Shown piece after piece: positions 1-64,000 of a stretch of 64,000 bases of DNA. Under the pieces are notes generated by a model. The model saw nothing but the letters and a program-made list of their open reading frames with translations, was not told the DNA's origin and made no database searches. The stretch comes from Escherichia coli (GTDB lineage Bacteria; Pseudomonadota; Gammaproteobacteria; Enterobacterales; Enterobacteriaceae). The stretch is from assembly GCF_011045215.1 (NCBI RefSeq), contig NZ_CP049201.1; one strand, 5' to 3'. How positions within the stretch are numbered: position 1 is the stretch's first letter; each line of letters starts with the position of its first letter. The position numbers were made by a program, and so were the translations under genes.

Positions 1-1147
1 ACCTATCGGCTGCTTTCGCGGTGCGTTAGCGGGTCATTCCGCCGTGGAACTTGGTAGTCTGGTCGTGAAAGCGTTAATAGAACGTACCGGCGTTCCTGCA
101 TATGCGGTGGATGAAGTAATTCTTGGTCAGGTGTTGACTGCAGGGGCAGGGCAGAATCCGGCAAGGCAATCGGCTATTAAAGGTGGTCTTCCTAATAGCG
201 TTTCTGCAATCACGATTAATGACGTTTGCGGTTCTGGGCTTAAAGCACTGCATCTGGCTACTCAGGCGATACAGTGTGGCGAGGCTGATATTGTCATCGC
301 CGGTGGCCAGGAAAACATGAGCCGCGCACCACATGTTCTGACTGATAGCCGCACCGGTGCACAGCTTGGCAATAGCCAGTTGGTTGACAGTCTGGTGCAT
401 GATGGGTTGTGGGATGCCTTCAATGATTATCATATTGGTGTCACCGCCGAAAATCTGGCTCGCGAATATGGCATCAGCCGTCAGTTGCAGGATGCTTACG
501 CACTTAGCTCGCAACAAAAAGCGCGAGCGGCGATTGACGCCGGACGATTTAAAGATGAGATCGTCCCGGTAATGATCCAAAGTAACGGTCAGACGTTGGT
601 TGTTGATACCGATGAACAGCCACGCACTGACGCCAGTGCAGAAGGTTTAGCCCGTTTAAATCCTTCATTTGATAGTCTCGGTTCTGTGACCGCGGGGAAT
701 GCATCATCCATAAACGATGGCGCAGCTGCGGTAATGATGATGAGCGAAGCCAAAGCACGAGCGTTGAATTTACCCGTGCTGGCCCGCATCCGCGCATTTG
801 CCAGCGTTGGTGTAGATCCGGCATTGATGGGAATTGCGCCGGTGTATGCGACCCGCCGTTGCCTGGAGCGTGTAGGCTGGCAGTTGGCTGATGTCGATCT
901 TATCGAGGCTAATGAAGCGTTTGCTGCACAGGCGCTTTCGGTTGGCAAGATGCTTGAGTGGGATGAGCGTCGGGTCAATGTCAATGGTGGCGCGATCGCA
1001 CTCGGTCACCCGATAGGCGCTTCCGGTTGCCGAATCCTGGTTTCTCTGGTTCATGAAATGGTGAAACGTAATGCCCGCAAAGGGCTGGCAACGCTTTGTA
1101 TCGGCGGGGGCCAGGGCGTGGCATTGACCATTGAACGTGACGAGTAG
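1..1147 (+). CDS. yqeF: acetyl-CoA C-acetyltransferase (thiolase), 5'-truncated by window edge
   Basis: Reading frame is open from position 2 with no start codon; thiolase motifs (NDVCGSG, CIGGGQG) in translation; lies immediately upstream of kduI as in K-12. Confidence 0.85.
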   Translation, partial: PIGCFRGALAGHSAVELGSLVVKALIERTGVPAYAVDEVILGQVLTAGAGQNPARQSAIKGGLPNSVSAITINDVCGSGLKALHLATQAIQCGEADIVIAGGQENMSRAPHVLTDSRTGAQLGNSQLVDSLVHDGLWDAFNDYHIGVTAENLAREYGISRQLQDAYALSSQQKARAAIDAGRFKDEIVPVMIQSNGQTLVVDTDEQPRTDASAEGLARLNPSFDSLGSVTAGNASSINDGAAAVMMMSEAKARALNLPVLARIRAFASVGVDPALMGIAPVYATRRCLERVGWQLADVDLIEANEAFAAQALSVGKMLEWDERRVNVNGGAIALGHPIGASGCRILVSLVHEMVKRNARKGLATLCIGGGQGVALTIERDE

Positions 1148-1304
1148 CTCTGCATTTCCTCCTTACCGATAAATATCTGCCGTCATTAATCTGTTGAATA
1201 ATGATGGCTGGCAAGTCGACATACATTTTCTGGGCTCCCTCATTTTTCCATTCTCATGACATATTCGTGATCGACACTGCACTTTTTTTAATCCTTAACT
1301 TAAA

Positions 1305-1323
1305 AATGAAACATTGTTTTATT
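1305..1323 (+). promoter_or_regulatory. KdgR operator upstream of kduI
   Basis: AATGAAACATTGTTTTATT matches the KdgR consensus AATRAAAYRNYRTTTYATT at every position; about 110 bp upstream of kduI start. Confidence 0.55.
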
Positions 1324-1371
1324 TTTAATTGAAAACCCTAGCCCATGGGCATATCATCCCTTTATAGAGAA

Positions 1372-1390
1372 AACGAAACAGTGTTTCACT
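1372..1390 (+). promoter_or_regulatory. second KdgR-like operator upstream of kduI
   Basis: AACGAAACAGTGTTTCACT, palindromic GAAACA/TGTTTC core with 2 mismatches to the KdgR consensus. Confidence 0.4.
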
Positions 1391-1433
1391 ATCGTTTTCT
1401 ATTTTCACGCTTCACTGATTATCGGAGGTTGAT

Positions 1434-2270
1434 GTGGACGTAAGACAGAGCATCCACAGTGCGCACGCAAAAACGCTGGATACCCAAGGGCTGCGCAATG
1501 AATTTTTGGTTGAAGAGGTATTTGTCGCCGATGAGTACACCATGGTTTACAGCCACATTGACCGAATTATTGTTGGCGGCATTATGCCGATAACTAAAAC
1601 GGTTTCCGTTGGCGGGGAAGTTGGTAAACAACTCGGCGTAAGCTATTTCCTTGAACGTCGCGAGTTAGGTGTTATCAATATTGGCGGTGCCGGTACGATT
1701 ACTGTCGATGGCCAATGCTATGAAATCGGTCACCGCGACGCCCTGTATGTGGGTAAAGGTGCAAAAGAAGTTGTCTTTGCCAGTATTGATACCGCCACTC
1801 CGGCAAAGTTTTATTACAATTGCGCACCCGCGCATACGACGTATCCCACCAAAAAAGTCACACCGGACGAAGTATCTCCAGTCACGTTAGGCGATAACCT
1901 CACCAGTAACCGTCGCACAATTAACAAATATTTTGTCCCGGATGTGCTGGAAACCTGCCAATTGAGTATGGGGCTGACGGAGCTGGCTCCAGGTAACTTG
2001 TGGAACACCATGCCGTGTCACACTCACGAGCGCCGGATGGAAGTTTATTTCTATTTCAATATGGATGATGACGCCTGCGTTTTCCACATGATGGGGCAGC
2101 CGCAAGAAACGCGTCACATTGTGATGCATAACGAGCAGGCGGTGATCTCCCCGAGCTGGTCGATTCATTCCGGCGTCGGAACCAAAGCTTATACCTTTAT
2201 CTGGGGCATGGTCGGTGAAAACCAGGTCTTTGATGATATGGACCATGTGGCCGTTAAAGATTTGCGCTAG
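1434..2270 (+). CDS. kduI: 5-dehydro-4-deoxy-D-glucuronate isomerase
   Basis: 278-aa ORF, N-terminus [11 protein letters not shown], length and synteny match KduI. Confidence 0.95.
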
Positions 2271-2299
2271 TTGTGGGCATAAACGAATAAGGTATTGTT

Positions 2300-3061
2300 A
2301 TGATTTTAAGTGCATTTTCTCTCGAAGGTAAAGTTGCGGTCGTCACTGGTTGTGATACTGGGCTGGGCCAGGGGATGGCGTTGGGGCTGGCGCAAGCGGG
2401 CTGTGACATTGTTGGCATTAACATCGTTGAACCGACTGAAACCATCGAGCAGGTCACGGCGCTGGGGCGTCGTTTTTTAAGCCTGACCGCCGATCTGCGA
2501 AAGATTGATGGCATTCCTGGACTGCTGGATCGCGCGGTAGCTGAATTTGGTCATATTGATATCCTGGTGAATAACGCCGGATTGATTCGCCGCGAAGACG
2601 CTCTCGAGTTCAGCGAAAAAGACTGGGACGATGTCATGAACCTGAATATCAAGAGCGTATTCTTCATGTCTCAGGCAGCGGCGAAACACTTTATCGCGCA
2701 AGGCAATGGCGGCAAGATTATCAATATCGCGTCAATGCTCTCCTTCCAGGGCGGGATCCGTGTGCCTTCTTATACCGCATCAAAAAGCGGCGTGATGGGT
2801 GTGACGCGATTGATGGCGAACGAATGGGCTAAACACAACATTAATGTTAATGCGATAGCTCCGGGTTACATGGCGACCAACAATACTCAACAACTACGGG
2901 CAGATGAACAACGTAGCGCGGAAATTCTCGACCGCATTCCAGCTGGTCGTTGGGGACTGCCGAGTGACCTGATGGGGCCGATAGTGTTCCTTGCCTCCAG
3001 CGCTTCAGATTATGTGAATGGTTATACCATTGCCGTGGATGGCGGTTGGCTGGCGCGTTAA
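2300..3061 (+). CDS. kduD: 2-dehydro-3-deoxy-D-gluconate 5-dehydrogenase (SDR family)
   Basis: 253-aa ORF with SDR glycine-rich NAD motif (VTGCDTGLG); 29 bp after kduI. Confidence 0.95.
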   Translation: MILSAFSLEGKVAVVTGCDTGLGQGMALGLAQAGCDIVGINIVEPTETIEQVTALGRRFLSLTADLRKIDGIPGLLDRAVAEFGHIDILVNNAGLIRREDALEFSEKDWDDVMNLNIKSVFFMSQAAAKHFIAQGNGGKIINIASMLSFQGGIRVPSYTASKSGVMGVTRLMANEWAKHNINVNAIAPGYMATNNTQQLRADEQRSAEILDRIPAGRWGLPSDLMGPIVFLASSASDYVNGYTIAVDGGWLAR

Positions 3062-3083
3062 TTCATTCTTCTTACTTTTATGA

Positions 3084-3108
3084 CCCTGCCGCATGGCAGG
3101 GTTTTTTA
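3084..3108 (+). terminator. rho-independent terminator after kduD
   Basis: GC hairpin CCCTGCC-GCAT-GGCAGGG followed by T-run. Confidence 0.6.
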
Positions 3109-3249
3109 TACCTGTAGATCATCATAATCCATATCATGGTTATGAAATAATCCATATTAATTATCAATTAATGAACTTTATGAATTTTATCTGCTGTAAA
3201 ATTAGGTGGTTAATAATAATCTCAATAATTCAACTTAATTTGAAAATTG

Positions 3250-3315
3250 GAATATCCATCACATAACGACATGTCGCAGCAATTTAATCCATATTTATGC
3301 TGTTTCCGACCTGAC
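3250..3315 (+). promoter_or_regulatory. araE promoter region with AraC-like half-sites
   Basis: AGCAATTTAATCCATA resembles araI1 (TAGCATTTTTATCCATA); downstream CCGACCTGA resembles araI2; a further ATATCCATCA upstream. Confidence 0.35.
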
Positions 3316-3375
3316 ACCTGCGTGAGTTGTTCACGTATTTTTTCACTATGTCTTACTCTCTGCTGGCAGGAAAAA

Positions 3376-4794
3376 ATGGTTACTATCAATACGGAATCTG
3401 CTTTAACGCCACGTTCTTTGCGGGATACGCGGCGTATGAATATGTTTGTTTCGGTAGCTGCTGCGGTCGCAGGATTGTTATTTGGTCTTGATATCGGCGT
3501 AATCGCCGGAGCGTTGCCGTTCATTACCGATCACTTTGTGCTGACCAGTCGTTTGCAGGAATGGGTGGTTAGTAGCATGATGCTCGGCGCAGCAATTGGT
3601 GCGCTGTTTAATGGTTGGCTGTCGTTCCGCCTGGGTCGTAAATACAGCCTGATGGCGGGGGCCATCCTGTTTGTACTCGGTTCTATAGGGTCCGCTTTTG
3701 CGACCAGCGTAGAGATGTTAATCGCCGCTCGTGTGGTGCTGGGCATTGCTGTCGGGATCGCGTCTTACACCGCTCCTCTGTATCTTTCTGAAATGGCAAG
3801 TGAAAACGTTCGCGGTAAGATGATCAGTATGTACCAGTTGATGGTCACACTCGGCATCGTGCTGGCGTTTTTATCCGATACAGCGTTCAGTTATAGCGGT
3901 AACTGGCGCGCAATGTTGGGGGTTCTTGCTTTACCAGCAGTCCTGCTGATTATTCTGGTGGTCTTCCTGCCAAATAGCCCGCGCTGGCTGGCGGAAAAGG
4001 GGCGTCATATTGAGGCGGAAGAAGTGTTGCGTATGCTGCGCGATACGTCGGAAAAAGCGCGAGAAGAACTCAACGAAATTCGTGAAAGCCTGAAGTTAAA
4101 ACAAGGCGGTTGGGCACTGTTTAAGATCAACCGTAACGTCCGTCGTGCTGTGTTTCTCGGTATGTTGTTGCAGGCGATGCAGCAGTTTACCGGTATGAAC
4201 ATCATCATGTACTATGCGCCGCGTATCTTCAAAATGGCGGGCTTTACGACCACAGAACAACAGATGATTGCGACTCTGGTCGTGGGACTGACCTTTATGT
4301 TCGCGACCTTCATTGCGGTCTTTACGGTAGATAAAGCAGGTCGTAAACCGGCTCTGAAAATTGGTTTCAGCGTGATGGCGTTAGGCACTCTGGTGCTGGG
4401 CTATTGCCTGATGCAGTTTGATAACGGTACGGCTTCCAGTGGCTTGTCCTGGCTCTCTGTTGGCATGACGATGATGTGTATTGCCGGTTATGCGATGAGC
4501 GCCGCGCCAGTGGTGTGGATCCTGTGCTCTGAAATTCAGCCGCTGAAATGCCGCGATTTCGGTATTACCTGTTCGACGACGACAAACTGGGTGTCGAATA
4601 TGATTATCGGCGCGACCTTCCTGACACTGCTTGATAGCATTGGCGCTGCCGGTACGTTCTGGCTCTACACTGCGCTGAACATTGCGTTTGTGGGCATCAC
4701 TTTCTGGCTCATTCCGGAAACCAAAAATGTCACGCTGGAACATATCGAACGCAAACTGATGGCAGGCGAGAAGTTGAGAAATATCGGCGTCTGA
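3376..4794 (+). CDS. araE: arabinose:H+ symporter (MFS sugar porter)
   Basis: ORF track frame 3247..4794; ATG matching the known N-terminus [14 protein letters not shown] gives 472 aa. Confidence 0.95.
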
Positions 4795-4800
4795 TTTCAC

Positions 4801-4833
4801 GGGCCGGATGTGCTGTACATCCGGCCCTTTTTT
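4801..4833 (+). terminator. rho-independent terminator after araE
   Basis: Hairpin GGGCCGGATGT...ACATCCGGCCC followed by TTTTTT. Confidence 0.7.
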
Positions 4834-4922
4834 CGTTAATAGAGATCGGGCACCTGGCCGTTGAGGCGTTTGTCTCGTTCCTTATTCAGCCTTGTTGCGG
4901 TAACACACATCAGGAGAGAGGA

Positions 4923-5615
4923 ATGAAAACAATTGGTTTGCTGGGAGGAATGAGCTGGGAATCCACCATTCCTTACTATCGTCTGATAAATGAAGGCATT
5001 AAACAGCGGCTTGGTGGGCTTCACTCTGCGCAAGTGCTGCTACATAGCGTCGATTTTCATGAAATAGAAGAGTGCCAGCGTCGCGGGGAATGGGATAAAA
5101 CCGGGGACATTCTGGCTGAGGCGGCGCTTGGCTTACAGCGGGCGGGCGCAGAAGGTATTGTGTTATGTACCAATACGATGCATAAAGTGGCGGATGCCAT
5201 TGAGTCACGTTGCACTCTGCCTTTCTTACACATTGCGGATGCCACCGGACGTGCAATTACCGGGGCCGGAATGACTCGTGTGGCGCTGCTGGGTACGCGT
5301 TACACCATGGAACAGGATTTTTATCGCGGGCGGCTGACGGAACAATTTTCCATCAATTGTCTTATTCCTGAAGCGGATGAACGGGCGAAAATTAATCAGA
5401 TTATTTTTGAAGAACTGTGTCTGGGGCAATTTACCGAAGCGTCACGCGCTTATTATGCGCAAGTGATTGCTCGCCTTGCAGAACAGGGCGCACAGGGCGT
5501 CATTTTTGGCTGCACAGAAATTGGTTTACTGGTGCCAGAAGAGCGCAGTGTTTTGCCTGTGTTTGATACTGCGGCGATCCATGCCGAGGATGCTGTCGCT
5601 TTTATGCTGTCGTAG
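4923..5615 (+). CDS. ygeA: Asp/Glu-family amino acid racemase
   Basis: 230-aa ORF, length and synteny match YgeA. Confidence 0.9.
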
Positions 5616-6537
5616 CTGACGACAAAATAGCGTCAAGAGAAGTGACCAGTTTCGGTAACCCCGCTTGTAAATGCTCACTAAACGCCTGCACCAGCGCTGA
5701 TGACGGGCGGTGCAGGGGGCGGATCAGGCTGACGGTGAACGGAACCGCAATACTGAACCGCCGCACCACTAAACCGCTTGCCGCATAATCCAGTGCGGTG
5801 AGCGGGTTAACCACCGAAACACCTACCCCCGCCCGTACCATTGCGCAGACTGACGCGGCGCTGTGGGTTTCTACGATCATGCGTCGTTTAACCTGATGTT
5901 CAGTAAATAGCTGATCCAGCAACTGGCGATAGCTGTCAGTACGGGAAAGGCTGATGTAGTTCTCACCCTGAAAATCATCCGGCGTTAATACCTTTTTTAC
6001 CGCCAGCGGATGACCCGGAGGTAACACACACACTTCATCTAAAGAGAGTAATTCGGTACGTTCTGTTCCCGCAGGCGTATGGAGCGTCTCAGTGAACCCT
6101 AAATCATGACGCTGGGCCGAGAGCCACTCTTCAAGTAGCGGTGATTCCTGGGGCACGATATTTAAGCTGACATCGGGATAACGTGCCAGAAAGGGTTGCA
6201 GGAGCTGCGGTAAAAAAGATTGCGAAAAGACTGGCAGGCAGGCAATAGACAGTTCTCCCTGGCGAAACTCGCGCAGACTTTCTGCGGCGCTGACAATGCG
6301 ATCCAGTCCGTACCAGGATCGTTGCACTTCTTCAAACAGACGCAGTCCTTGCACGGTAGGATGTAATCGTCCACGTACGCGCTCAAACAATTTTAGCCCG
6401 ATCACCTTCTCAAAGCGCGCCAGTTCGCGGCTGACGGTTGGCTGTGAGGTGTGTAGCAGGTGTGCCGCCTCAGTCAGGCTTCCGGCGGTCATTACCGCAT
6501 GAAAAATTTCAATATGACGTAAGTTAACGGCGGCCAT
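5602..6537 (-). CDS. lysR: LysR transcriptional activator of lysA
   Basis: ORF trimmed to [15 protein letters not shown] (311 aa); HTH LysR N-terminus; divergent from lysA. Confidence 0.95.
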
Positions 6538-6659
6538 TAGCACTCTCTCGCAATCCGGTAATCCATATCATTTTTGCATAGACTCGACATAAATCGATAT
6601 TTTTTATTCTTTTTATGATGTGGCGTAATCATAAAAAAAGCACTTATCTGGAGTTTGCT

Positions 6660-7922
6660 ATGCCACATTCACTGTTCAGCACCGATACCGATCTCACTGC
6701 CGAAAATCTGCTGCGTTTGCCCGCTGAATTTGGCTGCCCGGTGTGGGTCTACGATGCGCAAATTATTCGTCGGCAGATTGCAGCGCTGAAACAGTTTGAT
6801 GTGGTGCGCTTTGCACAGAAAGCCTGTTCCAATATTCATATTTTGCGCTTAATGCGTGAGCAGGGCGTGAAAGTGGATTCCGTCTCGTTAGGCGAAATAG
6901 AGCGTGCGTTGGCGGCGGGTTACAATCCGCAAACGCACCCCGATGATATTGTTTTTACGGCAGATGTTATCGATCAGGCGACGCTTGAACGCGTCAGTGA
7001 ATTGCAAATTCCGGTGAATGCGGGTTCTGTTGATATGCTCGACCAACTGGGCCAGGTTTCGCCAGGGCATCGGGTATGGCTGCGCGTTAACCCGGGGTTT
7101 GGTCACGGACATAGCCAAAAAACCAATACCGGTGGCGAAAACAGCAAGCACGGTATCTGGTACACCGATCTGCCCGCCGCACTGGACGTGATACAACGTC
7201 ATCATCTGCAGCTGGTCGGCATTCACATGCACATTGGTTCTGGCGTTGATTATGCCCATCTGGAACAGGTGTGTGGTGCGATGGTGCGTCAGGTCCTCGA
7301 ATTCGGTCAGGATTTACAGGCTATTTCTGCAGGCGGTGGGCTTTCTGTTCCTTATCAACAGGGTGAAGAGGCGGTTGATACCGAACATTATTATGGTCTG
7401 TGGAATGCCGCGCGTGAGCAAATTGCCCGCCATTTGGGCCACCCTGTGAAACTGGAAATTGAACCGGGTCGCTTCCTGGTAGCGCAGTCTGGCGTATTAA
7501 TTACTCAGGTGCGGAGCGTCAAACAAATGGGTAGCCGCCACTTTGTGCTTGTTGATGCCGGGTTCAACGATCTGATGCGCCCGGCAATGTACGGTAGTTA
7601 CCACCATATCAGTGCTCTGGCAGCTGATGGTCGTTCTCTGGAACACGCGCCAACGGTGGAAACCGTCGTCGCCGGGCCGTTATGTGAATCGGGCGATGTC
7701 TTTACCCAGCAGGAAGGGGGAAATGTCGAAACCCGCGCCTTGCCGGAAGTGAAGGCGGGTGATTATCTGGTACTGCATGATACAGGGGCATATGGCGCAT
7801 CAATGTCATCCAACTACAACAGCCGTCCACTGTTACCAGAAGTTCTGTTTGATAATGGTCAGGCGCGGTTGATTCGCCGTCGCCAGACCATCGAAGAATT
7901 ACTGGCGCTGGAATTGCTTTAA
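6660..7922 (+). CDS. lysA: diaminopimelate decarboxylase
   Basis: ORF trimmed to MPHSLFSTDTDLTAENL (420 aa). Confidence 0.95.
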   Translation: MPHSLFSTDTDLTAENLLRLPAEFGCPVWVYDAQIIRRQIAALKQFDVVRFAQKACSNIHILRLMREQGVKVDSVSLGEIERALAAGYNPQTHPDDIVFTADVIDQATLERVSELQIPVNAGSVDMLDQLGQVSPGHRVWLRVNPGFGHGHSQKTNTGGENSKHGIWYTDLPAALDVIQRHHLQLVGIHMHIGSGVDYAHLEQVCGAMVRQVLEFGQDLQAISAGGGLSVPYQQGEEAVDTEHYYGLWNAAREQIARHLGHPVKLEIEPGRFLVAQSGVLITQVRSVKQMGSRHFVLVDAGFNDLMRPAMYGSYHHISALAADGRSLEHAPTVETVVAGPLCESGDVFTQQEGGNVETRALPEVKAGDYLVLHDTGAYGASMSSNYNSRPLLPEVLFDNGQARLIRRRQTIEELLALELL

Positions 7923-7928
7923 CTGCGG

Positions 7929-8960
7929 TTAGTCGCTGGTTGCATGATGACTTGCCTCCAGCGACGGAGTTGACACTGAATGGCGACGTACCAGCGTCGG
8001 ACTAAAGACATTAGTGATTTCCGGGAGAGGGCGATTATCCGCCAGCGCCAAAGCCAGTTCGGCAGCCTGGGTCGCCATCGTCACGATTGGATAACGCACG
8101 GTGGTCAGGCGCGGTCGCACATAGCGTGACACCAGCACATCATCAAAGCCAATTAACGAAATTTCGCCCGGTACATCAATACCATTATCATTGAGAACGC
8201 CCATCGCACCTGCCGCCATTGAATCGTTATAACAGGCTACCGCAGTGAAATTTCTTCCTCGTCCCAAAAGCTCGGTCATTGCCTGTTCGCCGCCGCTTTC
8301 GTCTGGTTCGCCAAATGTCACCAGCCGATCATTGGCCGGAATACCACTTTCAGCAAGGGCATCGTAATACCCTTGCAGACGATCTTCGGCGTCAGAAATA
8401 GAGTGGTTAGAGCACAGATAACCAATGCGGGTATGACCTTGCTGAATTAAATGACGCGTTGCCAGCCAGGCACCGTAACGATCGTCCAGAGCAATACAAC
8501 GGTTTTCAAAGCCAGGCAGGATACGGTTGATCAGCACCATACCGGGCATTTGTTTCATTAATGAGGCTAAATCGGCATCCGGGATCATTTTGGCATGGAC
8601 GACCAACGCAGCACAGCGATGGCGGATCAGTTGCTCAATAGCCTGACGCTCTTTTTGTTCGTTGTGGTAACCGTTGCCAATCAATAAGAAATTACCGGTG
8701 TGATAAGCCACCTGTTCGACCGCTTTCACCATTGCACCGAAAAACGGATCGGAAACATCACCAACGACCAGACCGACCGTTTCAGTGGTCTGCTGCGCCA
8801 GCGCACGGGCGTTGGCGTTCGGGTGATAGCTAAGAGACTCCATTGCACTATGCACAGCCAGCCGGGAAGCTTCGCTGGCTTTGGGTGAATTATTAATGAC
8901 GCGGGAAACGGTGGCGACTGAAACGCCTGCCAGTCGGGCTACATCCTTTATGGTCGCCAT
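7929..8960 (-). CDS. galR: galactose repressor (LacI/GalR family)
   Basis: 343-aa ORF, N-terminal HTH MATIKDVARLAGVSVATVSRV. Confidence 0.95.
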   Translation of the reverse strand: MATIKDVARLAGVSVATVSRVINNSPKASEASRLAVHSAMESLSYHPNANARALAQQTTETVGLVVGDVSDPFFGAMVKAVEQVAYHTGNFLLIGNGYHNEQKERQAIEQLIRHRCAALVVHAKMIPDADLASLMKQMPGMVLINRILPGFENRCIALDDRYGAWLATRHLIQQGHTRIGYLCSNHSISDAEDRLQGYYDALAESGIPANDRLVTFGEPDESGGEQAMTELLGRGRNFTAVACYNDSMAAGAMGVLNDNGIDVPGEISLIGFDDVLVSRYVRPRLTTVRYPIVTMATQAAELALALADNRPLPEITNVFSPTLVRRHSVSTPSLEASHHATSD

Positions 8961-9173
8961 GAAAATACCTTAGTGGGTAAACGCTTACATTCTTTCAGTG
9001 TTACGGAAAACGCCCGTTGGTTCAAGGGGTGGCGTGTTTTCATCGTGGGAATGTGAGCCAAACGCAAATAAGTAAGACAAAAAAAGAGATTGCAAACCTT
9101 TGGTTACACTTTGCGAAACGCTGTTGCGATTGACCGCTGGTGGCGTTTGGCTTCAGGTTGCTAAAGTGGTGAT

Positions 9174-9256
9174 CCCAGAGGTATTGATAGGTGAAGTCAA
9201 CTTCGGGTTGAGCACATGAATTACACCAGCCTGCGCAGATGCGCAGGTTTTTTTTT
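9174..9256 (+). ncRNA. omrB: OmrB small RNA (RygB)
   Basis: Begins CCCAGAGGTATTGATAGGTGAAG, ends in hairpin CCTGCGCAGATGCGCAGG plus T9; matches my recollection of OmrB; located between galR and aas. Confidence 0.8.
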
Positions 9257-9370
9257 GCCGGTCATCAATCTGTAACAGTAACCGACAATTTACACACCTC
9301 GTTGCATTTCCCTTCATTCCTTTGCGTTTTCTCGCTGGCGAAGAGTCGTCGTGCAGACCACAATCAAGAT

Positions 9371-9458
9371 CCCAGAGGTATTGATTGGTGAGATTATTCG
9401 GTACGCTCTTCGTACCCTGTCTCTTGCACCAACCTGCGCGGATGCGCAGGTTTTTTTT
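9371..9458 (+). ncRNA. omrA: OmrA small RNA (RygA)
   Basis: Begins CCCAGAGGTATTGATTGGTGAGATTATTCGG, ends in hairpin CCTGCGCGGATGCGCAGG plus T8; paralogue of omrB about 200 bp downstream. Confidence 0.8.
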
Positions 9459-9524
9459 CGCACCTAATTTACTGTCGCTCGCGTTCTTTATCTCGTGTAA
9501 TCTCCCTCCATTCGCTTTTACTGA

Positions 9525-12891
<3,367 letters not shown>

Positions 12892-12896
12892 TATTT

Positions 12897-12921
12897 AACG
12901 CCGGTTTGAACCGGCGTTAAT
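12897..12921. terminator. bidirectional terminator between convergent lplT and tas
   Basis: Hairpin AACGCCGGTT-TGAA-CCGGCGTT flanked by A/T runs on both sides. Confidence 0.55.
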
Positions 12922-12922
12922 C

Positions 12923-13963
12923 TTATGGTGCAGGATAAGTATAAACCTGATGCACCGCTTCAATTTCAGCTAAAACTTCTTCGCTCAACTCCAGATGCAA
13001 ACTTTCGACGTTAGTTTTCAGCTGCTCCATCGTGGTTGCGCCCAGCAGAGTGCTGGCAACAAACGGTTGACGGCGTACAAAAGCGAGCGCCATCTGAGCA
13101 GGATCCAGCCCATGACGTCTGGCAATATCAACATACGCCGCGACGGCTTTTTGCGTTTGCTCACCGCTATAGCGGGTGAACCGACTAAAGAGCGTATTAC
13201 GTGCGCCAGCGGGTTTTGCACCGTTGAGATATTTCCCGGTCAGCGTGCCGAAACCCAGGCACGAATAGGCCAGCAGTTCGACCCCTTCATACTGGCTGAC
13301 TTCTGCCAGACCTACTTCAAAACTGCGGTTTAACAGACTGTAAGGGTTCTGAATGGTGACAATACGCGGCAGATCGTGTTTGTCCGCCAGATGCAGGTAG
13401 CGCATTACGCCAAATGCAGTTTCGTTCGACACGCCGATATAACGAATTTTTCCCGCTCGTTGGTACTCTGCCAGTGCGTCCAGCGTATCCAGCAGCGAAA
13501 CCGCAGGCGCAGAATCTGTCCAGCTATAACCGAGTTTGCCGAAGCAGTTGGTTGGGCGCTGCGGCCAGTGCACCTGATAAAGATCGAGGTAATCAGTCTG
13601 CAGACGCTTGAGGCTGTCATGCAACGCTTCGCGGATATTCTTCCGATCCAGCGCCTGATCCGGGCGGATGCCCTTGTCATTATTGCGCGACGGTCCGCTC
13701 ACTTTGGAGGCGATAATTAACTTTTCGCGGCTGCCATGTTTCGCCAGCCAGTTGCCGACGTAGGTTTCGGTTAACCCTTGCGTTTCGGGGCGCGGAGGTA
13801 CTGGGTACATTTCGGCAACGTCGATAAGGTTAATGCCCTGAGCGACGGCATAGTCGAGTTGTGCGTGGGCGTCGGCTTCGCTGTTCTGTTCACCAAACGT
13901 CATCGTGCCAAGCCCCAGCGTGCTGACTTCCAGCGAACTGTGGGGTATACGGTGATATTGCAT
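12923..13963 (-). CDS. tas: NADP(H)-dependent aldo-keto reductase
   Basis: 346-aa ORF, AKR family, length and synteny match Tas. Confidence 0.93.
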   Translation of the reverse strand: MQYHRIPHSSLEVSTLGLGTMTFGEQNSEADAHAQLDYAVAQGINLIDVAEMYPVPPRPETQGLTETYVGNWLAKHGSREKLIIASKVSGPSRNNDKGIRPDQALDRKNIREALHDSLKRLQTDYLDLYQVHWPQRPTNCFGKLGYSWTDSAPAVSLLDTLDALAEYQRAGKIRYIGVSNETAFGVMRYLHLADKHDLPRIVTIQNPYSLLNRSFEVGLAEVSQYEGVELLAYSCLGFGTLTGKYLNGAKPAGARNTLFSRFTRYSGEQTQKAVAAYVDIARRHGLDPAQMALAFVRRQPFVASTLLGATTMEQLKTNVESLHLELSEEVLAEIEAVHQVYTYPAP

Positions 13964-14070
13964 AGCCGTTTCCTTTTTATAATCACGACATAAGGAATAT
14001 AAAAATGGCAGAGGGAAGGGAAAAGGGAAAGAGAAAAATCTTAAGGCCAGCCGGATGCTGACCTTATTTG

Positions 14071-26100: not shown

Positions 26101-26501
26101 GCGGTGGTAATGGTGAAAGTCGCCTTTTTCTACGCAAAGACGGCGAGTGGCGTTTTCCGCCGCTTGCAGCCGAACAGGCTTTGCATTACCTCTCACAACT
26201 GATTGAGGGGTATCGTGAAGGGATGTCCGCGCCATTGCTGGTGTTACCTGAAAGTGGCGGCGCGTGGCTAAAAACCTGTTATGACGCGCAAAACGATGCC
26301 ATGCTGGATGACGATTCCACGTTGCAAAAAGCCCGTACGAAATTCCTTCAGGCTTACGAAGGCAACATGATGGTGCGTGGCGAAGGTGATGATATCTGGT
26401 ATCAACGGCTCTGGCGGCAATTAACACCAGAGACAATGGAGGCCATCGTTGAACAGTCGCAACGTTTCCTGTTACCGCTGTTTCGCTTTAATCAGTCATG
26501 A
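23133..26501 (+). CDS. recC: exodeoxyribonuclease V gamma subunit
   Basis: 1122-aa ORF, N-terminus MLRVYHSNRLDVL. Confidence 0.97.
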   Translation: MLRVYHSNRLDVLEALMEFIVERERLDDPFEPEMILVQSTGMAQWLQMTLSQKFGIAANIDFPLPASFIWDMFVRVLPEIPKESAFNKQSMSWKLMTLLPQLLNREDFTLLRHYLTDDSDKRKLFQLSSKAADLFDQYLVYRPDWLAQWETGHLVEGLGEAQAWQAPLWKALVEYTHELGQPRWHRANLYQRFIETLESATTCPPGLPSRVFICGISALPPVYLQALQALGKHIEIHLLFTNPCRYYWGDIKDPAYLAKLLTRQRRHSFEDRELPLFRDRENAGQLFNSDGEQDVGNPLLASWGKLGRDYIYLLSDLESSQELDAFVDVTPDNLLHNIQSDILELENRAVAGVNIEEFSRSDNKRPLDPLDSSITFHVCHSPQREVEVLHDRLLAMLEEDPTLTPRDIIVMVADIDSYSPFIQAVFGSAPADRYLPYAISDRRARQSHPVLEAFISLLSLPDSRFVSEDVLALLDVPVLAARFDITEEGLRYLRQWVNESGIRWGIDDDNVRELELPATGQHTWRFGLTRMLLGYAMESAQGEWQSVLPYDESSGLIAELVGHLASLLMQLNIWRRGLAQERPLEEWLPVCRDMLNAFFLPDAETEAAMTLIEQQWQAIIAEGLGAQYGDAVPLSLLRDELAQRLDQERISQRFLAGPVNICTLMPMRSIPFKVVCLLGMNDGVYPRQLAPLGFDLMSQKPKRGDRSRRDDDRYLFLEALISAQQKLYISYIGRSIQDNSERFPSVLVQELIDYIGQSHYLPGDEALNCDESEARVKAHLTCLHTRMPFDPQNYQPGERQSYAREWLPAASQAGKAHSEFVQPLPFTLPETVPLETLQRFWAHPVRAFFQMRLQVNFRTEDSEIPDTEPFILEGLSRYQINQQLLNALVEQDDAERLFRRFRAAGDLPYGAFGEIFWETQCQEMQQLADRVIACRQPGQSMEIDLACNGVQITGWLPQVQPDGLLRWRPSLLSVAQGMQLWLEHLVYCASGGNGESRLFLRKDGEWRFPPLAAEQALHYLSQLIEGYREGMSAPLLVLPESGGAWLKTCYDAQNDAMLDDDSTLQKARTKFLQAYEGNMMVRGEGDDIWYQRLWRQLTPETMEAIVEQSQRFLLPLFRFNQS

Positions 26502-26676
26502 GTGCTGTATAAAAATTGCGCAATCTATCCGCTTACTTTATGATGCGCACCAGTCACGGACTGATGGTTATATAAACATAGGCTGACTCGTGCAGCACAA
26601 GATTAAATTCTGGCAGATCATTTGCGTTAACCTGTTGAATCTGTCCAGAAAATAAAGTTGATTATGAGGTCCGTGA

Positions 26677-29565
26677 ATGCCCCGCAGCACCTGGTTCAAA
26701 GCATTATTGTTGTTTGTTGCCCTCTGGGCACCATTAAGTCAGGCAGAAACGGGATGGCAGCCGATTCAGGAAACCATCCGTAAAAGTGATAAAGATAACC
26801 GCCAGTATCAGGCTATACGTCTGGATAACGGTATGGTGGTCTTGCTGGTTTCTGATCCGCAGGCAGTTAAATCGCTATCGGCGCTGGTGGTGCCCGTTGG
26901 GTCGCTGGAAGATCCCGAGGCGTACCAGGGGCTGGCACATTACCTTGAACATATGAGTCTGATGGGGTCGAAAAAGTACCCGCAGGCTGACAGTCTGGCC
27001 GAATATCTCAAAATGCACGGCGGTAGTCACAATGCCAGCACTGCGCCGTATCGCACGGCTTTCTATCTGGAAGTTGAGAACGACGCCTTGCCCGGTGCGG
27101 TAGACCGCCTGGCCGATGCTATTGCAGAACCCTTGCTCGACAAGAAATACGCCGAACGTGAGCGTAATGCAGTGAACGCTGAATTAACCATGGCGCGTAC
27201 GCGTGACGGGATGCGCATGGCACAGGTCAGCGCAGAAACCATTAACCCGGCACACCCCGGTTCAAAGTTTTCTGGTGGTAACCTCGAAACTTTAAGCGAC
27301 AAACCTGGTAATCCGGTGCAGCAGGCGCTGAAAGATTTCCACGAGAAGTACTATTCCGCCAATTTGATGAAGGCGGTTATTTACAGTAATAAACCGCTGC
27401 CGGAGTTGGCAAAAATGGCGGCGGACACCTTTGGTCGCGTGCCGAACAAAGAGAGCAAAAAACCGGAAATCACCGTGCCGGTAGTCACCGACGCGCAAAA
27501 GGGCATTATCATTCATTACGTCCCAGCGCTGCCGCGTAAAGTTCTGCGCGTTGAGTTTCGCATCGATAACAACTCAGCGAAGTTCCGCAGTAAAACGGAT
27601 GAATTGATTACCTATCTGATTGGTAATCGCAGCCCAGGTACACTTTCTGACTGGCTGCAAAAGCAGGGATTAGTTGAGGGCATTAGCGCCAACTCCGATC
27701 CTATCGTCAACGGCAACAGCGGTGTATTAGCGATCTCTGCGTCTTTAACCGATAAAGGTCTGGCGAATCGCGATCAGGTTGTGGCGGCCATTTTTAGCTA
27801 CCTCAATCTGTTACGTGAAAAAGGGATCGATAAACAATACTTCGATGAACTGGCGAATGTGCTGGATATCGACTTCCGTTATCCGTCGATCACCCGTGAT
27901 ATGGATTACGTCGAATGGCTGGCAGATACCATGATTCGCGTTCCTGTTGAGCATACGCTGGATGCAGTCAATATTGCCGATCGGTACGATGCTAAAGCAG
28001 TAAAGGAACGTCTGGCGATGATGACGCCGCAGAATGCGCGTATCTGGTATATCAGCTCGAAAGAGCCGCACAATAAAACGGCTTATTTTGTCGATGCGCC
28101 GTATCAGGTCGATAAAATTAGCGCACAAACTTTCGCTAACTGGCAGCAAAAAGCTGCCAATATTGCGCTCTCCTTACCGGAGCTTAACCCCTATATTCCT
28201 GACGATTTCTCGCTGATTAAGTCAGAGAAGAAATATGACCATCCAGAGCTGATTGTTGATGAGTCGAATCTGCGCGTGGTGTATGCGCCAAGCCGTTATT
28301 TTGCCAGCGAGCCCAAAGCTGATGTCAGCCTGATTTTGCGTAATCCGAAAGCCATGGACAGCGCCCGCAATCAGGTGATGTTTGCGCTCAATGATTATCT
28401 CGCAGGGCTGGCGCTTGATCAGTTAAGCAACCAGGCGTCGGTTGGTGGCATAAGTTTTTCCACCAACGCTAACAACGGCCTTATGGTTAATGCCAATGGT
28501 TACACCCAGCGCCTGCCGCAGCTGTTCCAGGCATTGCTCGAGGGGTACTTTAGCTATACCGCTACGGAAGATCAGCTTGAGCAGGCGAAGTCCTGGTATA
28601 ACCAGATGATGGATTCCGCAGAAAAGGGCAAAGCGTTCGAGCAGGCGATTATGCCCGCGCAGATGCTCTCGCAAGTGCCGTACTTCTCGCGAGATGAACG
28701 GCGCAAAATTTTGCCCTCCATCACTTTGAAAGAGGTGCTGGCCTATCGCGACGGCTTAAAATCAGGGGCTCGACCAGAGTTTATGGTTATCGGCAACATG
28801 ACCGAGGCCCAGGCAACAACGCTGGCACGCGATGTGCAAAAACAGTTGGGCGCTGATGGTTCAGAGTGGTGTCGAAACAAAGATGTAGTGGTCGATAAAA
28901 AACAATCCGTCATCTTTGAAAAAGCCGGTAACAGCACCGACTCCGCACTGGCAGCGGTATTTGTACCGACTGGCTACGATGAATACACCAGCTCAGCCTA
29001 TAGCTCTCTGTTGGGGCAGATCGTACAGCCGTGGTTCTACAATCAGTTGCGTACCGAAGAACAGTTGGGCTATGCCGTGTTTGCGTTTCCAATGAGCGTG
29101 GGGCGTCAGTGGGGCATGGGCTTCCTTTTGCAAAGCAATGATAAACAGCCTTCATTCTTGTGGGAGCGTTACAAGGCGTTTTTCCCAACCGCAGAGGCAA
29201 AATTGCGGGCGATGAAGCCAGAAGAGTTTGCGCAAATCCAGCAGGCGGTAATTACCCAGATGCTGCAGGCACCGCAAACGCTCGGCGAAGAAGCATCGAA
29301 GTTAAGTAAAGATTTCGATCGCGGCAATATGCGCTTCGATTCGCGTGATAAAATCATGGCCCAGATAAAACTGCTGACGCCGCAAAAACTTGCTGATTTC
29401 TTCCATCAGGCGGTGGTCGAGCCGCAAGGCATGGCTATTCTGTCGCAGATTTCCGGCAGCCAGAACGGGAAAGCCGAATATGTGCATCCTGAAGGCTGGA
29501 AAGTGTGGGAGAACGTCAGCGCGTTGCAGCAAACAATGCCCCTGATGAGTGAAAAGAATGAGTGA
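26677..29565 (+). CDS. ptrA: periplasmic protease III (pitrilysin, M16 metallopeptidase)
   Basis: 962-aa ORF with signal peptide and HYLEH zinc motif. Confidence 0.96.
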   Translation: MPRSTWFKALLLFVALWAPLSQAETGWQPIQETIRKSDKDNRQYQAIRLDNGMVVLLVSDPQAVKSLSALVVPVGSLEDPEAYQGLAHYLEHMSLMGSKKYPQADSLAEYLKMHGGSHNASTAPYRTAFYLEVENDALPGAVDRLADAIAEPLLDKKYAERERNAVNAELTMARTRDGMRMAQVSAETINPAHPGSKFSGGNLETLSDKPGNPVQQALKDFHEKYYSANLMKAVIYSNKPLPELAKMAADTFGRVPNKESKKPEITVPVVTDAQKGIIIHYVPALPRKVLRVEFRIDNNSAKFRSKTDELITYLIGNRSPGTLSDWLQKQGLVEGISANSDPIVNGNSGVLAISASLTDKGLANRDQVVAAIFSYLNLLREKGIDKQYFDELANVLDIDFRYPSITRDMDYVEWLADTMIRVPVEHTLDAVNIADRYDAKAVKERLAMMTPQNARIWYISSKEPHNKTAYFVDAPYQVDKISAQTFANWQQKAANIALSLPELNPYIPDDFSLIKSEKKYDHPELIVDESNLRVVYAPSRYFASEPKADVSLILRNPKAMDSARNQVMFALNDYLAGLALDQLSNQASVGGISFSTNANNGLMVNANGYTQRLPQLFQALLEGYFSYTATEDQLEQAKSWYNQMMDSAEKGKAFEQAIMPAQMLSQVPYFSRDERRKILPSITLKEVLAYRDGLKSGARPEFMVIGNMTEAQATTLARDVQKQLGADGSEWCRNKDVVVDKKQSVIFEKAGNSTDSALAAVFVPTGYDEYTSSAYSSLLGQIVQPWFYNQLRTEEQLGYAVFAFPMSVGRQWGMGFLLQSNDKQPSFLWERYKAFFPTAEAKLRAMKPEEFAQIQQAVITQMLQAPQTLGEEASKLSKDFDRGNMRFDSRDKIMAQIKLLTPQKLADFFHQAVVEPQGMAILSQISGSQNGKAEYVHPEGWKVWENVSALQQTMPLMSEKNE

Positions 29566-32500
29566 TGTCGCCGAGACACTAGATCCTTTGCGCTTGCCCT
29601 TACAGGGCGAGCGCCTGATTGAAGCCTCTGCCGGCACAGGCAAAACCTTTACGATTGCGGCGCTCTATTTGCGCCTGTTACTTGGACTAGGCGGTTCCGC
29701 CGCCTTTCCCCGCCCGCTGACCGTTGAAGAACTGCTGGTGGTCACCTTTACCGAGGCTGCCACGGCAGAATTGCGCGGTCGTATCCGTAGCAATATCCAC
29801 GAGTTGCGCATCGCCTGTCTGCGTGAAACCACCGACAATCCACTGTACGAACGCCTGCTGGAAGAGATCGACGATAAAGCGCAAGCCGCGCAGTGGTTGT
29901 TGTTAGCCGAACGGCAGATGGATGAAGCGGCAGTCTTTACTATTCACGGCTTTTGCCAGCGCATGCTCAACCTGAATGCCTTTGAATCCGGCATGCTGTT
30001 TGAGCAGCAGCTGATTGAAGATGAGTCTCTGCTACGCTACCAGGCCTGCGCCGATTTCTGGCGTCGCCACTGCTACCCGCTGCCGCGTGAAATAGCCCAG
30101 GTCGTCTTTGAAACCTGGAAAGGGCCGCAGGCGTTGCTGCGCGATATTAATCGTTATCTGCAAGGCGAAGCGCCGGTTATCAAAGCACCGCCGCCCGATG
30201 ATGAAACGCTGGCTTCCCGTCACGCGCAAATTGTGGCGCGTATTGATACGGTAAAACAGCAGTGGCGCGACGCAGTGGGTGAACTGGATGCGCTGATCGA
30301 ATCTTCTGGTATTGATCGACGCAAGTTTAACCGTAGCAATCAGGCTAAATGGATCGACAAGATCAGCGCCTGGGCAGAAGAAGAGACAAACAGTTATCAG
30401 TTGCCGGAGTCGCTGGAAAAATTCTCCCAGCGTTTCTTAGAAGATCGCACGAAGGCCGGGGGGGAAACCCCGCGACATCCACTGTTTGAGGCGATCGATC
30501 AACTGCTTGCAGAACCATTGTCGATCCGCGATCTGGTGATCACCCGCGCATTGGCTGAGATCCGCGAAACAGTAGCGCGTGAGAAACGCCGCCGTGGCGA
30601 ATTGGGTTTTGATGACATGTTAAGTCGGCTCGATTCCGCGCTGCGTAGCGAAAGCGGTGAGGTGTTGGCAGCGGCGATCCGTACGCGATTCCCGGTGGCA
30701 ATGATCGATGAATTTCAGGATACCGACCCCCAGCAGTACCGAATTTTTCGCCGTATCTGGTACCATCAGCTGGAAACCGCATTGTTGCTAATTGGCGACC
30801 CGAAGCAGGCCATATATGCTTTCCGGGGTGCGGATATCTTCACTTATATGAAGGCGCGTAGCGAAGTTCACGCCCACTACACTTTAGACATCAACTGGCG
30901 TTCCGCACCAGGAATGGTGAACAGTGTGAACAAGCTTTTCAGCCAGACTGATGACGCGTTCATGTTTCGCGAAATACCGTTTATTCCAGTGAAATCAGCC
31001 GGGAAGAATCAGGCGTTACGTTTTGTATTTAAAGGTGAAACGCAGCCTGCGATGAAAATGTGGCTGATGGAAGGCGAAAGCTGCGGCGTTGGCGACTATC
31101 AAAGTACCATGGCGCAGGTATGTGCTGCGCAAATCCGCGACTGGCTACAAGCCGGACAGCGGGGCGAAGCGTTGCTGATGAACGGCGACGAAGCGCGTTC
31201 GGTGCGTGCTTCGGACATCAGCGTGCTGGTGCGCAGCCGCCAGGAGGCCGCTCAGGTGCGCGATGCCTTAACGCTGCTGGAAATCCCTTCCGTTTACCTT
31301 TCGAACCGCGACAGTGTTTTTGAAACTCTGGAAGCGCAGGAAATGCTTTGGTTGTTGCAGGCGGTGATGACGCCCGAACGTGAGAACACCCTGCGCAGTG
31401 CGCTGGCAACGTCAATGATGGGGCTGAATGCGCTGGATATTGAAACGCTGAACAATGACGAACATGCGTGGGATGCGGTAGTTGAAGAGTTCGATGGTTA
31501 TCGGCAAATCTGGCGCAAACGTGGCGTTATGCCGATGCTGCGGGCGCTGATGTCGGCGCGTAACATTGCAGAAAACTTGCTGGCAACGGCAGGCGGTGAG
31601 CGGCGTCTTACCGATATCTTGCATATCAGCGAACTGCTACAAGAAGCCGGAACGCAGCTGGAAAGTGAACATGCGCTGGTACGCTGGTTATCGCAACATA
31701 TCCTCGAGCCAGACAGTAATGCCTCCAGCCAACAAATGCGCCTCGAAAGTGATAAACATCTGGTGCAGATTGTCACGATCCATAAATCGAAAGGGCTGGA
31801 ATATCCGCTTGTCTGGTTGCCATTTATTACCAATTTCCGCGTCCAGGATCAGGCGTTTTATCACGATCGCCACTCGTTTGAGGCTGTTCTGGATCTTAAC
31901 GCTGCGCCAGAAAGTGTCGATCTCGCGGAGGCCGAACGTCTGGCGGAAGATCTGCGTTTGCTTTACGTGGCGCTGACGCGTTCGGTTTGGCATTGCAGTC
32001 TCGGCGTTGCACCGCTGGTGCGCCGTCGTGGCGATAAAAAAGGTGACACCGACGTCCACCAAAGTGCGCTCGGGCGTTTGCTGCAAAAAGGGGAACCGCA
32101 AGATGCGGCAGGGCTTCGCACCTGTATTGAAGCGTTATGCGATGATGATATTGCCTGGCAAACGGCACAAACTGGTGATAACCAGCCCTGGCAGGTTAAT
32201 GATGTTTTAACTGCAGAACTGAATGCGAGGACGCTACAACGATTGCCCGGCGATAACTGGCGTGTCACCAGCTACTCCGGTTTGCAGCAGCGTGGTCACG
32301 GTATCGCTCAGGATCTGATGCCACGGCTGGATGTTGATGCCGCAGGCGTGGTCAGCGTCGTTGAAGAACCGACGTTAACACCGCATCAATTCCCGCGCGG
32401 TGCGTCACCGGGGACATTCTTGCACAGTTTGTTTGAAGACCTCGATTTTACCCAGCCGGTTGACCCGAACTGGGTGCGGGAAAAACTGGAACTCGGCGGC

Positions 32501-33100
32501 TTTGAATCGCAGTGGGAACCGGTATTGACCGAGTGGATCACGGCTGTCCTCCAGGCACCTCTCAATGAAACCGGCGTAAGCCTGAGTCAACTTTCCGCCC
32601 GCAATAAACAGGTGGAGATGGAGTTTTATCTGCCGATTAGTGAACCGCTTATCGCCAGTCAGCTTGATACGTTAATCCGCCAGTTTGACCCGCTATCCGC
32701 AGGCTGCCCGCCGCTGGAGTTCATGCAGGTACGTGGCATGTTAAAAGGCTTTATCGACCTGGTGTTCCGCCACGAAGGGCGTTATTACCTGCTCGACTAT
32801 AAATCCAACTGGTTGGGTGAAGACAGTTCGGCTTACACCCAACAGGCTATGGCAGCGGCAATGCAGGTACACCGCTATGATCTGCAATATCAGCTTTATA
32901 CCCTGGCGCTGCATCGTTATCTGCGCCATCGCATTGCTGATTACGACTATGAGCGCCACTTTGGCGGCGTTATTTATCTGTTCCTGCGTGGCGTTGATAA
33001 AGAACATCCGCAACAGGGGATTTACACAACCCGACCCAACGCCGGGTTGATTGCCCTGATGGATGAGATGTTTGCCGGTATGACCCTGGAGGAGGCGTAA
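29558..33100 (+). CDS. recB: exodeoxyribonuclease V beta subunit (helicase-nuclease)
   Basis: ORF trimmed to [13 protein letters not shown] (1180 aa); Walker A AGTGKTFT; overlaps ptrA by 8 nt. Confidence 0.97.
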
Positions 33101-34926
33101 TGAAATTGCAAAAGCAATTACTGGAAGCTGTGGAGCACAAACAGCTACGCCCGCTGGATGTGCAATTTGCCCTGACCGTGGCGGGAGATGAACATCCTGC
33201 CGTCACCATCGCGGCGGCACTGTTAAGTCATGATGCCGGAGAGGGACACGTTTGTTTGCCGCTTTCACGACTGGAAAATAACGAGGCGTCGCATCCGCTG
33301 TTGGCGACCTGTGTCAGTGAAATCGGTGAGCTACAAAATTGGGAAGAATGCTTGTTGGCTTCTCAAGCGGTCAGCAGGGGAGATGAACCCACGCCGATGA
33401 TCCTCTGTGGCGATCGTCTTTATTTGAATCGCATGTGGTGTAACGAGCGGACGGTAGCGCGCTTCTTCAATGAGGTGAATCATGCCATCGAGGTTGATGA
33501 AGCTCTACTGGCGCAAACCCTGGACAAACTTTTTCCAGTAAGCGATGAAATTAACTGGCAAAAAGTTGCAGCGGCAGTGGCGCTGACGCGGCGGATCTCG
33601 GTGATTTCCGGCGGCCCAGGCACCGGTAAAACGACCACCGTGGCGAAGTTGCTGGCAGCGTTAATTCAAATGGCCGACGGCGAACGCTGCCGTATCCGTC
33701 TGGCTGCACCAACGGGTAAAGCTGCCGCGCGCTTAACCGAATCTCTCGGCAAGGCTTTGCGACAGTTACCGCTGACCAATGAACAAAAGAAACGCATTCC
33801 GGAAGATGCCAGCACTTTGCACCGATTGCTGGGCGCGCAGCCGGGTAGCCAGCGTTTACGTCATCATGCCGGTAACCCGCTGCATCTTGATGTGCTGGTG
33901 GTAGATGAAGCGTCAATGATCGATCTGCCTATGATGTCGAGACTGATCGACGCCTTGCCAGATCATGCGCGAGTGATCTTTCTCGGCGATCGTGATCAAC
34001 TGGCCTCGGTTGAGGCTGGGGCTGTGCTGGGCGATATCTGCGCTTATGCCAACGCGGGCTTTACCGCCGAGCGTGCCAGGCAGCTAAGCCGCCTGACGGG
34101 GACTCACGTTCCGGCTGGAACTGGCACAGAAGCGGCATCTTTGCGCGACAGTCTCTGCCTGCTGCAAAAAAGCTATCGTTTCGGCAGCGATTCTGGCATT
34201 GGTCAGTTAGCTGCGGCGATCAACCGTGGTGATAAAACGGCAGTGAAAACCGTTTTTCAGCAGGATTTTACTGATATCGAAAAACGGCTTTTACAGAGCG
34301 GCGAAGATTATATTGCGATGCTTGAGGAAGCTCTTGCGGGTTATGGACGTTATCTGGATCTGCTGCAAGCGCGTGCCGAGCCGGATTTAATCATTCAGGC
34401 GTTCAATGAGTACCAACTTTTGTGCGCCCTGCGGGAAGGGCCATTTGGCGTGGCTGGACTGAATGAGCGAATTGAGCAGTTTATGCAACAGAAGCGCAAA
34501 ATTCATCGTAATCCGCACTCTCGTTGGTACGAAGGCCGACCGGTGATGATTGCCCGTAATGACAGCGCGCTTGGGTTGTTTAATGGCGATATCGGTATTG
34601 CGCTGGATCGCGGGCAGGGGACGCGCGTCTGGTTTGCGATGCCGGACGGCAATATTAAGTCTGTGCAACCGAGTCGTTTGCCAGAGCACGAAACTACGTG
34701 GGCGATGACGGTACATAAATCGCAGGGATCGGAGTTCGACCATGCGGCGTTGATTTTGCTGAGCCAACGCACGCCGGTAGTAACGCGAGAGCTGGTTTAT
34801 ACCGCGGTGACCCGCGCGCGTCGCCGTCTGTCGCTGTATGCCGATGAGCGCATATTAAGTGCGGCAATCGCCACTCGTACTGAGCGGCGCAGTGGTCTGG
34901 CGGCGTTGTTTAGTTCACGGGAATAA
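33100..34926 (+). CDS. recD: exodeoxyribonuclease V alpha subunit
   Basis: 608-aa ORF, start overlaps recB stop (TAATG); Walker [11 protein letters not shown]. Confidence 0.97.
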
Positions 34927-34934
34927 ACGTAATT

Positions 34935-35056
34935 GCCGGATGCGACGCACGAGTGTTACGCCTGCCGCATCCGGCGATTTTCGTCGCTTACCCTAAATCC
35001 GCCATCAACATCTTCGATTTTACGTAGGTCGGATAAGGCGTCCACGCCGCATCCGA
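34935..35056. repeat. REP/BIME cluster between recD and argA
   Basis: Two REP-like palindromic units (GCCGGATGCGACGC...GCATCCGGC and GTAGGTCGGATAAGGCGTCCACGCCGCATCCGAC) and a roughly 50-bp direct repeat GATTTTCGTCGCTTACCCTAAATCCGCCAT. Confidence 0.7.
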
Positions 35057-35069
35057 CGATTTTCGTCGC

Positions 35070-36401
35070 TTACCCTAAATCCGCCATTAACACTTTGGAT
35101 TTACGCTGGTAGTTGTACAACTGCTTTTTGCTTTCGGGCAGTAAATCAATATCCACTGGGGTAAATCCACGTTCCTGGAACCAGTGAATACTGCGCGTGG
35201 TCAGCACAAACAATTTGCTTAAGCCGCTCTGCTTCGCCTGAGCGGCAATGCGTTCCAGCAGAACTTCACCCCTTGATGAACTGCGGTAATCCGGGTGAAC
35301 TGCCACACAGGCCATTTCCCCAATCTTCTCTTCCGGGAACGGATAGAGCGCGGCGCAGGCAATAGTCGTGTTATCGCGCTGAATAATGGTGAATTTGTCG
35401 ATTTCCATCTCCAGCTGCTCGCGAGAACGGCGTACCAGAATACCTTGCTGCTCCAGCGGGCGAATCAACTCCAGAATACCGCCAATATCGTTGATTGTTG
35501 CGCGACGAATCTGCTCGGCGCTTTCCATCACAATCTGCGTACCGATACCGTCGCGTGAGAACAACTCTTGCAACAGCGCGCCATCTTCCTGATAACTGAT
35601 TAAATGACAGCGACGCACGCCGCTGCGGCAGGCTTTCACTGCGCCACGCAAAAAGCGCACCGTACCGGAGTTGTAATCACCTTTCTCTTCCTGGGCTTCT
35701 ACCCGCGCTTGCGCTTCGTTAGGGAAAAGTTCGGAGACAATATCACCGTCGTCATTAGTGACGCCCTGGGAAGAGCAAAAACCAATCATCTTTTCAGCTT
35801 TCAGTTTGATGGCCAGTTGAGTGGCAATCTCTTCCGAGGTCAGATTAAAGCTCTCGCCAGTGACTGAAACAGCGACCGGCCCCATTAGCACTATTGCACC
35901 GCTGTCCAGTTGACGATGGATCGCGTCTTCATCAATCCGCCGGATACGCCCGCTATGGCAGTAATCCACGCCGTCATCGACGCCCAGCGGCTGGGCAATA
36001 ATAAAATTGCCACTGACGACGTTGATATGCGCGCCCTGCAGCGGCGTGTTATTGAGACTCATCGACAGGCGAGCCGTAATATCCAGTTGCAATGTTCCCG
36101 CAGCCTGCTTCACCAGTTCCAGTGTTTTGGCGTCGGTCACACGTATATTCTTGTGATACAGCGGTTCGTGGTGATGCGCAGCCAGATTTGCGTCGATCTG
36201 CGGACGTGCGCCATAGACCACCACCAGACGGATGCCGAGGCTGTGCAACAACCCGATATCATTAACGATACTGGAGAAATTCTCATGCTCAATGGCTTCA
36301 CCGCCGAGCATGATGACAAACGTTTTTCCCCGGTGGGTATTGATATAGGGAACCGAATGGCGGAATCCCTCGACCAGCTCGGTTTTACGTTCCTTTACCA
36401 C
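35070..36401 (-). CDS. argA: N-acetylglutamate synthase
   Basis: ORF trimmed to the GTG start giving [20 protein letters not shown] (443 aa). Confidence 0.93.
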
Positions 36402-36632
36402 GGCACACCTCTTTGCATGATTATTCGAAATTATTGTATTTTTATTCTGTTTTTTCGCAGGGTGCAAGTGTAAATTTTATGCGAGAGCGACTTTTTTATC
36501 AGTAATACCGTGAATATAAAAAGAATGTTTACCGTTTATTAGATGACAGATTATGCGTCTTTCGCTAAAGTTTCCGGTCAAATTAGTCGTTTACTTGTTA
36601 CACAGCTTAGATTTCTTTTGCTCGGGAGAGGC

Positions 36633-37886
36633 ATGTCAGGATCCAACACTGCAATCAGCCGTCGTCGTTTACTGCAAGGCGCGGGTGCCATGTGGCTATT
36701 GAGCGTAAGTCAGGTCAGTCTGGCTGCGGTCAGCCAGGTCGTGGCGGTGCGCGTCTGGCCTGCGTCCAGCTACACCCGCGTGACGGTGGAATCAAATCGT
36801 CAGCTGAAATATAAGCAGTTCGCGTTGAGTAACCCTGAACGCGTGGTGGTGGATATCGAAGATGTAAACCTGAACTCGGTACTCAAGGGGATGGCGGCAC
36901 AAATTCGTGCAGACGACCCGTTCATCAAGTCGGCGCGCGTCGGGCAATTTGACCCGCAAACCGTACGGATGGTTTTTGAATTAAAGCAAAACGTAAAACC
37001 GCAGCTGTTTGCCCTTGCGCCGGTCGCCGGGTTTAAAGAGCGTCTGGTGATGGACCTCTATCCGGCCAATGCACAGGATATGCAGGATCCGCTGCTGGCG
37101 TTGCTGGAGGATTACAACAAAGGCGACCTCGAAAAGCAGGTGCCGCCAGCGCAAAGTGGTCCACAACCGGGTAAAGCAGGGCGCGATCGTCCGATTGTCA
37201 TTATGCTTGACCCTGGCCACGGTGGCGAAGACTCCGGTGCGGTGGGGAAATACAAAACGCGCGAAAAAGATGTGGTATTGCAAATAGCTCGCCGTTTGCG
37301 CTCTCTGATCGAGAAAGAGGGCAATATGAAGGTGTACATGACGCGCAATGAAGACATCTTCATTCCGTTGCAAGTGCGCGTAGCAAAAGCCCAGAAACAG
37401 CGTGCTGACCTGTTTGTCTCTATCCATGCCGACGCCTTTACCAGTCGTCAGCCGAGCGGTTCCTCTGTGTTTGCGCTCTCAACCAAAGGTGCAACCAGTA
37501 CTGCGGCAAAATATCTGGCACAAACCCAGAACGCCTCGGACTTGATTGGTGGCGTGAGCAAAAGCGGTGACCGCTATGTCGACCACACCATGTTCGATAT
37601 GGTGCAGTCGCTGACCATTGCCGACAGCCTGAAGTTTGGTAAAGCGGTACTGAATAAGCTCGGTAAAATCAACAAGCTGCATAAAAATCAAGTTGAACAG
37701 GCCGGGTTTGCCGTACTAAAGGCACCAGATATTCCCTCCATTCTGGTCGAAACGGCGTTTATCAGTAACGTTGAGGAAGAGCGTAAACTGAAAACGGCGA
37801 CCTTCCAGCAGGAAGTTGCAGAGTCTATTCTTGCAGGGATTAAAGCGTATTTTGCCGATGGAGCGACGCTGGCGAGAAGGGGATGA
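36633..37886 (+). CDS. amiC: N-acetylmuramoyl-L-alanine amidase (Tat-exported)
   Basis: ORF trimmed to [18 protein letters not shown] (Tat motif), 417 aa. Confidence 0.93.
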
Positions 37887-37887
37887 T

Positions 37888-37914
37888 AAAAAGGCGCTGA
37901 ATGGCGCTTTTTTA
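37888..37914 (+). terminator. rho-independent terminator after amiC
   Basis: Hairpin AAAAGGCGC-TGAAT-GGCGCTTTTTT. Confidence 0.65.
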
Positions 37915-37959
37915 TAGGAGACCAGAAACAAAAAAACACCCGCTAGGGTGTTCAATAAT

Positions 37960-38036
<77 letters not shown>

Positions 38037-38244
38037 TCCGTGGATGCGCACTATACTCCGCTCGCGTTTTCATGCAACCTTTTTTTTACCCCGATCACGG
38101 ATCTGGCATGATTTTGAACAAAAACAAATCACTAAAGCCTATTTTTTGTGCAAAATTTGCGTCAGGGAGAGGCTGCTCATTTCATTAAACGCGGTGGTTT
38201 GTTATCTTCGTTGCGCCTTATTTTTTAACCTGAAGAAGAGAACA

Positions 38245-39342
38245 ATGAAAGGACGTTGGGTAAAGTACCTTCTTATGGGCACGGTTGTGGCAATGCTTGC
38301 CGCCTGCTCTTCCAAACCAACCGATCGCGGACAGCAATATAAAGACGGGAAATTTACCCAGCCTTTCTCTCTGGTGAACCAACCAGATGCCGTTGGCGCG
38401 CCGATTAACGCCGGTGATTTTGCCGAGCAAATTAACCATATCCGTAATTCGTCACCGCGTCTGTATGGCAACCAGAGTAATGTTTATAACGCGGTGCAAG
38501 AGTGGCTGCGCGCAGGCGGTGATACCCGCAATATGCGCCAGTTCGGCATTGATGCCTGGCAGATGGAAGGTGCCGACAATTATGGTAACGTGCAGTTTAC
38601 AGGCTATTACACGCCGGTAATTCAGGCGCGCCATACCCGCCAGGGCGAGTTCCAGTATCCGATTTACCGTATGCCGCCAAAACGTGGTCGTCTGCCGTCT
38701 CGTGCGGAGATCTACGCGGGGGCATTGAGCGATAAATACATCCTCGCTTACAGCAACTCTCTGATGGATAATTTCATTATGGATGTGCAGGGTAGTGGGT
38801 ATATCGACTTTGGTGATGGCAGTCCGCTTAACTTTTTCAGCTATGCAGGGAAAAACGGTCATGCCTATCGCAGCATTGGTAAGGTGCTGATCGACCGTGG
38901 CGAAGTGAAAAAAGAAGATATGTCGATGCAGGCGATTCGTCACTGGGGCGAAACACACAGTGAAGCCGAGGTTCGCGAGCTGCTGGAACAGAACCCGTCT
39001 TTCGTTTTCTTTAAACCGCAATCTTTTGCACCGGTGAAAGGGGCAAGTGCGGTGCCGCTGGTTGGCCGTGCTTCTGTTGCCTCTGATCGTTCAATTATTC
39101 CGCCAGGTACAACCTTGCTGGCAGAAGTGCCGCTGCTGGATAATAACGGCAAATTTAACGGTCAGTATGAACTGCGTCTGATGGTGGCACTGGATGTCGG
39201 TGGCGCAATCAAAGGCCAACACTTCGATATCTATCAAGGGATCGGGCCGGAAGCCGGACACCGCGCAGGTTGGTACAACCACTATGGACGTGTCTGGGTG
39301 CTGAAAACGGCTCCGGGCGCAGGTAACGTCTTTAGCGGCTGA
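38245..39342 (+). CDS. mltA: membrane-bound lytic murein transglycosylase A
   Basis: ORF trimmed to MKGRWVKYLLMGTVVAMLAAC (lipobox), 365 aa; the longer track ORF from 37948 would overlap the tRNA. Confidence 0.95.
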   Translation: MKGRWVKYLLMGTVVAMLAACSSKPTDRGQQYKDGKFTQPFSLVNQPDAVGAPINAGDFAEQINHIRNSSPRLYGNQSNVYNAVQEWLRAGGDTRNMRQFGIDAWQMEGADNYGNVQFTGYYTPVIQARHTRQGEFQYPIYRMPPKRGRLPSRAEIYAGALSDKYILAYSNSLMDNFIMDVQGSGYIDFGDGSPLNFFSYAGKNGHAYRSIGKVLIDRGEVKKEDMSMQAIRHWGETHSEAEVRELLEQNPSFVFFKPQSFAPVKGASAVPLVGRASVASDRSIIPPGTTLLAEVPLLDNNGKFNGQYELRLMVALDVGGAIKGQHFDIYQGIGPEAGHRAGWYNHYGRVWVLKTAPGAGNVFSG

Positions 39343-39376
39343 TGTGATATTCTGTATGCCGTTTTTACGGATATGA

Positions 39377-39560
39377 CAGGGTGAGGGATAACCTCACATC
39401 CTGATTATTGACTAAGTGCGCGTTGTTCATGCCGGATGCGGCGTGAACGCCTTATCCAGCCTACAAATCATGCAAATCCAAAATATTGCAGGAGTTATGT
39501 AGGCCTGATAAGCGTAGCGCATCAGGCATTTATGCGTTTAGGGTGAGGGATAACCTCGCC
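39377..39560. repeat. BIME/RIP-like REP cluster between mltA and tcdA
   Basis: REP GCCGGATGCGGCGTGAACGCCTTATCCAGCCTAC and inverted REP GTAGGCCTGATAAGCGTAGCGCATCAGGC, flanked by two copies of GGGTGAGGGATAACCTC. Confidence 0.7.
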
Positions 39561-39580
39561 CTTTTTAATTCTGAGGTGCT

Positions 39581-40387
39581 ATGTCTGTGGTAATTAGTGA
39601 TGCATGGCGTCAGCGTTTTGGTGGCACAGCGCGTCTGTATGGTGAAAAAGCGTTGCAACTGTTTGCTGACGCGCATATTTGTGTGGTTGGTATCGGTGGT
39701 GTCGGTTCCTGGACGGCGGAAGCGCTGGCGCGCACGGGGATTGGCGCAATCACGCTTATCGATATGGATGATGTGTGCGTCACCAATACCAATCGGCAAA
39801 TTCATGCCCTGCGCGATAACGTTGGGCTGGCAAAAGCGGAAGTCATGGCGGAACGTATTCGCCAGATTAACCCGGAGTGCCGTGTAACGGTGGTGGATGA
39901 TTTCGTGACGCCGGATAACGTAGCGCAATATATGAGTGCCGGTTATTCGTACGTGATTGATGCCATTGATAGTGTACGGCCCAAAGCGGCGCTGATTGCT
40001 TATTGTCGGCGCAATAAAATTCCGCTGGTCACGACCGGTGGCGCGGGTGGGCAGATTGACCCAACGCAGATTCAGGTTACCGATCTGGCGAAAACGATTC
40101 AGGACCCGCTGGCGGCGAAGTTGCGTGAGCGCCTGAAAAGCGATTTTGGCGTAGTGAAAAACAGTAAAGGTAAGCTCGGCGTGGATTGCGTGTTCTCTAC
40201 CGAAGCATTGGTGTACCCGCAGTCAGACGGCACGGTGTGTGCGATGAAAGCCACGGCGGAAGGACCAAAGCGGATGGATTGTGCATCTGGATTTGGCGCG
40301 GCAACTATGGTGACCGCCACCTTTGGGTTTGTTGCGGTTTCTCATGCGCTGAAGAAGATGATGGCGAAAGCGGCGCGTCAGGGGTAA
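39581..40387 (+). CDS. tcdA: tRNA threonylcarbamoyladenosine dehydratase (E1-like)
   Basis: 268-aa ORF with ThiF/MoeB-type nucleotide-binding motif VVGIGGVGSW. Confidence 0.93.
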   Translation: MSVVISDAWRQRFGGTARLYGEKALQLFADAHICVVGIGGVGSWTAEALARTGIGAITLIDMDDVCVTNTNRQIHALRDNVGLAKAEVMAERIRQINPECRVTVVDDFVTPDNVAQYMSAGYSYVIDAIDSVRPKAALIAYCRRNKIPLVTTGGAGGQIDPTQIQVTDLAKTIQDPLAAKLRERLKSDFGVVKNSKGKLGVDCVFSTEALVYPQSDGTVCAMKATAEGPKRMDCASGFGAATMVTATFGFVAVSHALKKMMAKAARQG

Positions 40388-40437
40388 ACAATCAGGTCGG
40401 ATGCGACGCAAACGTCTTATCCGACCCGGTTCTGTGC

Positions 40438-40881
40438 TTAAACCTGCTTCGTCGCAGCGATAATCGCCTCGCTTAACGCATTTAACCCCTGGCTGCGTGA
40501 GGCGCTAAGTTGCGCACGCAATCCCAGTTCATCAAACAATGCCAGCGGCGACTGTGCCTGCAATTCGGCGGCGGTTTTCCCCTCAACGGCAGTCAACAGC
40601 ACCGCCAGCAGGCCGCGCACTATACGTCCTTCGCTGTCGCCAAAGAAGTGCATTTTACCGTTTTCAGCCACGGTATATCCCAGCCAGACGCGGTTTTCGC
40701 ATCCGGCAATCTCTTTAGCCTGCGCTTTTAACTCGTCTGGCAAAGCCGGAAGCTGTTTCCCCAGCATGATCAACTGGCGATATTTATCTTCCCATTGCGT
40801 CAACGGTGCGAAGGTATTGCGTAACGTTTCTGCGGTTACGGTTGTGCCGAACGGGTGTCCGGCGAATTGCGGGTTCGTCAT
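40438..40881 (-). CDS. csdE: sulfur acceptor protein CsdE (SufE-like)
   Basis: 147-aa ORF; start overlaps csdA stop. Confidence 0.93.
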
Positions 40882-42086
40882 TAATCCACCAATAATTCCA
40901 GCGCGCGGTCAACGGCATTCACCAGCGCATCCACATCACTCTTTGTATTATATGGCGCAAAAGAGGCGCGCAGTGTGCCGGTTACGCCTAATTCTGCCAG
41001 TAGCGGCTGAGCGCAATGCTGCCCGGCGCGCAGGGCAATACCGTACTCCGCCAGCAGCGTCACCATATCGCTGTGATGAACGCCAGCAAAATCAAAGGCC
41101 AGCAGGCTGGAATCCTGGCAGCGGAATGAACGAAAGCCTGGACGTTTCGCCAGCGCTTCTTCTGCAAGCGTTGCCAGGCTACGGCTCCAGCTTTCGGCCT
41201 GGTTGATATCGTAATCTGCCAGCCATTCCAGCGCCGCGCTTAATCCTATGACACCAGCCACATTTGGCGTTCCTGCTTCCAGTTTCCACGGCGCAGATTG
41301 AGTCGTGAAGCCGTCAAAACTCACTTCGTGAATCATTTTTCCGCCGCCCAGCCAGGGTGACATTGCTTCCAGCAGTTCTGGTTTGCCATACAGCACGCCG
41401 ATACCTGTCGGGCCATACAGTTTGTGACCTGAAAAAGCATAGAAATCGATATCCAGTTGCTGAACATCCGCGGGGAAATGCACCGCCCCCTGAGCACCAT
41501 CAACCATCACCACCATCCCGGCTGAATGAGCAAAGGTAATCGCTCGCGCCAGATCCGGGCAACCGCCAGTAACGTTCGACATCTGACCCAACGCCAGAAT
41601 CCGACTACGGGGAGTAATCAGTTCTGGCAACAAATCGACATCCGGCAGTCGCTGCGCATTAAGCGGCAATTTCACCACTTTGGCTCCAGTTTGTTGGGCA
41701 ACCATCAGCCAGGGGACGAGGTTAGCGTGGTGTTCTGCCACGCTGACAATAATCTCATCGCCCGGTTGCAGACGCGGACGCGCATAGCATTGTGCCACCA
41801 TGTTGATGGATTCAGTGGTGCCGCGCGTCCAGACGATAGTTTTATCATCCGGTGCATTCAGTAATTGCGCCACTTTTTCCCGCGCAGCTTCATAACGCGC
41901 GGTCAGGCGTTGGGCTTCGGCAAACTGGCTGCGATGGACGTTTCCGGCGCTCAGACTGTAAAACTGTCGGGTGGCTTCAACCACGGCTTCAGGTTTAAGC
42001 GCGGTCGCGGCGCTGTCGAGATAGACGCCCGCATCCTGTAGAGCGGTAAACTGGGCGCGAAACTGCGCGGGATTAAAAACGTTCAT
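40881..42086 (-). CDS. csdA: cysteine sulfinate desulfinase / cysteine desulfurase
   Basis: ORF trimmed to [13 protein letters not shown] (401 aa); class V aminotransferase. Confidence 0.95.
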
Positions 42087-42277
42087 GGTACTCCTCGGCT
42101 TGATGCACCGATCGTGACGCAAAATTCACTTTGATACAAGGAGAGTGCTAACCATCAGAATTATCTGGATATCCTGGCGAAGCCGCGTCAGTAACATATG
42201 CTGAATAGTGTTAGGCGTTAATTTTAGCCTGTTAATCAATACTATTAAGATTTATTAATCGCTTTAAGGAGAAGATG

Positions 42278-42505
42278 ATGAAAAAGACTGCCGCAATTAT
42301 TTCTGCCTGTATGCTGACTTTTGCCCTGAGCGCCTGTTCCGGTTCGAACTATGTGATGCACACCAATGACGGACGTACCATCGTCTCTGACGGCAAACCA
42401 CAGACTGATAACGATACCGGTATGATTTCGTATAAAGACGCTAATGGCAGCAAACAGCAGATCAACCGTACCGACGTGAAAGAGATGGTCGAACTGGATC
42501 AGTAA
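42278..42505 (+). CDS. ygdI: small lipoprotein (DUF903), paralogue of ygdR
   Basis: 75-aa ORF from the second Met, lipobox LSAC; clear similarity to YgdR. Confidence 0.88.
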   Translation: MKKTAAIISACMLTFALSACSGSNYVMHTNDGRTIVSDGKPQTDNDTGMISYKDANGSKQQINRTDVKEMVELDQ

Positions 42506-42524
42506 TTCGCGATCGCAAGGTAAT

Positions 42525-43232
42525 AAATATCCTCCGGCATAGCCGGAGGTTTTTCAAATGCGCCTATAAGGCTCTCTTACCAGCCGCGCCCTAACAGGCG
42601 CACACGATCTGACATTTGCATCCAACTTCGTTACTTACGGCCCGTAAACGGGCTGCCCGGATAGGGAATCGATAACTGCTCTCCCATTTCATCCTCTTCA
42701 AGCTGGTGCTTTATGTAATCCTGTATCTTCGCCGTGTTCTTACCCACCGTATCGACGTAGTACCCTCTGCACCAGAACTCCCTGTTCCTGTATTTGAATT
42801 TCAAATCCCCAAACTGCTCATAAAGCATCAGACTGCTTTTCCCTTTCAGATATCCCATAAAGCCGGATACGCTCATTTTGGGCGGGATCTCCACAAGCAT
42901 ATGGATATGATCTGCACAGCATTCAGCTTCAAGAATCCGTACGCTTTTCCACTCACACAGCTTTCTCAAAATACTGCCTATTGCTCTACGCTTCTCTCTG
43001 TAGAACACTTGTCTTCGGTATTTTGGCGCAAAAACTATGTGATATTTACAGTTCCATCGGGTGTGCGCTAAGCTCTTTTCGTTCCCCATTGGGACCCCCT
43101 TTTGATTTCTTGTTTGACACTTGCAGTTGCCAGACCGCAAGGTGTTTTAACAAATCAAAAGGGGTTTTAATAACTGGCTCAAAGCTGAAAGCTTTCCGGA
43201 ACCCCCAGCCTAGCTGGGGGTTTTCTGTGCAC
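42525..43232 (-). mobile_element. IS200 insertion sequence (IS200/IS605 family); ends approximate to within about 10 bp
   Basis: Encodes a 152-aa IS200-type Y1/HUH transposase; similar GC-rich subterminal hairpins at both ends (CCCCCAGC-CTA-GCTGGGGG at 43202-43220; CCTCCGGC-ATA-GCCGGAGG at 42531-42549); stem-loop sequestering the tnpA RBS; total about 708 bp. Confidence 0.85.
42631..43089 (-). CDS. tnpA: IS200 transposase TnpA (Y1 HUH transposase)
   Basis: MGNEKSLAHTRWNCKYHIVFAPKYRR...HIHMLVEIPP (HuH motif), 152 aa from the internal Met of the track ORF. Confidence 0.9.
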   Translation of the reverse strand: MGNEKSLAHTRWNCKYHIVFAPKYRRQVFYREKRRAIGSILRKLCEWKSVRILEAECCADHIHMLVEIPPKMSVSGFMGYLKGKSSLMLYEQFGDLKFKYRNREFWCRGYYVDTVGKNTAKIQDYIKHQLEEDEMGEQLSIPYPGSPFTGRK

Positions 43233-43438
43233 AAAAAAAAGCACCGCAATTAGGCGGTGCTACATTAATCACTATGGACAGACAGGGTAAATGTACAGGA
43301 AGTGAAAAAAGGTAGCTTTGCTACCATGGTCTGAATCGCAGACCAATTGCAAACACAACAACACAACATCACAACCGTAAGCCAAAAGTTCACCAGAACA
43401 CGCATTCCGATAAAACTTTTCGTTCCGGCTCAGGAAGT
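43233..43438 (-). ncRNA. gcvB: GcvB small RNA
   Basis: Minus strand reads ACTTCCTGAGCCGGAACGAAAAG...GTTGTGATGTTGTGTTGTTGTGTTTGCAATTGG...GCACCGCCTAATTGCGGTGCT plus T8; about 206 nt; divergent from gcvA. Confidence 0.9.
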
Positions 43439-43566
43439 GCCGCCACTATAGGTATTTGCTGGTAGAAGCTCAACGGACAATTTATAATGGCTCAGATTAA
43501 AAAAACTAATAGGTTACACAGTGTGATCTAATTGTTAAATTCATTTAACATCAAAGTTTAAAAGCC

Positions 43567-44484
43567 ATGTCTAAACGATTACCACCGCTAAATGCCTTAC
43601 GAGTTTTTGATGCCGCAGCACGCCATTTAAGTTTCACTCGCGCAGCAGAAGAGCTTTTTGTGACCCAGGCCGCAGTAAGTCATCAAATCAAGTCTCTTGA
43701 GGATTTTCTGGGGCTAAAACTGTTCCGCCGCCGTAATCGTTCACTCCTGCTGACCGAGGAAGGTCAAAGCTATTTCCTCGATATCAAAGAGATATTTTCG
43801 CAATTAACCGAAGCGACGCGTAAACTCCAGGCCCGTAGCGCCAAGGGGGCGTTGACGGTCAGTTTACTCCCCAGTTTCGCCATTCATTGGTTGGTTCCGC
43901 GACTTTCCAGCTTTAATTCAGCTTATCCGGGAATTGACGTTCGAATCCAGGCGGTTGATCGTCAGGAAGATAAGCTGGCGGATGATGTTGATGTGGCGAT
44001 ATTTTATGGTCGGGGCAACTGGCCGGGGCTACGGGTGGAAAAACTGTACGCCGAATATTTATTGCCGGTGTGTTCGCCGCTACTGCTGACTGGCGAAAAA
44101 CCCTTGAAGACCCCGGAAGATCTGGCTAAACATACGTTATTACATGATGCGTCACGCCGTGACTGGCAGACATATACCCGACAGTTGGGGTTAAATCATA
44201 TCAACGTGCAGCAAGGGCCAATTTTTAGCCATAGCGCCATGGTGCTGCAAGCGGCTATCCACGGGCAGGGAGTGGCGCTGGCAAATAACGTGATGGCGCA
44301 ATCTGAAATTGAAGCCGGACGTCTTGTTTGCCCGTTTAATGATGTTCTGGTCAGTAAAAACGCTTTTTATCTGGTTTGTCATGACAGCCAGGCAGAACTG
44401 GGTAAAATAGCCGCCTTTCGCCAATGGATCCTGGCGAAAGCCGCTGCTGAACAAGAAAAATTCCGCTTTCGTTATGAACAATAA
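43567..44484 (+). CDS. gcvA: glycine cleavage system transcriptional activator (LysR family)
   Basis: 305-aa ORF, N-terminal HTH MSKRLPPLNALRVFDAAARHLSFTRAAEEL. Confidence 0.96.
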   Translation: MSKRLPPLNALRVFDAAARHLSFTRAAEELFVTQAAVSHQIKSLEDFLGLKLFRRRNRSLLLTEEGQSYFLDIKEIFSQLTEATRKLQARSAKGALTVSLLPSFAIHWLVPRLSSFNSAYPGIDVRIQAVDRQEDKLADDVDVAIFYGRGNWPGLRVEKLYAEYLLPVCSPLLLTGEKPLKTPEDLAKHTLLHDASRRDWQTYTRQLGLNHINVQQGPIFSHSAMVLQAAIHGQGVALANNVMAQSEIEAGRLVCPFNDVLVSKNAFYLVCHDSQAELGKIAAFRQWILAKAAAEQEKFRFRYEQ

Positions 44485-44502
44485 TTTACGTAGGGTACGA
44501 CC

Positions 44503-44898
44503 ATGACCAGCCGTTTTATGCTGATTTTCGCCGCCATTAGCGGCTTCATTTTTGTGGCTCTGGGCGCTTTTGGCGCGCATGTGTTAAGTAAAACCATGGG
44601 GGCCGTTGAGATGGGCTGGATCCAGACCGGCCTCGAATACCAGGCGTTTCATACTCTGGCGATCTTAGGTCTGGCGGTGGCAATGCAGCGTCGCATCAGT
44701 ATCTGGTTTTACTGGAGTAGCGTTTTCCTCGCGTTAGGCACGGTGCTGTTCAGCGGCAGCCTTTATTGCCTGGCACTGTCCCATCTGCGTTTGTGGGCGT
44801 TTGTCACTCCGGTTGGCGGCGTGAGCTTCCTTGCGGGCTGGGCGTTAATGTTAGTTGGTGCTATCCGTTTAAAGCGCAAGGGCGTAAGTCATGAATAA
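44503..44898 (+). CDS. ygdD: DUF423 inner membrane protein
   Basis: 131-aa hydrophobic ORF. Confidence 0.88.
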
Positions 44899-45991
44899 GG
44901 TTGTATTGCTGTGCCGTCCGGGCTTTGAAAAAGAGTGCGCCGCAGAAATTACCGATAAAGCCGGCCAGCGGGAAATTTTCGGTTTTGCCCGCGTGAAAGA
45001 GAATGCGGGTTATGTCATTTATGAATGTTATCAACCTGATGATGGCGATAAGTTAATCCGTGAGCTGCCGTTCAGTTCATTAATTTTTGCCCGCCAGTGG
45101 TTTGTGGTTGGGGAACTCCTGCAGCATTTGCCGCCAGAAGATCGTATTACCCCCATTGTCGGCATGTTACAGGGCGTAGTAGAGAAGGGCGGTGAACTGC
45201 GTGTTGAAGTTGCCGATACCAACGAAAGCAAAGAGTTGCTGAAATTCTGCCGTAAATTCACCGTGCCGCTACGCGCTGCCTTGCGCGATGCGGGGGTGCT
45301 GGCGAACTATGAAACGCCGAAGCGTCCGGTAGTGCATGTATTCTTCATTGCACCAGGCTGCTGCTATACCGGTTACTCATACAGCAACAATAATTCGCCA
45401 TTCTATATGGGCATTCCGCGCCTGAAATTTCCGGCAGATGCGCCGAGTCGTTCCACGCTCAAACTGGAAGAGGCATTTCATGTGTTTATTCCTGCGGATG
45501 AGTGGGATGAACGCCTGGCGAACGGGATGTGGGCGGTGGATTTGGGCGCTTGCCCAGGCGGCTGGACCTACCAACTGGTGAAGCGCAACATGTGGGTTTA
45601 TTCCGTCGACAACGGCCCGATGGCGCAAAGTCTGATGGATACCGGGCAGGTGACGTGGCTACGGGAAGACGGGTTCAAATTCCGTCCGACACGCAGCAAT
45701 ATCTCCTGGATGGTATGCGATATGGTTGAAAAACCGGCGAAAGTTGCGGCATTGATGGCGCAGTGGCTGGTTAATGGCTGGTGCCGTGAAACCATTTTCA
45801 ACCTCAAACTGCCGATGAAAAAACGCTACGAAGAAGTGTCACACAATCTGGCGTATATTCAGGCACAGCTTGATGAACATGGCATAAATGCTCAGATTCA
45901 GGCGCGGCAGTTGTATCACGATCGCGAAGAAGTGACGGTGCACGTCCGCCGCATCTGGGCTGCGGTGGGTGGTCGTCGCGACGAGCGATAA
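44891..45991 (+). CDS. rlmM: 23S rRNA 2'-O-ribose C2498 methyltransferase
   Basis: 366-aa ORF overlapping ygdD by 8 nt. Confidence 0.93.
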
Positions 45992-46034
45992 CAGGCAAGG
46001 CCGGGGCGTCGTCTCCGGCCTGCTACCCTTTCCG

Positions 46035-46766
46035 TCAGGCTGTTACCAAAGAAGTTGCAACCTGGCGCTCATCAGAAATAATGTGCGTTACCTCATCCAG
46101 ATGCCCGATGCGGGCTTCCCCTGAACGATTAAATTTACTTTTATCAATCAATAACAACGATTGCGCGGCACGTTTTAATAGCATCGATTTGTAATCAGCG
46201 TTGATGGCATTGGAGTCCCACAGTGCGCCGCTGCTATCGATCCCTTCACAAGAAAAAATAAACAGATCGATTTCCAGCGATTTAAGTTGGGAAATCAGCG
46301 AGGGATTGACGTAACAGCCATATTTGCGCTCAAGTGTGCCGCCGGAACTGATCAGTTGAATGCGTTCGCGTTTACCGAGTTCATGGCAAATCGGATGGCT
46401 ATTGGTGAAGACCTGAATGTTGATGTCAGGCAACTGACGTGCCAGATACCAGCAGGTTGAACTGGCGTCTAAGGCTATCACCATCCCTTCTTCAATCCAC
46501 GCGAGCGCCTCGCGCGCGATATCTGCTTTATGCGCATAATGGCTTTTCAGCCTGATGTGAAAGGGATCGCCACTGTCTTGATTTTGACGGTGGATATATT
46601 TAGCGCGTCCATGATTGCGCAGAATTTTACCCTGCGTCTGTAATTCATTGAGATCGCGACGAATGGTTTCTTTACTGACCTTTAGCTGTTCAGAGAGAGC
46701 TTCCGTGGTCAGGCTGGTATGGTTCAGCAGCAGGTCGACTATCGCTTGCTGGCGTGCCGCTTTCAT
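46035..46766 (-). CDS. fucR: L-fucose operon activator (DeoR family)
   Basis: ORF trimmed to MKAARQQAIVDLL (243 aa). Confidence 0.93.
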   Translation of the reverse strand: MKAARQQAIVDLLLNHTSLTTEALSEQLKVSKETIRRDLNELQTQGKILRNHGRAKYIHRQNQDSGDPFHIRLKSHYAHKADIAREALAWIEEGMVIALDASSTCWYLARQLPDINIQVFTNSHPICHELGKRERIQLISSGGTLERKYGCYVNPSLISQLKSLEIDLFIFSCEGIDSSGALWDSNAINADYKSMLLKRAAQSLLLIDKSKFNRSGEARIGHLDEVTHIISDERQVATSLVTA

Positions 46767-46823
46767 ATTTTTCACCCCATCATTCGATAACCGCCCGCGT
46801 CATGCGGGCGTACCGGTATGAGA

Positions 46824-47246
46824 TTACGGTGTTACCCCTTTTTTTAAAAGAATATTCCCGTACTTCGCTCGTTCGCCTGTGATAACGATCGCAAAGGCTT
46901 TTTGCGCACGTTCATAAAACGCAAAACGATTGATGCGGATGATGTCAGGACACGGGGCTTGTAGTGAAAGCGCATTACGGTAACGTCGTTCTACTTCAGG
47001 ATCGAGAGTGTCACCTTCTACCGCCGCCATCATCACCAGCGGTGGTGCATAACTGTCCAGTTCAAATAACGGGATAATCGCCTGGAGCAAGTCGCTCACC
47101 AACAGGCCATCAGCGCGGATCACCTGCGGTCCCATCGAATGGGCGGGAAAGTGAGCATCGGAAAAAATAATTTCATCTCCATGTCCCATCTCTGCCAGCA
47201 CTTTCAATAGTTCGGGAGAAATTAACGGCGAAATTGTTTTCAGCAT
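46824..47246 (-). CDS. fucU: L-fucose mutarotase
   Basis: 140-aa ORF. Confidence 0.93.
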
Positions 47247-47247
47247 T

Positions 47248-48666
47248 TCACACTTCCTCTATAAATTCAGGTTCAGTTTGCGGGTAGAAATAACGGTACT
47301 GATAATGAATCTGTGCACGGGCTTCTTCCGGGCTGTTAAATTCCCCTACGCCATACCAACCGAACAGCGCAGCTCCTGCGACGGTCGTTTCAGCATCGTC
47401 GAGAACTTTTACCGGAATATCAAGCATATTGGCTTTAATCTGATTCCACAATGTGTTGCGACTTCCTCCACCGACTAACAATAATTCAGAGGCTTTAAAG
47501 TGGCCGATTTTTTCCAGCATCTGTAGATTGCGCTGTAATTGCGCAGTTAACCCTTCTAGCGCCGCGCGATAGAAATGCCCCCGCGTGGTATTAAGCGTCA
47601 CTCCTTGCCAGCCAGCGTTCTGACACGACAATAAATCACACTGCATTTTTACGCCATCCGCGCCAGGCGCGATCAGACGAGCCTCTTCAATCAACATTTG
47701 CCAGGGTGTTTCAGCCGTCCAGAACAGTTTTCTCACCCATTCCAGCACGCCGGATGCCAGCCATTGCATACCTGGGTTATACAACCCTGCCTGGCTATCC
47801 AGTTCGCAGGTGGAACCGGCGTACTGACTTAACAGCGAAGTATCAACCTGGGCGCTACGGACCATTAAAATTTCCCATGTACCGGAAGAGAGCACGGGTT
47901 CATTTTGGTCGGCACCAGCGCCAAAAAGGGCGAACTGGGTATCGTGACCTGCGGAAATCACCGGTATGCCAACGGGTAAGCCGAGCATTGCTGCGGCGCT
48001 GTTCTGTAGCGTACCAATCTGTTCACCCGCTTCCACCAGACGAGGGAAGAGTCGGCGTGGAATACCGGTGGCTTGTAAAATTTGCGGACTGAAATCGCGT
48101 TGCTGGATATCCAGCATCTGGCTGGTTCCGGCCATCGTGATATCAGTAGTGAATTCGCCGGTTAAACGGTGGTTAATCAGCGACGAAATAAAGAGCCAGG
48201 CGTGCGCGCGTTCCAGCAGTTGTGGATGATTTTCTTTCAACCACACCAACTTATATAACGTATTGAAACTAAAGGCTCCGACGCCAGAAATAGCCTGCAA
48301 CCGCTGTGCGGAGATCAACTGTTCAATATTGTCCATAACCGCTGCTGTTCGCGGACATTTCCAGCTAATGATCGGATAGAGCAGATTACCTTGCTTATCT
48401 ACCAGAGCGCCATCCACACCAAAGGTGGTGACGGCGATACCGCGGATGTGGCATTCAGTCAGTTCACTATTGATTTGCCGACAGCAATCAGCAAAGCGTT
48501 GCAAAATGGCGTCTAAAGACCACTGGTGCCAGGTGTTGTTTTCCATCGCGATATCGCTGGCATTAGGCGTTGAGGCGCGGGCAACAATTTTTCCCTGCCG
48601 ATTAACCGCGATGGCCCTGACATTGGTCGCGCCACAGTCGAGTACCAGGATAACTTCTTGTTTCAT
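47248..48666 (-). CDS. fucK: L-fuculokinase
   Basis: 472-aa ORF, FGGY kinase N-terminus. Confidence 0.93.
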
Positions 48667-48774
48667 AATCGCTCCTGCAATATAGCCGGATAATATTGCT
48701 TATCCGGCTAACCACTCTTGCTTGTTCAGGCCCGGTAGCCGGAGCGACCGGGCATCACATCAGGGAGTAATGTA

Positions 48775-50550
48775 TTAACGCTTGTACAACGGCCCGTAGT
48801 TCTGGCAAGCGCGGTAATCTTGGCCTTCAATATCCATGCCGTGCGCAGCCCAGGCAGAAGGACGATACACTTTGGTCTCTTCTACGTTGTGCATACATAC
48901 CGGGATACGCAGCATGGAGGCGAGAGTGATAAAGTCTGCGCCAACGTGGCCGATGGTCAGAACCCCATGGTTAGCGCCCCAGTTCGCCATTACCGAGTAC
49001 ACATCCGTAAACGGCCCTTTACCGGTGAGGCGCGGTGCAAACCAGGTGGTTGGCCAGGTTGAGTTGGTGCGTTTGTTGAGGATGTCATGCACATCCTTCG
49101 GCAATTCCACGCTCCAGCCTTCCGCGATTTGCAGTACCGGTCCCAGGCCTTTGATGATGTTGACACGAGTCATGGTGAACGGGACGCCGCCTTCGGTAAG
49201 GAAGCGGGAAGAGTAACCGCCGCCACGGAAGTATTCGTGGATCGCCGGGCACCATTCGGTAGCGGCGAGGCAAGCGTCAGCCTCTTGCTGAGAGATTTCC
49301 CAGTGCGGCTTCATCGTCGGGTTACCTTCGCTGTCGCGTTGTTTACAGGAACCGTCCAGCGCAGCAGAACCTGAGTTGATCAAATGGATGATGCCGTGTT
49401 CTGCCAGTCCATCGAGTTTATGCCCCGTTACACGCTCAATTGCTTCTGGTGACCAGTAGGTACGCACATCGGCAAATACCTGAGCGGTGCCGGTGAGCTG
49501 GTGACCCATTAGCATTGCCACGCCGTTAAGACTGTCGTTTTCGGTCGCCACGACAAAGGGTTCGCGCACGCCATTCCAGTCAAATGAACTGTTAAGGATC
49601 GCTTCGGCGGTGTCGCCATTGGGATATTGATCGGTCCAGTGGCGTTGTCCCTGGAAGCCCGCAGCGATGGCGTTGTAGCCAAGTGATTCTTCCACGCGAC
49701 CAATATCGGCCAGTTTGCTGTTGCCTTGCATCATGTCGCGGATACACATCGCCATCAGTAAACTTTCGCGCAGAACTGCGCGGCTTTGCTCGGCATTACG
49801 TTGATACTGTTTGTTATTTTCATCTTCGCCATAGCGGAAGTTTTTATCAGCCCAGGCCAGTGCCATTTCCAGTTCGGCTTCGTCGTAAATCTTCTGATCG
49901 ATACGGCGACGCAGTTCGGTCATATCCACCGCCTGGACTTTCATTCCCAGCCAGGATTCAAAGAAGTTGTGATCAACAATGGAACCGGCGATACCCATCG
50001 AAACGCCGCCCAGCGACAGATAGCTTTTACCTTTCATACTGGCGACGGCCAAACCGGCGCGGGCAAAGCGCAGCAGTTTTTCTTCAACATCGGCAGGAAT
50101 CGATGTGTCATCGGCATCCTGAACGTCATGACCGTAAATGGAGAATGCCGGGATGCCTTTCTGGCTGTGAGCTGCCAGAGCCGCGGCCAGGTAAACAGCG
50201 CCGGGGCGTTCAGTGCCGTTAAAGCCCCAAATGGCTTTCGGGCGGGTTGGATCCATGTCGATGGTTTCACTGCCATAGCACCAGCAAGGCGTTACCGTAA
50301 TGGTGAGGCCTACATTCTGACTGCTAAATTTTTCTTCGCAAGCCGCGGCTTCAGCCATACCCGCGATACAGGTATCGGAAATGACACACTCGACGGCAGC
50401 TCCGCAGGCATGGCGCAGTTTCTCGGTCAGCAGTGCGGCCGTAGCTTTCGCCATATTCATTGTTTGTTCTTCAAGCGACTCACGAACACCCATGCGACGA
50501 CCGTCAATAACCGGGCGGATACCAATTTTCGGTAAGCTGATTTTTTTCAT
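48775..50550 (-). CDS. fucI: L-fucose isomerase
   Basis: 591-aa ORF. Confidence 0.96.
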
Positions 50551-50582
50551 TACAGATTCCTCACTTTATTCGGAAAATATGT

Positions 50583-51899
50583 TCAGTTAGTTGCCGTTTG
50601 AGAACGGAAACGGGCAAAGATAAAGATGACCGCGAAGCAGAGTGCGGGGATCAGTTCAGCAGTGGGGATGTTGCCCGCCGCGTCACTGACAAAACCCATG
50701 ACCGGAGTGACAATACCGCCGCCAATGATGGTCATAACGATGAAGGACGAACCGTATTTGGTGTCCTGGCCGAGATTCTTAATGCCCAGCGAGAAGATTG
50801 TTGGGTACTGAATCGACATAAAGGCGCTGCATAAAGTCAGGGCTATTAAGCCCACATGACCGTCAGCGAAGGCTGAGATCAGGCACAGTGCCATAGCGAT
50901 TAATGCGTAGGCGGCCAGGACTTTGTGTGGTGCGAAGCGACTGATGAGCCAGGTACCGGTGAAACGACCAATAAAGAAGCACACCATGGTTCCGGTTAAA
51001 TAGTTAGCGGCAAAGCCTGCAGTCATACCTGGAATTTCTTCTACAGCGTAGCGAATCAAATAGCTCCAGCAGGCCGTTTGTGCGCCAACGTAGCAGAATT
51101 GCGCTAATACTGCCCAGCGCCAGTGGCGAATACGCGCCAGGCGAGAAAGCGATGCGGAGAACGATCCTTGTTTGGCGTCACTGTGATTATCACTCTGCAA
51201 TGCCGGGAATTTCGTCAGCATGATCAGCAGGGCGACCAGTAACACGATAGCCACGATGATCATATAAGGTGTCTGTACCGATAATACCAGGCTGTGTTTA
51301 TACGCACTCAATTGCTCTGGAGACATTTTATCGAGAACGTCTTGCGATTGATGTGGCACGTTAGACAAAATAAGACTTTGCCCAAAGACAACCGCGATAA
51401 TTGCGCCAAATGAGTTAAATGTTTGCGCAAGATTTAAGCGGAAGTGACCACTGCTTTCCGGCCCTAATACCGTAACAAAAGGGTTTGCGGCAGTTTCCAG
51501 ACAACCTAATCCGGCTGCAATAATAAATAGGCCAACTAAAAATAAGGTGTAGTTCATTATTTCTGCGGCGGGCCAGAATAATGCAGCACCCAAGGCATAT
51601 AAAAATAACCCGGTAATAATTCCTGCTTTATAACTGAGTTTTTTCATCAATATCCCAGCAGGGATTGGGATAATGAAATAACCAAAGTAAAAGGCCGATT
51701 GGATCAGGCCAGCCTGGAAATTTGTCAGTGTAAAAGCCTGCTGGAATTGAGGTAATAAAATGTCGTTAAGGTTATTGGCTACCGCCCAAAGAAAAAACAG
51801 TGAGCACAGCAGCGCGAATGGAATAATGTAACTTCTGCTTTGCCCTGCATCTTTATCTACCGCACGGTAACTCTGCGTTTGTATTGATGTGTTTCCCAT
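50583..51899 (-). CDS. fucP: L-fucose:H+ symporter (MFS)
   Basis: 438-aa membrane ORF. Confidence 0.95.
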   Translation of the reverse strand: MGNTSIQTQSYRAVDKDAGQSRSYIIPFALLCSLFFLWAVANNLNDILLPQFQQAFTLTNFQAGLIQSAFYFGYFIIPIPAGILMKKLSYKAGIITGLFLYALGAALFWPAAEIMNYTLFLVGLFIIAAGLGCLETAANPFVTVLGPESSGHFRLNLAQTFNSFGAIIAVVFGQSLILSNVPHQSQDVLDKMSPEQLSAYKHSLVLSVQTPYMIIVAIVLLVALLIMLTKFPALQSDNHSDAKQGSFSASLSRLARIRHWRWAVLAQFCYVGAQTACWSYLIRYAVEEIPGMTAGFAANYLTGTMVCFFIGRFTGTWLISRFAPHKVLAAYALIAMALCLISAFADGHVGLIALTLCSAFMSIQYPTIFSLGIKNLGQDTKYGSSFIVMTIIGGGIVTPVMGFVSDAAGNIPTAELIPALCFAVIFIFARFRSQTATN

Positions 51900-52087
51900 A
51901 GCATCCTCTTAGGTTCAGAAGCTTAAGCACGTAATCGGTTATGTTTTCAAAAGTGCAAAACCAGCGAGTTCGGGCTTCATATCAGTGAATATTTGCCTGT
52001 CTGAAATGAACTCATGGATTCATTTTCAAATAAAAAACGCTCTGTAATATGACGGCGGTCACACTTATTAGCTGGAAGGTGACTTTA

Positions 52088-52103
52088 TGTGACTACCATC
52101 ACT
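52088..52103. promoter_or_regulatory. CRP-like site in the fucP / fucA divergent control region
   Basis: TGTGACTACCATCACT resembles the CRP consensus TGTGA-N6-TCACA. Confidence 0.4.
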
Positions 52104-52445
52104 TTAATAATCGAAATTTCATGCCCGTTTCAGAAAATAAATCATAAAAAACACAAACCAGATGACCGTATTAATTGTTTATGCCGAAAACGGGCATTCC
52201 TGGCTTAGGTGAATAGAAAAATGACCGTTTTGATAAATATTTTTAAGAGCGGTCATTTTTAATGGGGTTATAAAAAGAGAACTTGCAGTTATTTACTGTG
52301 ATTAGTTGAACCAGGTCACAAAATATAAGCTTGTGAATTTCTTTCTGGTTAATCAGGAAGAAGATGGTGGGTAATTAAACGGCTAATTCAATAGTGTGAA
52401 AGGAACAACATTATTGCCCTGTTTTGAATCAGAGAGAGGTAGCTA

Positions 52446-53093
52446 ATGGAACGAAATAAACTTGCTCGTCAGATTATTGACACTTGCCTGGAAATGACCC
52501 GCCTGGGACTGAACCAGGGGACAGCGGGGAACGTCAGTGTACGTTATCAGGATGGGATGCTGATTACGCCTACAGGCATTCCATATGAAAAACTGACGGA
52601 GTCGCATATTGTCTTTATTAATGGCAACGGTAAACATGAGGAAGGAAAGCTCCCCTCAAGCGAATGGCGTTTCCATATGGCGGCCTATCAAAGCAGACCG
52701 GATGCCAACGCGGTTGTTCACAATCATGCCGTTCATTGCACAGCAGTTTCCATTCTTAACCGACCGATCCCCGCTATTCACTACATGATTGCGGCGGCTG
52801 GCGGTAATTCTATTCCTTGCGCGCCTTATGCGACCTTTGGAACACGCGAACTTTCTGAACATGTTGCGCTGGCTCTCAAAAATCGTAAGGCAACTTTGTT
52901 ACAACATCATGGGCTTATCGCTTGTGAGGTGAATCTGGAAAAAGCGTTATGGCTGGCGCATGAAGTTGAAGTGCTGGCGCAACTTTACCTGACGACCCTG
53001 GCGATTACGGACCCGGTGCCAGTGCTGAGCGATGAAGAGATTGCCGTAGTGCTGGAGAAATTCAAAACCTATGGGTTACGGATTGAAGAGTAA
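52446..53093 (+). CDS. fucA: L-fuculose-1-phosphate aldolase
   Basis: 215-aa ORF. Confidence 0.96.
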   Translation: MERNKLARQIIDTCLEMTRLGLNQGTAGNVSVRYQDGMLITPTGIPYEKLTESHIVFINGNGKHEEGKLPSSEWRFHMAAYQSRPDANAVVHNHAVHCTAVSILNRPIPAIHYMIAAAGGNSIPCAPYATFGTRELSEHVALALKNRKATLLQHHGLIACEVNLEKALWLAHEVEVLAQLYLTTLAITDPVPVLSDEEIAVVLEKFKTYGLRIEE

Positions 53094-53120
53094 TTTCGTA
53101 AAGCAACAAGGAGAAGGATG

Positions 53121-54269
53121 ATGGCTAACAGAATGATTCTGAACGAAACGGCATGGTTTGGTCGGGGTGCTGTTGGGGCTTTAACCGATGAGGTGAAACG
53201 TCGTGGTTATCAGAAGGCGCTGATCGTCACCGATAAAACGCTGGTGCAATGCGGCGTGGTGGCGAAAGTGACCGATAAGATGGATGCTGCAGGGCTGGCA
53301 TGGGCGATTTATGACGGCGTAGTACCCAACCCAACAATTACTGTCGTCAAAGAAGGGCTCGGTGTATTCCAGAATAGCGGCGCGGATTACCTGATCGCTA
53401 TTGGTGGTGGTTCTCCACAGGATACTTGTAAAGCGATTGGCATTATCAGCAACAACCCGGAGTTTGCCGATGTGCGTAGCCTGGAAGGACTTTCCCCGAC
53501 CAATAAACCCAGTGTACCGATTCTGGCAATCCCCACCACAGCAGGCACTGCGGCAGAAGTGACCATTAACTACGTGATCACTGACGAAGAAAAACGGCGC
53601 AAGTTTGTTTGCGTTGATCCGCATGATATCCCGCAGGTGGCGTTTATTGACGCTGACATGATGGATGGTATGCCTCCAGCGCTGAAAGCTGCGACGGGTG
53701 TCGATGCGCTCACTCATGCTATTGAGGGGTATATTACCCGTGGCGCGTGGGCGCTAACTGATGCGCTGCACATTAAAGCGATTGAAATCATTGCTGGGGC
53801 GCTGCGAGGATCGGTTGCTGGTGATAAGGATGCCGGAGAAGAAATGGCGCTCGGGCAGTATGTTGCGGGTATGGGCTTCTCGAATGTTGGGTTAGGGTTG
53901 GTGCATGGTATGGCGCATCCACTGGGCGCGTTTTATAACACTCCACACGGTGTTGCAAACGCCATCCTACTACCGCATGTCATGCGCTATAACGCTGACT
54001 TTACCGGTGAGAAGTACCGCGATATCGCGCGCGTTATGGGCGTGAAAGTGGAAGGTATGAGCCTGGAAGAGGCGCGTAATGCCGCTGTTGAAGCGGTGTT
54101 TGCTCTCAACCGTGATGTCGGTATTCCGCCACATTTGCGTGATGTTGGTGTACGCAAGGAAGACATTCCGGCACTGGCTCAGGCGGCACTGGATGATGTT
54201 TGTACCGGTGGCAACCCGCGTGAAGCAACGCTTGAGGATATTGTAGAGCTTTACCATACCGCCTGGTAA
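53121..54269 (+). CDS. fucO: L-1,2-propanediol oxidoreductase (lactaldehyde reductase)
   Basis: ORF trimmed to MANRMILNETAWFGRGAV (382 aa); iron-containing alcohol dehydrogenase. Confidence 0.95.
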   Translation: MANRMILNETAWFGRGAVGALTDEVKRRGYQKALIVTDKTLVQCGVVAKVTDKMDAAGLAWAIYDGVVPNPTITVVKEGLGVFQNSGADYLIAIGGGSPQDTCKAIGIISNNPEFADVRSLEGLSPTNKPSVPILAIPTTAGTAAEVTINYVITDEEKRRKFVCVDPHDIPQVAFIDADMMDGMPPALKAATGVDALTHAIEGYITRGAWALTDALHIKAIEIIAGALRGSVAGDKDAGEEMALGQYVAGMGFSNVGLGLVHGMAHPLGAFYNTPHGVANAILLPHVMRYNADFTGEKYRDIARVMGVKVEGMSLEEARNAAVEAVFALNRDVGIPPHLRDVGVRKEDIPALAQAALDDVCTGGNPREATLEDIVELYHTAW

Positions 54270-54287
54270 ATGCGCTGATGTGATAAT

Positions 54288-54317
54288 GCCGGATGCGACG
54301 TTTGCGGCGTATCCGGC
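54288..54317. repeat. REP element between fucO and xni
   Basis: GCCGGATGCGACGTTTGCGGCGTATCCGGC palindromic unit. Confidence 0.7.
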
Positions 54318-54323
54318 ACGCCG

Positions 54324-55190
<867 letters not shown>

Positions 55191-56558
55191 TTAATCGCAG
55201 GCAACGATCTTCATTGCCAGGCCGCCGCGAGAGGTTTCGCGGTACTTGGCGTTCATATCTTTACCTGTTTCGTACATGGTTTCGATAACTTTATCGAGGC
55301 AGACGCGCGGCTCGCTGGTACGGCGCAGCGCCATACGTGCGGCGTTCACCGCTTTTACTGCCGCAATGGCGTTACGCTCGATGCATGGCACCTGGACCTG
55401 TCCGGCGACCGGGTCACACGTCAGACCGAGGTTGTGCTCCATGGCGATTTCCGCCGCGATGCACACCTGCGCCGGGCTTGCGCCTAATAGTTCTGCCAGA
55501 CCAGCCGCCGCCATTGAGCACGCCACGCCAACTTCACCCTGGCAACCCACTTCAGCACCAGAAATCGACGCGTTCATCTTATAAAGAGAACCAATGGCGC
55601 TGGCTACCAGCAGGTAACGAGCCAGTGAGTTAGCGTTCACTTCGCGGATAAACTTATCGTAGTACGCCAGCACAGCCGGGATAATCCCGCACGCACCGTT
55701 AGTCGGCGCAGTCACCACGCGACCGCCAGCGGCGTTCTCTTCGTTCACTGCCAGTGCAAACATGTTGATCCAGTCAACAACCGCCATCGGGTCAGTGGTG
55801 GTTTTATCCTGGCTGACCAGCATCCGGCGTAGTGCCGCAGCACGGCGTGGTACGCGCAGTTTGCCAGGCAACACGCCTTCGGTAGAAATACCGCGCTCAA
55901 TACCGCCGCGCATGACTTCCCAGACGTTCGCCAGGTGCTGTTCCAGCTCTTCTTTGCTGTGCAGCGCCAGCTCGTTTTTCATCATCAGGCCAGAGAGTGA
56001 CAGCCCGGTTTCCTGACAATGTTTTTGCAGATCAGCTGCTGAACTGTACGGATAAGGAACTTCAACCGGTGCGCTATCCTGCTGGCCAAAATGCTCTTCA
56101 TCAACGATAAAGCCACCGCCAATAGAGTAGTAAGTCTGACTGTAAACGACTTTATCACCCGCCAGCGCGGTAATGCGCATACCGTTTTCATGCAGAGAAA
56201 GGTTGTCGGCATGGAAGTTCATGCACTGATCAACCGGGAACTCCACTTCATGCTGACCGTTTGCCAGCATCAGGCGACCATGAGTATTCACATCCTGAAT
56301 AAAACCAGGGATGGAATCGATATCCACGGTATCCGGCAGGTTACCCGCCAGGCCCATAATAATGGCGATATCAGTGTGGTGGCCTTTACCAGTCAGAGAG
56401 AGCGAGCCGTACACGTCAACCACCACGCGGGTCACGTCTTTAAGCAGGTTACGGGCAATCAGATCGTCGGTAAATTGTTTACCCGCTTTCATTGGTCCAA
56501 CGGTATGAGAACTGGAAGGGCCAATGCCGATTTTGAAAATATCGAATACGCTAATCAT
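55191..56558 (-). CDS. sdaB: L-serine dehydratase 2
   Basis: 455-aa ORF, N-terminus MISVFDIFKIGIGPSSSHTVGPM. Confidence 0.96.
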   Translation of the reverse strand: MISVFDIFKIGIGPSSSHTVGPMKAGKQFTDDLIARNLLKDVTRVVVDVYGSLSLTGKGHHTDIAIIMGLAGNLPDTVDIDSIPGFIQDVNTHGRLMLANGQHEVEFPVDQCMNFHADNLSLHENGMRITALAGDKVVYSQTYYSIGGGFIVDEEHFGQQDSAPVEVPYPYSSAADLQKHCQETGLSLSGLMMKNELALHSKEELEQHLANVWEVMRGGIERGISTEGVLPGKLRVPRRAAALRRMLVSQDKTTTDPMAVVDWINMFALAVNEENAAGGRVVTAPTNGACGIIPAVLAYYDKFIREVNANSLARYLLVASAIGSLYKMNASISGAEVGCQGEVGVACSMAAAGLAELLGASPAQVCIAAEIAMEHNLGLTCDPVAGQVQVPCIERNAIAAVKAVNAARMALRRTSEPRVCLDKVIETMYETGKDMNAKYRETSRGGLAMKIVACD

Positions 56559-56615
56559 AGGAAATACATCGCGTTAAAACGGAGGAAGCGCCGCCCGAAA
56601 GCGGCGCGAAAGGAC

Positions 56616-57905
56616 TTAGCTGAACAGAGAGTAGAAGATTGCGGAGATTGCAATCAGACCCATCACGACAACGAATACGTTGCTGATGTGACCGCTGTAC
56701 TTACGCATTGCCGGTACTTTCTGAATTGCGTACATCGGCATCAGGAACAGGATCATCGCGATGATTGGGCCGCCCAGGGTTTCAATCATACCCAGGATGC
56801 TCGGGTTCAGGGTGGCAACAATCCAGGTCGTTACCAGCATGAACAGCGCAGTGATACGGTTCAGCTTGTTGATTTCGATAGACTTACCTTTACCACGCAG
56901 AGATTTAATCACCATACCGTTGAAGCCTTCACGTGCGCCCAGGTAGTGGCCGAGGAAGGATTTGGTGATAGCGATAATCGCGATAATCGGAGCCATCCAC
57001 GCGATAACCGGTGCGTTAAAGTGGTTAGCCAGGTAAGACAGAATCGAGATGTTCTGCTCTTTAGCCGCCGCCAGGTCTGCCGGAGTCAGGCTCAGTACGC
57101 AGCTGAAGACGAAGAACATTACGGTCAGCACCATCATGATGTGTGCGAATGCCAGGATCTTCGAGCATTTCTGTTCTGCCATATCGCCGTACTCTTCACG
57201 CTTCGCAACGGCGAAAGAAGAGATGATCGGAGAGTGGTTGAACGAGAACACCATTACCGGAATTGCCAGCCACAGGGTCATCCACAGACCGTTTCCGGTT
57301 GCAGATGCAGTGTCCAGAGACAGCGTTTCCAGTGCTGCGCCGTTCCACTGCGGGATCAGGTACAGAGCCAGCAGCATCAGTACGCCAACAAACGGGAATA
57401 CCAGAATACTCATCGCTTTAACGATCATCTGTTCACCAAAGCGAACGATGGTCATCATACCCACGATCAGGATCAGCGACAGAATCGCACGCGGCGGTGG
57501 TGTCATACCCAGCTGGTGAGACATGAAGCTTTCAACTGTATTGGTGATTGCCACGCTATAAACCAGCAGGATCGGGTAGATAGCGAAGAAGTAGAGCAGG
57601 GTAATCAGTTTACCTGCGCCAATACCAAAGTGTTCTTCTACAACCTCGGTGATGTCTTCGCCCGGGTTTTTACCAGACAGTACGAAGCGAGTCAGGCCGC
57701 GGTGAGCAAAAAACGTCATCGGGAACGCAAGGATAGCCATGATGATCAGCGGGATCATACCGCCAACACCGGCGTTGATTGGCAGGAACAGCACGCCCGC
57801 GCCGATTGCCGTGCCGTAAAGGCCCAGCATCCACATGGTGTCTGTCTTGCGCCAGGCACTACGAGAGTCTTTCGACGCAATCGTGCTGGTTTGAGTCGTT
57901 TCCAT
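56616..57905 (-). CDS. sdaC: serine:H+ symporter
   Basis: 429-aa membrane ORF upstream of sdaB. Confidence 0.96.
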
Positions 57906-58461
57906 CTATTTCTCCTGGAGGAATGCAAATAATTCAGCTTTTAGCCAGTTCAGCCCGGGAAGGTGCCTGACCGTAAAAATGAAATCTGTCTATCGGCGAT
58001 GGCTTAATCATTTACCGCCGTAATAATTTGAGGGCGGAAAGATACACACAAGTTATGTATCTATCAGTGATCTTGATCCCAAATACAATAATCTACTTGT
58101 AAGATAGATTATCCCAACGCTTTACTCTGTAAATCAAAAGTAAAAGAGAATTTAAGGGCAATATTTGCCCATTAAACGACATCTGACTTCTTCCGGGGCG
58201 CGCAATATATGTAGGTTGAACTAAAAAAATCAATACTTTTAGTTAATCATGGCGATAATTTCTTTTTCATAGCGATAAAATACGGTTTATGAAAATAGGG
58301 AAACGTTTGCGTTGCAACATAAATTGTATGACATATTAACTGTGATGATATTTGTCGCGTGAGGGTGATAAGAAACATTCATATAACAAATGAAATGAGT
58401 TGATGAGTAAGTGACCAAAAACGAGAAAACCCGGCAACAAACGTCACCGGGGGAGCGGAGA

Positions 58462-59826
58462 TTACGTGCAGATTTCGTAGCAAGGGATGTAGGCTGAGCC
58501 TGGCAACTTCATACGATGCTGGGCAACAAAACCCTGTAGCAGGTCGTCCATACGACGCATAATCTCTTTATCGCCGTTGATTTTGTAAGGACCAAACTCT
58601 TCAATGGCGCGAATACCGACTTCTTTTACGTTACCCGCCACAATACCGGAGAACGCACGGCGCAGGTCGGCAGCCAGCACTTCAACGGGTTGATCCGGGT
58701 AAAGCTTCAGATTAGCCATATTCTCGTGAGACGGCTCAAACGGCATTTGCAAATCTGGCGCAATGCGCATTGACCAGTTAAAGCTGTAAGCGTCACCGGT
58801 GTCGCGGCGATTTTCTTTCACCAGCGGCATCGATTTTTTCATCTGACGAGCGACTTCAGCGGCGTCATCAATGATGATGCGGTAATGGCGGCGCGCGTTT
58901 TCGCCCAGCGTATGTACGACAAACTCGTCCAGTACGCGGAAGTAGTCGGCGCTCTCTTTCGGGCCGGTGAGGATCAATGGTAAAACCTGATCTTTGTTGG
59001 CCGGGTTCATTAAAATTCCCAGCAAATACAGCAACTCTTCTGCCGTACCCACACCGCCAGGGAAGATAATGATGCCGTGAGCGATACGGACAAACGCTTC
59101 CAGACGTTTTTCGATATCCGGCATGATGATCAATTCGTTGACCAGCGGGTTAGGCGGTTCAGCGGCGATAATCGACGGCTCTGTCATACCAATAAAACGA
59201 CTGTCTTTGTAACGCTGCTGCGCGTGTCCGACCGCAGCACCTTTCATCGGCGCTTCCATCGCTCCCGGACCACAGCCGGTGCAGATATTCAGCTCACGCA
59301 GGCCCAGCTGGTTTCCGACGCGACGGGCATACAAATACTCATTTTCGTTAATTGAGTGACCGCCCCAGCAGACCACCATATTTGGCGCTTCACCCACATG
59401 CAGCGCGCGAGCGTTACGCAAGATGGAAAAGACCAGGTTAGTGATGTGGACGGAGTTGTCGAGATTCAGGTTGGGAAAACGAACGGTATTATGGATTTGC
59501 CCGTAAACGAAGAGAATGTCTCGCAGAACCGCGAACAAGTTGGCCTGCAAAGCGCGAATAATTCGCCCATCGACAAAAGCCTCTTCCGGGGGATTAATCA
59601 GTTCCAGCTTTACGCCGCGTTCACGGCGCAAGACGTTAATATCGAAATTTTCAAAACGAGACAGCAATTCTTTGCTGTTATCGGTCAAACTACCGGAGTT
59701 CAGTACGGCAAGTGAACAGTTGCGAAACAGTTGATAGAGGTCGCTGCTGGCGGTGCGTTTAAGCATATCCACTTCCAGCTGCGACAACATATCCATGGAG
59801 CCAAGCGGGCTAATATGTGTAATCAA
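58462..59826 (-). CDS. ppnN: pyrimidine/purine nucleotide 5'-monophosphate nucleosidase (LOG-like)
   Basis: 454-aa ORF; length and synteny match PpnN (YgdH). Confidence 0.9.
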
Positions 59827-59937
59827 GAAAAACTCCTTATGGGACGAATATCGTCATTCCCTTTGATTACAATAGCCCTGCCTGATGACCTTTCACAACC
59901 TTCTGCGTGAATCCAGCACGCAAAATTGAGAAAAAAT

Positions 59938-60786
59938 TTATTGCCGAACCAGTCTTGTGGTCGATGGGACAAAATCGCTATTACTGCGCCACGGGTTAAT
60001 ATCCAGACCGCCACGACGGGTATAACGTGCGTAAACGCTCAATTTCTCTGGCTGGCAGAAGCGTAACAGGTCATTAAAGATGCGTTCCACGCACTGTTCG
60101 TGGAACTCGTTGTGATGGCGGAAAGAGACCAGGTAACGCAGCAGTTTTTCTCTGTCAATTTGGCGTCCACGATACTGAATTTGGATCGAACCCCAATCTG
60201 GTTGATGGGTGATCAGGCAGTTTGATTTCAGCAGGTGGCTGACAAGCGTCTCTTCCACTACTTTTTCACCACTGGTGGCATTCTCCAGATAGTCAGTAGT
60301 GAATTCATAGTTATCGATAGCGATATCCTGGTCATCAATGCAAGTGCCATTGAAATGACCTATCGGCTGGCCTTCCAGTTCATCAAGACGATATAACGCC
60401 ACGCTAACCTTACCCTGAGCGCAAGTGCTTAAGTCGCGCTCCAGCGTCTGGCGCACCTCATCCCAGTTATTAAAACGCGTCTGGTTAAAACTGTTGAGAT
60501 AGAGCTTAAAACTCTTCGACTCAATCAGATTTACGCTGGTGTAATCAAGTTCAACATGACCGACAGCGACCTGCGGCAAACCTTTCGCATTCAGCCAGGA
60601 AAGTTCATACAGCGTCCAGATATCCGTACCTTGAAAAGGCAGGTTATCCGCTTTCAGACCCAGCGGGTCGCGATTCAGGCTGCGTGGAACGCCTTGCAGT
60701 AGGCTGGCGTCATAGGTATCCCGGTAATCGGTTGATTTTCCAAGAGTCAGGCCCGCAAGTGCCTGATGGTTTGCATAAGAAGACAT
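59938..60786 (-). CDS. queF: NADPH-dependent 7-cyano-7-deazaguanine reductase
   Basis: 282-aa ORF. Confidence 0.93.
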
Positions 60787-60853
60787 GTTTCACCGTCATA
60801 AACCAGATAAACTAAACGACAAGTGTATCTGGTTTAAGTGAAGAGAGAAATTA

Positions 60854-61399
60854 GTGGACGATTTGACCGCACAAGCCCTGAAAGATTTTACTGCACGCTA
60901 CTGCGATGCGTGGCATGAAGAGCATAAAAGCTGGCCGTTAAGTGAGGAACTGTACGGCGTTCCTTCACCGTGCATTATTTCAACTACTGAAGATGCCGTA
61001 TACTGGCAACCCCAGCCGTTTACCGGGGAACAAAATGTAAACGCGGTTGAACGCGCTTTTGATATTGTGATACAACCCACAATTCATACCTTTTATACGA
61101 CTCAGTTTGCCGGGGATATGCACGCGCAGTTTGGCGATATCAAACTGACATTGCTGCAAACCTGGAGTGAAGACGACTTCCGTCGGGTGCAGGAAAATCT
61201 GATTGGTCATCTGGTGACTCAGAAAAGGCTAAAACTGCCACCCACGCTATTTATCGCGACGCAGGAAGAAGAGTTAGAGGTCATCTCGGTGTGTAATCTC
61301 TCCGGTGAAGTGTGCAAAGAGACGCTGGGAACACGTAAACGGACGCATTTAGCCTCAAATCTTGCGGAATTCCTTAATCAACTTAAGCCTCTTCTGTAA
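60854..61399 (+). CDS. syd: SecY-interacting protein Syd
   Basis: 181-aa ORF with GTG start. Confidence 0.9.
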
Positions 61400-61418
61400 T
61401 CCAAATACCCCATCTGGT

Positions 61419-61436
61419 TGTGAGAGATCTCTTACA
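61419..61436. promoter_or_regulatory. UvrY (SirA) response-regulator box upstream of csrB
   Basis: 18-bp near-perfect palindrome TGTGAGAGATCTCTTACA about 175 bp upstream of the csrB 5' end. Confidence 0.6.
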
Positions 61437-61609
61437 GACTCTGTAGGAGATCGCCAGGAAATAAGCGAATACTTAAAAAGATAAGAATCGTTATTTTCAT
61501 TTAAAAACAACATGTTGCTTGTTAATTCCTAACTTTCATATGAAATTTTCCTTAAGGCATTGTCTGTAAGCGCCTTGTAAGACTTCGCGAAAAAGACGAT
61601 TCTATCTTC

Positions 61610-64000: not shown

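What the first reader, a model, noticed from the sequence alone, without database searches (positions are those of the whole stretch)
52050..52320. Inverted repeats with TGACCG/CGGTCA motifs in the fucPIK / fucAO divergent control region
The 546-bp spacer contains a CRP-like site (TGTGACTACCATCACT, 52088-52103) and four copies of a GACCG/CGGTC core. Two of these form an 11-bp perfect inverted repeat AAAAATGACCG...CGGTCATTTTT (52217-52227 and 52250-52260) separated by an AT-rich 22-bp spacer. They could be operators for the DeoR-type activator FucR or a structural element.
Basis: inference. Interest (0 to 1): 0.35.

Follow-up and report, generated by a model that had tools for sequence, protein, structure and literature searches.

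The report
FucR operator pairs, fuc control region
The repeated TGACCG/CGGTCA motifs between the two divergent E. coli fucose operons are binding sites for the fucose activator FucR, flanked by CRP sites; this is already published in outline, and comparison with 46 related species adds that the sites form inverted pairs with a fixed 28-bp spacing.

Summary
The window is E. coli and the 546-bp spacer lies between fucP and fucA. All coordinates check.

TGACCG/CGGTCA occurs 4 times against 0.11 expected. The motifs are already-known regulatory sites. The right arm of the 11-bp inverted repeat is the published FucR site OFucR3, whose mutation lowers fucAO induction more than 50-fold. TGTGACTACCATCACT sits where the published CRP site OCrp1 is placed. 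The CGGTCA at 52056 is not a FucR site; it lies inside CRP site OCrp0.

Across 46 Enterobacterales species five half-sites (consensus AAACGGKCAT) are conserved.

The pairs sit in two rigid modules joined by a variable linker:
- Crp0-Crp1-S1-S2-S3
- S4-S5-(59/60 bp)-Crp2

The arms do not covary, so a hairpin or cruciform is not supported.

Caveat: a published 5' truncation removes the left arm yet keeps about 70% of induction.

Verdict: ordinary, essentially known biology. The one modest new detail is the paired-operator architecture.

The parts
52045..52066 (.). CRP site OCrp0 (taaTATGAcggcggTCACActt).
   Evidence: The sequence is identical to the OCrp0 given in PMC11894529, where it was mutated and shown to be required for CRP activation of the IS5 fusion promoter. 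Across species TATGA and TCACA are conserved but the CGG is not. The FucR matrix scores it below 6 bits.
52085..52106 (.). CRP site, inferred to be the published OCrp1 (core TGTGA 52088-92, TCACT 52099-103).
   Evidence: It matches the CRP consensus at 9 of 10 positions in all 47 sequences. It lies 39-40 bp from OCrp0, centre to centre, in 46 of 47 sequences. Its position fits the description of OCrp1 in PMC11894529: the IS5 target lies between OCrp0 and OCrp1. The published OCrp1 sequence itself was not seen.
52119..52132 (-). FucR-type half-site S1 (core TGCCCG 52122-52127).
   Evidence: It scores 13.7 bits with the matrix. The core is intact in 41 of 47 sequences. It lies 29-30 bp from the Crp1 centre and 40-42 bp before S2.
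52145..52156 (+). S1': a conserved block AAAAAACACAAA lying 28 bp after S1, where a partner half-site would be expected. It is degenerate in E. coli.
   Evidence: It is a consensus CGGTCA, exactly 28 bp after S1, in four Photorhabdus species (L078, L079, L081, L082). In most other genera it is the conserved AAAACCCACAG. Its function is not established.
52160..52173 (-). FucR-type half-site S2 (core TGACCG 52163-52168), the left arm of the second inverted pair.
   Evidence: It scores 17.3 bits. The core is intact in 46 of 47 sequences. S3 follows at 28 bp in 45 of 47 and at 29 bp in the other 2.
52184..52198 (+). FucR site S3, the published OFucR2 (ccgaaaaCGGgCAtt here; K-12 has CGGtCA). It is the right arm of the S2/S3 pair.
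   Evidence: PMC11011485: the site was proposed from multiDAP binding data, and mutating it lowers induced PfucAO activity by about 30%. It scores 18.5 bits.
52217..52232 (-). FucR-type half-site S4 (core TGACCG 52222-52227).
   Evidence: It is the best matrix hit in the 64-kb window (19.2 bits). The core is intact in 44 of 47 sequences. S5 follows at 28 bp in 38 and at 29 bp in 9. It is not named as a site in the text of PMC11011485.
52228..52249 (.). The 22-bp AT-rich spacer between the S4 and S5 cores.
   Evidence: Its length is fixed at 22-23 bp, its sequence is poorly conserved, and its mean A+T is 0.85 against 0.65 for whole spacers.
52243..52260 (+). FucR site S5, the published OFucR3 (ttaagagCGGtCAtt).
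   Evidence: PMC11011485: mutating it lowers fucose-induced PfucAO activity more than 50-fold. It lies 59-60 bp from the OCrp2 centre in all 47 sequences.
52302..52323 (.). CRP site OCrp2 (ttagtTGAaccaggTCACAaaa). It contains the GGTCAC at 52314-52319.
   Evidence: PMC11011485: mutating it reduces induced activity 350-fold. It is conserved in all 47 sequences. It lies 70.5 bp upstream of the published fucAO transcription start at 52383.
52072..52075 (.). Position of the K-12 IS5 target CTAG (-374 to -371 from the fucA ATG). This strain has CTGG.
   Evidence: The alignment with MG1655 is.

Best explanation
The TGACCG/CGGTCA motifs are half-sites for FucR, the DeoR-family activator of the fucose regulon (inducer fuculose-1-phosphate). 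The extended consensus is AAACGGKCAT.

The spacer holds five good half-sites:
- S1 at 52122 (- strand)
- S2 at 52163 (- strand)
- S3 at 52191 (+ strand)
- S4 at 52222 (- strand)
- S5 at 52250 (+ strand)

They lie in the untranscribed centre of the spacer, between the CRP sites of the two divergent promoters. S2/S3 and S4/S5 are inverted pairs whose cores start 28 bp apart.

A half-site has no internal symmetry. I therefore infer that each one takes a single winged-helix domain, and that a pair is filled by two subunits of a FucR oligomer across an AT-rich, probably bent, spacer.

It sits a fixed 59-60 bp upstream of CRP site OCrp2 and forms the fucAO activation module. Bound FucR helps CRP at OCrp2 (-70.5), and CRP then recruits RNA polymerase. 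This is the mechanism proposed in PMC11011485.

S1-S3 sit at fixed distances from OCrp1 and OCrp0 and probably serve fucPIK in the same way.

Status of each step:
- Shown by others: the FucR and CRP dependence of OFucR2, OFucR3 and OCrp2.
- Shown here: the conservation, the spacing and the module structure.
- Inferred: how many subunits bind each site, the role of S4, and the assignment of S1-S3 to fucPIK.
For: **Identity of the locus and of the regulator**
- The window is E. coli, with fucPIKUR and fucAO annotated on either side.
- FucR has HTH_DeoR and DeoRC domains.

**Published work**
- The multiDAP motif is ..AAAACGG[T/G]CAT.
- Mutating OFucR3 (S5) gives a loss of more than 50-fold. Mutating OFucR2 (S3) gives about 30%.

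**Statistics**
- None of 2000 shuffles reach the observed core count.
- 5 of the top 9 matrix hits in the 64-kb window fall in the 546-bp spacer.
- In the other species there are 219 hits of at least 10 bits in the spacers against 60 in 271 kb of flanks.

**Phylogenetic footprint**
- In the alignment of 47 spacers the conserved blocks coincide with the five half-sites and the CRP sites.

**Spacing**
- S2 to S3 is 28 bp in 45 of 47 sequences.
- S4 to S5 is 28 bp in 38 and 29 bp in 9.
- S5 to Crp2 is 59-60 bp in all 47.
- Crp1 to S1 is 29-30 bp in 46 of 47.
- S3 to S4 varies from 20 to 53 bp, and reaches 145 bp where an insertion is present.

**Independent contexts**
- Serratia sp. DD3 has fucA-fucO without a divergent fucP. 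It carries one stand-alone ATGCCCGTTT-N16-AAACGGGCAT pair, followed 59 bp later by a CRP-like site.
- Edwardsiella carries the whole array.
- Four Photorhabdus species have a third consensus pair, S1/S1', also 28 bp apart.
Against: - No direct FucR footprint or gel shift on these sites was found in the papers I could read. Physical binding rests on a high-throughput in vitro assay that I know only at second hand.
- The published truncation PAO.V6 (-206 to +30) starts at window 52240. It removes both S3 and S4 but loses only about 30% of induced activity, the same as mutating S3 alone. The left arm is therefore not needed for most fucAO induction in that reporter, which sat at the lac locus in cells grown on fucose. 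This argues against the pair being an obligatory unit.
- A spacing of 28 bp is about 2.7 helical turns, so the two half-sites lie on different faces of straight DNA. No solved structure of a close relative exists to show the geometry is feasible.
- S5, the functionally most important site, is the weakest of the five by matrix score (13.1 bits). It is degenerate in 12 of 47 species.
Confidence: 0.85

Rival explanations
1. The sites are independent single FucR sites of about 15 bp, as the published papers treat them. On this view the inverted-repeat arrangement and the perfect 11-bp symmetry in E. coli have no mechanistic meaning. The fixed spacing would reflect only general constraints on a crowded control region.
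For: The truncation PAO.V6 keeps S5 alone and retains about 70% of induction. The perfect 11-bp symmetry is confined to the Escherichia lineage; elsewhere the arms differ at the central base and in their flanks.
Against: The 28-29 bp spacing holds in 47 of 47 sequences for both pairs, while the neighbouring S3-S4 interval ranges from 20 to 53 bp. The same spacing recurs in a stand-alone pair in Serratia sp. DD3 and in a third pair in Photorhabdus. The orientation is always convergent (TGMCCG then CGGKCA). A half-site has no internal dyad that would let a symmetric dimer bind it on its own.
Confidence: 0.25
2. The inverted repeat is a structural element: a DNA cruciform, or a hairpin in a transcript, that acts through its fold.
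For: As single-stranded DNA the E. coli sequence 52212-52265 folds at -10 kcal/mol, with a z-score of -5.3 against shuffles.
Against: - Across 46 distinct sequences 72.3% of arm cells pair, against 71.7% when partners are shuffled; 157 of 500 shuffles reach the observed value.
- The central pair is unpaired in 31 of 46 sequences. The complementarity is therefore explained by both arms matching one half-site consensus.
- The 22-nt AT-rich loop is long for cruciform extrusion (general knowledge).
- The repeat lies upstream of both transcription starts. The fucAO start is at 52383 and fucP is transcribed leftwards.
- No Rfam family matches. The only hit is below threshold (20 bits against a cut-off of 63).
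- No terminator-like site was found.
Confidence: 0.03
3. The motifs bind another regulator such as CRP or SrsR, or they are remnants of a mobile element's terminal inverted repeats.
For: TGACC/GGTCA resembles a CRP half-site, and one copy (52056) really is part of a CRP site. IS5 is known to target this spacer.
Against: - The arms are 22 bp apart, not 6 bp as in a CRP site.
- The conserved positions are CGG and CA with an A-rich 5' flank, not TGTGA.
- The sites are at orthologous positions in about 20 genera, and the pair pattern occurs nowhere else in the window.
- Mutating OFucR3 abolishes induction by fucose, not basal CRP-dependent activity.
Confidence: 0.03

Closest known systems
Published FucR sites OFucR2/OFucR3 (OR2/OR3) and CRP sites OCrp0-3 of the E. 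coli K-12 fucPIK/fucAO intergenic region (Zhang et al. 2024, PMC11011485; Zhang et al. 2025, PMC11894529; motif from Baumgart et al. 2021)
   Same: It is the same locus and the sequence is essentially the same as K-12 (11 substitutions in the alignment). S5 is OFucR3 exactly. S3 is OFucR2 with one T-to-G change that stays within the motif. OCrp0, OCrp2 and OCrp3 match the published strings.
   Different: - The papers describe single 15-bp sites. The text I could read does not mention the inverted-pair arrangement, the 28-bp spacing, or the left arm S4 by sequence.
- The 2025 paper speaks of four known FucR sites, two of them (OR0 and OR1) putative and without sequences. I count five good half-sites plus a degenerate sixth.
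- This strain has CTGG where K-12 has the IS5 target CTAG.
Operators of other DeoR-family regulators (E. coli DeoR, GlpR, AgaR); from my own knowledge, not tested here
   Same: A DeoR-type winged-helix regulator with a sugar-phosphate effector binds several sites in one control region. Oligomeric proteins engage more than one site.
   Different: - DeoR and GlpR operators are compact palindromes of roughly 16-20 bp and those proteins are repressors.
- Here the half-sites are about 10 bp, separated by a 16-22 bp AT-rich spacer, and the protein is an activator.
- The sites lie 110-180 bp upstream of the transcription starts, not over the promoter.
- No solved structure of a close relative exists.
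Promoters that depend on CRP together with a sugar-specific activator bound further upstream, including divergent ones (melAB MelR/CRP, malE-malK MalT/CRP, araBAD, rhaBAD); general knowledge, with melAB cited in PMC11011485
   Same: A specific activator bound upstream of a CRP site is needed for CRP to work. Several activator and CRP sites sit at fixed distances in a shared divergent control region.
   Different: The activator belongs to a different family (DeoR type, not AraC or MalT type). Whether FucR touches CRP or bends the DNA is unknown.

Membership tests
FucR (DeoR-type) operator sites of the fuc regulon | Match to the FucR binding motif (..AAAACGG[T/G]CAT.., with CGG and CA most conserved) | tested here: met
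   S5 and S3 equal the published OFucR3 and OFucR2. With a matrix trained only on non-Escherichia species, S4 scores 19.2, S3 18.5, S2 17.3, S1 13.7 and S5 13.1 bits. The copy at 52056 scores below 6 bits and fails.
FucR (DeoR-type) operator sites of the fuc regulon | Location in the control region of FucR-dependent operons, with a DeoR-type fucR gene in the same locus | tested here: met
   fucPIKUR and fucAO are annotated on either side. FucR has HTH_DeoR and DeoRC domains. Close FucR relatives, named L-fucose operon activator by their sources, occur in Salmonella, Citrobacter, Kluyvera and Enterobacter.
   Cores are intact in 41 (S1), 46 (S2), 46 (S3), 44 (S4) and 35 (S5) of 47 sequences. 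Order, orientation and spacing are conserved.
FucR (DeoR-type) operator sites of the fuc regulon | Requirement for fucose/FucR-dependent induction in vivo | not testable with these tools
   Published for S5 (more than 50-fold) and S3 (about 30%). S4 was never mutated alone; the truncation V6 removes it together with S3 and loses only about 30%. No data were found for S1 or S2.
FucR (DeoR-type) operator sites of the fuc regulon | Direct physical binding by purified FucR (footprint or gel shift) | not testable with these tools
   Only the multiDAP assay of Baumgart et al. 2021, as cited in PMC11011485. That paper is not held, and the words footprint, EMSA and gel shift are absent from PMC11894529.
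CRP (cAMP receptor protein) binding site | Match to TGTGA-N6-TCACA, and conservation | tested here: met
   52088-52103 matches at 9 of 10 positions in all 47 sequences. 52048-52063 matches at 9 of 10 in most, and 52305-52320 at 8-9 of 10 in nearly all. OCrp0 and OCrp2 are validated by mutation in the literature.
Structured DNA or RNA element (cruciform, hairpin, Rfam family) | Base pairing maintained by compensatory change across species | tested here: not met
   72.3% of cells pair against 71.7% in shuffles, and 157 of 500 shuffles reach the observed value. The only variable core pair is unpaired in 31 of 46 sequences. Fisher test on the central bases: p = 0.24.
Structured DNA or RNA element (cruciform, hairpin, Rfam family) | Match to a curated RNA family, or to a terminator-like signal | tested here: not met
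   The only Rfam hit is far below its gathering score. No terminator-like site was found.
Compact palindromic DeoR/GlpR-type operator | Two half-sites that abut or nearly abut (16-20 bp palindrome) | tested here: not met
   The half-site cores are separated by 22-23 bp in all 47 sequences. The comparison operators are recalled from general knowledge.

The most novel reading that the evidence does not exclude
FucR recognises a long-spaced inverted repeat, TGMCCGTTT-N16-AAACGGKCA, with half-site cores 28 bp apart across a bendable AT-rich spacer. This would be an operator geometry not described for DeoR-family proteins.

On the same reading, the fuc divergent control region is built from two rigid CRP-FucR modules joined by a linker of free length:
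- Crp0-Crp1-S1/S1'-S2/S3, serving fucPIK
- S4/S5-Crp2, serving fucAO

The left arm S4 is absent from the published site list as far as I could read. It would then be a real FucR contact that matters at native FucR levels, or for fucPIK.
Probability: 0.5. Interest if true: 0.4.

Novelty: already known. Interest (0 to 1): 0.22.

Why it matters
The fuc regulon is a classic model for co-activation by CRP and a specific regulator, and for gene activation by IS5.

The finding itself adds nothing new in kind. The motifs are FucR and CRP sites described in 2021-2025.

What the comparison adds is a testable architecture:
- paired half-sites at a fixed 28-bp spacing;
- a fifth well-conserved site and a degenerate sixth;
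- two rigid modules.

This architecture could explain how one regulator serves two divergent promoters. It also gives a concrete design for footprinting and spacer-insertion experiments on a DeoR-family activator, for which no solved structure of a close relative was found.

Tried and rejected
- **Chance.** Rejected by shuffles and by conservation.
- **Hairpin or cruciform.** The E. coli sequence folds well as single-stranded DNA, but there is no covariation.
- **Rfam.** Only a sub-threshold chance hit to S. aureus tsr25.
- **Consensus promoter and terminator scan of the spacer.** Nothing was found, fewer than in shuffles. These CRP-dependent promoters are not visible to a sigma-70 consensus scan.
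- **Older literature.** Podolny 1999 (PMC94201) and Chen 1989 (PMC210477), which should hold the fucPIK start site and CRP data, are not held. Baumgart 2021 is not held either.
- **Supplements of PMC11894529.** They do not give the OR0/OR1 sequences. I could not establish which of S1, S2 and S4 the authors count among the four known sites.
- **Literature search for a RegPrecise or comparative description of enterobacterial FucR operators.** Nothing relevant.
- **The search for homologous proteins with FucR.** It returned only close relatives, 85-100% identical. Conservation outside Enterobacterales was therefore not tested.
- **PDB sequence search with FucR.** No usable relative; the best DeoR-family hit has E = 0.2. 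No structural argument about the 28-bp geometry could be made.
- **S3/S4 as the binding unit.** Rejected because that spacing varies from 20 to 53 bp.

Full report
**What the locus is.** The 546-bp spacer matches 5012 complete E. coli genomes over at least 80% of its length at 95% identity or more, one of them at 100%. In that record the flanking genes are annotated as fucP-fucI-fucK-fucU-fucR on one side and fucA-fucO on the other. In window coordinates fucP is 50583-51899 (- strand), fucA is 52446-53093 (+ strand), and the spacer is 51900-52445. The product of fucR (46035-46766, - strand) has an HTH_DeoR domain and a DeoRC sensor domain.

**The observation.**
- TGTGACTACCATCACT is at 52088-52103.
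- AAAAATGACCG is at 52217-52227 and its exact reverse complement CGGTCATTTTT at 52250-52260, with 22 bp between them.
- There are four GACCG/CGGTC cores, at 52056, 52164, 52223 and 52250.

The spacer is AT-rich (36% G+C against 51% for the window). That makes these G+C-rich hexamers more surprising:
- TGACCG/CGGTCA: 4 observed against 0.11 expected from dinucleotide-preserving shuffles. None of 2000 shuffles reached 4.
- Allowing the A/C variant: 6 observed against 0.21. None of 2000 reached 6.
- A perfect 11-nt inverted repeat with a loop of 3-60 nt is reached by 6 of 500 shuffles.
- The pattern TGMCCG-N22-CGGKCA occurs twice in the 64-kb window, at 52163 and 52222. Both are in this spacer.

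So was a further TGCCCG at 52122.

**What is already published.** Zhang et al. 2024 (PMC11011485) give the FucR motif from the multiDAP study of Baumgart et al. 2021. It is a 15-mer ending ..AAAACGG[T/G]CAT[T], with CGG and CA the most conserved positions. They name two sites.
- OFucR2 is ccgaaaaCGGtCAtt. Mutating it lowered fucose-induced PfucAO activity by about 30%.
- OFucR3 is ttaagagCGGtCAtt. Mutating it lowered induced activity more than 50-fold.
- Neither mutation changed the uninduced level.

OFucR2 is 52184-52198, where this strain has CGGGCA and K-12 has CGGTCA.

The same paper places the fucAO transcription start 63 bp before the ATG, at 52383. It validates CRP sites OCrp2 (52302-52323; 350-fold effect) and OCrp3 (52392-52413; about 30%).

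Zhang et al. 2025 (PMC11894529) give OCrp0 as taaTaTGAcggcggTCACActt, which is window 52045-52066. They place the IS5 target CTAG (-374 to -371, window 52072-52075) between OCrp0 and OCrp1. Two consequences follow.
- The CGGTCA at 52056 is the right half of a CRP site.

[quoted passage not shown] Their sequences are not given in the text or in the supplements I could read.

**Comparative test.** A scan of one genome per species with FucA returned 80 loci. Of these, 46 have a divergent fucP (76-99% identical) 419-665 bp upstream of fucA. They come from about 20 genera: Escherichia, Citrobacter, Salmonella, Klebsiella, Raoultella, Kluyvera, Enterobacter, Yokenella, Kosakonia, Hafnia, Mangrovibacter, Buttiauxella, Rahnella, Yersinia, Photorhabdus and others.

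In a MAFFT alignment of the 47 spacers the strongly conserved blocks within 52040-52325 are three CRP sites and five half-sites.

| Half-site | Core and start | Strand |
|---|---|---|
| S1 | TGCCCG, 52122 | - |
| S2 | TGACCG, 52163 | - |
| S3 | CGGGCA, 52191 | + |
| S4 | TGACCG, 52222 | - |
| S5 | CGGTCA, 52250 | + |

The pooled consensus is AAACGGKCAT. The fourth core position is free (T, G or A). This agrees with the published motif.

A weight matrix was trained only on non-Escherichia sites and then scanned over the window.
- S4, the left arm, ranks first in the whole window at 19.2 bits.
- S3 scores 18.5, S2 17.3, S1 13.7 and S5 13.1 bits.
- Five of the nine best hits in 128 kb of scanned strand are in the spacer.
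- The 52056 copy scores below 6 bits.

Across the other species, hits of at least 10 bits number 219 in the spacers and 60 in 271 kb of flanking sequence.

**Architecture.** Distances between elements:

| Interval | Distance | Frequency |
|---|---|---|
| S2 to S3 | 28 bp | 45 of 47 (29 bp in 2) |
| S4 to S5 | 28 bp | 38 of 47 (29 bp in 9) |
| S1 to S2 | 40-42 bp | 45 of 47 |
| Crp0 to Crp1 | 39-40 bp | 46 of 47 |
| Crp1 to S1 | 29-30 bp | 46 of 47 |
| S5 to Crp2 | 59-60 bp | 47 of 47 |
| S3 to S4 | 20-53 bp | variable |

The S3-S4 interval reaches 145 bp in Photorhabdus australis, which carries an insertion there.

The region therefore consists of two rigid modules joined by a linker of free length:
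- Crp0-Crp1-S1-S2/S3 on the fucPIK side;
- S4/S5-Crp2 on the fucAO side.

The 22-23 bp between the cores of a pair is poorly conserved in sequence but very AT-rich (0.83-0.85 A+T against 0.65 for whole spacers).

Three observations from other contexts support the pair as a unit.
- Four Photorhabdus species have a consensus CGGTCA exactly 28 bp after S1. E. coli has the conserved but degenerate block AAAAAACACAAA (52145-52156) at that position.
- Edwardsiella carries the whole array next to a much more divergent transporter gene.
- Serratia sp. DD3 has fucA-fucO preceded by co-directional genes for periplasmic-binding-protein-type proteins instead of a divergent fucP. It carries one stand-alone ATGCCCGTTT-N16-AAACGGGCAT pair, followed 59 bp later by a CRP-like site.

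**Is it a structure?** The E. coli repeat folds well as single-stranded DNA (-10 kcal/mol, z = -5.3). The complementarity is not maintained for its own sake.
- Over 46 distinct sequences 72.3% of arm cells pair, against 71.7% after shuffling the partners. 157 of 500 shuffles reach the observed value.
- The one variable core position is unpaired in 31 of 46 sequences.
- The central bases of the two arms are not associated (Fisher p = 0.24).

The arms are complementary because both match one half-site consensus in opposite orientation. The perfect 11-bp symmetry is a feature of the Escherichia lineage. The repeat lies between the two divergent transcription starts, so it is not in either mRNA. 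No Rfam family and no terminator-like signal matches.

**Mechanism.** Work by others shows that fucAO induction needs FucR, CRP, OFucR3 and OCrp2. It also shows that FucR cannot act when OCrp2 is destroyed. The authors propose that bound FucR helps CRP occupy OCrp2, and that CRP then recruits RNA polymerase.

My additions are inferences from the anatomy.
- Each asymmetric half-site of about 10 bp takes one winged-helix domain.
- An inverted pair is filled by two subunits of a FucR oligomer across a bendable AT-rich spacer.
- The S4/S5 pair sits at about -158 and -130 from the fucAO start and at a fixed distance from OCrp2 (-70.5). It is the fucAO module.
- S1-S3 are fixed relative to OCrp1 and OCrp0 and serve fucPIK.

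A fucP start near 52014 would put OCrp0 at -41.5 and OCrp1 at -81.5. This is my inference, from a GAAAAT -10-like hexamer at 52022-52027 on the minus strand and from the statement that the start is a T. I did not see the mapped position.

**The main caveat.** The published truncation PAO.V6 (-206 to +30) begins at window 52240. It removes both S3 and S4 but loses only about 30% of induced activity, the same as the OFucR2 point mutation alone. In that reporter, placed at the lac locus in cells grown on fucose, S5 alone is nearly sufficient. The left arm may matter only at lower FucR levels, in the native chromosomal context, or for fucPIK. It may also be redundant for transcription. Its strict conservation says it is selected, but not for what.

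**Verdict.** The elements are known regulatory sites of a classic operon pair. The one addition of some value is the conserved paired-half-site architecture and the unlisted, best-scoring half-site S4.

Noticed in passing
window 52072-52075: K-12 has CTAG here. It is the only site where IS5 inserts to activate fucAO in propanediol-positive mutants (PMC11894529). This strain has CTGG, which does not fit the stated IS5 target consensus. About half of complete E. coli genomes (2478 of 5014, including O157:H7 strains) are at least 99% identical to the window over 52040-52110, which suggests that this allele is common. The count does not isolate this one base.
   Followed up: partly
window 52194: The published FucR site OFucR2 reads CGGGCA in this strain, in another E. 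coli (L004), in Escherichia sp. (L003) and in E. albertii (L005). K-12 has CGGTCA. Both variants fit the motif.
   Followed up: partly
window 52145-52156: The block AAAAAACACAAA (AAAACCCACAG in most other genera) lies exactly 28 bp after half-site S1. It keeps the AAAC and CA of a FucR half-site but lacks the GG. It is conserved in its own right, and it is a consensus CGGTCA in four Photorhabdus species. Whether it is a deliberately weak FucR site or binds something else is unexplained.
   Followed up: partly
L076 about 2680-2810 (Photorhabdus australis): An insertion of about 125 bp lies between half-sites S3 and S4 and leaves both pairs intact. By eye it resembles an ERIC-type enterobacterial intergenic repeat (it contains GTGAATCCCCGGGAG...GTGACCGGGGTGAG). 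This identification was not tested.
   Followed up: no
window 52331-52336 and 52350-52355: PMC11011485 gives the fucAO -35 element as TTGtgA at -96 to -91 from the ATG. In both K-12 and this window TTGTGA lies at -115 to -110, which is 36 bp before the proposed -10 at -73 to -68. The hexamer actually at -96 to -91 is TAATCA. The published sequence and coordinates do not agree.
   Followed up: no
window 17941-17954 and 38851-38864: Two isolated sequences match the FucR half-site matrix as well as the real sites do: AAAAACGGTCATTG (18.1 bits) inside ptsP, and AAAAACGGTCATGC (17.3 bits) between the tRNA-Met genes and mltA. Neither has a partner 28 bp away, so they are probably chance matches.
   Followed up: partly
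window 49917-50857 (fucI and fucP coding sequence): Six TGACCG/CGGTCA hexamers fall within 940 bp of coding sequence next to the control region. The hexamer is also twice as frequent in the whole window as shuffles predict (61 against 30.6). Only one of the six (at 50606) reaches 10 bits with the extended matrix, so codon usage is the likely cause.
   Followed up: partly
L061 2800-2910 (Serratia sp. DD3): Here fucA-fucO sits downstream of two co-directional genes for periplasmic-binding-protein-type proteins instead of a divergent fucP. It keeps a single perfect 10-bp inverted pair, ATGCCCGTTT-N16-AAACGGGCAT, with a CRP-like site 59 bp further on.
   Followed up: yes
L012, L031: Two loci carrying typical Enterobacteriaceae fuc spacers are labelled Serratia marcescens (L012) and Martelella alba, an alphaproteobacterium (L031). 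The labels look like misassignment or contamination of the source assemblies.
   Followed up: no

Follow-up and report, generated by a model that had tools for sequence, protein, structure and literature searches.

The ppnN–sdaC spacer of Escherichia coli lies in a row of genes that are all encoded on the minus strand (Table 1). It was analysed within a window of 64 kb, by which we mean the whole stretch of DNA under study (64,000 nucleotides). The window is 99% identical to the genome of K-12 MG1655 in reverse orientation. The K-12 equivalent of the spacer is NC_000913.3 2927673-2928228, and K-12 positions from the literature were converted as window position = 57905 + 2928229 - K-12 coordinate. 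Of 5,426 E. coli genomes with complete sequence, 5,425 contain a match to the 671 bases around the spacer. An earlier note, written from the letters of the sequence, had described an AT-rich gap of 556 bp without a credible open reading frame, and this description is accurate in its coordinates and its content. The G+C content of the spacer is 37.6%, compared with a window mean of 51.4% (SD 3.7% for windows of 556 bp), and only 0.5% of 556-bp windows reach values as low. The longest open reading frame in the spacer encodes at most 46 amino acids, and the seven small frames have no match in Pfam or NCBIfam. Neither the K-12 RefSeq record nor the top RefSeq genomes carry an annotated feature within the spacer. 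When one genome per species was scanned, 80 sdaC loci were recovered. In 76 of these 80 loci ppnN is the gene directly upstream of sdaC, and the spacers measure 436-648 bp. Long spacers are therefore the norm in Enterobacteriaceae. Published sites and signals are spread throughout the E. coli spacer, with no function assigned to the stretches between them.

Table 1. Genes, signals and candidate elements at the ppnN–sdaC locus, in window coordinates.
Feature	Position	Strand	Description
queF	59938-60786	-	
ppnN	58462-59826	-	
ppnN stop codon	58464-58462	-	one border of the spacer
ppnN–sdaC spacer	57906-58461		556 bp; flanking genes all on the minus strand
ppnN intrinsic terminator	58422-58451	-	hairpin CCCGGTGACGTTTGTTGCCGGG (58451-58430), then TTTTCTCG
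YieP site 1	58377-58391	-	ATTTGTTATATGAAT; identical in sequence to 'Site 1' in Freddolino et al. 2021 (PMC8282354)
CRP-like motif of the earlier note	58341-58358	+	TGTGATGATATTTGTCGC; single half-site between YieP sites 1 and 2
YieP site 2	58322-58336	-	ATATGTCATACAATT; exact match to 'Site 2' (PMC8282354); under the occupancy and ChIP-exo peak
PurR operator	58297-58312	.	ACGCAAACGTTTCCCT; 14/16 match to the palindrome ACGCAAACGTTTGCGT
Distal promoter P2	58204-58233	-	-35 TTGATT (58233-58228), 18-bp spacer, -10 TATATT (58209-58204)
Escherichia-only promoter-like element	58108-58137	-	TTGATT-N18-(TGG)GATAAT; putative, function doubtful
CRP site	58066-58081	.	TGGGATCAAGATCACT; centre 58073.5; 2 mismatches to the core
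Predicted proximal promoter P1	58039-58067	-	-35-like CTGATA (58067-58062), 17-bp spacer, -10 TATCTT (58044-58039)
Predicted sdaC 5' UTR from P1	57906-58032	-	~127 nt; 105-132 nt in other genera
ArcZ pairing site	57907-57918	-	CCAGGAGAAAUA; overlaps the Shine-Dalgarno sequence AGGAGA (57916-57911)
sdaC ATG	57905-57903	-	other border of the spacer
sdaC	56616-57905	-	
sdaB	55191-56558	-	

Terminator and upstream regulator sites

The part of the spacer next to ppnN contains a terminator of that gene. The stem detected by the terminator scan has nine pairs, six of them G-C, and is followed by a T run. The primary Term-seq 3' end of ygdH/ppnN is at K-12 2927709, which corresponds to window position 58425 (Adams 2021 supplement). 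The element combines what is expected of an intrinsic terminator, namely a G+C-rich hairpin, a U tract and an RNA 3' end inside the tract. A G+C hairpin with a T run follows ppnN in other genera as well, at variable positions. The remaining spacer is without any 3' end in the Term-seq table, where the next entry lies inside sdaC (Adams 2021).

Two YieP sites follow downstream of the terminator. Each 15-mer occurs once and is identical to an experimentally tested site. Site 1 is kept in E. whittamii and is not found beyond Escherichia. A condition-dependent occupancy peak has been described upstream of sdaC, from which YieP and UlaR were pulled down, with a gel shift for YieP and agreement from ChIP-exo (Freddolino et al. 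2021, PMC8282354). Scrambling both YieP sites mimicked a deletion of yieP (PMC8282354). The same work found ~20-fold more sdaC mRNA in glucose-rich defined medium than in either minimal medium or stationary phase, with expression in glucose-rich medium depending on YieP (PMC8282354). Measured from P2 and P1, respectively, the YieP sites are 125-190 bp and ~290-350 bp upstream, distances that are unusually large for a simple activator.

The earlier note had proposed a weak CRP-like motif, TGTGATGATATTTGTCGC, in the stretch between the YieP sites. Its letters are present 2 bp away from where the note had placed them, and the motif proved no better than chance. It has more than three mismatches to the core TGTGA-N6-TCACA and is missed by a scan allowing three mismatches, which itself returns 184 hits in the window compared with 220 in shuffles. 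E. whittamii has GGTGG in place of the half-site TGTGA, and sequences of other genera do not align in this region. The CRP site occupied in vivo is the one at 58066-58081.

The PurR operator was first noticed as a conserved LacI-type palindrome in an alignment of relatives. It matches the palindrome ACGNAAACGTTTGCNT at 14 of 16 positions and is the sole 16-mer in the 64-kb window within three mismatches of the PurR consensus. Its occupancy in vivo has been published, as a PurR-binding region named 'sdaC-sdaB' with the motif AGGGAAACGTTTGCGT (ChIP-chip; Cho 2011, PMC3159470 Table 1). The log2 enrichment of this region was 2.08 with adenine and 0.83 without (PMC3159470). In 57 of 77 species, a PurR-related box precedes the CRP site by 231-233 bp. 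This distance of ~22 helical turns is kept although the intervening sequence has largely diverged.

A conserved CRP site and a predicted proximal promoter

The spacer contains only one site within two mismatches of TGTGA-N6-TCACA, which is TGGGATCAAGATCACT. Each of the 77 species has a site of the form TGnGATCnnGATCACT, located 154-181 bp ahead of the ATG. CRP ChIP-seq in ETEC H10407 produced a peak at sdaC for which the listed site, AGTGATCTTGATCTCA, is the K-12 form of 58066-58081 (PMC4287617). As tabulated, the peak seems displaced by ~200 bp from the site, which proved to be a systematic offset common to the other peaks checked. The coordinates of the ChIP-seq table lie ~199 bp below those of NC_017633.1 for all three peaks checked, and after correction for this offset the sdaC peak centre falls on the CRP site. 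The site both matches the consensus and is bound by CRP. Regulation of sdaC by Crp is attributed to Hollands 2007 by later papers, and an sdaCB reporter is induced when glucose runs out. With a site bound in vivo and published Crp regulation, the earlier reading of the region as a CRP-controlled promoter and leader of sdaC is well founded.

The CRP site is followed by the core elements of a predicted promoter, P1. Between the centre of the site and the start of the TATCTT -10 there are 29.5 bp, exactly the spacing expected of class II geometry, which would place CRP at -41.5 and the predicted start at 58032 +/- 2. The alignment of 77 Enterobacteriaceae species shows an invariant spacing for the block ...GATCACTGATA...ATGTATCTTTCCGCC, and TATCTT is found in all genera shown except Kluyvera (TACATT). 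The most conserved block of the spacer spans 58095-58010, with an abrupt drop in conservation at 58031. We read P1 as a class II promoter because the spacing between CRP site and -10 is invariant and because conservation ends at the predicted +1. The conserved proximal element is probably the CRP-dependent transcription start. P1 matches 8 of 12 core positions and was missed by the promoter scan.

Published RNA polymerase data are consistent with a proximal start. The ChIP-chip region converts to 58191-57841 with a centre at ~58016, using a shift of +1978 derived from a single motif (PurR) and at a resolution of roughly +/-50-100 bp. The region is centred ~16 bp beyond the predicted P1 start in the direction of transcription, and its edge stops just short of the predicted P2 start, leaving the distal -35 and -10 outside. 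Among start-site collections, neither sdaC nor any nearby coordinate is listed in the portions of the Kim 2012 supplements that were covered, a weak negative, and sdaC is absent from the SMRT-Cappable-seq supplements.

A dyad, ATAATCTA-N9-TAGATTAT (58112-58088), is located upstream of the CRP site. It is too weak for a site of a LysR-type or other dimeric regulator. Complementarity is common for no more than its inner 3 bp (CCA/TGG), and the one compensatory change is confined to Escherichia.

The probable distal promoter and its up-mutations

A second promoter of the sigma-70 type, P2, is proposed upstream of the CRP site. It scores 9 of 12 in the promoter scan, where the count of such hits is not above that in shuffles. 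P2 has a G+C-rich discriminator, a predicted start at ~58197 and a predicted 5' UTR of ~292 nt. Its -35 is kept in Salmonella, and its -10 is conserved just loosely elsewhere. Selection in a cya mutant yielded up-mutations that map in or beside the P2 -10, namely +A at K-12 2927924 (window 58210) and +ATT at 2927928 (window 58206) (Frendorf et al. 2024). These insertions make growth on serine possible and raise sdaC expression in a cAMP-independent and partly rpoS-dependent manner (Frendorf et al. 2024). Published ChIP-chip regions of sigma-S and sigma-32 centre at ~58229-58236, on P2. Together with the rpoS tests on the mutant promoters, the published ChIP data suggest that P2 is also used by sigma-S or sigma-32.

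P2 could also be the only promoter of sdaCB, so that all transcripts would start downstream of the TATATT -10 and carry a leader of ~292 nt. The selected up-mutations sit exactly in this -10. Frendorf et al. 2024, who state that no sdaC promoter is verified, put 'the' promoter there and annotate it as a good sigma-70 match. The IPOD-HR authors likewise take the stretch directly downstream of the YieP peak as the core promoter, and no other part is included in their bait (K-12 2927790-2927975) (PMC8282354). The -35 shared with Salmonella points in the same direction. However, conservation of the distal -10 between genera is poor, in contrast to the block of CRP site and TATCTT, which is constant in sequence and spacing. 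CRP centred at +123 could not explain activation that depends on cAMP, and the RNA polymerase region leaves out the distal -10. The 'annotated TSS' cited by Frendorf et al. 2024 goes back to a start predicted by computation. Up-mutations selected in a cya background would also be expected if a weak secondary promoter were recruited to bypass a CRP-dependent one. Finally, the long leader implied by a single distal start has no conserved structure, and its folding energy in E. coli is not unusual compared with shuffles (z = -1.06). Distal initiation as the sole source of sdaCB transcripts thus appears unlikely to us. Under this scenario, the conserved block 58095-58010 would have to serve as a CRP roadblock or modulator acting on the DNA, or as an element at the RNA level.

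Escherichia carries an additional promoter-like element, TTGATT-N18-(TGG)GATAAT, that is absent outside the genus. It scores 9 of 12 in the scan and has a TG upstream of the -10. At the position of 58108-58137, other genera have CAGATTAATGGTCTA, which by eye bears a resemblance to the Lrp consensus. EcoCyc draws an Lrp site that, by a rough estimate from the text of PMC8282354, is expected in about this interval, ~200 bp downstream of YieP site 2.

The sdaC leader and its pairing with ArcZ

The earlier note had considered a long 5' UTR, regulation by the leader, and a small RNA or small protein as possible reasons for the length of the spacer. A 5' UTR of above-average length is indeed predicted, with ~127 nt from the proximal and ~292 nt from the distal promoter. 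The length of the spacer itself is owed to the terminator, the stacked transcription factor sites and the promoters.

Conserved RNA structure was sought in both leaders, and RNAalifold returned almost no pairs, at -1.2 kcal/mol for the short leader (75 sequences) and -1.4 kcal/mol for the long one (77 sequences). A search of Rfam at an E-value of 10 over 57500-58900 gave two chance-level matches (E 3.5 and 3.9), both in the sdaC coding region. Outside the spacer, Rfam identifies CsrB, GcvB and OmrA/B in the window, and within the spacer it identifies no family. The interval from the promoters to the ATG has no terminator-like hairpin, as would be required of an attenuator, and no Term-seq 3' end. 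A hairpin, CCGCC-N13-GGCGG (58037-58015), was discarded as an mRNA-stabilising stem-loop, since its left arm is upstream of the predicted P1 start and its right arm differs between genera. A small palindrome, GGGCAAATATTGCCC, is present in E. coli at 58170-58156.

The upstream open reading frames are not conserved. A frame of 25 amino acids (58011-57934) begins with ATG in 7 of 77 species and with ATT or ATC in 62 of 77. It is intact in Escherichia only, where its stop is located 28 nt before the sdaC ATG. Four Escherichia sequences differ in this frame by four synonymous and five non-synonymous changes, and no strong Shine-Dalgarno sequence was seen ahead of it. In a second frame, of 29 codons (58182-58093), one Escherichia genome shows a premature stop, and 20 differences are non-synonymous compared with two synonymous ones. 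This second frame encodes the sole serine run among the upstream frames, which is broken in relatives. A recurring frame of 10 codons (M-V/L-A-F-A-P...) was considered as a leader peptide in genera other than Escherichia and rejected, with no Shine-Dalgarno sequence seen. The frame is absent in E. coli, where its block is replaced.

The leader might act in cis as an RNA regulator, that is, as a riboswitch, an attenuator or a regulatory upstream frame that senses serine or translation status. The above-average length of the UTR, the intact 25-codon frame in Escherichia and the palindrome GGGCAAATATTGCCC in E. coli would fit this scenario. However, RNAalifold and Rfam returned neither conserved structure nor a family match for the spacer, and the leader is devoid of a terminator-like hairpin and of a Term-seq 3' end. 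The 25-codon frame lacks its ATG in most species, and the 29-codon frame is broken in one Escherichia genome and has almost only non-synonymous changes. We regard cis-acting RNA control as highly improbable. The leader regulation put forward in the earlier note finds no counterpart in structure, Rfam match or terminator, and the only post-transcriptional input documented in the literature read is ArcZ at the ribosome binding site.

An independent gene for an unannotated small RNA or a small protein is even harder to reconcile with the data, and we give it hardly any credence. Nothing speaks for such a gene other than the large extent and the AT-richness of the gap. It would be unannotated in K-12 and the top RefSeq genomes and without a match in Rfam, Pfam or NCBIfam. 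The sole terminator, and the lone Term-seq 3' end, belong to ppnN, and the promoter scan found no promoter-like site on the plus strand within the spacer. The conserved blocks of the spacer are DNA-binding sites that are already accounted for, and no open reading frame is conserved. Neither the small RNA nor the small protein envisaged in the earlier note is borne out. Overall, no part of the spacer qualifies as a riboswitch, an attenuator, an independent small RNA gene or a small protein gene.

Post-transcriptional control by ArcZ is well documented. The published pairing of ArcZ with sdaC covers -13 to -2 or -3, and overexpression of ArcZ cuts sdaC mRNA by more than 50%. The seed of K-12 ArcZ, UUUCCCUGG, pairs with CCAGG-A-GAAA at 57918-57907 at an energy that is also reached by 179 of 500 shuffled targets. 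The stretch TTCCTCCAGGAGA is conserved across genera. Duplex energies with the full-length processed ArcZ were discarded as dominated by the terminator hairpin of ArcZ. We list sdaC as an ArcZ target because of the published experiments and not because of duplex energy. The pairing site takes up the last ~12 nt of the spacer and therefore offers no explanation for the spacer length.

Discussion

The ppnN–sdaC spacer is almost certainly a conventional control region with multiple inputs that conceals no gene. Very likely, it serves the transcriptional and post-transcriptional control of sdaCB, which encodes an L-serine:H+ symporter and L-serine deaminase II, from two promoters located behind the ppnN terminator. 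Transcription of ppnN would end at its intrinsic terminator, beyond which ~200 bp of AT-rich DNA would present two activator sites for YieP and a PurR operator. P2 would come next, followed ~120 bp further by the CRP site placed 29.5 bp ahead of the TATCTT -10 of P1. P1 would provide catabolite-repressed expression that sets in upon exhaustion of glucose, with a transcript from ~58032 carrying a 5' UTR of ~127 nt without conserved structure. A route independent of CRP is also called for, because sdaC mRNA rises ~20-fold in glucose-rich medium, where cAMP-CRP is expected to be low. The sites for YieP, PurR and Lrp together with P2 might tune sdaCB to nutrient richness and growth phase. The insertions that suppress cya would strengthen P2 and so bypass the need for cAMP-CRP. 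At the level of the mRNA, the Hfq-dependent small RNA ArcZ would pair at the ribosome binding site and repress translation.

A more elaborate arrangement would turn the spacer into a length-constrained nucleoprotein switch, looped or wrapped by Lrp, that chooses between the distal and the proximal promoter. The constant distance of 231-233 bp between the PurR operator and the CRP site may be a trace of such a complex. The distal promoter, with inputs from YieP and PurR, recognition by sigma-70, sigma-S or sigma-32 and a leader of ~292 nt, would then answer to nutrient richness, and its transcripts would pass through CRP-bound DNA. A smaller variant would be a recently acquired and translated 25-codon upstream frame in the proximal leader of Escherichia. 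We treat these proposals as speculative and rather improbable. The preferred reading remains two promoters with stacked regulator sites.

Several features assigned to P1 are known from class II CRP promoters of the galP1 and melR type. A near-consensus CRP site with GATC-N2-GATC overlaps the -35 region, the -35 is weak (CTGATA), the -10 deviates from the consensus (TATCTT), CRP is bound in vivo and expression is catabolite repressed. In contrast to these promoters, the -41.5 position at sdaC is a prediction, and P1 lies below a long, length-constrained region with sites for YieP, PurR and probably Lrp as well as a second promoter. Tandem-promoter operons that combine CRP and Lrp and have long AT-rich upstream regions include the paralogous tdcABCDEFG, dadAX and gltBDF. 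The sdaCB region resembles this type in joining a CRP carbon signal with nutrient-state regulators far upstream in AT-rich DNA, and in serving an operon for a transporter and a deaminase. However, the set of regulators at sdaCB is a different one, with YieP, of the GntR family, and PurR. No operon-specific activator that binds an inducer is known for sdaCB. Repression by Hfq and ArcZ at the ribosome binding site also affects STM3216 and mutS. At sdaC, the seed of processed ArcZ covers -13 to -2 over the Shine-Dalgarno sequence, and the interaction is the published one without any difference.

Much of this regulation is already published, and the spacer is in this sense ordinary. All of its components fall into familiar classes, namely an intrinsic terminator, operators of the GntR and LacI types, a CRP-activated promoter and a target site of an Hfq-dependent small RNA. 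The published evidence covers inputs to sdaCB from CRP, YieP, PurR, Lrp and ArcZ, including the binding of YieP, PurR and CRP, the dependence on CRP and cAMP, the up-mutations, ArcZ repression and the 3' end at the terminator. What is new is the comparative case, from 77 Enterobacteriaceae species, for a conserved spacing between the CRP site and TATCTT. From this and the published data we infer the core elements and the start of P1, the division of labour between two promoters and the mechanism of the suppressors.

The comparison of 77 species and the ChIP data point to a deeply conserved class II CRP promoter ~165 bp downstream of the distal -10 favoured in the literature. If P1 holds true, the insertions that suppress cya represent the activation of a secondary promoter. 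This would be a modest refinement of sdaCB regulation, which bears on the physiology of serine toxicity and utilisation as well as on the engineering of strains for serine production.

Organization of the ppnN-sdaC spacer

The distance between the PurR box and the CRP site upstream of sdaC is nearly fixed in most of the Enterobacteriaceae species compared. Among the 77 species compared (one genome each, loci L002-L081), the two sites are separated by 231-233 bp in 57 species (window 58312-58066) and by exactly 232 bp in 45. The DNA between them is conserved only in patches, and length differences of up to 200 bp occur in the parts of the spacer flanking this segment. Together, the near-constant distance, the patchy intervening sequence and the variable flanks suggest that the spacing may be constrained by helical phase or DNA wrapping, at about 22 turns.

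Several elements within this segment differ between Escherichia and the other genera. A block aligned at about 58173-58155, ATGGTAGCCTTCGCGCC, is common to most genera other than Escherichia, which carries the palindrome GGGCAAATATTGCCC in its place (58170-58156). The block doubles as a 10-codon open reading frame (M-V/L-A-F-A-P...), for which no Shine-Dalgarno sequence was seen in the non-Escherichia genera. Closer to the CRP site, a promoter-like element, not conserved in the other genera compared, has a predicted start about 20 bp upstream of that site. The inverted repeat next to the CRP site carries one compensatory change (C-G to T-A) within Escherichia, and only its CCA...TGG is kept in other genera.

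A second CRP-like site, TTTAGTGATACCAGTCACATAG, is present in five Citrobacter loci (L020, L027, L034, L041 and L043), where it lies directly past the ppnN terminator, about 473-475 bp ahead of the sdaC start codon. It is near-consensus, with one core mismatch. Salmonella and Enterobacter have weaker forms, and the E. coli counterpart is a remnant with three mismatches (58358-58373).

Features elsewhere in the window

The window was searched for Rfam RNAs at the gathering score, and all matches outside the spacer are expected in this region of K-12. The two CRP core sites found by scanning should lie in the fucA-fucP spacer, judging by K-12 gene order, and we take them to be probably the known CRP sites of the fuc regulon. 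The stretch holding them has the lowest G+C content of the window (35.4%).

Features located in the spacer and elsewhere in the window
Feature	Position	Strand	Basis or remark
Promoter-like element, extended -10, TTGATT-N18-(TGG)GATAAT	58137-58108		Escherichia only
Inverted repeat, 8-bp, ATAATCTA-N9-TAGATTAT	58112-58088		Adjoins CRP site
Two CRP core sites, 1 mismatch	52048-52063, 52088-52103		CRP core scan
CsrB	61619-61978	+	Rfam
GcvB	43233-43438	-	Rfam
STnc490	43099-43222	-	Rfam
OmrA/OmrB	9174-9255, 9371-9458	+	Rfam
tRNA	37963-38036	-	Rfam
ES036	39464-39506	+	Rfam

Published coordinates

The peak centres given by Haycocks et al. 2015 (Table 1) lie 185-200 bp below the listed sites in NC_017633.1, as seen in all three ETEC H10407 peaks checked (loci L083 and L084), and reuse of these coordinates calls for a corresponding correction. 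At the other end of sdaC, the Term-seq table of Adams 2021 has an entry for a primary 3' end 25 nt before sdaB, at K-12 position 2929551. This position corresponds to about 56583 in the window, inside the sdaC-sdaB junction (56559-56615), and implies that part of the operon's transcription terminates between sdaC and sdaB.
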